From positions 128,001 through 192,000 of the forward strand of contig CAVYBH010000015.1 of the NCBI GenBank assembly GCA_963766715.1: a DNA stretch of 64,000 nucleotides, read 5' to 3'. Position 1 is the first letter of the stretch, and the number at the start of each line of letters is the position of its first letter. The stretch is from an uncultured delta proteobacterium (GTDB lineage Bacteria; Myxococcota; Myxococcia; Myxococcales; Anaeromyxobacteraceae). The notes beneath the pieces were generated by a model. The model was not told the DNA's origin. It made no database searches and saw nothing but the letters and a program-made list of their open reading frames with translations. A program made the position numbers and the translations under genes. Of the stretch, positions 1-64,000 are shown piece after piece.

Positions 1-265
1 CGTCGCCACGGCGACGCCCGCAACGCCGGCCACCTGGAGGAAGCGTCTCCGGTCCATGACCATCCTTGCTGGCTCCCCGAGGGAGCCGTTGGATACCCGG
101 ACGGAGACTCTATCGTCGGGCATGCCGGATTTCCCGACGCGGCGCGCCACTTCCGGGTCGCGCGACCACGCGCTTCATCGAACTTCACGCCGTTCGAGGA
201 AGCCGGGGCGTTTCGAGAGGTTAGAGTGGGGGAACGGCATCGGGGAACTCGTTGGAGGAGCAAGC

Positions 266-1448
266 ATGAAGTCGAGACGGTGGATTCTCGGGGGCCTCGC
301 CCTGGTCGCGGTCGTCGCCGCGACGGCCTGGCTGGTTCGGTCCCGTTCCGCGGGTGCGGGCGCCGGTGCAGCCTCGGCGGGTGACGCCGCCGCCCAGCGG
401 GCCGTCCCGGTGGCCTCGGCCACCGTGGCCCGGCGCGACGTCCCGACCTGGCTCGAGGGGCTTGGAACGGCCTCGGCCTTCAAGACCATCACGGTCAAGT
501 CGCAGGTCGACGGCCGGCTCGATCACGTGCACTTCAAGGAAGGGGACGCCGTCAAGAAGGGCCAGCTCCTCGCCCAGATCGACCCCCGGCCGTTCGAGGT
601 CCAGCTCCACCAGGCGGAGGGGGCGCTGGCCCGCGACACGGCGCAGCTCGAGAACGCGCGCCTGAACCAGGCCCGGAACCAGGTCCTCTGGGACCGGCAG
701 CTCAACGCCCGATCGTCCCTCGACGACGCGACGGCGGCGGTCGGCCAGCTGGAGGGAACCGTCGCCGTGGATCGCGCGGCCATCGAGAGCGCGCGCCTCA
801 ACCTCGACTACGCCCGGATCATCTCGCCGGTCGACGGCGTCACCGGCGTGCGCCTCGTCGACCCCGGCAACCTGATCCGCGCCAGCGACGCCGGCGGGAT
901 CGTGGTGGTCACCCAGCTCGATCCCATCGCCGTCCTCTTCACGCTTCCGCAGGACGACCTGCCGCGGATCTCGGCCCAGATGAAGCGAGGCCGGCTCGAG
1001 GTCCAGGCCTTCAGCCGCGACGGCTCGACCCTGCTCGGGACGGGCTGGCTCGAGCTCGTCGACAACCAGATCAACCAGCACGACGGCCACGATCCGGCTG
1101 AAGGCCATCCTCCCGAACCCGGGCCGCGCGCTGTGGCCGAACCAGTTCGTGAAGGCCCGCCTCCTGCTCGGGACCCGCGCCGACGCGCTCGTCATCCCGG
1201 CCACGGCGCTCCAGCGCGGACCCACCGGGACCTTCGTCTACGTCATCGGGAAGGACGACACCGTGGCCGTCCGTCCCGTCCGCGCCGACCCGCCGCTGGG
1301 CCAGGTCGCCATCGTCGAGGAAGGCCTCGCCGAGGGCGAGCGGGTGGTCGCCGACGGGCAAGGCCAGCTCCGGCCGGGCGCCAAGGTCGCCCCGCGAGAC
1401 CGCCCGGCGGAGCCCGCAGCCTCGCCGGGAGAGACCAGGCCTCGATGA
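266..1448 (+). CDS. mdtA: RND efflux periplasmic adaptor (MdtA/MuxA family); frameshift near 1080
   Basis: GGAGGAG RBS before ATG 266; N-terminal [22 protein letters not shown] and VDNQIN motifs; C-terminus continues in ORF 1149-1448 ([12 protein letters not shown]); overlaps the next gene (ATGA). Confidence 0.9.
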
Positions 1449-4400
1449 GCGTCTCCGAGCTCTTCATCCGCCGCCCGGTCGCCACGTCCCTGCTCATGGT
1501 CGGCCTCCTCCTCGCGGGCGTGCTCGGGTACCACCAGCTGCCGGTCGCGGCGCTCCCGCAGGTCGACTACCCGACCATCGTCGTCTCGACCAGCCTGCCC
1601 GGCGCGAGCGCGGAGACGATGGCCTCGGCGGTGACCACGCCGCTCGAGCGCCAGTTCGGGCAGATGCCGTCGCTCACCCAGATGACGTCGGTCTCGAGCT
1701 TCGGGACCTCGCAGATCACGCTCCAGTTCGACCTCGATCGGTCCATCGACGCCGCCGAGCAGGACGTGCAGGCCGCCATCAACGCCGCGTCGAACCTGCT
1801 GCCCCGCGACCCTCCCCGCCCCGCCCACCTACAGCAAGAGCAACCCGGCCGACACGCCCATCCTCACCCTCAGCGTCAGCTCGGAGACCATGCCGCTCGA
1901 CCAGGTCGACGACGTCGCCGACTCGATCCTCGCCCAGAAGATCTCGCAGGTCCGGGCGTCGGGCTCGTCACCATCAACGGCGGGCAGAAGCCGGCCGTGC
2001 GCGTCCAGGTCGACCCGGCCGCGCTGGCGCGGGCACGGCCTGAGCCTCGAGGACGTCCGGCAGGTCGCTGGTCCAGGCCAACGTGAACCAGCCGAAGGGC
2101 AACCTCGACGGCCCGCGGCAGGACTTCACGCTCGCCACGAACGACCAGCTCGCCCAGGCGGCGAGCTTCCGCCCGCTCATCCTCGCCTACCGGGACGGCG
2201 CGCCCATCCGGCTGCAGGAGGTCGCCGACGTCATCGACGGGGTCGAGAACGCCCAGCTCGCCGGCTGGGCGAACGCCAGCCCGCGCGGTGATCCTCAACG
2301 TCCAGCGGCAGCCGGGCGCGAACGTCATCGAGGTCGCCGATCGCGTGAAGGCGCTCCTCCTCGCAGCTGGAGACGGCCATCCCCCGCGCCATCGACGTGC
2401 GGATCCTCAGCGATCGCACCGAGACGGTCCGCGCCTCGGTCGACGACGTCCAGTTCACGCTGCTCCTCAGCGTGATCCTGGTGGTGGCGGTGATCTACGT
2501 CTTCCTCGCAGCCTCCGCGCCACCGTCATCCCGGGCGTCGCCGTGCCGCTCTCGCTCGTCGGCACCTTCGGGGTCATGTACCTGTGCGGCTACAGCCTCG
2601 AACAACCTGTCGCTGATGGCGCTCACCATCTCGACCGGCTTCGTGGTCGACGACGCCATCGTCATGATCGAGAACATCTCGCGCTACGTCGAGGCGGGCG
2701 ATCCGCCCTTCGAGGCGGCGCTCAAGGGCGCGAAGCAGATCGGCTTCACGATCGTGTCCCTGACGGTGTCGCTCGTGGCGGTGCTCATCCCGCTGCTCTT
2801 CATGGGCGGCATCGTCGGACGGCTCTTCCGCGAGTTCGCGGTCACGCTCAGCATCGCCATCGGCGTGTCGGCCGTGCTCTCGCTCACCCTCACCGCCGAT
2901 GATGTGCGCCTACCTGCTGCGGCCGCACGAGGAGCCGGGGCGGCTCGCCGCCGTCTTCGAGCGCGGTTTCGACCGCACCCTCGCGGTCTACGACCGATCG
3001 CTCCAGTGGGTGCTGCGGCACCAGCCGCTCACGCTGGCCGTGACGGTGGCCACCCTCGCTCCTCACGCTCGCGCTCTGGCGTGGTCATCCCCAAGGGCTT
3101 CTTCCCGCAGCAGGACACCGGCCTCCTCATCGGGGTGTCCGAGGCCCCCGCCGATGTCTCCTTCGAAAGCATGACGCACGCGCCAGATGGCGCTGGCCGA
3201 CGTCGTCCGCTCCGACCCCGACGTGGTCTCGGTCGCCTCGTTCATCGGCGCCGACGGCACCAACGCCACCCCGAACAGCGGGCGGCTGTCCATCTCGCTC
3301 AGGCCCCGCGAGGACCGGAAGGCCAGCGCCGAGGAGATCATCGCCCGGCTCCGGCCGCGTCTCGCGGGCGTGGAGGGGATCGCCCTCTACCTCCAGCCGG
3401 TGCAGGACCTCCAGATCGACACGCGGGTGAGCCGGACCCAGTTCCAGTACACGCTCGAGGACGCCGACTCGTGGAGCTCGAGGAATGGGGGCCCCGGGTG
3501 CTCGGGAAGCTGCAGACCCTGCCCCAGCTCCGGGACGTGGCCAGCGACCTCCAGGCGGCCGGGCTCCAGGCCAGGCTCACCATCGACCGCGACACGGCCT
3601 CGCGCCTCGGGATCCTGCCGCAGGCCATCGACGACGTGCTCTACGACGCGTTCGGCCAGCGCCAGGTCTCCACCATCTTCACCCAGCTGAACCAGTATCG
3701 CGTCATCCTCGAGGTGAAGCCCGAGTTCCAGCAGGACCCGCAGGCCCTGGCCCACATCTACGTCCCCTCGCTGGGCGGGCGACCAGGTCCCGCTCTCGGC
3801 CTTCACCCATTTCGAGCCGGCGCGGAGCCCGCTCGCGGTGAGCCACCAGGGCCAGTTCCCGGCCGCCACCATCTCCTTCAACCTGTCGCCCGGCGTGGCG
3901 CTGGGCGAGGCCGTCGACGCCATCCACCGGGCCGAGCGGGAGATCGGGATGCCGCCGAGCATCCGCGCCCAGTTCGTCGGGACCGCCCAGGCCTTCCGCG
4001 AGTCGCTCGCCACCGCGCCCATCCTGATCCTGGCGGCGCTCATCACCGTCTACATCGTGCTGGGGGTGCTCTACGAGAGCTACATCCACCCCATCACGAT
4101 CCTCTCCACCCTACCCTCCGCCGGCGTGGGCGCCCTGCTCGCGCTCCTGCTCCTGCGCATCGACTTCAGCATCATCGCCCTCATCGGCGTCGTGCTGCTC
4201 ATCGGCATCGTGAAGAAGAACGCCATCATGATGATCGACTTCGCGCTCGAGGCCGAGCGGGAGCGGGGCGCCTCGCCGGAGGAGTCGATCTACCAGGCGT
4301 GCCTGCTCCGGTTCCGCCCCATCATGATGACCACCATGGCCGCCCTCCTGGGCGGCCTCCCGCTCGCGCTGGGCACCGGCTCCGGCTCCGAGCTGCGGCG

Positions 4401-4557
4401 GCCGCTCGGCATCTCCATCGTCGGCGGCCTCCTCATCTCGCAGCTGCTGACCCTCTACACGACCCCCGTCGTCTACCTCTACATGGACCGCCTGGCGCGG
4501 CTGCTGAAGCGCCGGCGCTCCCCCAGGCCGGCGGAGTCGACCCCCGGGACGCCGTGA
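1445..4557 (+). CDS. mdtB: RND efflux permease (MdtB family); several indel frameshifts
   Basis: [56 protein letters not shown] and [10 protein letters not shown] spread over ORF fragments. Confidence 0.9.
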
Positions 4558-7500
4558 ACATCTCGGAACCCTTCATCCGGCGGCCGATCGCCACCTCGCT
4601 CCTCGCGGCGGCCATCCTGATGGCCGGCGGCACGGCCTTCACCCAGCTCCCGGTGGCGCCGCTCCCGCGGGTCGACTTCCCCACCATCTCCGTGGGCGCG
4701 AGCCTCCCCGGGGCGAGCCCGGAGACCATGGCCTCGTCGGTGGCCACGCCGCTCGAGCGCCGCTTCGGACGCATCGCCGGGCTGGCCGAGATGACCTCGG
4801 TGAGCTCGCTCGGCGCGGTGGGGATCACGCTCCAGTTCGACCTGGACCGGGACGTCGACGCCGCGGGGCGGGACGTGCAGGCGGCGATCAACGCCGCCAT
4901 GGGCGACCTGCCCCCGAACCTCCCGAGCCGGCCCAGCTACCGGAAGGTGAACCCCTCCGACGCCCCCATCCTGATCATCTCCCTCACCTCGAAGACCCTC
5001 CCCCTCTCCAAGGTCTACGACGTCACCAACAACATCCTGGCGCAGAAAATCTCCCAGGTCCCCGGGGTGGGGCAGGTTTTCGTGGGAGGCGGCCAGCAAC
5101 CTGCGGTGCGGGTCCAGGTCGATCCGGCCGCGCTGGCCGGGCTGGGGCTCGGGATGGAGGACGTGCGCGCGCTGCTCGCCCAGGCGACGGTCGACTCGCC
5201 CAAGGGCTCGCTCGCCGGGCCGGTGCAGGCGCAGAGCATCGCCGCCAACGACCAGCTCCCGCGGGCGGCCCTCTACGCGCCCCTCATCCTCGCCTACCGC
5301 AACGGCGCCGCCGTGCGGCTGGGCGACGTGGCCAACGTCATCGACGGCGTCGAGAACAACCGGGTGGCCGCCTGGACCAACGGCGTGCGCTCGGTGTCGA
5401 TCTTCGTCCGGCGGCAGCCGGGGGCGAACATCATCGAGGTCGTCGACCGGGTGAAGGCGCTCCTGCCCGAGCTGACGCACTCGGTCTCCCCGGCCATCGA
5501 CTGGCAGGTCGCCCTCGACCGCAGCCAGACCATCCGCGCCTCGGTGCGGGACGTGGAGCTCACGCTGCTCCTCAGCGTGATCCTGGTCGTGCTCGTGGTC
5601 TTCGCCTTCCTGAGGAGCGGCTGGGCCACGCTCATCCCCAGCGTGGTCGTCCCGCTCTCCCTCGTCGGCACCTTCGGCGCGATGTACCTGCTCGGCTACA
5701 GCCTGAACAACCTGTCGCTGATGGCGCTCACCATCGCCACGGGCTTCGTGGTCGACGACGCCATCGTGGTCACCGAGAACGTGACCCGCTTCATCGAGCG
5801 GGGAGATCCGCCCTTCACCGCCGCCATCCAGGGCGCGAGGCAGATCGGGTTCACCATCGTCTCGATCACCGCCTCGCTGCTCGCGGTCTTCATTCCCATC
5901 CTCCTCATGGGCGGAATCGTCGGGCGGCTCTTCCGCGAGTTCGCCGTGACCCTGAGCGTCGCCATCGCCATCTCGGCGGTCATCTCGCTCACGCTCACGC
6001 CGATGATGGCGGCACGCCTGCTCCGGGGGCGCGCGGAGGAGCGCCACGGACGCCTCTACCAGGCATCCGAGCGCTTCTTCGAGGGCCTGCTCGGCTGGTA
6101 CGCCCGGAACCTCCGGTGGGTCCTCGACCACCAGCCGCTCATGCTCGCCGTGACCGGCGCGGCCGCGGTCCTGACCGTGGGGCTCTACGTGGCCGTTCCC
6201 AAGGGGCTCTTTCCCCAGCAGGACACGGGCGTCCTCTCCGGCGTCACCGACGCGCCCCAGGACGTCTCCTTTCCGGCCATGCGGGATCGGCAGGAGGCGA
6301 TCAACAAGGTGGTGCTCGCCAACCCGAACGTCGAGCCACCTGGTCTCGTTCATCGGAGGCGGCGGGGCGGTCATGAACAACGGCTTCGTCTTCATCGAGC
6401 TGAAGCCCATGTCGGAGCGGAGCGCGACCGCCGACCAGGTCATCGGCGAGCTGCGGCCCAAGCTCGCCCAGGTGCCCGGCGTCGCCCTGTACCTCCAGTC
6501 GGTCCAGGACGTCCGGGTCGGCGGCCGGCTCTCCCGGACCCAGTACCAGTACACCCTCCAGGACGCGAACCTCGACGAGCTGAACGAGTGGGCCCCGCGC
6601 GTCTACGAGCGGCTGCGCGCGCTCCCGGAGCTCCGCGACGTCACCTCCGACCAGCAGACGAACGCCCTCCAGCTCTCCGTCGACATCGACCGCGACACGG
6701 CCTCCCGCCTCGGCATCCTCCCCCAGGGCGTGGACAACGCGCTCTACGACGCCTTCGGCCAGCGCCAGGTCGCGACCATCTTCACCCAGCTGAACCAGTA
6801 CCGCGTGGTCCTCGAGGTGAAGCCGGAATCTGCAGACCGAGCCGCAGGCGCTCGACCGCGTGTACGTGAAGTCCCAGTCGGGCGCCCAGGTCCCCCTCGC
6901 CGCCATCGCGCGCTACCGCCAGGACCGGACGCTGCTCTCGGTGAGCCACCAGGGGCAGTTCCCGGCCGTCACCCTCTCGTTCAACCTCGCACCCGGCGTG
7001 GCGCTCGGGCCAGGCCATCGACGCCATCCGCAAGGCCGAGTCGGAGATCGGGGTGCCGGCGTCCATCCGCGCCTCGTTCCAGGGGACGGCCCAGGCCTTC
7101 CAGCAATCGCTGGCGATCCATGCCGCATCCTCATCCTGGCGGCGCTCTTCGCCGTCTACATCGTCCTCGGGGTCCTCTACGAGAGCTTGATCCACCCCAT
7201 CACCATCCTCTCGACCCTGCCGTCCGCCGGCGTCGGCGCGCTGCTGGCGCTCCTGCGTCTTCGAGACCGAGTTCAGCGTCATCGCGCTCATCGGGATCAT
7301 CCTGCTCATCGGCATCGTGAAGAAGAACGCGATCATGATGATCGACTTCGCCATCGAGGCCGAGCGCGAGCGAGGGCTCTCCAGCCGCGAGGCGATCTAC
7401 GAGGCGTGCCTCCTCCGGCTTCCGCCCGATCATGATGACCACGATGGCGGCCCTCCTGGGCGGCGCTCCCGCTCGCCCTCGGCGGCGGCACGGGCGCGGA

Positions 7501-7669
7501 GATGCGCCGCCCCCTCGGCATCGCGATCGTGGGCGGCCTCGTCTTCTCCCAGGCGTTGACCCTCTTCACCACGCCCGTCGTCTACCTCACGCTCGACCGC
7601 TTCTCGCGGCGGCGCAGGGGGACGGCGGCTGACCCCGTCCCGGAGGCGGGAACCGGACCGACGGGCTAG
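4554..7669 (+). CDS. mdtC: RND efflux permease (MdtC family); several indel frameshifts
   Basis: GTG start [17 protein letters not shown]; paralog of the upstream permease; ends [15 protein letters not shown]...TG* (TAG 7667-7669). Confidence 0.88.
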
Positions 7670-7757
7670 GCGGAAGAACGAACGCTTACCGTATTTCCGC
7701 GTGCACTTCACCCAGGGCGAAGTAAGGAGAGCCGCTCGAACCCTGGAGGGGGCCCAC

Positions 7758-8204
7758 ATGCGCGGATCTTCCGCCGTCGTCGCCGCTGCACTCTTGCTGA
7801 TCGGTGGTCTCGCGCGCGCGGAGGGCATGCCGGTCAGCACCGACGGCACGAACCCGAGAACCTGGGACCCCGCCCTCGACGCGGTGAAGTCGGGTGCGAG
7901 GAACCACAAGGTCATCTACGAGGACCAGGACATCCGCGTCCTCTCGGTGACCGTCGCGCCGGGCGAGGTCGAGCTGGCGCATCACCACCAGTGGCCGAGC
8001 GTGCTCGTCTTCGTCTCCCTCACCGGCTACGAGAACCGCGACGCGAACGGGATCGAGATCCCCCGGACGGTCGTGCCCGGGGAGAAGGTGGAGCAGCCGA
8101 TCGTGGCCCGGCTCCCGCCGGAGGCCGCGCACGCCGTGACCAACAAGGGCACGGTCCCGCTGCGGCTGATCCGCATCGAGTACAAGAACGGCTTCCCCAG
8201 GTAG
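7758..8204 (+). CDS. Exported cupin-fold protein
   Basis: GGAGG RBS; signal peptide; cupin-like segments VLSVTVAPGEVELAHHHQWP and PPEAAHAVTNKG. Confidence 0.7.
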   Translation: MRGSSAVVAAALLLIGGLARAEGMPVSTDGTNPRTWDPALDAVKSGARNHKVIYEDQDIRVLSVTVAPGEVELAHHHQWPSVLVFVSLTGYENRDANGIEIPRTVVPGEKVEQPIVARLPPEAAHAVTNKGTVPLRLIRIEYKNGFPR

Positions 8205-8260
8205 TCCCGAGATTCCCGCAGCACAGCGGTCCCACGCCGTCCGTTCCCCTGGAGTGAAAG

Positions 8261-8728
8261 ATGACGCCGATGCACGTCCGGATCTGGAAGCCTCTCCTCG
8301 CCGCAGCCGCCATGGCCTTCGCCACCGTCGCCCAGGCCGACCTCACCCCGTGGAAGGACTACGAGCTGAGCGACGCCGTCTGGCAGGTCTCCACCATCAA
8401 GGTCGAGCCCGGCATGGGGGACGTCTACCTGGAGGGGCTGAAGAAGACCTGGGTGGCGGGGATGGAGCTGCGGAAGAAGCTCGGCTACATCGAGGACTAC
8501 CAGATCCTCTGGAGCGACCTCCCGCAGAGCGGCGAGTTCAACGTCCTGCTCATCGTGAAGTTCAAGAACTCGGCCGACCTCGCGCCGAACAAGGCCAAGT
8601 ACGAGGCCTTCATGAAGGAGTGGGGCGAGACGCGCCAGAAGGAGGCGAAGGACCTCCAGCAGAAGGTCTATCCCGGCGCTCGCAAGATCGTGGGGCAGTA
8701 CGACTTCCGCCAGGTGACGCTGAAGTAG
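8261..8728 (+). CDS. Conserved hypothetical exported protein
   Basis: 155 aa ORF with signal peptide (AVAQA) and high-GC3 codon pattern. Confidence 0.75.
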   Translation: MTPMHVRIWKPLLAAAAMAFATVAQADLTPWKDYELSDAVWQVSTIKVEPGMGDVYLEGLKKTWVAGMELRKKLGYIEDYQILWSDLPQSGEFNVLLIVKFKNSADLAPNKAKYEAFMKEWGETRQKEAKDLQQKVYPGARKIVGQYDFRQVTLK

Positions 8729-8769
8729 CCGCGGATCACCCGGAGACCGATGCCGTGACGACCCAGGCC

Positions 8770-9489
8770 ATGGCGCGAAGCCGCGCCTCTGCGGAGCACC
8801 TGTTCTTCACGGGCATGTCGTTCGCCATCCTGGGCGCGGTCTTCCTGGGCTTCTCCCGGAGCTTCTTCCTCCGGCCCCTCTTCGCGCCGCGCGGCGCGCC
8901 GGAGGGGTTCTTCTTCCTGCACGGCGCGATCTTCGCGGCCTGGTTCGTGCTGCTCGCCGTCCAGTCCTCGCTCGTCGGGCTGCGGCGAACCGGCTTGCAC
9001 CGCCAGCTCGGCTGGGTGGGAGCGGCGCTCCTGGTCGCGATGGTGGCGACGGGCGTCGAGGGCGCGCTCATCGCGGCTCGCAGGCCGGGCGGGTTCGTGG
9101 ACATCCCCGTCCCACCGCTCCGGTTCCTCGCAATCCCCATGACCGAGATGGTGCTCTTCCCGGCGCTGATCGGGACGGCCATCGCGCTCCGGCGCGATCC
9201 GCAGAGCCACAAGCGGCTCATGCTCATCGGTTCCATCTCCATCATCACGGCCGCGGTCGCCCGCTGGCCGTTCGCCATCATGCAGGCGGGGCCACCGGCG
9301 TTCCTCGGGATCACCGACCTGTTCCTCTTGCCGATCGTCGCCTGGGACCTGTACACGCGGCGGCGGCTTCATCCGGCCACGCTGTGGGCGGGCCTGGCCC
9401 TGCTCGTCTCGCAACCCCTGCGGCTCTGGGTGTCGGGCACCGACGCCTGGATGGCCTTCGCGAGGTGGGCCACCGGCGCAGGGAGCTGA
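8770..9489 (+). CDS. Hypothetical integral membrane protein (~6-7 TM)
   Basis: Hydrophobic C-terminal part of ORF 8254-9489; contains LHRQLGW and HKRLML motifs. Confidence 0.75.
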   Translation: MARSRASAEHLFFTGMSFAILGAVFLGFSRSFFLRPLFAPRGAPEGFFFLHGAIFAAWFVLLAVQSSLVGLRRTGLHRQLGWVGAALLVAMVATGVEGALIAARRPGGFVDIPVPPLRFLAIPMTEMVLFPALIGTAIALRRDPQSHKRLMLIGSISIITAAVARWPFAIMQAGPPAFLGITDLFLLPIVAWDLYTRRRLHPATLWAGLALLVSQPLRLWVSGTDAWMAFARWATGAGS

Positions 9490-9510
9490 GAGCGCGGCGC
9501 TGGAAACGAA

Positions 9511-9552
9511 GCGCTCCGGGCGGGGGCCGATTCGACCCTTCACCCGGAGCGC
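9511..9552 (-). terminator. Probable intrinsic terminator between convergent genes
   Basis: GCGCTCCGGG...CCCGGAGCGC stem, followed by TTCGTTT on the minus strand. Confidence 0.55.
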
Positions 9553-9581
9553 GAGCTCCGCGAATCGAGACGTCGTCCTGC

Positions 9582-9912
9582 CTACTTCACGGCCTTGACT
9601 GCGTCGTCGGCGGCCTTCTTCGTGGTCTTCGAGGTGTCGTCCGCGGCCTTCTTGGTGCTCTTGGCGGCGTCGTCGCTGACCTTCTTGGTCTTGTCGCCGG
9701 CGTCCTTCGTGGCCTTCTTCGTGCTCTTGGCGGCGTCGTCGCTGGCCTTCTTGGTCTCGTTGACCGGCGTCGTCGCCGGCCTTGGTGGTGGCCTTGGCGG
9801 CGTCGTCGCCGGCCTTCTTGGTGGCGTCGACGGCCTTGGTCACGTCGTCGGCGAACGCGGGGGCGGCGGCGGCGAAGGCGACGGCGACGATGGCGCTCAG
9901 GATCTTCTTCAT
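9582..9912 (-). CDS. Exported 11-mer repeat, LEA-like hydrophilic protein; frameshift near 9765
   Basis: AAGGAG RBS; signal peptide MKKILSAIVAVAFAAAAPAFA; about seven TKKA(G/S/A)DDAAKx 11-aa repeats. Confidence 0.75.
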
Positions 9913-10153
9913 GGCGGATGCTCCTTGGAACGGGGGAGGCAGCGCAACCTGCGCTGGGTCCTCTCCGGTAGCACCCAGGATGCCAAGGGCCAGATCCGGG
10001 CAAGTCTCTGGAATTCCGGGCCTCGAGCCCGAGGCCCGCCAGCCGGAACCGATGTTTTCGGGGAGATCGTGGACGATCCCCCGGGCCTGCTGGGGGATCA
10101 CGCCACGCCCGGATGGGGGCACGTCGGCCTGCGGCCGACGGCCTCGACCGCGG

Positions 10154-10273
10154 CTACGTCGAGTAGAGGAACGCCACCACGGCGATGGCTGCGATGGCCC
10201 CGATCGCCACGGAGATGCGCGTGTTGGTGGACCAGGTCTTCCAGCCGGTACCGCTCGTCGTCGTCGTGGTCAT
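10154..10273 (-). CDS. Small single-TM protein, 39 aa (MTTTTTSGTGWKTWSTNTRISVAIGAIAAIAVVAFLYST)
   Basis: Read manually; AAGGAAG RBS before ATG; GC3-rich codons; too short for the ORF track. Confidence 0.55.
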   Translation of the reverse strand: MTTTTTSGTGWKTWSTNTRISVAIGAIAAIAVVAFLYST

Positions 10274-10498
10274 GGACTTCCTTCTGCACGCAGTGACCTG
10301 CGGGCGATCTGCATCGTGGGGGTGCGGGGGTGAACCTGCACCATGCGCCCTTATTTACCATTCGTACATGGCCCCAACGCCCGTGCGGGGAGCGGAGACC
10401 GGGCCGCGACGGAATTCGCGCCTGAGTTGATGCGCTTGAGGCGATGGGACCCACCCGGACGCGGCGGTCGCCCCCGGGCGTTGTAGTAGCCTGGACCC

Positions 10499-11959
10499 AT
10501 GACGAACGAGGAGATGCCCATCGTGACGCAGCGATTCCCAGCGCTCGCCTGGACCTGCATCGCCGCCGCCTTGCTGCTCTGCGCCGGCGTCGCCCGGGCG
10601 GAGGAGTCGCGCGCGGCCGCGACGTCGCCGGTCCTGCACGAGCTCAACACGGCGGTGGCGAAGCTCGTCTCCCGGGTCTCCCCGGCGGTCGTGCAGGTCC
10701 GGGTCACCGGCTATGGGCCCGCGGCCGAGGGCGGCGTCGAGGGGCCGCTGGTGGCGCGACAGCGAACCATCGGGTCCGGGGTGATCGTGGACCCGAACGG
10801 CTACGTGCTCACGAACGCGCACGTCATCCACGGGGCGCAGCGGATCCAGGTCGTGCTCCCCGGAAGGGCGGACGGCGAGCGCGGCGCCCCGGGGACCCGC
10901 CAGCGCATCTACGAGGCCCGGGTGGTGGGAACGCAGCCGGGCATCGACCTGGCGCTCCTGCGCATCCAGGCGACCGGGCTCCCCACCATCCCGCTCGACC
11001 CGGCGGCCAAGGTGCGGCAGGGCGAGCTGGTCTTCGCCATCGGCAGCCCACAGGGGCTCGCCAGCACCGTCACCATGGGCGTGGTCTCCTCCGCTGCCCG
11101 GCAGATCGACATGCCGACGCCGCTGGCGATTCCCATGCTCCTCATCCAGACCGACGCGCCCATCAATCCGGGAAACAGCGGCGGCCCGCTGGTGAACGCG
11201 GACGGCATGCTGGTCGGCATCAACACCTTCATCTTCAGCCAGTCGGGGGGCAACCAGGGACTCGGCTTCGCCATCCCCGCGCCGATGGTCCGGTTCGCCT
11301 ACGACAGCCTCCGGAGGTACGGCCACGTCCGCCGGATCGAGGCGGGCATCTCGGCCCAGGCGGTGACGCCGACCCTCGCCGCAGGACTGGGCCTGGCCCG
11401 GGACTGGGGCGTGGTGGTCGCCGACGTCGGACCCGGGACCGCGGCCTTCGCCGCCGGCGTGAAGCCCGGTGACGTCATCGAGACCTTCGACGGCCACGTG
11501 ATCGACAGCCTCCCGGCGCTGACCGGGGCGCTCTTCCTCCACCCGGTGGAGGAACCGGTGTCGCTGGGAATCCTGCGCGGCGACGAGCGCCTCACCATCC
11601 TGGTGGATGCGCCGGAGGCGAAGCAGCCCACCGATCAGCTGGCCGACCTGGCCAACCCCGACAAGGGGCTCGTCCCGAGGCTGGGGATCCTCGGGGTGGA
11701 CGTGACCGAGAAGCTCGGCGGCATCCTGCCGCCGCTGCGGATCCCGGGCGGCGTGGTCGTCGCGGCCAGGACGCTCGAGGGCACGAGCCAGAACGTCGGC
11801 CTCCAGCCCGGCGACGTCATCCACGCCGTGAACCAGGCGCCCATCCCGTCGCTCGAGTCGCTGCGTCAGGTGATCCAGGCCTTCAAGCCGGGCGACTCGG
11901 TCGTCCTCTACGTCGAGCGGCAAGGACGGCTGACCTACCTGCCGTTCGAGATCGACTGA
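10499..11959 (+). CDS. HtrA/DegP/DegQ-family serine protease with two PDZ domains
   Basis: TNAHV, DLALL and GNSGG triad motifs; IQTDAPINPG; PDZ segments. Confidence 0.92.
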   Translation: MTNEEMPIVTQRFPALAWTCIAAALLLCAGVARAEESRAAATSPVLHELNTAVAKLVSRVSPAVVQVRVTGYGPAAEGGVEGPLVARQRTIGSGVIVDPNGYVLTNAHVIHGAQRIQVVLPGRADGERGAPGTRQRIYEARVVGTQPGIDLALLRIQATGLPTIPLDPAAKVRQGELVFAIGSPQGLASTVTMGVVSSAARQIDMPTPLAIPMLLIQTDAPINPGNSGGPLVNADGMLVGINTFIFSQSGGNQGLGFAIPAPMVRFAYDSLRRYGHVRRIEAGISAQAVTPTLAAGLGLARDWGVVVADVGPGTAAFAAGVKPGDVIETFDGHVIDSLPALTGALFLHPVEEPVSLGILRGDERLTILVDAPEAKQPTDQLADLANPDKGLVPRLGILGVDVTEKLGGILPPLRIPGGVVVAARTLEGTSQNVGLQPGDVIHAVNQAPIPSLESLRQVIQAFKPGDSVVLYVERQGRLTYLPFEID

Positions 11960-11965
11960 TCCGCC

Positions 11966-13848
<1,883 letters not shown>

Positions 13849-14027
13849 TGGGGGCAACTTGCCCGATCCGGGAAATCCGCCCGAGCATCATGAAGGGTTC
13901 CCTCGAAAGGGGCCCGCAGTGCGGACCGAGAGCCAGGCCAGCGCGCCGGAGGGGGCGAAAGCGCTCGTTGGCGCGGGCGAGCGGCAGGAGACGTGGCGGC
14001 TGTCTCCTGCAGCGCTAAGGAGCCTTC

Positions 14028-14924
14028 GTGGCCCGCGCCATCGACCAGGCGTCGTCGTACCGCGGCGGCGTCAACCGGCGCTCGTACCCTTTCGCCGATC
14101 GCTGGTTCGGCCTCCCCGACGGTCGGATGCACTACGTCGACGAGGGGCGCGGGGACCCGATCCTCTTCGTCCACGGAACGCCCACCTGGTCGTTCGAATG
14201 GCGCCACCTGATCCGCGTGTTCCACCGGACCCACCGCTGCATCGCCCCCGATCACCTGGGCTTCGGCCTCTCCGACCGCCCTGCCGGCGCCCCGTACACG
14301 CCCGAGGCCCACGCGGCGAACTTCGCGGCCTTCGTGGAGCACCTCGGGCTCGACCGCTTCACGCTGGTGGTCCACGACTTCGGCGGTCCCATCGCCCTGC
14401 CGATCTGCCTCTCGAGCCCGGGCCGGGTGCGCCGCCTCGTGCTCGTCAACACCTGGATGTGGAGCTTCTCCGGCGACCGGGACATGGAACGCAAGGCCCG
14501 GATCGCCGGCAGCCGGCTGGGCAGGTTCCTCTACCGGCGCCTCAACTTCTCCCTGCGCGTGCTCATGCCCTCGGCCTTCGGCGACCGGAGGAAGCTCAGC
14601 CCCCGCATTCACGATCAGTACCTGGATCGGTTCCCCGATCCCGCCTCGCGCGAGCGGGTGCTCTGGCCGCTGGCCCGGTCCCTCCTCGCGTCGGGCCCCT
14701 GGTTCGACTCCCTCTGGGCGCGCCGCGATCGGCTGGCCGGCCGCCCCGCGCTCGTGCTCTGGGGGCTCGCCGACTCGGCCTTCCGTCCCGCCCAGCTGGC
14801 CCGCTGGAAGGAGGCGCTCCCGGAGGCGCGCGTGGTCGCCTACCCTCGCGCCGGCCACTGGCCTCACGAGGAGCTTCCCGCCCTCGTGGCTCGCGATCTC
14901 CACGACTGGCTCGCGGCCACCTGA
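14028..14924 (+). CDS. Alpha/beta hydrolase (haloalkane dehalogenase-like)
   Basis: MHYVDEG, HGTPTWS, nucleophile VHDFGG and AGHW motifs. Confidence 0.85.
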   Translation: MARAIDQASSYRGGVNRRSYPFADRWFGLPDGRMHYVDEGRGDPILFVHGTPTWSFEWRHLIRVFHRTHRCIAPDHLGFGLSDRPAGAPYTPEAHAANFAAFVEHLGLDRFTLVVHDFGGPIALPICLSSPGRVRRLVLVNTWMWSFSGDRDMERKARIAGSRLGRFLYRRLNFSLRVLMPSAFGDRRKLSPRIHDQYLDRFPDPASRERVLWPLARSLLASGPWFDSLWARRDRLAGRPALVLWGLADSAFRPAQLARWKEALPEARVVAYPRAGHWPHEELPALVARDLHDWLAAT

Positions 14925-14965
14925 CCCCGGGCCCCGGAAATCTCCAGAAGGCGTATGCTCCCGCG

Positions 14966-15154
14966 ATGCGCGACGAGCCGGTCATCGACATGCGTCTCAC
15001 CCATCTGATGGCGCTCGACGCCAGCCTCTCCGACGTTCGCAGCGCCCTGATGCGGGCCGCGCGCATCCGCTCGGGCTTCTCTGCCGAGGTCCGTGCCCTG
15101 CTCGCGCAGGTCGACGACCTCGATCGCCGGGTGATGGCCGAGGTGATCCGGTAG
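14966..15154 (+). CDS. Small hypothetical protein
   Basis: 62 aa helical ORF filling an intergenic gap. Confidence 0.45.
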   Translation: MRDEPVIDMRLTHLMALDASLSDVRSALMRAARIRSGFSAEVRALLAQVDDLDRRVMAEVIR

Positions 15155-15304
15155 CGCCCATCCACCTCCATGGACGCCTCACCCTGGGCGGGCGCCGACC
15201 TTGCTCCTTGGAGGGGTGAGGGCGGCGGAACTCCCCGTCTTTCCACCACCGCTCCGTGGCACGACGATCGCACCACCTCCCGGAGAATCTCCGAGGAGAA
15301 CGCC

Positions 15305-15472
15305 ATGAAGGACTTCCGCGTGGGTAGGCATCAGGTGCGGGTGTGGGTGCTGAACGATCGCTGGCACGTCGCGGTGGACGACGTGCAGCTTCCCGCCTGG
15401 CACGTGCGCCAGGCCGACGCGTGGGCCGCCGGCGTTCTCGAGGCCGATCGCATCGACCGGGCCGCCGCGTAG
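15305..15472 (+). CDS. Small hypothetical protein (55 aa)
   Basis: GAGGAG RBS before ATG 15305; Trp-rich (VRVW...WHVAVD...AWAAGV). Confidence 0.6.
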   Translation: MKDFRVGRHQVRVWVLNDRWHVAVDDVQLPAWHVRQADAWAAGVLEADRIDRAAA

Positions 15473-15484
15473 GGAGCTGGCCGC

Positions 15485-16513
15485 TCAGGCGTCGGCGGTC
15501 GACGCCGCCGCGCGGCTGCCCGCCGCCATCACCGCCAGCGCCACCGTTCCCAGCTCGCGGACGCCGTGCAGGAAGGCGCCGGGCCCGTGGAAGGCCGCGT
15601 CGACCCGCCGGCCGACCTCGACCTCGTCGAGGGGCGCGCCTTCGAGCGAGACCTCGAGCGCGCGGATGGTCTCGGCCGGCGAGATGAAGTCCCCGCGCAG
15701 CCTCGGTCCGACGAGGGCGCGCCCGCCGAATCCGGTGAGGACCTCCAGGAATCCGATCGGAACCTCGACGGGGCCGCTTCCGGACAGGCCGACCTCGTCC
15801 TCCTCGGCGGGCGGCAGATCCGCCTCGGGCAGGTCGCCGGGGTACGGCGTGATCTCCCGGCCGCTGAGCTTGCTCCATCCCTCGGCCAGGGCGGCCACGA
15901 GCGGCTCGAACGGCACCGGTCTCCCGCTGAACTCGACGAGGGCCGCGGCGGGAGGTCCACCGGCGCGGGAGTCGGAGTGGGCCGTCCCCCGCGCCAGTTC
16001 CGACGGGAGCGAGAGCGGCCTCTCCACCGCGATGAAGGCCTCGAAAGCCAGCGCGCCCGCCGCCGTCGCCTCCTGCGAGACCACGGCGACCTGCCGCTTG
16101 TCGGCCGACACGAAGTCCCGTCCGAAGTACGCCGCCCGCTCTGCCCCCAGGCTCCGGAGCGCGGACAGGAGGCCGCGCACGTAGCGGTTGGAGATCCGGT
16201 CCGCCGGGAAGGCCGGTGCCACGAGCACCTCGCCCGGCGGCGTGTACAGGAAGGCGGCCACCGTGCCCTCGGCCGCGAGCAGGCTCCGCCCACCGCCGGC
16301 GCGACGCAGGAGCGGCAAGCCCCTCGACCGGACGCCTGCCGCGTCGACGACCGATCGCGCCCGCTGGTGGCGGCCCACCAGCACCGCTGGCCGCGCGAAG
16401 CTCGCCACCAGGAGCACCGGGCCTGGCGCCCCGTGCGCGAGCAGCCCGGCCTCGACGCGAAGGAAGCGGGCGGGATCGCTCCCGGGGAGGAGCGCCAGGT
16501 GGAGAAGGGGCAT
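15485..16513 (-). CDS. Lipoate-protein ligase A-like (BPL/LplA/LipB fold) protein
   Basis: PAVLVGRHQ and RRAGGG motifs; C-terminal LplA-like domain (LRGDFI). Confidence 0.7.
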   Translation of the reverse strand: MPLLHLALLPGSDPARFLRVEAGLLAHGAPGPVLLVASFARPAVLVGRHQRARSVVDAAGVRSRGLPLLRRAGGGRSLLAAEGTVAAFLYTPPGEVLVAPAFPADRISNRYVRGLLSALRSLGAERAAYFGRDFVSADKRQVAVVSQEATAAGALAFEAFIAVERPLSLPSELARGTAHSDSRAGGPPAAALVEFSGRPVPFEPLVAALAEGWSKLSGREITPYPGDLPEADLPPAEEDEVGLSGSGPVEVPIGFLEVLTGFGGRALVGPRLRGDFISPAETIRALEVSLEGAPLDEVEVGRRVDAAFHGPGAFLHGVRELGTVALAVMAAGSRAAASTADA

Positions 16514-16624
16514 GTCTTCTATCTACCGGACGCAGGCCGCCCGGCGCCGGGTTTCGCCACCCGGACATGCGGACCGATGGTTCGCCGTGCACCCGGCGCC
16601 CCCCGCCAGTAACGATCCGGCGCC

Positions 16625-17857
16625 ATGCGCTGGGGTTCCTCCCTCTCCCGGAAACCGGACGCGGCGGCCGCCCTCTCGGAGGCCGCGACCGCGCTGGAAG
16701 GGCAGCTCGACGGGGAATCACCCGACCTGCTGCTCTGCTTCGCCTCCCCGCACCACGTCCAGGACCTCGACGCGCTCTCCCGCATGGCCGCGCGCCGCTT
16801 CCCGGACGCGCTCGTGGTCGGCTGCACCGGGCGCGGCGTCATCGGCGGCGGGCACGAGGCCGAGGACGGTCCGGCGCTCTCCCTCACCGGCGCCCACCTG
16901 CCCGGCGTCGAGTGCTCCGCCGTTCACGTGGAGATGACCGCGCTCCCCGGCCCCGACGCGCAGGCAGGCGCCTGGCGGTCGCTCACCGGCGCGTCGCCCG
17001 GGACGAAGCCCAGCTTCCTCGTCCTCGCCGATCCCTTCACTCTCGACTCCCACGCGCTCATCCGGGGACTCGACCTCGCCTATCCGCGGGCGCCCAAGTT
17101 CGGCGGCCTGGCCAGCGGGGGCGAGGCGCCCGGCGAGCACCGGCTGCTGCTCGGCACCGAGCTCCACCGCAGCGGCGCGGTCGTGGTGGCCTTCGCCGGC
17201 GACGTCGAGGTGGAGACCGTCATCGCGCAGGGCTGCCGCCCCATCGGCCAGCCCATGCTCGTCACGCGCTGCAAGGGCGGACTGCTCCAGGAGCTCGACC
17301 GCGGCGCCCCCCTCAAGGTGCTGGGCGAGATCTACGAGTCGCTCGGCCCGCGGGATCGCGAGCTGATGCGCGACTCCCTCTTCCTCGGCCTCGACATGCG
17401 GGAGGAGCGGGTCGAGTACGATCCGGGCGAGCTGCTGGTTCGCAACATCGTGGGGGCCGATCAGGAGACCGGCGCGCTGGCCGTGGGCGAGGTGCTCCAC
17501 CCGGTGCAGGCGGTCCAGTTCGTGCTCCGCGACGCCCACGCCGCGGAGGAGGACCTGCGGCGCCTGCTCGACGGGCGGGCCCGCAGCGGCCGCGAGCCTC
17601 CCGCGGGCGCGCTGCTCTTCTCCTGTACCGGGCGCGGCTCCGGGCTCTTCGGGGCGGCGGACCACGACACCGCGCTCTTCGAGGAGAAGCTCGGCCCGGC
17701 CGCGCTGGGCGGCTTCTTCTGCAACGGGGAGATCGGGCCGGTGGGCGGGACCACCTTCCTGCACGGCTACACGAGCGCCTTCGCCCTCTTCCGGCGGCGC
17801 CCGATCAGGCTCCAGCCCGGCCTGGCTGGACTTCCCGACCCCCTGCGCCCTCGATGA
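16625..17857 (+). CDS. FIST-domain (NosP-like) sensory protein
   Basis: VVGCTGRGVIG, GGLAS, AQGCRPIG, FSCTGRG and GFFCNGEIGP motifs. Confidence 0.9.
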   Translation: MRWGSSLSRKPDAAAALSEAATALEGQLDGESPDLLLCFASPHHVQDLDALSRMAARRFPDALVVGCTGRGVIGGGHEAEDGPALSLTGAHLPGVECSAVHVEMTALPGPDAQAGAWRSLTGASPGTKPSFLVLADPFTLDSHALIRGLDLAYPRAPKFGGLASGGEAPGEHRLLLGTELHRSGAVVVAFAGDVEVETVIAQGCRPIGQPMLVTRCKGGLLQELDRGAPLKVLGEIYESLGPRDRELMRDSLFLGLDMREERVEYDPGELLVRNIVGADQETGALAVGEVLHPVQAVQFVLRDAHAAEEDLRRLLDGRARSGREPPAGALLFSCTGRGSGLFGAADHDTALFEEKLGPAALGGFFCNGEIGPVGGTTFLHGYTSAFALFRRRPIRLQPGLAGLPDPLRPR

Positions 17858-18293
17858 GCGCGCGGTGGCGCGCATCCTGCGCCGCCAGCGCCGAGAAGAG
17901 CTTGGCCACCTCGGGGTCGGCGCTGCGGGCCAGCTGCTCGGCGTGGATGGAGCCGAAACGCCGCTCCAGCTCGACGACGCGCCGGAGGACCTCTCCCGGC
18001 TCGGCGACCTTTCCCGGCCGGGTGAAGTCGGCCTTCATCGACTCGACCTCGACCGCCATGCCCTCCAGGCTCTCCGCAATCCGTCCCATGGCCTCGGCGG
18101 CCCAGGGCGTCCTGCCCTGGTGGCGGGACAGGAGCTGGACGCGGTGGGCGTGCTGCTCCTCCTCCTCGGACAGCTGCGCGAAGAGCTGGCGCAGGTGCGG
18201 CCGCCCGGCGAAGCTCTCCGCCAGGCCGGCGTAGAGCTCCTGGGCGAGCGTCTCGATCCGCGCCGCGCTCTGGAAGCACTCGTAGGTGGTCAT
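17805..18293 (-). CDS. Ferritin-like (rubrerythrin-type four-helix bundle) protein
   Basis: E..A.ELY, EEEEQH and DARH spacing; start overlaps the upstream stop (ATGA). Confidence 0.65.
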   Translation of the reverse strand: MTTYECFQSAARIETLAQELYAGLAESFAGRPHLRQLFAQLSEEEEQHAHRVQLLSRHQGRTPWAAEAMGRIAESLEGMAVEVESMKADFTRPGKVAEPGEVLRRVVELERRFGSIHAEQLARSADPEVAKLFSALAAQDARHRALIEGAGGREVQPGRAGA

Positions 18294-20953
18294 CGCCGCA
18301 CGCCTTCCCGCCGGGAAGCCCCGTCCGATTCCGACGCGCCGGCCTTGCCGAGGAACTGCCCGAGCCCCACGTCGTGGGCGAGGATGTGGTAGCGGAACCA
18401 CTCGGGCAGGCGGCCGGTGGCCCATCGGCGGAAGGCCGGGCCGATGCCCTCCCTCTCCAGCTCGGCCTGGAACCGGCGGGCATCCTCCAGGAAGAGGGCG
18501 TGGGCCTCCTCGTGGCGGGCGCGGAGCGGATAGTCGTGCAGGGCCATCAGCCGGTCCTCGCGTGCGAAGTGGTCCGCCACCCCCGCGACCAGGCCGGCCA
18601 GCGCGGGGCGGACCTCCGCGACGTCTCCGCTCTCGACCCGCGCGACCAGGTCCACCAGGTCCTCGCTCAGGGCGCGATGCTCGGCGTCCATCGGCGCGAA
18701 GCCCGTCTCGTTGAAGAGCTCCTTGCCGCCCACGGTGGGGATTCCCCTGGCGCTCGAGCGTGCGACGCTGGCCGTGGCCTGGGCGAGATCGACCCAGGCC
18801 TCTGCGCACAGCACGCGGTTGCGTCCGGACTCCTTGGCCCGGTAGAGCGCCAGGTCGGCGCGGTCGACCATGGCCTCCACCGTGTCGTCGGGGCGCATCT
18901 CGGTGACGCCGAAGCTGGCGGTGACGGCGCCGGTCGGCCCGAGATGGGTGACCTCCATGAGCCCGCGGATCTTCTCGGCGAGCTGGGCGGCGCCGGCCGC
19001 GTCGGTCATGGGCGCGAGGATGGCGAACTCCTCCCCGCCCCAGCGAGCCGCCGAGTCGGAGTCGCGGATGTTGGACTCCAGGAGGCGCGCGGCGCCCGCG
19101 AGCACCCGGTCACCGGCCGGGTGGCCGTGCTGGTCGTTCACCTGCTTGAAGCGATCGAGGTCCACGAGCACGATCGAGAGCGGCTGCCGGTAGCGCCGGG
19201 CCCGGGAGAACTCCCGGGAGAAGGCCTCGTTGAAGCCGAGCCGGTTCAGGATGCCGGTGAGCGCGTCGGTGTCGGCGCGCCGCGCCATCTCCCGCGCCCG
19301 CCCCTCGGCCTCCCGGTGCTTGTCCACGAGCCGGGACTCGGCGCCGTACTGCCGCTCGAGCACGACGAAGAAGAAGACGATGACCACGCTGAGGAGGAAG
19401 GTGATCACGATCCCGAGCAGCCGGTTCACGGCCTGCTCCGACTGCCGCTTCAGCGTGACCACGGACCATTCCGACCCGGGGACCGACCGCCGCACCGCGA
19501 CGTGGCGCTCCCCCTCGAGCGTGACCCAGTCGGTGCCGGCGACGGCGTGGTCGAGCACCGGCGCCGGGCCGGGGGCGACGGCCGGCTCGCTCCCCGGTGC
19601 CTGGACCGCCCAGAGCGGACGTCCCTCGAAGCGAAGGGAGCCGGCCAGCAGCACGCGGCCGTCGGCGGCCGCGATGAAGGAGAGGTCGGTCCCCTTCGGT
19701 CCGAACGACTCCGCGTCCAGGTTCTTCTTCACCACCGCCACGCCGGTCACCTTCCCGTCGGGGCCCCGGATCGGCTGGCTCGCGTAGAAGCCGGGGACCC
19801 GGGTGGTGAGCCCGGCCCCGACGAGACGGCCAGGGAAACCCGCGGCGGCGTCCTGGAAGTAGCCGCGCATCGAGTAGTTCCTGCCGACGAAGCTGTCGGG
19901 GTCGCTGCGGTTCGACGCCGCCACCGTGACGCCGGCCATGTCGAGGAGATAGGCCGTGCGGTCGGAACGCCCTCCCGCGACCACGTCGACCGCCTCGTCC
20001 CGCTCGGCCTGCAGCGTCCCCGCGGCAGCCAGGGAGGCCGGGAAGCGGGAGGCGATCTCCGCCAGGACGCGAACCGCGTCGTCGGCGGTCTCCATCTCCA
20101 TGAGGAGGTGGTCCTGGATCTGCGCGGAGACCGACTCGGCGTCCGCGGCCAGGTCCGCCTCGTGGAGCCGCCCGAGACGCTCCGTGAATCCCCATCCCAG
20201 CGCGAGGACGGCCAGGATGGCCACGGCCATGAACTGGAACGATCGGGAACGCTTGCGGCGCAGCCGCGCCCGCTCGTCGACCGAGACCGCGTAGCCCCAG
20301 ATCGACAGCGCGGCGGCGCCGACGAGGGCCGCCCGCACGAGGTCGACGGGCACCCCGGCGCCTCCCAGGAAGGACGCCGCCGTCGGCCAGGCAGCGGGGA
20401 GGAAGGGAACGGCCTGCCCGACCACGCAGGCGGCGATGCCGTACGCCCCCAGGCTGCCCGCCGCCCAGGCCAGCGCCCGTGCCGAGGCGGGCGCCTGTCC
20501 GGCGGCCGTCGACGCCGAGGCCAGCAGGAAGGCCGTCCACAGGATGGCGGGGACGGCCACCACCAGCCGGATCGCGGCGCCGGCGCTCCCGGCTCCCCCG
20601 ATGGCCACGAGCGCGGCGACGGCGGCCCCCAGCGCGGCGTGGATCCAGGGGCCGGGGCCGCTGCCCCGCACCGCCCTCCGGGTCCGGCGGGCGAACTCGA
20701 GGAGGAGGACGTAGGCGGCGGCATGGAGCACCGTCCGTGCGAGCCGCAGGGCGGTCGGGTCGCCCGCCTCCAGGCCCAGGAGCGCCAGCCATTCCACGAC
20801 ACCGTGCGTGAAGGCGAAGGCGGCGAGCAGGCCCCACGGCGCCGGGAGCGGCCCCTCCGTCTTGAGGGACAGGCTGACGGCCCCGAGCAGCACGAGCGCG
20901 AGCCCGTAGACGAAGTAGACGTAGTCCAGCTGGGCCGTGAGGAACGCCGCCAT
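18290..20953 (-). CDS. Membrane diguanylate cyclase: multi-TM N-terminus, dCache, GGDEF (GGEEF) and C-terminal hemerythrin
   Basis: TDALTG, DLDRFKQVND, RWGGEEF and ADLALY; Cache-like GRNYSMRGYF; hemerythrin ligands D.EH, HF..ED, HEEAH and HILAHD. Confidence 0.9.
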   Translation of the reverse strand: MAAFLTAQLDYVYFVYGLALVLLGAVSLSLKTEGPLPAPWGLLAAFAFTHGVVEWLALLGLEAGDPTALRLARTVLHAAAYVLLLEFARRTRRAVRGSGPGPWIHAALGAAVAALVAIGGAGSAGAAIRLVVAVPAILWTAFLLASASTAAGQAPASARALAWAAGSLGAYGIAACVVGQAVPFLPAAWPTAASFLGGAGVPVDLVRAALVGAAALSIWGYAVSVDERARLRRKRSRSFQFMAVAILAVLALGWGFTERLGRLHEADLAADAESVSAQIQDHLLMEMETADDAVRVLAEIASRFPASLAAAGTLQAERDEAVDVVAGGRSDRTAYLLDMAGVTVAASNRSDPDSFVGRNYSMRGYFQDAAAGFPGRLVGAGLTTRVPGFYASQPIRGPDGKVTGVAVVKKNLDAESFGPKGTDLSFIAAADGRVLLAGSLRFEGRPLWAVQAPGSEPAVAPGPAPVLDHAVAGTDWVTLEGERHVAVRRSVPGSEWSVVTLKRQSEQAVNRLLGIVITFLLSVVIVFFFVVLERQYGAESRLVDKHREAEGRAREMARRADTDALTGILNRLGFNEAFSREFSRARRYRQPLSIVLVDLDRFKQVNDQHGHPAGDRVLAGAARLLESNIRDSDSAARWGGEEFAILAPMTDAAGAAQLAEKIRGLMEVTHLGPTGAVTASFGVTEMRPDDTVEAMVDRADLALYRAKESGRNRVLCAEAWVDLAQATASVARSSARGIPTVGGKELFNETGFAPMDAEHRALSEDLVDLVARVESGDVAEVRPALAGLVAGVADHFAREDRLMALHDYPLRARHEEAHALFLEDARRFQAELEREGIGPAFRRWATGRLPEWFRYHILAHDVGLGQFLGKAGASESDGASRREGVRR

Positions 20954-21152
20954 TGGAGGAGTCTCAGATCGCAACCCTCGTGCCAGCCGGGCCCCGCGGA
21001 TGCCCCGGGATTCACTCTGGGAAATTCACGGGATCGCCCTCCGGGCGCGCCTCGCGGGTCCCCCTGGACCCGGACCGGCGACCCAGGAGCCCTCGCGCCC
21101 CACCCACACCGGTCCATGACATCACCCATCGGTGACATGCGCCGATGCGGCC

Positions 21153-21266
21153 ATGGTCGCCATGTTCATCTTCACGGGTGGTGCAGTGGTGCTCCTGCTG
21201 GGATCGCTGGTGGCCGCGGAGGTGCGCGACCTGGCCCGCGCCCGGCGGAAGCCGCGAAGGACGTAG
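21153..21266 (+). CDS. Small single-TM protein, 37 aa (MVAMFIFTGGAVVLLLGSLVAAEVRDLARARRKPRRT)
   Basis: Read manually; hydrophobic helix plus basic tail; directly upstream of EamA; weak RBS. Confidence 0.4.
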   Translation: MVAMFIFTGGAVVLLLGSLVAAEVRDLARARRKPRRT

Positions 21267-21292
21267 GGCGGGCCGGCCGCGGACGGCGCGGT

Positions 21293-22180
21293 ATGTTCGC
21301 GCCGGTGCGCCGCCACCCCAGCCTCCTCCTCTCGGGAGCCGCCCTCCTCTGGGCGGGAAACTTCGTGCTCGGACGCGCGATGCGGGGGCACGTGCCGCCG
21401 GTCGGCCTCGCGTTCTGGCGCTGGACGCTGGCGCTCCTGGTCCTCCTCGTCCTGTACGGCCGCCGCCTGGCCGCCCAGCGAGGGCCGCTCCTCGCCGGCT
21501 GGAAGGTGGTCGTGCTCCTCGGCGTCCTCGGCGTCGGGAACTTCAACCTCTTCCTCTACATGGGGCTCCAGCACACGACCGCGACGAACGCGCTCCTCCT
21601 CAACGCGGCCGGGCCGGCCTTCATCGTCGCCCTCTCCGTCCTGGCCGGGCTGGGGCGGCCGACCGGGCGGCTGCTCCTCGCGGTCGCCCTCTCCCTCGCC
21701 GGCGTCGTGGTGATCCTCTCGCAGGGGCGCCTCTCCACCCTGCTCGAGCTGCGGCTCAACCCGGGCGACCTCTGGGTCCTCGCCGCGGTGCTCTCCTGGT
21801 CGATCTACACCGTGCTGCTGGGCCGCCGGCCGCGCGGCGTGGAGCCGATGGTCTTCCTCACCGCGCTGGTCATCGTCGGCACCGCCTGGATCGCGCCCTT
21901 CTACGCCTGGGAGATCGCCCGGGGACTTCGCGTGGTCCCGGATCTCGCCACCGCCGGCAGCATCCTGTACGTGGGCGTCTTCGCCTCGCTCGTCGCCTAC
22001 GCCTTCTGGAACGCAGGGGTCGGCCAGGCGGGCGCCGCCCGAGCCGGGGTCTTCATGAACCTCATGCCGGCCTTCGGGACGCTGCTGGCGGTGGCCCTGC
22101 TCGGGGAGCCCTTCCGGCTCTTCCAGGCGGCCGGGATCGCGCTCATCGCGGCGGGCGTGTCGCTCGGGCAGATCCGCTGA
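21293..22180 (+). CDS. DMT/EamA family transporter
   Basis: LLWAGNFVLGR, TTATNALLL and GVFMNLMPAF motifs; ~10 TM. Confidence 0.9.
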   Translation: MFAPVRRHPSLLLSGAALLWAGNFVLGRAMRGHVPPVGLAFWRWTLALLVLLVLYGRRLAAQRGPLLAGWKVVVLLGVLGVGNFNLFLYMGLQHTTATNALLLNAAGPAFIVALSVLAGLGRPTGRLLLAVALSLAGVVVILSQGRLSTLLELRLNPGDLWVLAAVLSWSIYTVLLGRRPRGVEPMVFLTALVIVGTAWIAPFYAWEIARGLRVVPDLATAGSILYVGVFASLVAYAFWNAGVGQAGAARAGVFMNLMPAFGTLLAVALLGEPFRLFQAAGIALIAAGVSLGQIR

Positions 22181-22899
22181 GGCGCTGCCGCACGCCTGAG
22201 ACCGAGGTAGGCCTCGCGCACCCGTTCGTTCGCGAGCAGCTCCGCGCCCGTCCCGGAGAGCACCACCTTCCCCGACTCGAGCACGTAGCCGCGGTGGGCG
22301 ATGGCCAGCGCGTGCTCGGTGTTCTGCTCGACGAGCAGCACCGTGGTCCCGGCGCGGTTGATCTCCACCACGACGCGGAACATCTCCTCCACCATGATCG
22401 GCGCGAGTCCCAGCGAGGGTTCGTCGAGCATGAGGATGCGCGGACCCGCCATGAGTCCGCGGCCGATGGCGACCATCTGCTGCTCGCCCCCCGAGAGCGT
22501 CCCGGCCACCTGCCACTCCCGCTCTTGCAGCCGCGGGAAGATCCCGTAGACCCGTGCGAGCCGTTCGGCCTGCAGGGGTCGCGATGCCGGGCGAAAGGCC
22601 CCCAGGAGCAGGTTGTCCCGCACCGTCATCTCCGGGAAGAGCTTGCGCCCCTGCGGCACCTGCACCACGCCCCGGTCGACGATCTCCATCGTGCTGCACG
22701 ACTGCAGCTCGTCGTCCCCGAGCACCACCCGGCCGGCGGACGGCCGGAGCAGGCCGGAGATGGTCTTCAGCGTCGTGGTCTTCCCGGCGCCGTTGCCCCC
22801 CACCAGCGCCACGATCTCCCCTTCCCGGACGGCGAAGGAGACGCCCCAGAGGGCGGGAACCTGGCCGTAGGCGACGCGGATGTCCTCCACGCGGAGCAC
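21997..22899 (-). CDS. livF: Branched-chain amino acid ABC transporter ATPase (family homology ends near 22200; the extension may be an error)
   Basis: GGNGAGKTT, LSGGEQQM, LLVEQN and EAYLG motifs. Confidence 0.88.
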   Translation of the reverse strand: MLRVEDIRVAYGQVPALWGVSFAVREGEIVALVGGNGAGKTTTLKTISGLLRPSAGRVVLGDDELQSCSTMEIVDRGVVQVPQGRKLFPEMTVRDNLLLGAFRPASRPLQAERLARVYGIFPRLQEREWQVAGTLSGGEQQMVAIGRGLMAGPRILMLDEPSLGLAPIMVEEMFRVVVEINRAGTTVLLVEQNTEHALAIAHRGYVLESGKVVLSGTGAELLANERVREAYLGLRRAAAPQRICPSDTPAAMSAIPAAWKSRKGSPSRATASSVPKAGMRFMKTPARAAPAWPTPAFQKA

Positions 22900-22901
22900 G
22901 C

Positions 22902-23621
22902 TCAGGCCGCCTTCTTCCCGAAGTAGGCCGCGATCACCGCCGGATCCTGGACGACCGCGGCGGGCTCGCCTTCGGCGATCTTCTCCCCGTGGTGCATCAC
23001 CAGGACGCGATCGGAGATCCGCATGATGGCCTTCATCACGTGCTCCACCAGCACGACCGTGACGCCCCCGAGCCGGATTCCCTCGACGAGGTCGCTCGCC
23101 ACGTCGACCTCGGAGGCGTTGAGCCCACCCATGGGCTCGTCCAGGAGCAGCACGTGCGGCTCGGTGGCCAGCGCCTTCGCCATCTCCAGCCGCTTCTGGT
23201 CCATGAGGGTGAGCTGCCCGGCGAGCGTCGCCGCGCGATGGGAGAGCCCCAGCCGGCCCACCACCGCCATGGCCGCCTCCTCTGCGTCGGACCGGCGGGT
23301 GTGGCGGAGGAAGGCGGCGAGCGTGACGTTCTCCCGCACCGAGAGCCCGGGGAAGGGTTTCACGATCTGGAAGGTCCGGGCGATGCCCAGCCGGGTGACC
23401 CGATGCGGCTTCTTGCCGGCCACGCTCCGGCCGTCGAGCCGGATCTGGCCGCTGGAGGGGCGCACGAAGCCGGTGATGAGGTTGAAGACCGTGGTCTTCC
23501 CGGCACCGTTGGGACCGATGAGCCCGAGGATCTCCCCCTGCTCCACCGAGAAGGAAAGGTTGCCGACCGCCCTCAGGCCGCCGAAGAGCCGCGTCAGGCC
23601 CTCAACCTCCAGGAGCGCCAT
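22902..23621 (-). CDS. livG: Branched-chain amino acid ABC transporter ATPase
   Basis: GPNGAGKTT, IARTFQ, LLDEP and VIAAYFG motifs. Confidence 0.9.
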   Translation of the reverse strand: MALLEVEGLTRLFGGLRAVGNLSFSVEQGEILGLIGPNGAGKTTVFNLITGFVRPSSGQIRLDGRSVAGKKPHRVTRLGIARTFQIVKPFPGLSVRENVTLAAFLRHTRRSDAEEAAMAVVGRLGLSHRAATLAGQLTLMDQKRLEMAKALATEPHVLLLDEPMGGLNASEVDVASDLVEGIRLGGVTVVLVEHVMKAIMRISDRVLVMHHGEKIAEGEPAAVVQDPAVIAAYFGKKAA

Positions 23622-24592
23622 GGCGCACCTCCCCGCCGGTGACCCGCGTGCCCAGCCTCCGCAGCCGCCCCCAGATCCCGTCGGGCAGGAAGCGGATCAC
23701 CAGCATCATGAAGAGCCCGTAGAAGATGAGGTGTCCCACCTGGAAGCGCTCGCGCACCGCCTCTCCCACGGTGGTCAGGAACACGGCGCCGATGAACGGG
23801 CCGGCCACCGTGCCCAGGCCGCCCACCATGGCGATGAAGACCATCTCCATGGAGATTCCCGAGGTTGAGCACCGCGTCCGGGTCGACGTACCGGAAGTAG
23901 AAGGCGTAGAAGCCACCGCCCATGCCGGCCAGGAACGCCGAGAGCGCCAGGGTGAGCACCTTGGCCCGCACCGTGTCGATGCCCACGGCCTCCGCCGCCT
24001 CCTCGTTCTCCCGGATGGCGACCAGGAAGGCGCCGAGCCGGGAGCGGGCGAGCAGCGCCACGGCGGCCATCGAGATCGCCATCAGCGCGAACGCCACCCA
24101 GTAGAACGGCGCCTTGCTCTCCCAGTTCACCGTGACGCCAAGGACGTGGAGCGGGGGCAGCGTGGTGATCAGGTAGCCGGTGGAGCCGTTCGTCGCCCAC
24201 TCCCAGTTGAGGGCCACGAGCTTCGCCAGCTCCGCCACGGCGAGCGTGGCCAGGGAGAAGTAAGGACCGCGAAGCCGGAAGGCGACGAGGCCGATGGGCA
24301 CCGACGCGGCGGCAGCCGCCAGGCCACCCATCGGGATGCCCCACCACGGCGCGATCCCGGACCTCAGGAACAGGATGATCGTGACGTAGGAGCCGAGGCC
24401 GAAGAACGCGGCGTGGCCGAAGGATACCTGGCCGGCGTACCCACCGAGCGCGTTCCAGGCCTCTCCGAGAACGGTCCACATGAAGACCAGGATGCAGACG
24501 TGGAGCAGGAAGGAGTTCTGGACCACGAGCGGCAGCCCGGCGAGCACCGCCCAGCCCAGGACCCAGGCGGCCACCACGCCACGCCGCCTCAT
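23602..24592 (-). CDS. livM: Branched-chain amino acid ABC permease; frameshift near 23860
   Basis: GYAGQVSFGHAAFFG, LRGPYFSLATL and AIRENEEAA motifs. Confidence 0.88.
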
Positions 24593-25455
24593 GACTTGCC
24601 CACCCCGAAGAGCCCGGAGGGGCGGTAGAGCAGGACGAGCAGGAAGATCACGTAGCCCAGCCCGTCCTTGTAGGTGGCGGAGACGTAGACCGCCCCCAGC
24701 GACTCGACCAGCCCGAGGAGGATGCCTCCGGCGATGGCCCCGGGCACCGAGCCCAGCCCGCCGAGGACCACGATGACGAAGGACTTCACGATCACCAGCT
24801 CGCCCACCGTCGGGTACAGGTAGAGGGAGGGCGCGAGCAGGACGCCGGCCGCGCCTGCCAGCGCCGTTCCCAGGCCGAAGGAGAGCGCCGCCACCCGCTC
24901 GACGTCGATCCCCATGAGGATCGCGGCCTCCTTGTTCTGGCTGGTGGCCCGGATGGCGCGCCCGATGTCGGTGCGCCCCAGGAAGAGCCAGAGCGCGATC
25001 GTGATCGCCACGGCGATGCCGAACCCGAGGGCGAGCGCCACCGGGACAGCGATCCCGAGCGGGCGCATGGGAGTGATGGCGTAGTCCAGGCTGATGGTGC
25101 GGTAGTCGCCCGTCCAGAGCAGGAGCGCCAGGTTGGCGACGAGGAGGGAGAGCCCCGCGGTGTAGAGGAGGGTGTTCAGCTCCCCTCCAGGGATGATCTT
25201 CCGGAGCAGGAAGCGGTAGACGAGCACCCCCAGCAGGAAGAGGAGCGGCGCCCAGACGAGGATCGACAGGAACGGGTCGAAGCCCCAGAGCTTCTGGCTC
25301 CAGAAGGCGCCGAACATCCCCAGCATCACCATCTCGCCGTGGGCGAGGTTGATGATGCGCATCACCCCGAAGACGATGGTGAGCCCGATGCCGATCATGG
25401 CGTAGAGGGCGCCCATCAGGACGCCGCTCACCAGGCTCTGGAAGAAGGTCTCCAG
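24589..25455 (-). CDS. livH: Branched-chain amino acid ABC permease (start uncertain)
   Basis: GLTIVFGVMRIINLAHGE, GRAIRAT and VVLGGLGS motifs. Confidence 0.9.
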   Translation of the reverse strand: METFFQSLVSGVLMGALYAMIGIGLTIVFGVMRIINLAHGEMVMLGMFGAFWSQKLWGFDPFLSILVWAPLLFLLGVLVYRFLLRKIIPGGELNTLLYTAGLSLLVANLALLLWTGDYRTISLDYAITPMRPLGIAVPVALALGFGIAVAITIALWLFLGRTDIGRAIRATSQNKEAAILMGIDVERVAALSFGLGTALAGAAGVLLAPSLYLYPTVGELVIVKSFVIVVLGGLGSVPGAIAGGILLGLVESLGAVYVSATYKDGLGYVIFLLVLLYRPSGLFGVGKS

Positions 25456-25461
25456 GCGCCC

Positions 25462-26686
25462 TTACTTCTTCGTGCCCGGGTCCGGGAAGACGAGCTTCGT
25501 CTCGGCGACGGCCAGCGGCCACACGTTGAGGAGCTGCCCGTTCTGCCACTGCGCCAGGACCGAATGCTCGTTCGAGTAGATGTTCTGGTTGGTGAACGGC
25601 TCGCCGGTGGGGCCGGTCCAGTTCCCGAACTTCACCTTCCCGAAGACGGTGTTCATGTCGGTGGCGGCCAGCGCCATCCGGATGGCGTCGCGATCGGCGT
25701 CGAGGTTCCCGGTGAGCTTCGAGCGCTTGAGCGCGTCGGCGATGATGTAGATGGCCGCGTAGCCCTCCACCTCGTGCTCGTGCGGCCAGATGCCGTACTT
25801 GGCGTGGAACTTCTCGTAGAAGGCCTTGGTGCGCGGGTCGTTCGGGTTGCCGGACCAGGCCGCCGACGAGAAGACGTTCTGCGCCAGGCCGCCCCAGCTG
25901 GGAGGCGAAGTCGGCCACGCCGAAGCCGCCGCCGAAGCCGACGAACGCGCGGGGCGTGACGCCCATCTCCTTGGCGTGACGGGTGAGGAGGATGGCGTCG
26001 GTGGTCGCGACCGCCACGAGCAGGAGGTAGTCGGGGTTGGTGCCCTTCACCTTGGTCATGATGGGCTTGAAGTCGAGCGTGTTCACCGGGTAGGCCTCGT
26101 CGGCCACGATGGGCACGCCCTTCGACCGGAGGAACTTCATCGCCGCGGTGCCGATGGTCTTCCCGAAGAGGGTGTTGTCGTAGACCACCGCCGCCGACTT
26201 CGGCATGGCCCCCGCGTACTCGGTGATGAAGGCGTTGAAGGCGGCCGGGTAGATCGATCCGGTGGGGTTGTTGCGGAAGACCCACTCGAACCCCTTCGTG
26301 GTGATCATGTCGGCCGACGGATGGTCCACGAGGTACGGGGTCTTCAGCCGCTGCGCCACCGAGGCGACCTCCATCGCCTGCCCGGAGGCGCGACCCCCGG
26401 TGAGAACCAGCACCTTCTCCTGTGTGATCAGCTTCTCGGCGATGGTGGCGGCGAGCGCGTTCTTCGCCTGGTGGTCCTCGATGACCACCTCGATCTTCTT
26501 CCCGTTGACGCCGCCGGCGGCGTTGATCTCCTCGACGGCCATCCCGTAGGCCTTCTTGAACTTGTCTCCGAAGGGAGCGTCGGGCCCGGTCATGGGCTGC
26601 GGCGCCCCGATCTTGAGGGTCTGCGCGGCGGCGGGACCGGCGAGCGTGGAGAGGACGGCGAGCAGGGTCAGGACGATCTTCCGCAT
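25462..26686 (-). CDS. ABC substrate-binding protein (LivJ/LivK-type, ligand unknown); frameshift near 25890
   Basis: Signal peptide; AVEEINAAGGVNGKKIE; C-terminus lies in ORF 25462-25770. Confidence 0.85.
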
Positions 26687-26729
26687 GTGGGGCACCTTTC
26701 CTTCAGCCGTGCTTCGGCATGGCCAGCGT

Positions 26730-27180
26730 GATACCCTTCAATAGGTAGAGGGACAACGGCTAGTGATAGCCTTAGTGAGAGTGTAGAACATGAAGCTCTC
26801 CATCCCGTGGGCGTGGAGGTCGCCGAAAAGAGACTGCTTCCAAAAAAGAAGGAGAAGAAGGAGATAGGGCAAAGGGATAGGCGACGTTAAAAAAGAACAT
26901 CTACACCTGGATAAGAGATAGAAAAATCTGGGCGTGGAATGAAGGAGAACGGTGAAGATAGAGGTAAAGTTAAAGTAGGGGTTATGGTTAAAGAGAGAGA
27001 TGAGACTAGTCGAGCGTAAAGGAAGAGAAAGAAGACGAGCACCGGCCCGAAGATATACTAGAGGTAAAAGGTAATAGAAGGGAGAGAAGTGATAGAAGCA
27101 GAGTCGGGCTGAGGAAGAAGCGAACGATGAGAAAGAGATAGACGAGCTGGAGGATGAAGAGAAACAACTACGCGAACTGA
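26730..27180. other. Low-GC, C-depleted, purine-rich segment (probably a garbled gene)
   Basis: About 41 C in 26821-27180 (360 nt, hand count) versus C-rich flanks; no coherent ORF. Confidence 0.8.
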
Positions 27181-27447
27181 GGCGACGACGGTGGCGATGA
27201 GGCCGCGGATGCAGGTCCCGATGAGGGCGGCTGTGACCAGTGGCTCCATCTCCGACTCCGGCCTCGGCTGCCCGGACCGATCTTCAGCGCCGCCGCCATC
27301 TCACCGCAGACCGCGCGACCAAGGGGTCAGGCGACGTCGCCGACAGCCGACGCTCATGGACCGACATCCTATGCAGGGCCCCCAAGGGGATTCATTGCGC
27401 GTCGCATCAATCCGGGCGCGAGTCCGCGGAAGCGCTATCTTGCCCCC

Positions 27448-27891
27448 GTGACCGACATCGCCCGACGCATCCCGCACGTCTTCCCTCGCTCCGATCTCGC
27501 CATCCTCCTCGCGCCCACGTACGCCGATTCACTCGCGGTCGACGAGGACATCGCGCAGGAGCGCCTGGGGCGCGCGCTGGCCGACCCGGCGCTGCTCGCC
27601 GGCATCCACCAGGCCATCGCGTCGGCCCTGGAGGACACCCGCGGGCCCCGCACCGACCCGGACGCCCAGCTCGACAGGATCTCCAAGAAGCTTCAGGCCC
27701 GCCGCTGGCGGGTGAAGGCCGCGCCCTCCACGCCGGCGGTCTCGGCGGTGATGGTCTGGCTGAACCTCGCCATCGGGATGGCGCCCGAGTCGATGCGGGA
27801 CACCCTCTCGTCCGGGAAGGGCGCGGCCATGCTCGCGGCCGGCCTCCGCGAGGTCGGCGCGAGCCTGGTGAAGGACCTGTCGCGCGGCTGA
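27448..27891 (+). CDS. Hypothetical protein
   Basis: 147 aa ORF with typical codon usage. Confidence 0.65.
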   Translation: MTDIARRIPHVFPRSDLAILLAPTYADSLAVDEDIAQERLGRALADPALLAGIHQAIASALEDTRGPRTDPDAQLDRISKKLQARRWRVKAAPSTPAVSAVMVWLNLAIGMAPESMRDTLSSGKGAAMLAAGLREVGASLVKDLSRG

Positions 27892-27898
27892 GCCGCCG

Positions 27899-28399
27899 CT
27901 AGGCGATCTTCTGGTACTTGCTCTTCGGGGCGCCGCAGATCGGGCACTTCTCGGGCGGCAGGCCGAACTCGAGGTCGCCGCAGACCGGACACAGGTAGAC
28001 GTCCATCTGGGAGAGGTCCTTGCCGGCCTTCATGGCCTCGAGGGCCTCGCGGAAGAGCCGGGCGTGGACCTTCTCGGCCTCGTTCGCGAACCCGAGCATC
28101 ACCCGGGCCTTGTGCCCCTCCTGGACCGCCTGCGCGACCATGGGCGGGTACATCTCCGTGTACTCGTAGGTCTCGCCGGCCACGGCGGACTCGAGGTTCT
28201 CGAGCGTGGTCCCGACGCCGCCCATGTTCTGGAAGTGGGCGAGGGCGTGGATCGTCTCCGCGTCGGCGGCGGCGCGGAAGAGCCTGGCGATCTGCGAGTA
28301 GCCCTCCTTCTCGGCTGCCCGGGCGAAGGCGAGGTACTTGCGGTTGGCCTGGCTTTCGCCAGCGAACGCGACGGCGAGGTTTTCCTGGGTCGTGGGCAT
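27899..28399 (-). CDS. rbr: Rubrerythrin
   Basis: AFAGESQANRKY, AETIHA, GETYE and EKVH motifs; rubredoxin CPVCG...CPICG. Confidence 0.95.
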   Translation of the reverse strand: MPTTQENLAVAFAGESQANRKYLAFARAAEKEGYSQIARLFRAAADAETIHALAHFQNMGGVGTTLENLESAVAGETYEYTEMYPPMVAQAVQEGHKARVMLGFANEAEKVHARLFREALEAMKAGKDLSQMDVYLCPVCGDLEFGLPPEKCPICGAPKSKYQKIA

Positions 28400-28456
28400 G
28401 CACCGACCTGTAGCACCGGGGGAGGCGCGGCCCATGATCGAGGTCAGGCGGCCCCC

Positions 28457-28496
28457 AAACGAACCGCGCCGCGGGGCCCGGAGGCCGCGCGGCGCG
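28457..28496 (-). terminator. Probable intrinsic terminator after the GcvH-like pair
   Basis: CGCGCCGCG...CGCGGCGCG stem with a TTCGTTT tail on the minus strand. Confidence 0.5.
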
Positions 28497-28521
28497 AAGG
28501 GGATCGCGGTCGAGGGGAGGA

Positions 28522-29220
28522 TCAGGTGCGCAGGAAGCTGTGCTCGAGGGCCTTCCACTGCGAATCGGTGAGGAGCGTGTCCGGGGAGCCGATGAGCTCG
28601 CCGCCGTCGGCGGCCGCCATGCCGAGCTGCGTCTCGTAGAAGATCTCCAGCCGCTCGCCCTCGGCGCGCAGCCAGCTGCGGGCCTGCTCGCCGAACGGCA
28701 GCTTCCTCCAGCCCTGCCCCTCCGGCGCGATGGCGAACAGCCACCCGCCTCCGTAGTTCTCGCTCTTCGCGAGCGTCGGCTCCCGCATCACGTCCGGATT
28801 CACCGCCAGGATCCTCCCGGACACGGGAGCCGCCACCCGCACGTCCCGTCCACCGCAGGAGAGCGTCGCCACCGGCTCCCCTTCCTTCACCACCTGCCCG
28901 GGCGACGGCAGCGCCACCGCGACCGTCCAGGGCAGGATCCGCTGCGCCAGGTCGTCGAGACCGACCTTCAGCGTGTTGCCTTCTTCCTTCAGCCAGGTGT
29001 GCCCCGGCGCGTACTGCAGGCCGCTGCGGAACTTCAGGGAGCCGGCCGAACGGTACCCCTGCATCCACAGCTTGATGGCCGAGAAGGCCTTCATCCCGCC
29101 CACCGCCAGCAGCACCGGCACCAGCAGCGCCGCCATGATGACCAGCACGATGCCGAGTCGCGCTGCGAGGCCTGCCGTGAAGACTCCGATTGCCGTGAGC
29201 GTGTCGAGTAGCGCGGTCAT
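28522..29220 (-). CDS. Membrane-anchored glycine cleavage H-like protein
   Basis: N-terminal TM; GHTW, VGLDDLA, APVSG and YGGGWL motifs; C-terminal DGG extension. Confidence 0.85.
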   Translation of the reverse strand: MTALLDTLTAIGVFTAGLAARLGIVLVIMAALLVPVLLAVGGMKAFSAIKLWMQGYRSAGSLKFRSGLQYAPGHTWLKEEGNTLKVGLDDLAQRILPWTVAVALPSPGQVVKEGEPVATLSCGGRDVRVAAPVSGRILAVNPDVMREPTLAKSENYGGGWLFAIAPEGQGWRKLPFGEQARSWLRAEGERLEIFYETQLGMAAADGGELIGSPDTLLTDSQWKALEHSFLRT

Positions 29221-29251
29221 GACGGTCTCCTGTGTTCCTGGCTCTGCTGCG

Positions 29252-29948
29252 TTACTCCTGCGTGCGGAAGAACTCGCGGGCCACGTCGTCCCAGTGCTCG
29301 GCGTCCAGCTCGCGCGCCATCCCGGGGAGCGGTGCGCCGCCGTCGTGCATCGCCGGCGCCAGCGCCATCTCGGGGGCGAGCCGCATCGTCAGCCGCCGGC
29401 CCTGCTCCTCCACCCAGTCCCGCGCCGCCTGCCCGGAGAGCAGCTGCGCCTTGTTGCGCGCCCACTTGCGTGGGGCGGACCTTGAAGAGCCAGCCCGTCC
29501 CGTAGGCCTCGCCTTCGCGAGCCGCCGGGTTCGACGCCACCACCTCGCCGTCCACCGGCGAGAGCAGCCCGATCTTCTTGCCTGCCGCCTCCAGCGTCAC
29601 GGCCGCGGCGCCCTGCTCCACCTTGATGCCGGCCGCGGGCAGCTGGATGCCGTCGAGCGCGCCGACCATCCGGTGCCCGAGGTCGTCGAGGCCGACCGCC
29701 ACCGTTCCGTCGCTCTCCATCCGCGCCCAGGTGTGCCCCGGGTGCAGCGCGACGTCGGCGGGAACCGTGAACCAGCCGGCGGTGACCGCCTTGGCCAGCT
29801 CCGGGGTCTTCGCGGCGACGGCGGCGACGGCCTTCTTGCCGCCGTGGATGAAGCCCCAGAACCCGACGAAGAGGATCAGGTAGGCGACTGCGACACCGTA
29901 TTCGACCAGCTTGGCGGAGTATCCGGCGAGGAATTCGTTTCCGTGCAT
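29252..29948 (-). CDS. Membrane-anchored glycine cleavage H-like protein; frameshift near 29470
   Basis: N-terminal TM; HPGHTWA, VGLDD, SPVDG and YGTGWL motifs; shifted C-terminus MHDGG...EFFRTQE*. Confidence 0.83.
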
Positions 29949-29996
29949 GGCGTCTCTCGGTGTTCTTCGGTGGCGGTGAGTGGACGAGGACCGGGA

Positions 29997-30065
29997 CTAG
30001 GGGATCCGGTTCAGGAAGGCGACGACGACGATTCCGACGATGGCGAATGCGGTGGCGGCGATCAT
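29997..30065 (-). CDS. Very small hydrophobic protein, 22 aa (MIAATAFAIVGIVVVAFLNRIP)
   Basis: GAGGAG RBS; lies between the sigma-54 promoter and the first GcvH-like gene. Confidence 0.5.
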   Translation of the reverse strand: MIAATAFAIVGIVVVAFLNRIP

Positions 30066-30128
30066 GGTGGCTCCTCGGGGTGCTTCGGTTTGGCTTCCGT
30101 TCGGCCTTGCTTCGTTGATGACTGCTTT

Positions 30129-30144
30129 CGCAACAGTCGCGCCA
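30129..30144 (-). promoter_or_regulatory. Sigma-54 (-24/-12) promoter
   Basis: TGGCGCGACTGTTGCG on the minus strand = GG-N10-GC, near consensus TGGCACG-N4-TTGC. Confidence 0.7.
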
Positions 30145-30462
30145 AGTCCGGGCTCCGAGAGCGGCGCGGCGAAAACACGCGCAGTCGCGGGCTGTTGCGA
30201 GCCGCTCCTCCGAGGCCTCGACCGACTGTAGGAATTCTCGCCGGTGAGGATCCCGCCGCGAAAACCGGCCTGGATCGACTCCAACCCCTCAGGATCCCAG
30301 GGGGATCATCGACTCACCCGGTCCTGTCACGATTCTCTGCGACTCGATGGAATCCTCTGCACCTCGCAGGGGCGTTCCCACCTCCGGGATATGGACCTCA
30401 CCTCGGGTGTATTGAAATCCTACGTGAAGATTCCGGCCTGGCTGCCAGCCGGGGGAGGCGCG

Positions 30463-31038
30463 ATGGGCAAGTCACGACTGGAAGCGTTCAGCGACGGCGT
30501 CTTCGCCATCCTCATCACCATCATGGTGCTGGAGCTGAAGGTCCCGCACGGGGCGGACTGGGCGGCCCTCGCGCCGCTCGTCCCCGTCTTCACGGCCTAC
30601 GTGCTGTCCTTCGTCTACCTGGGCATCTACTGGAGCAACCACCATCACATGCTCCACGCCACCCAGCGGGTGACGGGGGGCATCCTGTGGGCCAACCTGC
30701 ACCTGCTCTTCTGGCTCTCCCTCATCACCTTCGCGACCGGATGGATGGGGGAGAACCACTTCGCCTCCCTGCCCACCGCCCTGTACGGGGGCGTGCTGCT
30801 CGGCTCGGCCTTCGCCTACTGGGTCCTCCAGAACACCATCCTCGCCCAGGAGGGGCCCGACTCCCCCCTCGCCCGGGCCGTCGGGAAGGACTGGAAGGGG
30901 AAGCTCTCGATCCTCCTCTACGCCGCGGCCATCCCGCTGGCCTTCGTGGAGGAGTGGATCTCCGACGCGATCTACCTGGCGGTGGCGCTGATGTGGCTCG
31001 TTCCGGACCGCCGCATCGAGAGGCGGATCGCCGCCTGA
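30463..31038 (+). CDS. TMEM175-family potassium channel (DUF1211)
   Basis: RLEAFSDGVFAILITIMVLEL and YWSNHHH motifs. Confidence 0.92.
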   Translation: MGKSRLEAFSDGVFAILITIMVLELKVPHGADWAALAPLVPVFTAYVLSFVYLGIYWSNHHHMLHATQRVTGGILWANLHLLFWLSLITFATGWMGENHFASLPTALYGGVLLGSAFAYWVLQNTILAQEGPDSPLARAVGKDWKGKLSILLYAAAIPLAFVEEWISDAIYLAVALMWLVPDRRIERRIAA

Positions 31039-31110
31039 CCCCGCCTGACCCCATCCGGGTCTGAGCTCCCCCTCGCCCCGGACGCGCACAATCGGGGTGG
31101 TGGGGGAAAC

Positions 31111-32238
31111 ATGGTCTTCGCGAGGACCCTCGTCGCGCTCGCCTACCTCCAGGCCGAGACCGCGGCGTATCTCTCGATGAACCGGCTGGGCGCGCTGCGC
31201 CGCTCGGTGCCGCTCCTCACCCCGGCGGACCGCGTGATCCCGCTGCGGCCGCGCTCCCTCTGGCTCTACCTGTCGTTCGTCCCCTTCTGCCTGGCGGCCA
31301 TCCACGACGTCCGGAGCATCCCGCGCATGGTCCGCATGATGGCCTGCCTGGTGCTCGCGACGCTCGTCTCCTACCGATCCTTCCTCCGCTTCCCTTCGTC
31401 CTATCCGCGGCCGGACGTGGAGCTGGACGTCGACGACCCGCGGCTCGCCGGGGCGTGGCGGTCGCTCCGCGCGATCGACCTGCCGGGCAACACCTTCCCC
31501 AGCGTTCACGTCGGCCACGCCTTCCTGCTCGCGCTCATGCTGGCGCCGGAGCTTCCGGAGGAGGAGGGCGAGGCGCGCATCCTCTGGGCGATCCTCATCT
31601 CGCTCTCCACGCTCACCACCAAGCAGCACTACCTCGTCGACATCGCGGGCGGGATTGTCGTGGCCGAGACCGTGGCCGGCCGGATCTTCGAGCCCTGGGA
31701 GGCCGGGCGGCTCGGCTGGCGCGGCGCATGGCGGGAGGTGCGCGCCCTCTGCGGGCGGCTCGACGCCATGGCCCGCGCCCCGCTCGCCTGCCGGCTGCGG
31801 GCCGGCGAGCGCCATCCCCGCCTGCGCTCCGTCCTCCGGGCCTTCTCGCGGCACGGCAGCCTGCTCGAGGCCTGCTCGCACTCGAACGCCGACGGCCATC
31901 TCCTCGAGGGCCGGGGCCCGCTCGTGGACGGCCTGCGCCTCCTGCGCGGCGTCACGGCCGTGCTGGCCGTCGCGTCCCCGGGGTGGATCCAGTTCGTGCG
32001 CCCGTTCCAGGAGGTCGAGCCCCACCTGACCCTGGAGGCGGTGCGCGCCTACCTCCAGGAGCTCGACCTCGACCTGGGCGTCGCCCTGCGGGCGCTGGTG
32101 GACTTCTCCGCCGGCGGCGCACCCGACGCCGCGTCACCCGAGCAGGCTCCAGGCCATCGCCCCGACGAGCGGGGCGACGAAGTAGACGAACCCGGCCACC
32201 CGGAGCCGGCGGCCGTTCCACTCGGAGGGATTCCGTAG
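31111..32238 (+). CDS. PAP2-superfamily membrane phosphatase/phosphotransferase with a C-terminal extension
   Basis: NTFPSVHV and STLTTKQHYLVD motifs; TM helices. Confidence 0.75.
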   Translation: MVFARTLVALAYLQAETAAYLSMNRLGALRRSVPLLTPADRVIPLRPRSLWLYLSFVPFCLAAIHDVRSIPRMVRMMACLVLATLVSYRSFLRFPSSYPRPDVELDVDDPRLAGAWRSLRAIDLPGNTFPSVHVGHAFLLALMLAPELPEEEGEARILWAILISLSTLTTKQHYLVDIAGGIVVAETVAGRIFEPWEAGRLGWRGAWREVRALCGRLDAMARAPLACRLRAGERHPRLRSVLRAFSRHGSLLEACSHSNADGHLLEGRGPLVDGLRLLRGVTAVLAVASPGWIQFVRPFQEVEPHLTLEAVRAYLQELDLDLGVALRALVDFSAGGAPDAASPEQAPGHRPDERGDEVDEPGHPEPAAVPLGGIP

Positions 32239-32976
32239 GAGCGAGGCGAAGCGCGAGGCGAGCACCAGCCCGGCCGGCGCCGCGATGGCCGCGAAGAGGG
32301 GATCCGGCCGCGCGATCTCCGACGCCGCCGCGGCGACCAGGCTGGCGACGAAGAAGCCCACGCCCCATCGCGCCCGCGTCCGCGGCGACAGCGGGTCTCG
32401 CAGCGGCGCCGGCATGCCGGCCTCCTCCTCGATGCCGTGCCCGAGATCGTGGGCCACCGCCCCGGTCCAGGCGAAGATCGCGACGAGGATCCCGCCGACC
32501 GTGGCCACGCCCAGGCCGATGGGGCCGAGGAGCACCAGCGCCGGGAAGACCAGGTTCACCATCGGTGGACCGAGCAACGGCGGGAGCCGGGGCCGCAGCG
32601 CGTGCCAGGCGAGCCCGGCGGCGACGCAGGCGGCCGCCCAGGCGCCCGAGCGGAACGAGAGCGCGAAGGCGCCGGCCAGCCCGAGCGCGCCCGCGGCGAG
32701 CGCGACGCGGCGGAGGAGCCGTGCCGGGAGGCGCCCCGAGGGCAGGACCCGCTCCGGCCGCCTCACCCGATCGCGAGCCACGTCGGCGAGATCGTCCCAG
32801 GCGCGCGCCGCCAGCAGCAGCAGCCAGCCGCACGCGACGAGCCAGGGGAGCCTTCCCCAGGCGCCCGGCGGGAGGCAGGCGCCGCAGAGCACGACGGCGA
32901 GCGGCACCGACACGTCGAGCGGGAATCGCTCCCGCACCCAGGCGCCGAGCGCCCTCGCGGCGCCGGGGTCAGCCAT
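32134..32976 (-). CDS. UbiA-like membrane prenyltransferase
   Basis: RAWDDLADVARDRVRRPERVLPSG (Asp-rich motif plus RP.PSG); multi-TM; coupled to the upstream gene. Confidence 0.7.
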   Translation of the reverse strand: MADPGAARALGAWVRERFPLDVSVPLAVVLCGACLPPGAWGRLPWLVACGWLLLLAARAWDDLADVARDRVRRPERVLPSGRLPARLLRRVALAAGALGLAGAFALSFRSGAWAAACVAAGLAWHALRPRLPPLLGPPMVNLVFPALVLLGPIGLGVATVGGILVAIFAWTGAVAHDLGHGIEEEAGMPAPLRDPLSPRTRARWGVGFFVASLVAAAASEIARPDPLFAAIAAPAGLVLASRFASLLRNPSEWNGRRLRVAGFVYFVAPLVGAMAWSLLG

Positions 32977-35497
32977 CGCCCGACTCGATGAGGACCGTCC
33001 CGGCGTCGCCGTCCACGAGGAGCGGGGCGCCGTCGGGGATCTTCCGGCAGGCGTCCCGGACCTGCACGAGTCCCGGGATGCCCGCCTCCCGCGCCACGAT
33101 GGCGCCGTGCGACAGGACGCCGCCGCGCTCGAGCACCAGCCCGCCGGCGAGCAGGATGAGCGGGGTCCAGCCGGGGTCCGCGCTCGGGGCCACCAGGATC
33201 TCCCCGTGCGCGAGCGTCTCGTGCGCCGGGTCCCGGAGCACGCGGGCGCGCCCCCTCGCCTTCCCGCGCGAGACCGGAACGCCCGCCAGCACGTGACCCG
33301 GGCGCTCCGGGCCCGGTTCCGGACCGCCCCCCTCGTCCGGGCCGAGGATCTCGCCCGCCCGCAGGACGAAGAGCGCCGGCGGCGGAGCGGCGGCCCAGGC
33401 CTCCCGGCGGCGGCGGCGCGCCTCCAGGAGCCCCGGCAGGCACTCGGGGTACGGGTAGGCGCCGTGGGCCAGCGCGCGCGCCTCCTCCCAGGTGAGGTCG
33501 AAGACCTCCTCCGGCGATCGGATCGCGCCGCTGCGCAGGAGGAGCTCGCCCAGCGTGAGGCAGGCGCCGCGAATCTCCCCGAAGAGCAGGCTCTGCTGGA
33601 GACGCCCCTCCTCCCGCTGCTGGACGGCCCGGAGGCTCCGCCGGTGGATCCAGCGCAGCACCCGCGCCCGGACGGGCCCGAGGTCCCGGCACAGCTCCTC
33701 CATCCGCCGATCGCGCCCGGACTCGGCCGCGTGCCGCGCCTCCGGGGAGCAGGGATCCGGAACGCCCGCGAACTGCCGGATGATCGCGTAGGCGAGGTCC
33801 GGCCGCTCGGCGAAGGTGGGGGAGACGAGCGAGCAGTCGTCGTAGCAACGCGCGCCGAAGCGGTCGAGGAAGGACTGGAACAGCTGGGCCTGGGCCGGAC
33901 CGAGGCCGGCGCGCCAGGCCTGGAAGTCCGGGGGACCGGAGGACGACCCCCCGGCGATCGCGGGCAGGGTCGACCGGGAGAGGGCCCAGAGGATCCGCGG
34001 CGGCTCGTCGCTCTTCACCGCCACGCCCTGGAGCAGCGTGGGGAGGACGTCCGCCCGCGGGCGTCCGCACCAGCGCTCGACCCGCTCGCCGAGCAGGCCG
34101 GGGAAGATCATGACGGCCAGGTCGGCGGCGCACGGCCCGCTCCAGGACTCGGCCACCACCTCGATCATCGACTCGAGCACCTCGTCCGCCTCCCGCGGGT
34201 CGGTCGCGGCGAGCAGCCTGCGGCGCCAGGCCGGCCGTTCCCGCTCCAGCCGGGCCTCCAGCGCCCGGAGCCTCGCGGAGATGGTCCCGAGCGCCCTCGC
34301 CAGGGACCCGAGGAAGCGGACGATCCCGACCGGGCCGTGGTTCCTGCGGCGCAGGGCGGGGGCCCGCGCGTCGGGAGGCGGCCGGACCGGCACCTCCTGG
34401 CCGATGTAGCCGTCGAGGAACGAGGTGAAGGTGGCGCTCCACGGGAAGTAGGAGAGAAGCCGGTACCAGGTGGTCAGGTCGTAGTGGATCCGGCCCCGGT
34501 GGATGCCGGTGACCGCGCCGAGCAGGTGCGGGACGGCCTCGAACTGCCGCCGCTCCCAGCCGAAGAGGCGCAGCACCGACCGGATGTACTCGGCGTAGAA
34601 GCGGTGCAGGACGGACCAGGCCAGCGGAGCGAGCGGCCTGGGGAAGTTCTCGGTGAGGTTGACGTTCGACCAGAGCACGTCCCCCGGGACGCCCACCGTG
34701 GTCACGGGCCGCGACTGGAGCAGGAGGAGCCGGTCGGCCGTGGCGCACCACTCGACGTCGACCGGGAGGCCGGTCGCGCGCTCCACCCGGGAGACGTGGT
34801 CCCGCAGCGCGAGCAGGTGGACGCGGAGCGGCGCGGGGACGTCTCCGGGGAAGACGTCGGCGTGGCGCGGGAGCGCGAGGCGGTGCGGCACCACGCGGCC
34901 CTGCACCAGGTCGCTTCCCAGCCCCTCGGTCCACTCCACGGTGAGCGCGTCGAAGCTGCGGGTGAGCGGGTCGAGCGAGAAGGCCACGCCCGACCACTCC
35001 GGGTGAACCTGCTCCTGGAGGATCACCGCCATGCGCTCGTCGCGATGGGGCAAGCGCTCGAGGTAGCTCCGCGCCGGGCCGTCGAGCAGGCTGGCCCAGC
35101 AGCGGGCGACCCGGTCGAGCACCTCGGCGCGAGGCACGCACAGGAAGCTCGCGAACTGGCCTGCCATCGAGAACCGCTCCCCGTCCTCGCAGGCAGCCGA
35201 CGAACGGACGGCGACCTCCCCTCCGGGGAGTCCGTCGAGCGCCTCCAGGATGGCCGCGCGCAGCGCCGGAGGCCACGCCCCCGCGATCAGGGCGCGGGCC
35301 GCGGCCGGCCCCCGGCTCTCGGGGCCGATGCCGTTGTGGACGCGGAACTCGTCGAGGGCGGCGGTGGTGATCGCGAGCGACCGGGGCACCGGAAGGCCGA
35401 GGGCCGCCAGGTGGGACAGGCCGACGCCCTTGCCCCCGACCAGTCCCGCGTCGGGAGACGGCTCGCATGCCAGGTCGAGGACCCTCGGTCGAGACAT
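32969..35497 (-). CDS. PEP synthase/dikinase-like phosphotransferase (RPH/PigC architecture)
   Basis: ATP-grasp GGKG and VAVRSSA..ED...SMAGQF; central WSNVNLTENFP; C-terminal phospho-His swivel GGVLSHGAIVAREAGIP. Confidence 0.88.
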   Translation of the reverse strand: MSRPRVLDLACEPSPDAGLVGGKGVGLSHLAALGLPVPRSLAITTAALDEFRVHNGIGPESRGPAAARALIAGAWPPALRAAILEALDGLPGGEVAVRSSAACEDGERFSMAGQFASFLCVPRAEVLDRVARCWASLLDGPARSYLERLPHRDERMAVILQEQVHPEWSGVAFSLDPLTRSFDALTVEWTEGLGSDLVQGRVVPHRLALPRHADVFPGDVPAPLRVHLLALRDHVSRVERATGLPVDVEWCATADRLLLLQSRPVTTVGVPGDVLWSNVNLTENFPRPLAPLAWSVLHRFYAEYIRSVLRLFGWERRQFEAVPHLLGAVTGIHRGRIHYDLTTWYRLLSYFPWSATFTSFLDGYIGQEVPVRPPPDARAPALRRRNHGPVGIVRFLGSLARALGTISARLRALEARLERERPAWRRRLLAATDPREADEVLESMIEVVAESWSGPCAADLAVMIFPGLLGERVERWCGRPRADVLPTLLQGVAVKSDEPPRILWALSRSTLPAIAGGSSSGPPDFQAWRAGLGPAQAQLFQSFLDRFGARCYDDCSLVSPTFAERPDLAYAIIRQFAGVPDPCSPEARHAAESGRDRRMEELCRDLGPVRARVLRWIHRRSLRAVQQREEGRLQQSLLFGEIRGACLTLGELLLRSGAIRSPEEVFDLTWEEARALAHGAYPYPECLPGLLEARRRRREAWAAAPPPALFVLRAGEILGPDEGGGPEPGPERPGHVLAGVPVSRGKARGRARVLRDPAHETLAHGEILVAPSADPGWTPLILLAGGLVLERGGVLSHGAIVAREAGIPGLVQVRDACRKIPDGAPLLVDGDAGTVLIESGDG

Positions 35498-35698
35498 GTG
35501 CGCCCCCCCGGGCTGCACGCACCGCGCTCCGTGCATCATTATACGGGAGGGCGCAGGCCCGGCCACCATTCACGGCGAGTGCGCTGAGACCATTGGGGTA
35601 GGTGCCTTCCCGATATCGCCGGCGCGGCCAGGAATTGCACCAGAGCGGGGCGGGTCGCCTATACTCGGTAGGACTTTTTTCACCTTCACCGAGGCTCC

Positions 35699-36916
35699 TT
35701 GATCAACGAACGGGAAATTGCCGCGCTGGTGGCGCGATTCGGCGTGGGCAGCCAGCTCACCGGCGGGATCCTCCTGGTCGACGACGAGCCCAACAACCTC
35801 CTCGTGCTCCGCGGGTTCCTGGACGACGAGGAGCGCTGGGTGATCCACGAGGCCGCCACCGGCGAGGAGGCGCTCGCCATCGCGGAGAAGACCCCGCTCG
35901 ACGTGGTGGTGAGCGACCACCGCATGCCCGGCATGAGCGGCGTGGACCTGCTCGAGAAGCTGCGGCGGCTCCGGCCGGACGTGGCGGGCATCGTGCTCAC
36001 CGGGTACGCCGACATGAACGCGCTGGAGGCGGCCATCAACCGGGCCAACGCCTTCCGCTTCCTGCGCAAGCCGTGGGAGCCGGCCGACATCCTGGAGGCC
36101 ATCGACCAGGCCTGCGCCCACGTGTCGCAGCGGCGCATCATCGAGCGGCTGGTGACCCTGCTCTCCGAGCGCGGGGAGATGCTGCGCTCCTCCTTCGACG
36201 AGATGAAGAAGCAGCAGCAGGCCCTGCTGCACCTCGAGCGGATCGGCACCATCGGCCGGCTGGCCTCGGGCGTGACCCATGACCTGGGGAACATGGTCGC
36301 CAGCCTGCGCGAGGCGGAGTACCAGCTCTCCCAGCACTCGGCCGCCCCGGAGCTGCGCGAGACCTTCACCCTGGGTCTCGCGCACGTCGAGAAGATCCTG
36401 CGCACCCTGAAGACGCTCCAGGACTTCGCCCACTCCGGGAAGCTGGAGATCTCCCGGGCGCCCACCGACCCGGCGGACGTGGTGCGAGACGCCGTCACCA
36501 TCTCCCGCATGGACCTCCACTTCCGGCTGCGCAAGCTGGTGGTGGACGTGGCCCCGTCGCTCCCGCCCCTGCAGGCCGACCGGCTCAAGCTCTCGCAGGC
36601 GCTCGTCAACCTGATCCAGAACGCCGTGCGGGCCACCGACAAGGACGCCGCCGTCCGGATCATCGCCAGCCCGCTGCCGGACGGCGGGCTCGAGCTGGCC
36701 GTGGAGGACGACGGCCCCGGCGTCGAGCCCGAGCACCGCCCGCGCCTCTTCCAGCCCTTCTCCGCCGGCAAGACCTCGGAGGGGCTGGGCATGGGGCTCT
36801 ACATGGCCCGCCTCATCGTCGAGTCGCACGGGGGGACCATCCGCCTCGTCGACCGGCCCCGCGGCGCCCGCTTCGAGATGCACATCCCTGCCGCACCGCA
36901 GCCCACCACCGCCTGA
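35699..36916 (+). CDS. Receiver plus histidine-kinase-domain protein (PhcR-like architecture)
   Basis: LLVDDE, SDHRMPGMSG and LRKPW; H-box VTHDLGN; DDGPG and GMGLY; TTG start. Confidence 0.85.
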   Translation: MINEREIAALVARFGVGSQLTGGILLVDDEPNNLLVLRGFLDDEERWVIHEAATGEEALAIAEKTPLDVVVSDHRMPGMSGVDLLEKLRRLRPDVAGIVLTGYADMNALEAAINRANAFRFLRKPWEPADILEAIDQACAHVSQRRIIERLVTLLSERGEMLRSSFDEMKKQQQALLHLERIGTIGRLASGVTHDLGNMVASLREAEYQLSQHSAAPELRETFTLGLAHVEKILRTLKTLQDFAHSGKLEISRAPTDPADVVRDAVTISRMDLHFRLRKLVVDVAPSLPPLQADRLKLSQALVNLIQNAVRATDKDAAVRIIASPLPDGGLELAVEDDGPGVEPEHRPRLFQPFSAGKTSEGLGMGLYMARLIVESHGGTIRLVDRPRGARFEMHIPAAPQPTTA

Positions 36917-36967
36917 CCCTTCTCAATCTTCCCCATCATCGCGCACACATCCGGAACCGTCTCCACC

Positions 36968-38533
36968 ATGGACAAGAAGACGAACATCAAGCTGGTCAAT
37001 CGGAGCGAGAGCCCCGGCAACGAGGCTCCCTCGCCCGCCCCGGCCCTCCACTCCCGCGTGGCCCGATACGAGGAGCTCGACGGCGCCGAGGGGCGCGCCG
37101 TCTACTTCCGACCGCAACGCTACACCGCCGCCGACCTGGCGCCCTTGAAGGGAACGGTCACCGTCACGGACGAGGGGACGCGCCGGGAGTGCGCGCTGCT
37201 CGACGTGAGCCAGAACGGCGTCGCGGTGGCCTGGCCCCACGGCTCCCCGCCCCGCAGGGGGAAGTGGGTCTCCGCGGTCCTGCGCTTCGACGGCCACGAG
37301 GCCTTCCGCGGCCAGGTCCGGGTCGGATCGGTGCGCGACTCGGGCGGCGGCTCCGTGCTCGGGCTCTCCTTCGACAACTTCCTCCTCGACGTGGACGACA
37401 TCCTCAGCCTGCGCTCCCTGCGCGCCTGGGCGGCGGAGGCCGGGAGCCCGCACGTCCAGGATCATCCCTGGGGCGTCCGCGACGGCGAGCGCTTCCAGGC
37501 CCGGGTGGCCGAGATGCGGCTGCTCATGGAGGACAGCCGGGAGCGGCTCGACGCCCTCGAGAAGCAGCTGCCCTGGCACAGCCTGCACGGGGCCCCGAAC
37601 CCGGTGCTGGGCTCGCTCGAGCGCTCGCTGCGCGCCGGCTTCGTGCCCGAGTTCCTCCGGCTCTCCGACGCCATCGACACCGAGATCCGCGCCCTGCCCG
37701 GCGGCCACCACAACGACCAGGCCAGGGAGTGGTGCCTGCGGCAGCTGCAGGACTTCATCATGATGTCGCCCGCCTGCCAGCGGGCGCGCGTGAAGCCCTT
37801 CGGCTACCCCGGCGACTACGAGGTGATGAACTTCATCTACGAGCGGTACTTCGAGGGATCGACCCTCTTCGCCCGCTCCGTCGGCCTGGCCTTCTCCGAG
37901 GCCGTCTGCTGCAAGGCGGTCCGGTTCCGCAAGGACCTGGTCAAGCGGCAGCTGAAGGCCCTGCTGGCGCGCCGCACCGGGTCGCGCGAGCCGGTGCGCG
38001 TGCTCTCCATCGCGGCCGGCCCGGCCCAGGAGCTCTTCGAGCTGCTGCAGGAGCTCGACGAGATGCCGGTCAACCTCGAGGTCGTGCTCTTCGAGCAGGA
38101 CAAGAACGCGCTGGCCCACGCGTTCCGGCGCCTCACCCCGGCCGTGGAGGCCCGCTTCCCCGGACGCGTCCGGCTGCTCTTCCTCCACGACTCGATCAAG
38201 CGGCTGCTGCGCGACGCCGCCCTCTTCGAGCCCTTCGGGAAGTTCGACCTCGTCTACTCCTGCGGCCTCTACGACTACCTGCAGCAGCGCACCGCGACCG
38301 TGCTCTCCCGGCACCTGGCCAGCACCACCGCACCCGGCGGGCAGCTGCTCGTCGCCAACATGGTCGATCACCCGGCCCGCGTGCTGCAGGAGATCCACCT
38401 CGACTGGCACCTCATCTACCGCACCCGGGAGGAGATCCTCGACATCGGCCGCTCGGCCGTGCCCGGCGCGCAGGTGCGGATCCTCGAGGAGGAGAGCGGC
38501 GTGAATCCCTTCTTCGAGCTCGTCCAGGGGTAG
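36968..38533 (+). CDS. PilZ-like domain fused to a class I SAM methyltransferase (PhcB-like)
   Basis: FRPQRY...LLDVSQNG (PilZ-like); KPFGYPGDYEVMNFIY; SAM motifs VLSIAAGPA and FDLVYSCGLYDYL. Confidence 0.78.
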   Translation: MDKKTNIKLVNRSESPGNEAPSPAPALHSRVARYEELDGAEGRAVYFRPQRYTAADLAPLKGTVTVTDEGTRRECALLDVSQNGVAVAWPHGSPPRRGKWVSAVLRFDGHEAFRGQVRVGSVRDSGGGSVLGLSFDNFLLDVDDILSLRSLRAWAAEAGSPHVQDHPWGVRDGERFQARVAEMRLLMEDSRERLDALEKQLPWHSLHGAPNPVLGSLERSLRAGFVPEFLRLSDAIDTEIRALPGGHHNDQAREWCLRQLQDFIMMSPACQRARVKPFGYPGDYEVMNFIYERYFEGSTLFARSVGLAFSEAVCCKAVRFRKDLVKRQLKALLARRTGSREPVRVLSIAAGPAQELFELLQELDEMPVNLEVVLFEQDKNALAHAFRRLTPAVEARFPGRVRLLFLHDSIKRLLRDAALFEPFGKFDLVYSCGLYDYLQQRTATVLSRHLASTTAPGGQLLVANMVDHPARVLQEIHLDWHLIYRTREEILDIGRSAVPGAQVRILEEESGVNPFFELVQG

Positions 38534-41186
38534 ATGAACGCCCCGGCGAACGTGATCGAGGAGCGCTGGGTCCGTTGGCGGCTCGAGCGAAACCGGCGCG
38601 GGCTGCGGGCCGGCCTGATCCTCGTCATCACCCTCTACCCGGCCTTCGGCCTGCTCGACTGGCTGCTCGCGCCGCCCGGGGCGCTGGCGTGGATCTGGGC
38701 CACCCGGGCGGGCATCGCCGCCTTCGCCGTCGCGATCCTGTGGCTGCTCCGCGGTCCGAGGCTCGACCCCTACGTCGAGTGGACCGGGGTGGTGGCCGGC
38801 TGGATGGCCGGCATCGGCATCGACGTGATGACCGTCTACATGGGCGGGCGTGGCCTCTCCCTACTACGCCGGCGTCATCCTGGTGGTGCTGGCCGCCGGC
38901 CTGCTCTTCGTGTGGCCGCCGCTGCTCGTCGTCGTCTACAACCTGGGCAGCATCCTCGCCTTCCTCTTCATCAACCTGCTCTACGGCGCGGTGGGGGAGA
39001 CCCACGAGGCCGCCTCCAACCTGACCTTCCTGTCGGCCACCGCGATCATCGCCGGCGTGGGGCAGGTGATGCAGTTCTGGTCGCAGCGAGAGCAGCTCGA
39101 GCAGCGGGTCCGGCTCGAGGCCACCACCGCGAACCTGGAAAGGGCCCACACCGAATTGCAGCGGCTCGACGAGTTCAAGTCGCGCTTCTTCGCCAACATG
39201 ACCCACGAGCTGCGCACGCCGCTCGCCATGGTGCTCACCCCGCTCGAGCTGATGATGCAGGGCGAGATGGGGGACTTCACCGAGGGCCAGCGCAGCTCGC
39301 TGCAGACCATGTACCGGAGCGCCCTCAAGCTCCTCAAGCTCATCAACGACCTGCTCGACCTGTCCCGCCTGGAGGAGAGCCGCCTTCGACTGGACGTGAA
39401 GGAGCACGACCTGGTCGGGCAGCTCCACGCGCTGGTGGAGCAGACCCGGGTGCTCGCCAACCGCAAGCACATCGTCCTCACCTTCGAGACCGAGCAGGAG
39501 CTGGCCCCGGTCTGGTGCGACCCGGAGCGGCTGGAGCGGGTCTTCGTGAACCTGCTCTCCAACGCCATCAAGTTCACGCCGGTGCGGGGACACGTCACGG
39601 TCACCCTCTCCGAGCAGTTCGACGACGTGGTGGTCGTCTTCCAGGACGACGGCCCCGGCTTCCCGCCCGAGAAGGCCGAGCAGATCTTCGAGCGCTTCTT
39701 CCAGGTGGACATGGCCGACCGGCGGCAGCACGGCGGCGCCGGGATCGGGCTGGCGCTGGCCCGCGAGCTGGTGATGCTCCACGGCGGGACCATCACCGCC
39801 CAGAGCGACGGACGGAACGGCGCCCGCTTCGTCGTGACCCTGCCCCGGGGGCGCGGCCACTTCCGCCCCGAGGCGCTCGCGGCGGGACGCGGGCAGGAGC
39901 CCCGGTCCGGCGACGCCGGCCTCGACTGGGCGGTCCAGGTGGCGGCGCGCCCCGAGTTCCGGCTGCTCGACATCGAGGAGGCCACCGAGCGGCGCGTCGT
40001 GGAGCGCGACGCCGACGAGGAGGCCCGCCCCTACACCGCCGTGGTCGTCGAGGACCACCCGCACATCGTCCAGCTCGTCCACATGTCCCTGCGGCGCCAG
40101 TTCAAGGTGCTGGCCGCCCCGGACGGCCTGAAGGGGCTCGAGCTGGTGATGCGGGAGCGCCCCAACCTGGTGGTGACCGACCTCATGATGCCGGGCATCG
40201 ACGGGCTCGAGCTGACGCGCCGGCTCCGGGAGGAGCCGAGCACGCGCCACATCCCCATCATCATGCTCACGGCGCGCGGCGAGCTCGACGACCGGGTGAA
40301 GGGGCTCGAGATCGGCGTCAGCGCCTACCTCACCAAGCCGTTCTCGCCGAAGGAGCTGCTCACGGCGGCCCGGGAGCTGGTGAAGGCCAAGGAGCAGACC
40401 GCCGACCTCGTGCTCACCCACAAGATGGAATCGCTGGAGATGGTGGCGGCCGGCCTGGCCCACGAGATCAACAACCCGCTCAACTACCTGAAGAACGCGC
40501 TCGGCCGGGTCCGGCTCGACGCGGAGAAGGTGCTGGCCCTCTGCTCGGTGGCGCGGAGCCGGCCGCTGGAGGAGGCGGAGGAGGTCCAGGTGGCGCGGCT
40601 CGACGCGCGGCTCCACGAGCTGCTCGGCGTGGCCGACTCGGGCGTGAAGCGGATCGGGAGCACGGTGGAGCTCATGAGCCGCTACGGGCGCGCCGGATAC
40701 AAGCGGGAGATGGTGCCCCACGACGCCTGGGACGCGGCCCGCACCGTGGTCGGCATCGTGCTCCCCGCCACCGGCCGCAAGGTGAAGGTGGACCTCGACC
40801 TGGACGGGGACGGCACGCTCGAGTGCGTCCCGGACGAGTTCAACCAGGTGCTCTCCAACCTGGTCCAGAACGCCATCGAGGCGGTGCCCGAGGAGACCGG
40901 ATGGGTCCGGGTCCGGGGGCGCGTCGAGGGCGACCACCTGACCGTGACGGTGAAGGACAACGGCCCGGGCATGCCGCAGGAGGTGGTGCAGCGGCTCTTC
41001 ACGCCCTTCTTCACCACCAAGGGCCCCGGGCAGGGGGTGGGGCTCGGCCTCACCATCACCCGGCGGGTGGTGCAGAGCCTGGGCGGGACGCTCCAGGTCT
41101 CGAGCCTCATCGGCCAGGGCACCGAGTTCGTGGCACGGTTGCCCCGGACCCAGCCCCGACGCGCGGCCCCGACGCTGGCCGGCTGA
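38534..41186 (+). CDS. Membrane hybrid sensor kinase (multi-TM, HisKA, HATPase, REC, HisKA, HATPase); frameshift near 38850
   Basis: THELRTPL, NAIKFT and GAGIGL; REC TDLMMPGIDG; second H-box AHEINNPL. Confidence 0.9.
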
Positions 41187-41200
41187 GCTATGCTCCCGGG

Positions 41201-42546
41201 ATGCGGATCCCGGCTCGCCCCGTCCTGCCCTTCCTGGTCGCCGCCCTCCTCGCCGCAGCGTGCTCGGGAAACTCGCCGCCGGCCCCGAACGTCGCCATCG
41301 CCGGCTGGTCCTGGGACCCCGCGGAGGCCGCGGACCGGCCGCTGCCGGTGCTCTGGTGGAACTCCTCGCTCCCCCAGCCGCTCGAGCTCCTCCCCGGGAG
41401 CGACTGTGCGTCGGGGTCCGCCCACGGGATCGTGATCCTGGAGGGCGTGACCTCCCTGGCTGGCTACCAGGCCTTCTGCAGCGGGGCCGCCGCCCCCCGG
41501 ATGCGCCCGGTCGTCTGGACACGCGACACGGCCGGCGCCATCGTCGTCGCGGCGCTCCCGCTGCCCGAACGCACCTCGCAAGCCACCGCGCTGGCGGTGG
41601 ACGTGCGGACGAACTCGGCCGGCACGGTGGACGTGTTCGTCGGAGGCGCGGCGGGCGTCGACTCTCCCTTCCCCATGGTCTGGAAGAACGGCCTGCCTTC
41701 GCTCGTCGACCCGTCGACGGTGCTCCCCCCGGTCACGATTCCGGGATCGTGACCTCGATCGGCGCCGGCGAGAACTTCGTCGCCGCAGGCGGAGTCGCCC
41801 ATGTGACCGGGAGTTCACCCCCCGCCTACAGTGCCGTCGTCTGGATCCTCGACCCCGACTTCACCACGGTGATCCCGATCCCCCTCGACCTGCCCGAAGG
41901 GGTGACGAGCGCCGACTTCGGGGCTTCGGTCCCGATCGTGGTCACGGCGGAGTCCCTGGTGTTCGCGGCCGCCTCGATCGCCACCGGCCCCGGCCTCGAC
42001 AAGCCGGTGGTGTGGATGGACAACGCGATGGTCGAGCCGCTGGGGCTCGACTTCACGGTCGGTCCGTACGGAGTCCCCACCGGATTCCGGGAGCTGGTCG
42101 GGACGCCGTACCTGAGCGGCTTCCTGCGCTCGTCGGGCGGGCTCCCGGCGCCGGCCGTCTGGGCCGCGACCTCCCAGCAGGCCCTCTCCACGGTCGACCC
42201 GTCCCTCGGCCTGGGCGCGGGCGAGGCGATCGCCCTCCTCTACGAGCACGCCTACGTGGCCGGCGAGACCTACCGGGGCGGGGCCACGCCCGGTGCGCCC
42301 ATGGTCTCGGTGGCGGCCTGGTGGGACAACGGCTCGCGCCACGACCTGCAGGGGATCGTCGCGGCCGGCGCCGGTCCGGTCCTCTCGCAGCCCCTCTTCG
42401 GCTGGTGGCGCCTGCCCGGAACGCCGTTGACCGATCCGCCCAACTGGCCCTACCCGGGTGGCTTCGCCGAGATCGACGCCGCGCCGGCCCGCGTGGCGGC
42501 AGCCGGGTCGGCGGTGGCGAAGGCGATCCTGGTCTTCCCGAAGTAG
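41201..42546 (+). CDS. Hypothetical lipoprotein with repeated P-x-x-W motifs; frameshift near 41735
   Basis: Lipobox LLAAAC; recurring PVLWWN, PVVWT, PMVWKNG, PVVWMDN and AAWWDNG. Confidence 0.7.
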
Positions 42547-42554
42547 CGGGGCGC

Positions 42555-43920
42555 CTACTTCACCCAGACGGTCTTCACGTTGACGAAGGCGCGGATGCCC
42601 TCGAGCCCCAGCTCGCGGCCGTAGCCGGAGGTCTTCACGCCGCCGAAGGGCAGGCGCGGGTCGCTCTTCACGAGCCCGTTCACGAAGACGGCGCCGGCCT
42701 CGATGCGCGGGACGAGCCGCTCGATCTGGGCCTCGCTGCGGGTCCAGAGGGACGCCCCCAGCCCAAATTCGGGAGTCGTTGGCGATCTCCACCGCGTGGT
42801 CGGCCGAGTCGGCCCGGATGACCACCGCCACCGGCCCGAACAGCTCCTCCCGGGCCGCGACGTTGCTCGTCTTCACGTCGGCCAGGATCGAGACCGGGTA
42901 GAAGGCGCCCGGGCCGGGCGGCACCGTGCACCCCATCACCGGCCGCGCGCCCTCGGCGATGGCCTGCTTCACCTGCGCGTGCATCTCGTCGCGCAGGTCG
43001 GCGCGCGCCTGCGGACCGATGTCGGTGCCCGGCTGCATGGGGTCGCCCACCTTCACCGCCTGCATGGCCGCGGTGAACCTCGCCAGGAAGGCGTCGTACA
43101 CCGGCGCCTCGACGATGAAGCGCTTGGCGCAGATGCAGCTCTGGCCCGCGTTGATCGTGCGCGCCACCGCGCCCACCTTCGCCGCCTGGTCGAGGTCGGC
43201 GTCGGAGAGCACGATGAACGGGTCGGAGCCGCCCAGCTCCATGACCGAGGGCTTCAGGGCCTCTCCGGCGGCGGCGGCCACCGCCCGGCCCGCCGGCTCG
43301 CTCCCGGTGATCGTCGCCGCGGCGATGCGCGGGTCGAGGATGATTCCGCGGACCGGCTTCGACCCGACGAGCAGCGTGCGGAAGAGGTCGGGCGGGAAGC
43401 CGGCGTCGTGCATCAGCTTCTCGATGGCGAGGGCGCACTGGGGCACGTTGGAGGCGTGCTTGAGCAATCCCCCGTTTCCGGCCATGAGGTGCGGCGCGAT
43501 GAAGCGGAACACCTGCCAGTACGGGAAGTTCCAGGGCATCACCGCCAGGATCACCCCCAGCGGGTCGAAGCGGACGAAGGCCCGGCTCCCGTCGCTCGCC
43601 TCCGGGCGGGGCGAGAGGAACGCCTCGGCGTTCTCGGCGTAGTACTCGCAGACCCAGGCGCACTTCACGGCCTCGGCCGCCCCGTCCTTGAGGGGCTTGC
43701 CCATCTCCAGCGCCGCCAGCCGCCCCAGCTCCGGGGCCCGCTCGCGGAGCAGCGCCGCCACCTTTCGCATGGGCACGGCGCGCTCGGCGATGGGGACGCG
43801 CGCCCAGGCCTTCTGCGCCTTCACGGCCGCGTCGAGGATGCGATCGACCTCCGCCGGTCCCATCTCGGGAAAGGCGGCCAGCCGCTCGCCGGTGCTCGGA
43901 TTCAGGCTTTCGATGGCCAT
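42555..43920 (-). CDS. NAD(P)-dependent succinate-semialdehyde dehydrogenase family; frameshift near 42770
   Basis: MPWNFP, LKHASN, TGS, ELGGSD, GQSCIC, EELFGP and [13 protein letters not shown] motifs. Confidence 0.9.
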
Positions 43921-44042
43921 GGCGTCTCCTTGCCGGGGGCTGGCCAGGGATGGTCACACGGCGGCGGGGACCCGGCAACGCCCTTCTCGGCTCCCGGACG
44001 GCGACTGGCCCGGATGCGCCGCCTCCGTGTACCCTCGGCGGC

Positions 44043-44873
44043 ATGAAGGGCGGGAGGCAGGCCGGCGGGGAGGGGCGGACGCTCCGGGCGCGCGTCGCGG
44101 AGATCGTCTTCGGGCACGACACCTGGGCCGGCAAGGCCTTCGACGTCGCGCTCATCCTCGCCATCATCGGCAGCGTCTCGGTGGTCATGCTGGAGACCGT
44201 GGACTCGGTGCGCGAGGCCTACCTGCCCGCGCTGCGCGTCGCCGAGTGGGGCTTCACGATCCTCTTCACGATCGAGTACGCGGTCCGGCTCTGGTGCTCG
44301 CCCACCCCGCTCCGCTACGCGCGGAGCTTCTTCGGCGTCGTCGACCTGGTCTCGATCCTCCCCACCTACCTCAGCCTCTTCGCCTACGGCGCCCAGGCGC
44401 TCCTCACCGTCCGGTCGCTTCGGCTCATCCGGATCTTCCGGGTGCTCAAGCTCGGCCAGTACACCTCCGAGGCGAGCCAGCTCAGCCGGGCGCTCTCCCG
44501 CAGCCGGCAGAAGATCACGGTGTTCCTCGCGGTGGTCCTCACGCTCGTCCTCGTGCTGGGCTCGCTCATGTACCTCGTCGAGGGGCCGGAGAACGGCTTC
44601 ACGAGCATCCCGCGCGCCGTCTACTGGGCGATCGTCACCCTCACCACCGTCGGCTACGGCGACATCACGCCCCACACGGTGGGCGGCCAGCTGCTCGCGT
44701 CGCTGGTGATGATCCTGGGCTACGGCATCATCGCCGTGCCCACCGGCATCGTGACCGTCGAGCTGGGTCGATCGGCCTCCCCGGCGCTGGCCCGGGACTG
44801 CGGGCGCTGTGCGCTGCCCGGACACGACGCCGACGCGCGCTACTGCAAGCGCTGCGGCGAGCCGCTCCGCTGA
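44043..44873 (+). CDS. Voltage-gated-type K+ channel (ion transporter)
   Basis: S4 RSLRLIRIFRVLKL; filter TTVGYGD; C-terminal CxxC...CxxC. Confidence 0.92.
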   Translation: MKGGRQAGGEGRTLRARVAEIVFGHDTWAGKAFDVALILAIIGSVSVVMLETVDSVREAYLPALRVAEWGFTILFTIEYAVRLWCSPTPLRYARSFFGVVDLVSILPTYLSLFAYGAQALLTVRSLRLIRIFRVLKLGQYTSEASQLSRALSRSRQKITVFLAVVLTLVLVLGSLMYLVEGPENGFTSIPRAVYWAIVTLTTVGYGDITPHTVGGQLLASLVMILGYGIIAVPTGIVTVELGRSASPALARDCGRCALPGHDADARYCKRCGEPLR

Positions 44874-45627
44874 CCCGGGCCGGGCCCGTCCCGGCGCAGC
44901 CGCTCCAGCACCGAGAGCAGCGTCGCCACGTCTCCCTGCCGCCCGAGGAAGAACGGGGCTGCGCTTCCCCGGCGCCGCCCCACCGAGACCCCCACGAGCG
45001 GGACCTGCCGACGGGCGCCGGAACACGTCCTCGTCGGTGGCGTCGTCGCCCACGAAGAGCACCCGCTCGAACCGGCCGCCGCGGGCCACCCGCGCCAGGG
45101 CCTCCCCCTTGTCGGGGGCGCCGCGGACGACCGCGTTCAGGACGCGCTTGCCCCCGACGATCCGGACGCCGGGCAGGTCGAGCAGGGCGCGCCACGCCGT
45201 GAGCCGCGCCGCCGCGCCCTGCACGTGCACGGCGAGCGAGAGCCCCTTGTCCTCGACGTCGATCCCGCCCGCCCCGGCCAGCTCGGCGTCGAGGCGCCGG
45301 CGCCACGCGCGCACCCGCCGCCACCACCCGGCGGCGCCCGGCAGCGGGCGGCGCCGCCTCCGCGCCGTGGTTCCCCACCACGGCGATCAGCTGGGCCCCG
45401 CCCAGGCGGGCCTGGACGTCGGGCCGGGAACGGCCGGAGATCACGGCGCAGGGCCAGCCGTCGGCCACGGCGCGGAGCAGCCGGACGGTGCGAGGCGACA
45501 GGCGGGCCCGGTCGCGCGAGGCCACGATGGGCGCGAGCGTGCCGTCGAAGTCGAAGGCGAGCAGCGTGCGGCACGCCGCCAGCTCCCGGAGCAGCGGCCG
45601 GGATCGCGCGGACAGGAGGTCTTTCAC
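44840..45627 (-). CDS. otsB: Trehalose-6-phosphate phosphatase; frameshifts
   Basis: AFDFDGTL, ISGR, GNHG, EDKG and VGDDATDEDVF motifs. Confidence 0.88.
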
Positions 45628-47871
45628 GGACCGTGCTCCACGCTCGCTCGATCGTCTCCCGCGAGCCGGGTGGTCAGCCGGTCTCGCCGGCGGAGCTTGG
45701 TGGCGTCGAGGAGCATGCGCCCGGCCCACCGGTACACGTTGAACTCGGCCACCAGGGTCCGCATGGACTGCATGCGCTCCTCCTGCTCGCTGGCGGGCAT
45801 CTCCAGCGCCGCGGCCAGGGCCGCGCTGGCCGCGTCCAGGTCGTACGGGTTCACGAGCAGGGCCTCGGTGAGCTCCCGGGCGGCGCCGGTGAAGCGGGAG
45901 AGCACGAGCACGCCCCGGAGGTCGTCGCGGGCGGAGACGAACTCCTTGGCGACCAGGTTCATGCCGTCGTGGAGGCTCGAGACGTAGCAGAGGTCGGCGG
46001 CCCGGTAGAGGCGGAAGACCTCGGGGCGGATCGTGATGGGCGTGGAGGAGGACGATCGGCCCCCGCCCGCGGCCCGCGAACCGCTCGTTGATGCGGGCGG
46101 TGATGCGCTCCACCTCCTCGCCGAGGAGGCGGTAGCGTTCGATGAGGGTGCGGCTCGGCGCCGCCACCTGGACGAACCAGAACCTCCCGCGCAGGTCGGG
46201 GCGGCGCTCCAGCAGCCGCTCGACCGCCAGGAGCCGCTCGGCGATTCCCTTGGTGTAGTCGAGCCGATCCACTCCCAGTCCGACGAGGGCGTCGGGGGGC
46301 AGCCCGAGCTCGGCCCGGACGTCCTTGCGGCACTCCGCCACCGACGGCGCCCGCTCCAGCCAGCGGCTGGGCCACTCCACCGAGATCGGATAGGCGCGCA
46401 CCAGGGTCTCTCGTCCGCCCACGACCACCGACTGGCGCTCGCGGTCGATGCGGGCCTCGAGCGTGCGGTCCACGGACTCGAGGAAGTTGTTGCAGTGGGC
46501 CTGCGTGTGGAAGCCGAGGATGCTCGATCCCAGCAGGCCCTCGAGCAGCTGCCGGTCCCAGGGGCAGATGGCGAAGCGCTCGGCGCTCGGCCAGGGGATG
46601 TGCCAGAAGGTGATGACGGTCGACCGGGGGACGCGGGCGTGGATCATCCGGGGGAGCAGGGCGAAGTGGTAGTCCTGGACCAGGACGATGGGGTCGGCCC
46701 CGTGGACCTCGTCGACGACCGCCTGCGCGAAGAGGCGGTTGGCCTGCTGGTAGTGGCTCCAGTCCCCGGCCCGGAACTCGGGGCGGGCGTCCGCCAGGTG
46801 GCACAGCGGCCAGAGCCCCTCGTTCGCGAACCCGTAGTAGTACCCGCGCTCCACTTCCGGCTCGAGCCAGACCCGCCGCAGCGTGTAGGACGCCTCGCCC
46901 GGAGGAACGAGCACCCGGTCGTGGCCGTCGACCACGTCGCGGTCGGCCGAGCCGCTGCCGTGCGCGATCCACGTGCCCGAGCAGGCCCGCATCACCGGCT
47001 CCAGCGCCGTGACGAGACCGCTCGCCGGGAACATGACCCGCACCAGGCCGTCCTCCCCGCGCACGTGCAGGTAGGGCTCGCGGTTCGCGACGGCGACGAC
47101 GCCCTCCCCTCCGAGGCTCCGCTCCAGCACCCGGCGAAGGCGCTCGGCCGACCACCGGCCGCCGACCGTCTCCTCCTCGGTCGCCAGCGAGGCGACCAGC
47201 TCGCGAACGTCGGCGAGCACCGGCCCGAAGTCCCGGTGGGACTCGGCTCCCCCCTTCCCGCTCAGGACGCCGGGGAGGAACTTGCGCAGCTCGGTGGCCC
47301 AGGAGCGCCGGGAGAACCGCGCCGTGAGGAGCGTGGCGACGGCGGCGGCGAATCCGACCAGGCCGAAGGCCAGGAACAGGGCCTGCCGGGTCGACGAGGC
47401 CCGCCGGTCGACGAAGGAGAGGTCGTGCACGAGGATCAGGTAACCCGTCACGCCGTCCGCGTTGGTCACCGGCTCGACGCTGACGTGGACGTCGCCGCCC
47501 TCCACCCTCACGTTCTCGTCGACCCCGTGGCGCAGGTCCTCCTCGCCGTCCTTCCTCTCCTCGCAGCGAGCCACGGCGGGAAGGACGCCGGCCGACGCGA
47601 GGGTCTGGAGGGCCCGATCGCAGACGGTGGCGGCGATCAGCCGCTCGTCCCGGACCAGGGCCTCGAGGAGGGCTCGCGTCCCCGCCCGGTTGGACCCGGC
47701 GATGTTCCGCGCCAGCGTCTCCTGGGAGCTCGAGATGACGAGCTGGGCGCGCGCCCTCAGATCCCGCTCGGCCCAGGAGCGGGCGCTCCGGGTGGCGACG
47801 GCCGAGGCCCCCCAGGCGATGAGCGCAAGGAGGACGAGCAGGGGTACGAGAAACCGGAAGGCGAATCGCAT
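45624..47871 (-). CDS. otsA: Trehalose-6-phosphate synthase with N-terminal two-TM/extracytoplasmic domain; frameshift near 46030
   Basis: ANREP, SGLVTAL, YYGFANEGLWPLCH, VQDYH, FWHIPWP, VDRLDYTKG and DGMNLVAKEF motifs. Confidence 0.92.
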
Positions 47872-47943
47872 GGCACCCCCTTCCCTGTCCGGCATATGTC
47901 GATGCGGGCGGGAAGGCTCCACAATCCGCCCGGAAAGACGACC

Positions 47944-49712
47944 ATGCGCCTCGATGATCTCGGGCTCATCGGCAACTGCCAGTACGCCGCGCTGGTGCAC
48001 CGGGACGGGACCGTGGCCTGGTGCTGTCTCCCCCGCTTCGACTCGGAGCCGGTCTTCGGCTCGCTGCTCGACGAGGCCGACGGGGGGCGCTTCCGGGTGG
48101 GACCGGCCTCGGGCGCGCCCGGCGTCCAGCGTTACCTCCCCAACACCAACGTGCTGGAGACGCTGTTCGACGACGGCACCGACGGGTTCCGCGTGATCGA
48201 CTTCGCTCCCCGCTTCGAGCAGCACGAGCGCTCCTTCCGGCCCACGCAGCTCTTCCGGGTGATCGAGCCGGTGCGCGGGCAGCCGCGCGTGCGCGTGACG
48301 TGCGACCCGCGGCTGGGGTGGAGCAAGGCGCGGCCCCAGGTCCTGCAGGGATCGAATCACCTCCGGTACGAGGGGTTCGAGTCCCAGCTCCGCCTCACCA
48401 CCGACGTCCCGCTCTCCTACCTGGCGACGTCCCAGCCCTTCGCGCTCACCGGGCGGCGCCACCTGGTGCTCTCCTGGGGCCAGCCCATCGAGGAGCCGCT
48501 CCAGCCCCTCACCGACCGCTTCCTGGGCGAGACGGAGCGCTACTGGCGACGCTGGGTGAAGGGCTGCACCGTGCCGGTCCACTTCCAGGACGAGGTCATC
48601 CGGTCCGCGCTGGCGCTCAAGCTCCACTGCTTCGAGGACACCGGCGCCATCGTCGCGGCCACCACCACCTCGATTCCCGAGTTCCCGGGGAGCGGCCGGA
48701 CCTGGGACTACCGGTACTGCTGGCTCCGCGACGCCTACCACGTGCTGGGCGCCTTCCACCTCCTGGGCCAGTTCGAGGAGCGGGAGCGCTTCATCCAGTG
48801 GCTCTTCGACGTGGCAGGAGGAAGCCCCGACCTGGACCTGGCGCCGCTCTACCGCATCGACGGCCGCGCCGACCTGGACGAGCGGATCGTTCCCGCCTGG
48901 CCGGGACACGGAGGGGACGGTCCGGTCCGCGTGGGGAATGGCGCGTTCCTCCAGCGCCAGAACGACATCTTCGGGGAGACGGCGCTCGCGCTGTCCCCCG
49001 TGTTCCTCGACGAGCGCTTCCAGGACGAGCAGTCACCGGCCACCCTGGGGCTCCTCACGCGGCTGACGCGGAAGGCCCTGGCCGTGGCCGGCACGCCGGA
49101 CGCCGGCATCTGGGAGGAGCGGGCCGAGGCCCGTCCCCGGACCTTCTCGAGCCTGATGAGCTGGGCGGCAGCCGACCGCGTCGCCGCCGTGCTGCGGACC
49201 CACCAGCCCGCGGGTGCCGCCGAGTTCGCCGACGGCGCCGAGCGAGTCCGGGACGAGATGATTCGCGAGGCCTGGAACGCCCAGGCGCGGCGCCTTCGCC
49301 TCGACCTACGGCGGCTCCGAGCTCGACGCCGCCATGCTGCAGATGGCGCCGCTCCGCTTCCTCCCGCCGGCCGATCCCCGCCTCGGCTCCACGGTCGACG
49401 CCGTCGCCGCGGGGCTGGGGCGGGAGGGCTGGATCTGGCGCTACTCCGGGCGACGACGGGCTGGGCATCCCGCAGGTGGCCTTCGTGCTCTGCACGTTCT
49501 GGCTGGTGGAGGCGCTCTCGGTGCTGGGACGGGCCAAGGAGGCCCGCCGCGTCCTCTCGCACGCGACCACCGCCCTGACCCCGCTCGGCCTGCTCTCCGA
49601 GGACTACGACCCGCGGGGCGAGCGCTGGGGCAACTTCCCCCAGGCGTACTCGCACGTGGGGCTCATCCGGGCGGCCTTCGCGGCCTCGCCGCCGTGGAGC
49701 GACGTGCTCTAG
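47944..49712 (+). CDS. Glycoside hydrolase family 15 (trehalase/glucoamylase-like); frameshifts near 49290 and 49450
   Basis: IGNCQYAALV, RTWDYRYCWLRD, DAGIWE and GNFPQAYSH motifs. Confidence 0.92.
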
Positions 49713-50073
49713 CGGGTGCGACCCGGCCGGATCGGGCCACCCCTCTCCGGGTCAGGCGCCGCGGCCGAACCGTTCTCCCAGGGTGAATAGCGGAAATTGA
49801 TTTTCCGGCTGGCCTCATCCTTTTTTGGCCTCCGGATATCGCCCGGGAACCCTTTTTCTCCCGGCGGGACGCGAAGGGAATCGCTTGCTTGCGCGTGCAA
49901 TGACCTGCTTGCTCCACCTTCGGATCGAACCCGTTTCGCCGGTTGCGCTGGAGGCTGACGGATGGCAATCTCGTGCGCGCTCACGCGCTCGAAGGAACGC
50001 TCGAAGGGAGGTGGTGCTCCAGGGATTTCGGATTTCGGGGAGGGAGCGTCAACCCCAACCGATGGAGTCAGCC

Positions 50074-52872
50074 ATGACGAGCAGCACGCGCCGCGTCCTG
50101 TGGGCCCTTGCGCTTGCGGGTTTCGCGGCATCACCTCTCGAAGCACTCGCGTTCCCCACCTACTACGACTCCAACTGCGCGGCCTGCCACGGCACGACCA
50201 CGGCGGGCGGCGTCCAGACCTGCGCCGGCTGCCACGCCCATGGCACCCACCCGGACAGCTCGAAGAGCAGCCTGAACCTCACCGGGGCGACCTCCAAGGC
50301 CAGCTACGCGCCCGGCGAGACGGTGAGCGTGGTCATCAACGGCGGCTACCGGGCCGGCTGGGTCCGCGCCATCCTGTACGACCAGAACCTGCACGAGCTG
50401 GCCAGGAGCACCGGGGCGGTGAAGCCCGGCTTCTCGGCCCCCTGCTGCGGCTCCGGCTTCCCCATCACGCTCACGGCCCCTGCGCCCACGACGCCGGGCA
50501 CCTACACCTGGTGGGTGGCCTGGTACGGCAACCAGTTCGACGCCGGAGGCGCCTTCTTCGGGCCCAACTTCGTCGCCTCGGCCAACGCCGGCCACGGCGA
50601 GGAGCGCGTACAGACCAACTCGTTCACCGTGGTGGCGGCCGCCAACCCGGTCATCGCGCTCGCTCCGCCCGCGCTCGCCTTCGGGTCGGTGAACGTCGGC
50701 TCGGCCTCTTCCCTGACCACGTCGATCCAGAACAACGGCACGGCCGCCCTCACGGTCTCGTCGATCGCCCTCTGCGCCGGGACGGTGACCGAGTTCAGCT
50801 GGTCCCCTGCCGCCCCCATCAACGTGCCCGCCGGGGGGAGCGCCACGCTGACCGTCACCTTCACGGCCGTGAACGCCGACACGGACTCCGGCTGCCTCGC
50901 GCTGCAAGAGCAACGACCCCGCCAACCCGACCACGAACCTCTCCGTCAGCGCCACGGGCGTAGCGCCGTCGGCCCCGACCATCGCGCTCTCCCCCGCCTC
51001 GCTCTCCTTCGGGACGGTGACGGTGGGCGCCTCGGCCACGCTCCCGACCCAGGTGCAGGACACCGGCAGCGCGGCGCTCAACGTGACCTCGATCACCCCG
51101 TGCGCGGGGACGACAGGGGTCTTCACCTGGTCCCCGGCCGCACCCTTCACGGTCGCGGCGGGAGGCGCCACCACGCTCTCGGTGACCTACACGCCCACTG
51201 GCGCGGCCGGCGACTCGGGGTGCCTGGCGCTGGCGAGCAACGACGCGCTCCAGCCCACCGTCAACCTGACCCTGAGCGGCAATGGCGCGAACCCCTCGGC
51301 GGCGGCGATCGCCTTCTCGCCCGCCACCCTCGGGTTCGGCACCGTGGTCGTCGGCAACTCGAAGCAGCTTCCGGCCCAGGTCCAGAACGTCGGCACGGCC
51401 CCCCTCTCGGTGACCGCCATCGCGCGCCTGCAGCGGCACGAGCGGCGAGTTCACCTGGAGCCCGGCCGCCCCGTTCACCGTCGCGCCGGGACAGTCGACC
51501 GCGCTGACCGTCACCTACGCACCCACCGACGTCGACGCCGAGGTGGGCTGCCTCGCCGTGTCGAGCAACGACCCGGGGAAGCCGGTGGCGAACCTCGGGC
51601 TCACCGCGCAGGGCGCGGCGGCGCCGACCCCGTCGGTCGCCCTCCTCCCCGCAGCGCTCGACTTCGGAACCGTGCAGGTCGGCTCGCCGGCCTCGCTCGT
51701 TTCCCAGGTCCAGGACGTCGGAGGCGCCGAATCTCCACGTCTCGGCCATCGCAGCCTGCTCCGGCACCAGCGGCGAGTTCACCTGGAGCCCTCAGGCGCC
51801 CTTCATCGGTGGCCGCCGGCCAGGCCCAGGCGCTCACCGTGACGTACGCGCCCACCGACGCGGGTCCGGACAACGGCTGCCTCTCCCTCACCACCGATGA
51901 CCCCCTGAACGCCACCGTCACCCTGGGGCTCTCCGGGACCGGGAGCACCACTGCGGCCTTCCCCGCCATCGCCCTCGTCCCCGACGCGCTCGACTTCGGC
52001 ACGCGTGACCATCGGCGGATTGGCCCAGCGGACCTCCCAGGTGCAGAACACCGGCAATGCCCCGCTCGACGTCATGGGTATCGCCTCCTGCACCGGGACC
52101 AGCGCCGAGTTCACCTGAGTCTCCCGCCGCACCGTTCACCGTGGCGCCCGGGCCAGTCGGCCACCCTCACGGTCACCTACGCCCCCACGGACGCCGGGAC
52201 GGACACCGGGCTGCTTCACGATCGCGAGCAACGACCCGGCCAACGTCGACCGTCCAGCTGCAGCTGAACGGCACCGGGACTCCAGCCGGTCGTGGCCGGC
52301 GTCGACATCGACATCGACGAGCTGAAGGTGCCCGAGGAGGCCCGCGTCACCGTACGTCGATCACCCCGAGGCTGCACGCCAAGAACTCCGGGAAGGTGGA
52401 CGGCTCGGCTCCGGCTCGGCTCGTGGCCTCGCTCGCCGGGGTCCAGGTCTACGACCAGTCGATCACGGTCACGCTCCCGAAGGGCGAGGACGGCACCTTC
52501 CGGTTCCCGGCCTTCGCGGTCGCCGCGAACACCTCCGGCACGTTGCGCTGGACGGTGACCATCACCGACGACGATGCGGACGTCGACCAGGCCATGGCCC
52601 GGACCCGGATCGGAGAGGGCGACGACGACGGCCACGAGGGCGGGGGGGACGACTCCGGCGGAGGGTCGGCCTCGTCCGGATCCTCCGGCACGACCGGCCC
52701 CACCGGACCGACGGGCCCGACCGGGACGTCCCCGGACGCGACGACGACGAACGGCGGGTCGCTGAAGGCCTCGATGGGCGGCTGCAGCACCGGCGGCGCC
52801 GCGGCGCCGGGCCTGCTGCTCGCCCTCGCGGCCCTGCTCGCCGGCCGCAAGCCGTACCGCAGGAACCGGTAG
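50074..52872 (+). CDS. Exported diheme c-type cytochrome with five Ig-like (ASH/choice-of-anchor D-like) repeats and a MYXO-CTERM-like tail; multiple frameshifts
   Basis: Signal peptide; CAACH and CAGCH; ~109-aa repeats; C-terminal GGCSTGG...LLLALAALL + basic residues. Confidence 0.8.
50641..52280 (+). repeat. Five ~330-bp intragenic domain repeats
   Basis: Units start near 50641, 50975, 51305, 51630 and 51965; each reads IALxPxxLxFG...C.GT..EF.W.P.APF...LTVTY.PT...GCL...SND. Confidence 0.8.
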
Positions 52873-52890
52873 CGCAGGACCAGGCGTGAC

Positions 52891-52936
52891 CCGCGCCGGA
52901 GGGGGCATCCCGCCCTCCCCGGCGCGGCTTCGTTTC
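52891..52936 (+). terminator. Intrinsic terminator
   Basis: CCGCGCCGG...CCGGCGCGG stem followed by CTTCGTTTC. Confidence 0.6.
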
Positions 52937-53054
52937 ATCCTCGTCACCCCGACCGATCCCGGGTACCCGAACGGCCCGTTTTGGGCTACAAGCGCCCCGA
53001 GCGCATCGGTAGAATTCGCGTCTTCGAAACATTTCTCCAAGAGGTGACGTCCAC

Positions 53055-54513
53055 ATGGTCGAGTTCGGAAAGCGGATCCTGTTCGTCGGGTACGGCGCGG
53101 TGGCCCAGTGCACGCTGCCCATCCTCATGAAGCACGTGAAGGTGAGCCCGAAGAACGTCACGGTGATGGACTTCGAGGACCGGCGGGAGGCGCTCGCGCC
53201 CTGGCTGAAGAAGGGCGTCCAGTTCGTCCAGAAGAAGATCACCCGCTCGAACATGACGTCGGTGCTGAAGAAGCACGTCGGCCCCGGCGACGTCATCATC
53301 GACCTGGCCTGGAACATCGACGCCGGCGAGATCCTCCAGTGGTGCCACGACCACGGCGTGCTCTACGTGAACACCTCGGTCGAGGTCTGGGACCCCTACG
53401 AGGGCGCCGAGGACAAGCACCCCACCGAGCGCACCCTCTACTGGCGCCACATGAACCTGCGAAAGATGATCGCCGGCTGGAAGGAGAAGGGCCCCACCGC
53501 GGTGCTCGAGCACGGCGCCAACCCCGGCCTGATCTCCCACTTCACCAAGCAGGGGCTCCTCGACATCGGCAAGAAGATGCTGAAGGACGGCAAGGCGAAG
53601 GGGAAGGACGCCGAGGAGATCCAGCAGCTCATGAAGGACCAGGCCTGGAACAAGCTGGCCCGGAAGCTGGGCGTGAAGGTGATCCACTGCAGCGAGCGCG
53701 ACACCCAGATCACGAACGTGCCGAAGAAGGTGGACGAGTTCGTGAACACCTGGAGCGTGGAGGGCTTCCGCGAGGAGGGCACGACCACCGCCGAGCTGGG
53801 CTGGGGCACCCACGAGAAGGAGCTCCCCGCCCTCGCGGTCGAGCACGCCAGCGGCCCGAAGAACCAGATCTGCCTGGCGCGCATGGGCATCAACACCTGG
53901 GTGGTCTCCTGGGTGCCGAACTACCGCATCCACGGCATGGTGGTCCGCCACGGCGAGGCCTTCACCATCAGCGACAAGCTGACGGTGTGGGAGGACGGCA
54001 AGGCGGTCTACCGCCCCACCGTCCACTACGCCTACTGCCCGAGCGACTCGGCCATCGTCTCCCTGAACGAGCTGCGCGGCTACGACTACGAGCTGCAGCC
54101 CACCTACCGCATCCTGAACGACGAGATCACCAGCGGCTCCGACATCCTCGGCGCCCTCATCATGGGGCACCCCTACAACTCCTGGTGGGTGGGCAGCGAC
54201 CTCTCCATCGAGGAGTCGCGCCGGCTCGTCCCGCACCAGAACGCCACCACCATGCAGGTGGCCATCTCGGTGGTCGCGGCCACGATGTGGATGGTCGAGA
54301 ACCCGGAGCGCGGCGTGGTGGTCCCGGACGACCTCCCGCACGAGTACGTGCTCAAGATCGCCAAGCCCTACCTGGGGAAGTGGATCTCCGAAGTCCTCCG
54401 ACTGGACCCCGCTCAAGCACTACACGAACGCCTTCCAGGGCCACAACAACCCGCAGATCGACGCCTCGGACCCCTGGCAGTTCAAGAACTTCCTCATCAC
54501 CGACGGCGACTAG
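53055..54513 (+). CDS. hss: Homospermidine synthase; frameshift near 54390
   Basis: GYGAV, HGANPG, HCSERDTQ, FVNTWSVEG and QNATTMQV motifs; shifted C-terminus PWQFKNFL. Confidence 0.92.
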
Positions 54514-54535
54514 CGGCGAGCCCCGGGAGGGACAC

Positions 54536-55678
54536 ATGATCTCCGCGAAGCGCCTCCAGCAGCTGGCCCGGAAGCACGGCACGCCGCTCTTCGTCGTCGA
54601 CCACGACGAGGTCCGGAAGAACTACGCCACCTTCAAGAAGTACCTCCCCCGGGTGCAGGCCTACTACGCGGTCAAGGCCAACTCCGATCCGGCCATCGTG
54701 AAGACGCTCTTCGACGCCGGGGCCAGCTTCGACGTGGCCTCGATGCCGGAGTTCATGATCGTCTACGACCTCATCCGCGACATGCCGGAGAAGGAACGGC
54801 AGGCGTGGATCTGGGACAAGATCATCTACGCCAACCCGATCAAGGCGAACGGCACGCTGCGGCAGCTCGACCGCTACCGGCCGCTCGTCACCTACGACAA
54901 CCTCGAGGAGATCGGGAAGATCAAGAAGTACGCGCCCCGGGCCGGGCTCGCGCTGCGGCTGCGCGTGCCCAACACCGGGGCCATGGTGGAGCTCTCCTCC
55001 AAGTTCGGCGCGTCGTCGGGCGAGGCGGTGGACCTGATCCTCGAGGCCGTGAAGCAGGGGCTCACGGTGGAGGGGATCTGCTTCCACGTGGGCAGCCAGA
55101 CCACCAACTTCGACAACTACGTGCAGGCGCTGAACCTGGCCGCCAACGTCTTCCGGGAGGCCAAGGCCCGGGGCTACGGGAAGATGTTCCTGGTCGACAT
55201 CGGCGGCGGCTTCCCCGCCCCCTACGACGACACGGTGAAGCCCTTCCGCGAGCTGGCGAAGGTGCTCAACCGCGAGATCGACCGGCTCTTCCCCAAGGAC
55301 ATCCAGATCCTGGCCGAGCCGGGGCGATTCCTGGTGGCCACCGCCGGCACCGTGGTCTGCACCGTCATCGGCAAGGCCATCCGCGACGGGAAGCTCTGCT
55401 TCTACGTCGACGACGGCGTCTACCACACCTTCTCCGGCGTCATCTTCGACCACTGCCACTACCACTTCGACGCCTTCAAGAAGGGGCCCGAGGAGACCTG
55501 CTCGGTCTTCGGCCCCACCTGCGACGCGCTCGACGTGGTCTCGATGTCGGAGCGGCTGCCCGCGAACCTCAAGCTGGGCGACCTCGTCTACAGCAAGAAC
55601 ATCGGGGCCTACAGCCACGCCTCCTCGACCTCCTTCAACGGCTTCCCGCCCGCCAAGGTCGTGCACGTGAACCAGTAG
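54536..55678 (+). CDS. Fold-type III PLP ornithine decarboxylase
   Basis: YYAVKAN, SKFG, FHVGSQ, DIGGGF, AEPGR and FGPTCD motifs. Confidence 0.9.
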   Translation: MISAKRLQQLARKHGTPLFVVDHDEVRKNYATFKKYLPRVQAYYAVKANSDPAIVKTLFDAGASFDVASMPEFMIVYDLIRDMPEKERQAWIWDKIIYANPIKANGTLRQLDRYRPLVTYDNLEEIGKIKKYAPRAGLALRLRVPNTGAMVELSSKFGASSGEAVDLILEAVKQGLTVEGICFHVGSQTTNFDNYVQALNLAANVFREAKARGYGKMFLVDIGGGFPAPYDDTVKPFRELAKVLNREIDRLFPKDIQILAEPGRFLVATAGTVVCTVIGKAIRDGKLCFYVDDGVYHTFSGVIFDHCHYHFDAFKKGPEETCSVFGPTCDALDVVSMSERLPANLKLGDLVYSKNIGAYSHASSTSFNGFPPAKVVHVNQ

Positions 55679-55689
55679 CGAGGCGACGC

Positions 55690-56088
55690 ATGCCGCATCT
55701 CCAGTTCGAGGTGAACTTCCAGGTCGCGCCGGAGGAGAAGCCCCGCTTCGCCGCGTCCGTGATCCGGCACTTCTCCGAGATCATGGACACCGGGACCGAC
55801 CACATCGCGGTCACGCTCCGCTGCTACGCCCCGGAGGACCTCACCTTCGGCCGGGCGGCGGCGAGCGGCGGGCGAACGGCCTTCGTGAACGCGGACATCC
55901 GCCTGGGACGGACGAAGGAGCAGAAGCGGAGGCTCGCCCTCGCCTACATCGACGAGATCTCGCGCACATGGGGGCTTTCGCGGGAGGCGGTCTACGTCAT
56001 CTTCACCGAGCACGACGGAGAGCATTTTCAGCTGTCGGATCGGGTACTTCCGTCCTGGTCGTCGGGAGAGGATCCGCTGCGCGATTAA
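55690..56088 (+). CDS. Tautomerase/MIF superfamily protein
   Basis: N-terminal Met-Pro; GRTKEQKR motif. Confidence 0.75.
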   Translation: MPHLQFEVNFQVAPEEKPRFAASVIRHFSEIMDTGTDHIAVTLRCYAPEDLTFGRAAASGGRTAFVNADIRLGRTKEQKRRLALAYIDEISRTWGLSREAVYVIFTEHDGEHFQLSDRVLPSWSSGEDPLRD

Positions 56089-56157
56089 GCGCCCGCGATT
56101 CGCAGTACCATTGAAGAGAAGACGGCTTCGCCGCGTCTGCATCACAGAGGTGACGCC

Positions 56158-57163
56158 ATGAAGTGCTTCTCTCGCGCCGTGGTGCTGTCCGCATCGCTCG
56201 CGCTGATACCGGCGCTCGCCGGCGCCGACGACTACGCGCCTCAGCCGGTCCAGCCCGACTCGGCGGAGCCCAACTGGGTACCGCCTCCTCCCACCCAGGT
56301 CGACGCCACGACCGGCGAGGAGGTCGCGGTGCAGCCGTCCGCGCCCGCCGGGCAGTGGGTCTACACGAGCCAGTACGGCTGGGTGTGGATGCCCTACGGG
56401 AACTCGTACACGTACATCCCGACCACCGGCACCCCCAACATGTACGTCTACTACCCGGCGGTCGGGTGGTCCTGGGTCGTTGCACCGTGGGTATGGGGCT
56501 GGGGCGCGATGCCCTGGTTCGGCTACGCGGGCTACGGCGGATACCCCTGGTACGGCTACGGGTACGGGCGCTGGTACGGCTACGCGCGCCCCTACGCCTA
56601 CGCCGGCTGGTACGGCGGCGGCTACTACCACGGCGGCCACTGGAACGCCCCGGCGCCGCGGCCCGGCGGCGTGCCTCCTGCGCCGCCTCGCGCGGGCGGC
56701 GCCGCCGCTGCGCGCGCCGGCGGACGGGCGCCCCGCCTCGCGCCGGCACTCCGGGCGCCCCCCCCCGGGCCGGCGTAACGGGCGCTGCTCCTCGCGCCGG
56801 CGTTCCCGGCACGGCCCCTCGCGCCGCGGCGGGCGCCTCGACCCGCGTCGGCGCGGTTCCTCCGGGCCGTGCGGCCGGTCTGCCGGCGTCGTTCTCGGCC
56901 GGGCGAGGCTACACGGCAGGCGGGCCGCGCCTTCACGTCCCCGTCGCGCACCTTCTCCTCGGTGGGACAGGGCTTCTCGCGGAGCTTCGCCGCGGCGGCG
57001 CCGCGCGGCGGCTTCGGCGGCGGAGGCTACGGTGGCGGTGGGCACGCCGCGAGCTTCGGCGGCGGGGCCGGGCGGTCCCGGCGGCGGCGGCTTCGGTGGA
57101 GGCGGGCACGGTGGCGGTGGCGGTGGCGGGCACGGTGGTGGCGGCGGCGGCGGACGCCGATGA
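56158..57163 (+). CDS. Exported Tyr/Trp/Gly-rich protein with a Gly-rich tail; frameshifts
   Basis: GAGG RBS; signal peptide; GQWVYTSQYGWVWMPY; tail GGGGHGGGGGG...RR*. Confidence 0.65.
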
Positions 57164-57191
57164 AGCCGGCTTCGTGCTAGGAAAGGCGCCG

Positions 57192-57734
57192 ATGACCGCA
57201 TCGGCACCTTTCCGCTCCCTGCTGCTCGCCATCCTGCTGCTCGCTCCGGCCGGGCGAGCCCTGCCCGCGGACCCTCCTGCCTCCACGCTGCCGCCCCTGC
57301 TCCCCAGCTCGTCGGTCGGCGCGGTGCTGCTCAAGCGGAGCGCGCTGGAGCTCACGCCGGAGCAGGTGAAGCAGCTCGAGCAGGTGCAGGCGCGGCTCGT
57401 CCGGGACCAGGCGGCCGCGCGGGAGGCGGCGGCCCACCCTCCGGAGCCGTCCGGTCCCGCCAACGCGCCTCCGCCCCCCAAGGCGACCGGAGCCGGCGGT
57501 GGTGGCCCGGGCCCCGGGATGTCCGGCGGGAAGACGCGCCCCCCTCCGAACATCCGCTCCGGCGGCGCCGATCAGTCCCTTGCGCTCGAGCAGCGGCTCG
57601 ACGAGCTCGACACGGAGGCCTTCCTGAAGGCGGTGGAGCTCCTCCCCGAGGCACAGCGGGAGAAGGCCGTCGACGTCGCGTCCCGGTACCGGGAGCAGCT
57701 CTTCGAGCAGCGGGAGCGGGAGAAGAAGCGGTAG
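57192..57734 (+). CDS. Exported helical hypothetical protein (loosely Spy/CpxP-like)
   Basis: Signal peptide; LELTPEQ motif. Confidence 0.6.
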   Translation: MTASAPFRSLLLAILLLAPAGRALPADPPASTLPPLLPSSSVGAVLLKRSALELTPEQVKQLEQVQARLVRDQAAAREAAAHPPEPSGPANAPPPPKATGAGGGGPGPGMSGGKTRPPPNIRSGGADQSLALEQRLDELDTEAFLKAVELLPEAQREKAVDVASRYREQLFEQREREKKR

Positions 57735-57819
57735 CGGCGCCCCACTCCTAGCCCGCTTGGGTCCTGCGCGCGGGGCCTCCCGGGGGCCCGGGCAGGTCCC
57801 GTGGGAAGATGCCCGGCTC

Positions 57820-58542
57820 ATGAAACCCATCGTCAAGCCTGGCGCCTCGTCGGCCCGCACCCTCTGCATCGACATCGGCGGGACCGGGCTCAAGTCGATG
57901 ATCGTGTCGGCCCAGGGCAAGCCCCTCAGCGAGCGGGCCCGCATCCCGACCCCCCGGCCCGCCACGCCCCGGGCCGTCCTGGCCGCCCTGCAGCAGTCCA
58001 TGCCCCCTCGAACCGAGTTCGACCGGGTCTCGGTCGGCTTTCCCGGCGTGGTGATCGACGGCGTCGTGAAGACGGCGCCCAACATGCACCGGACCTGGGC
58101 GGGCTTCGACCTGGCCACGGCCCTCCTCCGGGCCACCGGGCGCCCCACCCGCGCCCTGAACGACGCCGGCGTCCAGGGGCACGGGGCCATCCAGGGCCGG
58201 GGCGTGGAGATCTGCGTCACCCTCGGCACCGGCTTCGGCTTCTCGCTCTTCGTGAACGGGCACTACGTCCCCAACGTCGAGCTGGGGCACCATCCCTTCC
58301 GAAAGGGCAAGACCTACGAGGACCTCCTGGGCGCCCGGGGGCTCGAGCAGGCCGGCAAGAAGAGGTGGAACCGGTCGCTCGAGCGCGCCCTGCAGCAGCT
58401 GCAGGACACGTTCAACTTCCGCGCCCTGTACATCGGGGGCGGCAACGCGAAGAAGGTCGCGCTGCGCCTGCCGAGAAACGTCCGCCTGGTGGAGAACGTG
58501 GCCGGCCTTCTCGGCGGCGTGAAGCTCTGGGAGCGGGACTAG
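57820..58542 (+). CDS. ROK-family sugar kinase (polyphosphate glucokinase-like)
   Basis: IDIGGTG, VGFPG, LNDA, TLGTGFG, ELGH and YIGGGN motifs. Confidence 0.85.
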
Positions 58543-58549
58543 CCGGCCG

Positions 58550-60192
58550 CTACCCCGCCAGCGCGCGGGCCACGATCCGGCGGGCCTCCTCGACGATGGC
58601 GGCCAGGTGCTTCTCGTCCCGGAAGCTCTCCGCGTAGATCTTGTAGATGTTCTCCGTCCCGGACGGGCGCGCCGCGAACCAGCCGTTCTCGGCGACGACC
58701 TTGAGGCCGCCGATGGGCGCGCCGTTGCCCGGGGCCCGGGTGAGCTTCGCCACGATGGGCTCGCCGGCCAGCTCGGCGTCCTTCACCGCGTCGGGGGAGA
58801 GCTTCGAGAGCCGCGCCTTCTCGGCCGGCGTCGCCTCGGCGTCGATGCGGGTGTAGCAGGGGCGATCCGAACTCGGCGGTCAGCTCCCGGTAGTGCTCGC
58901 CCGGCTCCTTCCCCGTCCGCGCCGTCATCTCGGCGGCGAGGAGGTTCATGATCAGGCCGTCCTTGTCGGTGGTCCACACCGTCCCGTCGAGCCGCAGGAA
59001 GCTGGCGCCCGCGCTCTCCTCCCCCCCGAAGCAGGTCGAGCCGTCGAAGAGGCCGGAGACGAACCACTTGAAGCCGACCGGCACCTCGGAAAGGCGGCGC
59101 CCCAGCCGGGCCACGACCCGGTCGATCATGCTGCTGGACACAAGCGTCTTTCCCACCGCGGCGTCCTTGCGCCAGCGGGGCCGGTGGCCGAGGAGGTAGC
59201 GGATGGCCACCGCCAGGTAGTGGTTGGGGTTCAGGAGCCCGGCCGAGGGCGTGACGATCCCGTGCCGGTCGGAGTCGGGGTCGTTGGCGAAGGCCACGCG
59301 GAAGCGGTCCTTGAGGCCGACCAGGCCCGCCATGGCCTAGGGGCTCGAGCAGTCCATCCGGATCTTGCCGTCGTGGTCGACGGTCATGAAGCGGAACCGG
59401 GGGTCGACGACCGGGTTCACCACCTTCACGTCGATCCCGTACTCGCGTTGATGGGCTCCCAGTAGTGGCGCGCGGCGCCGCCCAGCGGATCGACCCCGAG
59501 GACAGGCGGGCGTCGCGGATGGCCGCCAGGTCGACGACGTTCGCCAGGTCCTTCACGTAGGGGAGGACGAGGTCCTCCTGCCGGGTGGTGGCGGCCCGGA
59601 GCGCGGCCTCGTACCCCACCCGCCTGACGCCGGCGTTGCCGGCCCGGAGCAGCTCGTTGGCGCGGTCCTGGATCCAGCCGGTCACGTCGGTGTCGGCCGG
59701 GCCGCCGTTCGTCGGGTTGTACTTGAACCCTCCGTCCTCGGGCGGGTTGTGCGACGGCGTGACCACGATGCCGTCGGCGAGCCGCTCCCGGCGCCCGCGG
59801 TTGTGGGCAAGGATGGCGCGGGAGATGACGGGCGTCGGGGTGAACCCGTCGCCGGCCTGGATGACCGTCTCGACCCCGTTCGCCGCCAGCACCTCCAGGG
59901 CCGTCCGCTGGGCGGGGCCGGAGAGGGCGTGGGTGTCTTTTCCCAGGTAGAGGGGGCCGTCGGTGCCGGCCTTGCGCCGCTAGTCGCAGATGGCCTGGGT
60001 GGTGGCGAGGATGTGGGCCTCGTTGAAGGAGCCGCGCAGCGACGAGCCGCGGTGGCCGCTCGTGCCGAAGGCCACCAGCTGCGTGGGGTCGGAGGGATCG
60101 GGCTTGCCCTCGAAGTAGGCGCGCTCGAGGCGAGCGAGGTCCACCAGGAGCTGCGTCGGCGCGGGCTTGCCCGCGAGCGGGGAGAGGGCCAC
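58550..60192 (-). CDS. pgm: Phosphoglucomutase; indels plus two in-frame TAG codons
   Basis: [30 protein letters not shown] and RPSGTE motifs. Confidence 0.92.
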
Positions 60193-62665
60193 TCATTCCT
60201 CCATCGGTGCGGTCCCGGGGACCGGGCAGGGTACGACGTTCCAGATCCCGGCAGCGTACTCGGAGATGGTCCGATTGCTCGAGAACCTTCCGGAGCTTGC
60301 CACGTTCAGGACGACCTGGCGGTTCCAGGCGTGGGGTCGGCGTGGAGGCGGCCGGCGCGCTCGCTCGCCTCGCAGTAGGAACGGAGGTCCGCGAGGTGCA
60401 TGTAGGGATCGCCGGCCTCGAGCAGCTCGTGGCGCAGCGGCTCGAAGATCCCCGGCTCGTTCCGGCTGAAGTGGTCGGAGAAGACCAGGTCGAGCGCGGC
60501 GCGGATCTCCGGGTCGTGGTCGTAGTGCCAGCGGGGGTCGTACCAGGAGCGGCTGCGCTCCACCTCGTCGGCGGTGAGCCCGAAGAGGAAGAAGTTCTCC
60601 TCCCCCGCCGCGGCCGCCATCTCGATGGTCGCCCCGTCCCGCGTCCCCAGGGTGAGCGCGCCGTTCATCATGAACTTCATGTTGCTCGTGCCGCTCGCCT
60701 CGTAGCCGGCCGTGGAGATCTGGTTGGAGAGGTCGGCGGCCGGGATGAGCCGCTCGGCCAGCGAGACGTTGTACTCGGGCAGGAACAGGACGCTCAGGGT
60801 GCGCCGGATCTCCGGGTCGCCGTCGAGGGTCCCGGCCAGGTTGTTCAGGAACTTGATGACGAGCTTGGCGAGCCGGTAGGCGGGCGCCGCCTTGCCGGCG
60901 AAGAGGAAGGTCCGCGGCGCCATCCGGAAGTAGGGATCCCGGCGCAGCCGGTCGTAGAGCATCACGATGCGCAGGCCGTTCAGGAGCTGCCGCTTGTACT
61001 CGTGGATGCGCTTCACATGGCAGTCGAAGAGCGAGTCGGGGTCGACGGCCTGCCCGCACCGCGCGGCCAGCCAGCCGGCGAAGCGGACCTTCTCCTGGCG
61101 CTTGGCCGCCGCCACCTGCTCGCGGAAGGCCGCGTCGTCGGCCAGCGGCCGCAGCTTGGCCAGCTCGGACAGGTCGGTCACCCAGCCGTCGCCGATGGCG
61201 GCGGTGATCACCGGGAGAGGGACGGGTTGCAGAGGCGCAGCCAGCGGCGCGGCGTGACCCCGTTCGTCTTGTTGTTGAACCGCTCCGGGTACATCTCGGC
61301 CAGGTCCTTCACGGTGCGGGTGCGGAGCAGCGGCTGTGGATCTCGGCGACGCCGTTCGTGGAGTGGGTTCCGACGACGGCCAGGTGGGCCATGCGCACCT
61401 TCTTCGGCTCGCCCTCCTCGAACAGGCTGGTGCGGGAGACGCGCGCCTCGTCGCCCGGGAAGCGCCTCCGGACGTCGTCGAGAAGCCGCCGGTTCACCTC
61501 GTCGACGATCTCCAGGTGGCGGGGAATGAGGAGCGCGAACCACTCCACCGGCCAGCGCTCCAGCGCCTCGGGGAGCAGGGTGTGGTTCGTGTAGGCGAGC
61601 GTCCGCCGGGTGAGGTCCCAGGCGTCGTCCCAGCCGAGGTGCGCGTCGTCGAGCAGGATGCGCATCAGCTCCGGCACCGCCAGCGACGGATGGGTGTCGT
61701 TCAGCTGGATGGCCACCTTGTCCGGCAGGGCATGCCAGTCCTCGCCTCCCTGCACGAAGCGGCGGATCAGGTCGGCGAGCGAGCAGGCCACCAGGAAGTA
61801 CTCCTGGAAGAAGCGCAGCGCTTGCCCGGCGTGGGTCGAGTCGTCCGGGTAGAGCACCCGGGTGAGCGACTCGGCCGCCAGCGTCGCCGCCAGCGCCCCG
61901 ACAAAGTTGCCGGTGCAGAACGTCTGGAGGTCGAAGGAGTCCGGCGCACCCGCCGCCCAGAGCCGGAGCGTGTTGATGTTCTTGCCGCCGTAGCCGACGA
62001 CCGGGCGGTCGAAGGGGATCCCGAGGAGCGACGACGGGTGGCCCGGGATGGCCCGGAGCATCCCCTCCACGATCTCGAACTTGCAGTTGATGCGGACCTC
62101 GACCCGTTCGAGCGGCCGGACCACCTCCCAGGGATCCGGGTGGCGGAGCCAGTTGTCGGGGCGCTCGACCTGCCAGCCGTCCTGGAGGCCCTGGCGGAAC
62201 ATCCGTACTCGTAGCGAAGCCCGTACCCATGGCGGGGACTGCAAGGTGGCCATGGAGTCGAGGAAGCAGGCCGCCAGCCTTCCCAGGCCGCCGTTGCCCA
62301 GCCCGGCGTCGGGCTCCTGCTCGACCAGGTTCGGCCAGTCGAGCTTCTTCGCCTTCACCGCCCGCTGCATCACCGGCTCGAGCCGCAGGTTGGTGATGTT
62401 GCTCGAGAGGGAGCGGCCGAGCAGGTACTCCATGGAGAGGTAGTAGAGCCGCTTCGGGTCCGCCTTCGCGTACGCCGCGTGCGACGCCACCCAGCGCTGG
62501 GCCAGCACGTCGCGAACGGCCCGGGCGAAGGCCTCGAAGCGATCCCGGCGGCTCGCGTCCCGGGTATTGATCGCCCGGTCGAAGAGCAGGTGGCGCTCGT
62601 AGAGCCCGTCGTGGGCGCCGGAGACTGGAGCGGCCCGCAGCCGGTAGGGTGATGTCCCGGGCCAT
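60193..62665 (-). CDS. glgP: Glycogen/alpha-glucan phosphorylase; frameshifts
   Basis: [30 protein letters not shown] and EASGTSNMK motifs. Confidence 0.93.
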
Positions 62666-63134
62666 CAGGGTTCCCCTTCCCGGCTCCGGGCGCCGTACCG
62701 GCGCTCGATATTCGGATTTGCTCGATCCGCGTGGTGGCGCGGCTCTCCGCCGTAGCGGGTGATGAGGGCAAGATGCGGGCGAGCTCACGGGCCAGTCCCG
62801 CCCGACCACGAGCCCGCCCAGGACGAGCACGTTCATGTCGTCGTGCTCGACGCCCTGGTGGGCCGAGTAGCTGTCGTGGCAGAGCCCGGCCCGGATCCCG
62901 GGCAGCTTGTTGGCCGCCACCGCCGCGCCCACGCCGCTGCCGCAGAGCAGCACGCCTCGCTCGGCCTTGCCGGCCAGGACCGCCTTGCCGACCGCCTCGG
63001 CGTAGATGGGGTAGTCGAGGGTCCTGCCCGTCGGTTCCCACGTCGACGATCACGTGCCCGTCCCCCGCCAGGAAGGCGGAGAGGTCCCGCTTCAGCTCGA
63101 AGCCCGCGTGGTCGCTTCCGATGACGACGCGCAT
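62665..63134 (-). CDS. rpiB: Ribose-5-phosphate isomerase B; frameshifts
   Basis: IGSDHAG, CGSGVG, ANK and EHDDMNVL motifs. Confidence 0.88.
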
Positions 63135-63136
63135 GC

Positions 63137-63855
63137 CTACCTCCGGCCCGGGACCTCCTCTGCGATCCCGAGGTTCGCGCCGCGGCCCGATCGGCGAGCG
63201 CGAGGGCGTGGTCGGACCGGACGCGCCCCGCCGGGATGGCGGGGTCGCCGGCCAGCAACCGGGGCAGCACCGGCGCCTTGTCCGCCCCGGTGACGAGCCA
63301 CAGGACGTGCCGCGCCCGATCGAGCACCGGGTAGGTGAGGGTCATCCGCCGGCGCCCGGCGTAAGGACCGGTCATGGCCACGTCGGCGTCCTCTACCTCC
63401 AGCACCGGGTCGCCCGGGACGAGCGAGGCCGTGTGCCCGTCGGACCCGAGGCCGAGGTGGACCACGTCGAGGACCGCCGGCGCGCCCGTCGCTTCGGCCA
63501 GGCCTCGCGCGTAGGCCGCGCAGGCGGCCGCCAGGTCGGCCTCCTCGACCGGCATGGCGTGCAGGTTCCCGGGAGGGATCGGCGCGCCCGCCGAGCAGGC
63601 TCTCCCTGAGGTGGGTGAGGTTCCGGTCCGGATCGCCGGCCGGGGCGACCCGCTCGTCCACCTGGAAGACGTGCACCTCGCGCCAGGGGACGTCCTCGGC
63701 GGCGAGCGCCCGGAGCATCTGCCAGGGCGTCCGGCCCCCGCTCACCGCCAGCGCGAACCGGCCGCGCGCGGCGACGGCCTCGCGGGCCTGGAGCGCGATC
63801 CAGGCCGCCGCACGCTGCGCCGCGGCATCGGCATCGGGGAGGACTCGAGCTTCAC
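63137..63855 (-). CDS. pgl: 6-phosphogluconolactonase; frameshifts
   Basis: [22 protein letters not shown] and RMTLT motifs. Confidence 0.85.
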
Positions 63856-64000
63856 GGGGCCTCCCCCGGATCGTAGCGTCCGTTCCAGGCGCGGACCACA
63901 GGCTGTTCGTGCTCGTGCCCGAGGATGCCGAGCGACGCCGTGTCGAGGGCGAAGAGGCGCCCCCCCGCGGGAGGGAGCCCGAGCCAACGGGCGGCCAGGA
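63852..64000 (-). CDS. 3' end of a histidine-phosphatase (PGM-like) family gene, truncated by the window
   Basis: Manual translation [26 protein letters not shown]...*; GTGA overlap with pgl. Confidence 0.6.

Follow-up and report, generated by a model that had tools for sequence, protein, structure and literature searches.

The window, by which we mean the whole stretch of 64,000 nucleotides that was analyzed, contains a cluster of three co-oriented genes on the plus strand, here termed g1, g2, and g3. Both this arrangement and the start of g3 directly behind g2 had been recorded in the preliminary description, and both hold, as the g2 stop codon (TAG, 38531-38533) directly abuts the g3 ATG at 38534. 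The features of the cluster are as follows, with all domain functions predicted.

35699..36916, plus strand: g1, 405 aa, soluble receiver-controlled histidine kinase (REC-DHp-CA; Asp73, His194) of PhcR/LvrB-like architecture
36968..38533, plus strand: g2, 521 aa, PilZ domain plus PhcB-family class I SAM methyltransferase, predicted signal synthase
37094..37378, plus strand: PilZ domain of g2, residues 43-137 (R43, F47-R48-P49-x-R51, D79-x-S81-x-x-G84)
37460..38530, plus strand: methyltransferase part of g2 (helical plus Rossmann), in which the family motif KPxGYxGD starts at 37793
38534..41186, plus strand: g3, membrane hybrid kinase, sensor-DHp-CA-REC-DHp-CA
38534..39170, plus strand: PhcS-type six-helix membrane sensor domain of g3, weakly MASE8-like, predicted receptor
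38846..38849, plus strand: one-base insertion splitting g3, an assembly error judged from read sets and intact homologues
39177..39848, plus strand: first kinase core of g3 (H-box THELRTP, His at 39204; HisKA and HATPase_c by Pfam)
40041..40370, plus strand: internal receiver of g3 (Response_reg, E 5.8e-28)
40422..41165, plus strand: second kinase core of g3 (H-box AHEINNP), of the kinase subtype found in the PhcS and PhcR cores

An identical g1-g2-g3 order was present in all 14 of the close orthologue loci retrieved, and the linkage of the three genes is far above chance. The genome had been called myxobacterial in type, which agrees with the Anaeromyxobacteraceae names among the homologues and with its lineage, Myxococcota. 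A scan for promoters and terminators returned no sigma-70 site; on the minus strand it gave two terminator-like sites that overlap and fall within the range of shuffled sequence. Among the sequencing runs listed as containing this DNA there was no RNA run, a result that carries no information about expression.

The cluster had been likened to the quorum sensing genes of Ralstonia, with g2 as a SAM methyltransferase of the PhcB family. g2 carries KPFGYPGDYEVMNFIY starting at residue 276 and aligns with PhcB of Ralstonia syzygii at 28% identity over 426 aa (E 5e-34), from the end of its N-terminal barrel to the C-terminus. Overall identity between the enzyme and PhcB is only 22-28%. Conservation reaches ≥85% at 53 positions among 80 Burkholderiales sequences as well as among 32 from the window clade, the clade that holds g2, and K276, P277, G282, D283, R321, G351, D436, Y437, and W480 are invariant in 64 aligned sequences, PhcB included. 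The family assignment is thus upheld by the alignment and the shared invariant motifs. The catalytic motif is also common to family members that lack a linked sensor, and it leaves the substrate unspecified. No NCBIfam model matched g2, nor did that collection turn up one dedicated to PhcB or to the PhcS membrane domain; the JGI name "3-hydroxypalmitic acid methyl ester biosynthesis" is attached to 30 homologues among the 120 listed, meaning that homologues of the enzyme have already been labelled automatically as PhcB. A search of the g2 sequence against solved structures gave no match below E 0.3. Its structure model (pLDDT 90.9) resembles mostly small-molecule or uncharacterized methyltransferases among the top fold matches, and CheR was absent from the fold matches listed.

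In the free enzyme tree, g2 did not nest inside PhcB; the window clade and the Burkholderiales PhcB proteins formed separate clades. The nearest neighbors of PhcB in that tree are the sensor-less enzymes L164, L192, L195, and L199, from which it follows that the enzyme family also works without a linked receptor. A strict union of the window clade with PhcB was rejected by the AU test (p 4.6e-117) because L164 and L157 fall beside each clade; with L164 and L157 included, the union was not rejected (p 0.15 and 0.42), and the deep branching is only weakly fixed. Judged by its sequence, g2 belongs to the PhcB family as a remote member whose clade is separate.

The N-terminal part of g2 matches PilZ (PF07238) at residues 58-137 with E 6.9e-7, above the Pfam cut-off; the preliminary description had passed over this domain. 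PilZ domains that bind c-di-GMP carry the motifs R-x-x-x-R and D/N-x-S-x-x-G. Among 121 clade sequences, R43 is kept in 119 and R48, R51, D/N79, S81, and G84 in 120, so that the D/N-x-S-x-x-G motif is retained in 120/121. The R-x-x-x-R region instead reads F47-R48-P49-x-R51 plus R43, with nearly invariant arginines in an unusual spacing and Phe47 at the usual position of the first arginine. From these residues, binding of c-di-GMP by g2 appears to have somewhat less than an even chance. In PhcB of the Burkholderiales the motif residues have been lost, whereas g2 keeps them.

MapZ and HapZ are PilZ adaptors whose binding partner is a methyltransferase or a hybrid kinase, and they provide a precedent for a different role of g2, namely as a CheR-like modifier or PilZ adaptor that methylates or binds g3 or g1 in a c-di-GMP-dependent manner. 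The immediate adjacency of the g2 stop and the g3 start would suit such a partnership, and R. syzygii PhcB itself yields weak CheR matches (E 0.0047). Nonetheless, we consider this role improbable, given that g2 aligns with PhcB, a protein described as a signal synthase, over 426 residues, that its fold neighbors are chiefly small-molecule enzymes, and that linkage of the enzyme follows the membrane domain of the sensor while the cytoplasmic outputs are exchanged (see below).

A single surplus base at about 38846-38849 interrupts g3 in the window, a break that the preliminary description had overlooked. The extra base is an assembly error: one base at this site is missing from 4/4 read sets examined, including contigs with just 1-2 other differences over 431-709 nt, g3 orthologues are in frame across the site, P0468, a protein about 95% identical to g3, is a single intact chain of 883 aa, and 4/14 test genes of the assembly, g3 counted, show frame changes. 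On the strength of the read sets, P0468, and the assembly-wide frame changes, g3 was rejected as a real pseudogene. We regard it as very improbable that g3 is truly inactivated in the source strain or, alternatively, that the linkage is merely inherited without a shared function; the frameshift in the window and the few loci that have lost the enzyme or its sensor partner would speak for it, yet the read sets lack the base and the linkage of enzyme and sensor extends from the Burkholderiales to the Myxococcota at <30% identity.

The domain order of g3 is membrane domain, DHp-CA, REC, and DHp-CA, with phospho-residues His224, Asp549, and His643 in the numbering of the intact 883-aa relative. 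Both the Pfam domains and the motif positions bear out the original view of a multi-TM hybrid kinase with two transmitter modules, while its likening to PhcS stands for the membrane domain and fails for the architecture, which includes an extra receiver and a second kinase core. With a sensor profile derived from the PhcS membrane domains of 78 Burkholderiales sequences, to which the Myxococcota did not contribute, the g3 sensor ranks first among 32,032 frames of its genome. The reference L103 shares 100% identity with a protein that bears the name PhcS. The part of g3 after the break scores E 0.01, and 14 intact orthologues score from E 4e-9 to 3e-4; the pairwise match of the sensor is weak (E 3e-4). 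D42, R58, Y110, and G113 (L031 numbering) are invariant in 95 sensor sequences, which makes them candidates for contacting the ligand in the sensor domain of PhcS. These profile and residue data indicate that the g3 membrane domain is homologous to the PhcS sensor. The kinase cores are less specific, as the first ranks 58/79 in the genome with a PhcS-core profile, and the second ranks 9/79 with that profile and 1/62 with a PhcR-core profile.

The sensor model has six helices and resembles the membrane domains of ImcA and adenylyl cyclases in Foldseek, with all matches at E ≥0.018. The diguanylate cyclase ImcA, the top fold match, also matches the sensor profile (E 6.9e-5); PF20968 (MASE8) weakly matches 3/95 sensor members and is a precomputed annotation on many named PhcS and clade proteins. 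A six-helix membrane module with short loops is likewise found in CqsS, which is likened here by design, and in LqsS, ImcA, and the MASE8-like anchors of adenylyl cyclases. The CqsA and LqsA synthases are PLP enzymes, unlike g2, which is a methyltransferase. According to PMC4821796, six-helix quorum receptors of the ImcA/adenylyl-cyclase-anchor design have lipophilic ligands; in that work CqsS was also joined to a reporter cyclase.

g1 had been described as a REC-HisKA-HATPase protein and likened to PhcR. Pfam recognizes its REC (residues 24-135) and HATPase (294-399) domains and returned no HisKA match, but g1 does have the H-box histidine, His194, as do 28/28 orthologues; Asp73 and the N-box are also conserved in 28/28, and the G1/G2 boxes in 27/28. 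The likening to PhcR fares worse. In comparisons with PhcR, the g1 receiver ranks 5/48 and its kinase core 43/62 in its own genome, which does not support specific orthology, and g1 is best described as PhcR-like in architecture only.

The Phc systems of Ralstonia and Cupriavidus consist of phcB-phcS-phcR-phcQ and employ methyl 3-hydroxymyristate or -palmitate as the signal. The window cluster resembles them in having a homologous methyltransferase followed immediately by a homologous six-helix sensor kinase, with a REC-kinase partner in the same cluster. It differs in that the REC-kinase lies upstream and does not rank as a specific PhcR orthologue, and in that g3 is an 883-aa protein with two kinase cores and a receiver, whereas PhcS is a simple membrane-DHp-CA kinase of ~442 aa. 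PhcQ is absent from the cluster, and a PhcQ-tail profile found no match in this 85%-complete genome. The arrangement of a tandem-kinase hybrid with a REC-kinase partner resembles that of LvrA (sensor-DHp-CA-REC-DHp-CA) and LvrB (REC-DHp-CA) of Leptospira, in which LvrA phosphorylates LvrB (PMC5863495). In the same paper, LvrA is a cytoplasmic protein that senses through PAS and does not span the membrane, in contrast to the membrane sensor of g3, and a methyltransferase goes unmentioned. Membership in LvrAB was rejected, as the LvrA model is the best NCBIfam match of g3 but scores only 301 bits against a cut-off of 1200 (part after the break), a PAS sensor is lacking, and LvrB is absent from the PDB matches of g1 at E 1e-15.

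The association of enzyme and sensor extends well beyond the close orthologues. Within the window clade, the sensor kinase lies directly behind the enzyme in 34/38 loci retrieved (all except L150, L151, L228, and L229), so that the linkage anticipated for the methyltransferase and kinase is indeed conserved. Among the loci retrieved for long enzymes of greater distance, 40/45 contain this sensor, joined there to outputs of the PP2C, adenylate cyclase, kinase-REC-PP2C, or tandem kinase type; of the short-enzyme Myxococcota loci retrieved, 0/21 have it. Across the phylum, enzyme and sensor stay paired, with an output that varies among kinase, tandem kinase, PP2C phosphatase, and adenylate cyclase. 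Strong sensor matches in the family adjoin an enzyme in 37/44 cases, a proportion inflated by the broad sensor profile, which was built from enzyme-linked members. The enzyme and sensor trees have their main clades in common (patristic r 0.87, 55 pairs), a congruence expected for linked genes in any case. Among 401 sampled genomes, 178 contain a match to the enzyme family and 44 contain the window clade. At E 0.001, the enzyme family as a whole amounts to 4,186 clusters.

The distribution also bears upon an alternative in which the pair senses an internal or environmental lipid rather than a cell-cell signal, with the enzyme methylating a membrane lipid or an incoming compound and so producing or eliminating the ligand. 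In its favor, the sensor family reaches beyond Phc, since it matches ImcA and is found in 15 family loci that have no enzyme (7 strong and 8 weak matches), and many Myxococcota have sensor-less enzymes. No conserved export or lipid genes were seen near the window-clade loci, and a search beside them for recurring fatty acid genes found none. We still consider this alternative unlikely, because in the only characterized pair from these families the signal that is made and sensed is a secreted one (PMC6989110, PMC11960443), and because multiple pairs in one genome, each including an enzyme of its own (two separate pairs in each of G360, G115, G333, and G399), are a better fit to private signals. 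The divergent upstream genes for a PEP-utilizing enzyme and a UbiA prenyltransferase, together with the PAP2 gene, were also considered as a signal-building cassette and were rejected, as they had no match in 20 loci and form no recurring neighbor family.

Overall, we favor a make-and-sense circuit, in which a self-made methylated lipophilic signal acts through a branched phosphorelay, and consider it reasonably probable. By its fold and family, g2 would methylate a small carboxylic or hydroxy-acyl molecule with SAM; by analogy with PhcB, the odds lean slightly toward some acyl compound as its substrate, while a 3-hydroxy fatty acid in particular is doubtful, and only tentatively can the signal be proposed to be a 3-hydroxy fatty acid methyl ester. 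The methylated product might then distribute into membranes and be bound by the six-helix g3 domain, as the homology of this domain to the PhcS sensor suggests. Once bound, the ligand would switch the first g3 kinase core, and this core may pass phosphate to the receiver of g3 itself as well as to that of g1, a flow modelled on the transfer from LvrA to itself and LvrB and compatible with the intact phospho-residues. The two receiver-controlled kinase cores would in turn phosphorylate regulators encoded elsewhere, none being present in the cluster, and the conserved PilZ domain could allow c-di-GMP to gate g2. It is a more speculative proposal, and rather unlikely in its full form, that PhcB-family enzymes and PhcS-type sensors constitute a widespread modular autoinducer pair in the Myxococcota that is connected to kinases, phosphatases, or cyclases, with the synthase of the window clade gated by c-di-GMP via PilZ and producing a new methyl-ester signal.

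The published Phc signaling that we found concerns Ralstonia and close Burkholderiales. Literature searches covering few subscription journals and no supplements found no report of phcB in Anaeromyxobacter or of 3-hydroxypalmitic acid methyl ester in myxobacteria, and a PhcB-PilZ fusion was not reported in titles and abstracts of the papers listed; a search on the substrate yielded mainly papers about polymers. If the circuit is real, a large part of the Myxococcota would possess a self-made lipid-like signal that nobody has sought. A quorum-signal synthase under direct c-di-GMP control would be an unusual link between two signaling layers, with the second-messenger state setting the output of a new methyl-ester signal. 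Both proteins are encoded in two cultured species, Anaeromyxobacter paludicola and A. oryzae (P0030, P0414; P0062, P0406), which makes the idea testable.

By its sequence, the cluster at window positions 35699-41186 is real and conserved, an uncharacterised variant of the Phc pair of synthase and receptor in which the enzyme bears a PilZ domain and the output is a tandem kinase. As had been supposed, no paper on a Phc-type system in this lineage was found in the open literature (main texts). The source assembly (G000:C15:128001-192000) comprises 4.2 Mb at 72% GC and is 85%-complete, and the closest named homologues of the cluster genes, among the matches listed, are from Anaeromyxobacteraceae, which places the lineage in the Myxococcota and agrees with the myxobacterial-type genome of the preliminary description. 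The gene layout given there was also recovered in full, with a receiver-histidine kinase first and a multi-TM hybrid kinase with two transmitters whose first base directly follows the methyltransferase stop:

35699-36916, co-oriented with g2 and g3: g1, REC-DHp-CA kinase
36968-38533, co-oriented with g1 and g3: g2, PilZ-methyltransferase, 521 aa
38534-41186, co-oriented with g1 and g2: g3, membrane domain-DHp-CA-REC-DHp-CA

The proposed relationship of g2 to PhcB was borne out by 28% identity over 426 aa (E 5e-34) to the PhcB of the R. syzygii reference locus L103, in which the gene order is phcB-phcS-phcR-phcQ and the sensor has the exact sequence of a protein that bears the name PhcS. Named Phc loci were reached via a Paraburkholderia plasmid match, its homologues and then a genome scan, which kept 80 of 580 confirmed loci. 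A KPxGYxGD motif, the SAM-site glycine, a DY and a W were invariant or nearly so in an alignment of 64 sequences, and 30 of the 120 g2 homologues listed bear the JGI name for a PhcB-type enzyme; g2 thus qualifies, by homology, as a PhcB-family member. It is not a close one: in a quick LG+G4 tree of 76 chosen rows, its close relatives (the window clade) formed their own group (support 99) and were not the sister group of Burkholderiales PhcB, which was placed beside sensor-less enzymes. Strict union of the two clades was rejected in a tree test, while union with each clade's nearest stray row added was not (p 0.15 and 0.42). The predicted structure of g2 (pLDDT 90.9) best matched 3OCJ, an uncharacterised Bordetella protein (Z 20.4, rmsd 3.0, 251 aligned), followed mostly by small-molecule methyltransferases. 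No CheR was among the structural matches listed, and we consider it improbable that g2 is a CheR-like enzyme or adaptor. At L156:5041-7071 and L157:4716-6733, one sensor-less enzyme has a fatty acid hydroxylase-P450 fusion after it, and another, which is the sister of the window clade, comes after genes for biotin carboxylase and biotin carrier; both may be isolated hints of acyl substrates.

The PilZ domain of g2 (residues 58-137) was absent from the preliminary description. Of the usual PilZ motifs, R-x-x-x-R and D-x-S-x-x-G, g2 has the second in canonical form and F-R-P-x-R in place of the first. Among 121 clade sequences, 119 have R43 and 120 have each of R48, R51, D/N79, S81 and G84, which suggests that a binding site has been preserved, with c-di-GMP as the candidate ligand. 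Burkholderiales PhcB can be aligned over the barrel but lacks these motif residues. In Ralstonia PhcB the aligned stretch is N-terminal (L103:6001-6270), where no Pfam PilZ match was found, and the alignment suggests that PhcB itself probably contains a degenerate PilZ fold. Stand-alone PilZ genes converge on short enzymes without a fused PilZ domain in L049:8487-8825, L194:7867-8211 and L203:7782-8312, perhaps hinting a second time at a PilZ-enzyme link.

The membrane region of g3 had been suspected to resemble PhcS, and a profile of 78 Burkholderiales PhcS membrane domains ranked g3 first among the 32,032 frames of its genome, at E 0.01 over half the domain only (next best frame, E 0.22). 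Fourteen intact orthologues scored E 4e-9 to 3e-4 and intermediate loci down to E 5e-20; a single pairwise comparison was weak (E 3e-4). D42, R58, Y110 and G113 are invariant in 95 sensor-domain members, and the model of the L031 orthologue consists of six long helices (pLDDT 96.8). The sensor profile also matches the diguanylate cyclase ImcA (E 6.9e-5), the fold neighbours of the model are ImcA and adenylyl cyclases (weak E-values, TM-scores up to 0.69), and Pfam MASE8, only named in part of bioRxiv 10.1101/2021.11.05.467447, was matched weakly by 3 of the 95. Sections of PMC4821796, in which PhcS is not mentioned, describe CqsS and LqsS as six-helix receptors for lipophilic ligands that are interchangeable with cyclase anchors. 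Within the window the g3 frame changes at ~38846-38849, where all four sequencing runs compared have one base fewer, including contigs that otherwise differ by 1-2 changes over 431-709 nt. Orthologues remain in frame there, P0468 (~95% identical) is a single 883-aa protein, and 4 of 14 test genes of the assembly, g3 among them, change frame relative to relatives; we therefore treat the break as an assembly error.

By profile search (E 1e-20), 178 of the 401 genomes of the phylum have a member of the enzyme family, a tally that counts one match in G202 on which no other result depends. The window clade (>520 bits) occurs in 44 of the 401, in two families only (25/64 and 18/23) plus G000. Loci were hand-picked from ranked lists and are not a random sample; the 38 of the window clade are G007 and 37 of the 44 further strong matches. 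A sensor kinase lies directly behind the enzyme in 34 of these 38, a few of which end at contig ends, and a REC-kinase lies upstream in 33, two as fragments only. In the four loci without the sensor (L150, L151, L228 and L229) the enzymes sit among receivers and PAS kinases, with a DUF4118-PAS hybrid kinase after the enzyme in L228 and L229. The sensor domain also accompanies 40 of 45 more distant long enzymes (lacking in L156, L157, L164, L191 and L175, the last near a contig end), 80 of 81 loci fetched with a Burkholderiales PhcB query and none of 21 short-enzyme Myxococcota loci. Conversely, in 66 other family genomes the enzyme adjoins 37 of 44 strong sensor matches, a share inflated by a profile built from enzyme-linked members, and none of 8 weak ones. 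Enzyme and sensor trees have their main clades in common (r 0.87, 55 pairs), which linkage alone could explain; the stronger argument is that the membrane domain remains the partner of the enzyme as outputs are exchanged, the output being in distant loci mostly a PP2C phosphatase and otherwise a tandem kinase, kinase-REC-PP2C or adenylate cyclase. That the linkage is dead or idle appears highly improbable.

The suggested PhcR-like partner held for g1 in layout only, as judged from profiles: within its genome its REC ranked 5/48 and its kinase core 43/62 against PhcR. All 28 g1 orthologues compared retain Asp73, His194 and the N-box. The first core of g3 ranked 58/79 against the PhcS core, and the second 9/79 (PhcS) and 1/62 (PhcR). 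The layout of g3 and g1 matches that of Leptospira LvrA/LvrB, for which LvrA is described as phosphorylating its own receiver and LvrB (part of PMC5863495), and receiver phosphorylation as switching on the LvrB kinase (part of PMC13269768). The likeness is an analogy, given that g3 scored 301 bits against an LvrA model with a cut-off of 1200 and that the sensor of LvrA is of PAS type. The cluster also differs from strict phcBSRQ in sensor architecture and PhcQ, no PhcQ tail being found in the 85%-complete genome, although on present evidence it would work like phcBSRQ.

Beyond the domains, intact residues, homology and linkage, which are established here, we favor with reasonable confidence a circuit resembling the Phc signalling model outlined in parts of PMC6989110, PMC11960443 and PMC11298618. 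In it, g2, possibly gated by c-di-GMP, would methylate a small acyl-type molecule, the product would diffuse and bind g3 at its six-helix domain, and the signal would travel by a branched phosphorelay, via the g3 receiver and g1, to regulators encoded elsewhere. PhcB and PhcS phylogenies both divide strains by signal type (from part of PMC11960443). A neighbourhood search found no fatty acid genes recurring near window-clade loci, and this, the low identity and the separate clade count against a fatty acid methyl ester as the particular product. The pair might instead sense internal or environmental lipids, which we regard as rather unlikely. Cultured Anaeromyxobacter species make the Phc-variant reading testable.

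Several other arrangements were observed. A second Myxococcota subfamily (L021, L161-L163, L165-L174, L176-L182, L184-L190) has the order enzyme, PhcS-type sensor-PP2C (SpoIIE) fusion, 190-aa HATPase-like protein (conserved in 19 loci) and 123-aa protein (23 loci; no Pfam match), which looks like a partner-switching output. L046-L048 and L155, a separate clade, have enzyme, tandem-kinase sensor and REC-kinase, the phcB-phcS-phcR order. A PhcS-type sensor-class III adenylate/guanylate cyclase fusion lies directly behind a PhcB-family enzyme at L045:9314-10747. Seven strong sensor homologues (L212, L213, L215-L219; six PP2C fusions, one tandem kinase) have no enzyme within the fetched stretch and are possible orphan, eavesdropping receptors. 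On a Pseudanabaena plasmid (L051:6953-9572), a short enzyme converges on a kinase that combines this sensor domain with a receiver, adjoining a Tn3 transposase. Around the window cluster itself, a 428-aa gene without a Pfam match (41260-42546) lies 3' of g3; of 11 loci fetched from the same genus, 10 have it in this place as well (the 11th ends before that point), and 3 more distant loci do not. Just upstream of g1 (31111-35569), PAP2 (+), PEP-utilising enzyme of PigC/RedH/Rph type and then UbiA prenyltransferase (both -) genes, single-copy in the genome and not in orthologous loci, look like a small inserted biosynthetic or lipid-modifying cassette.
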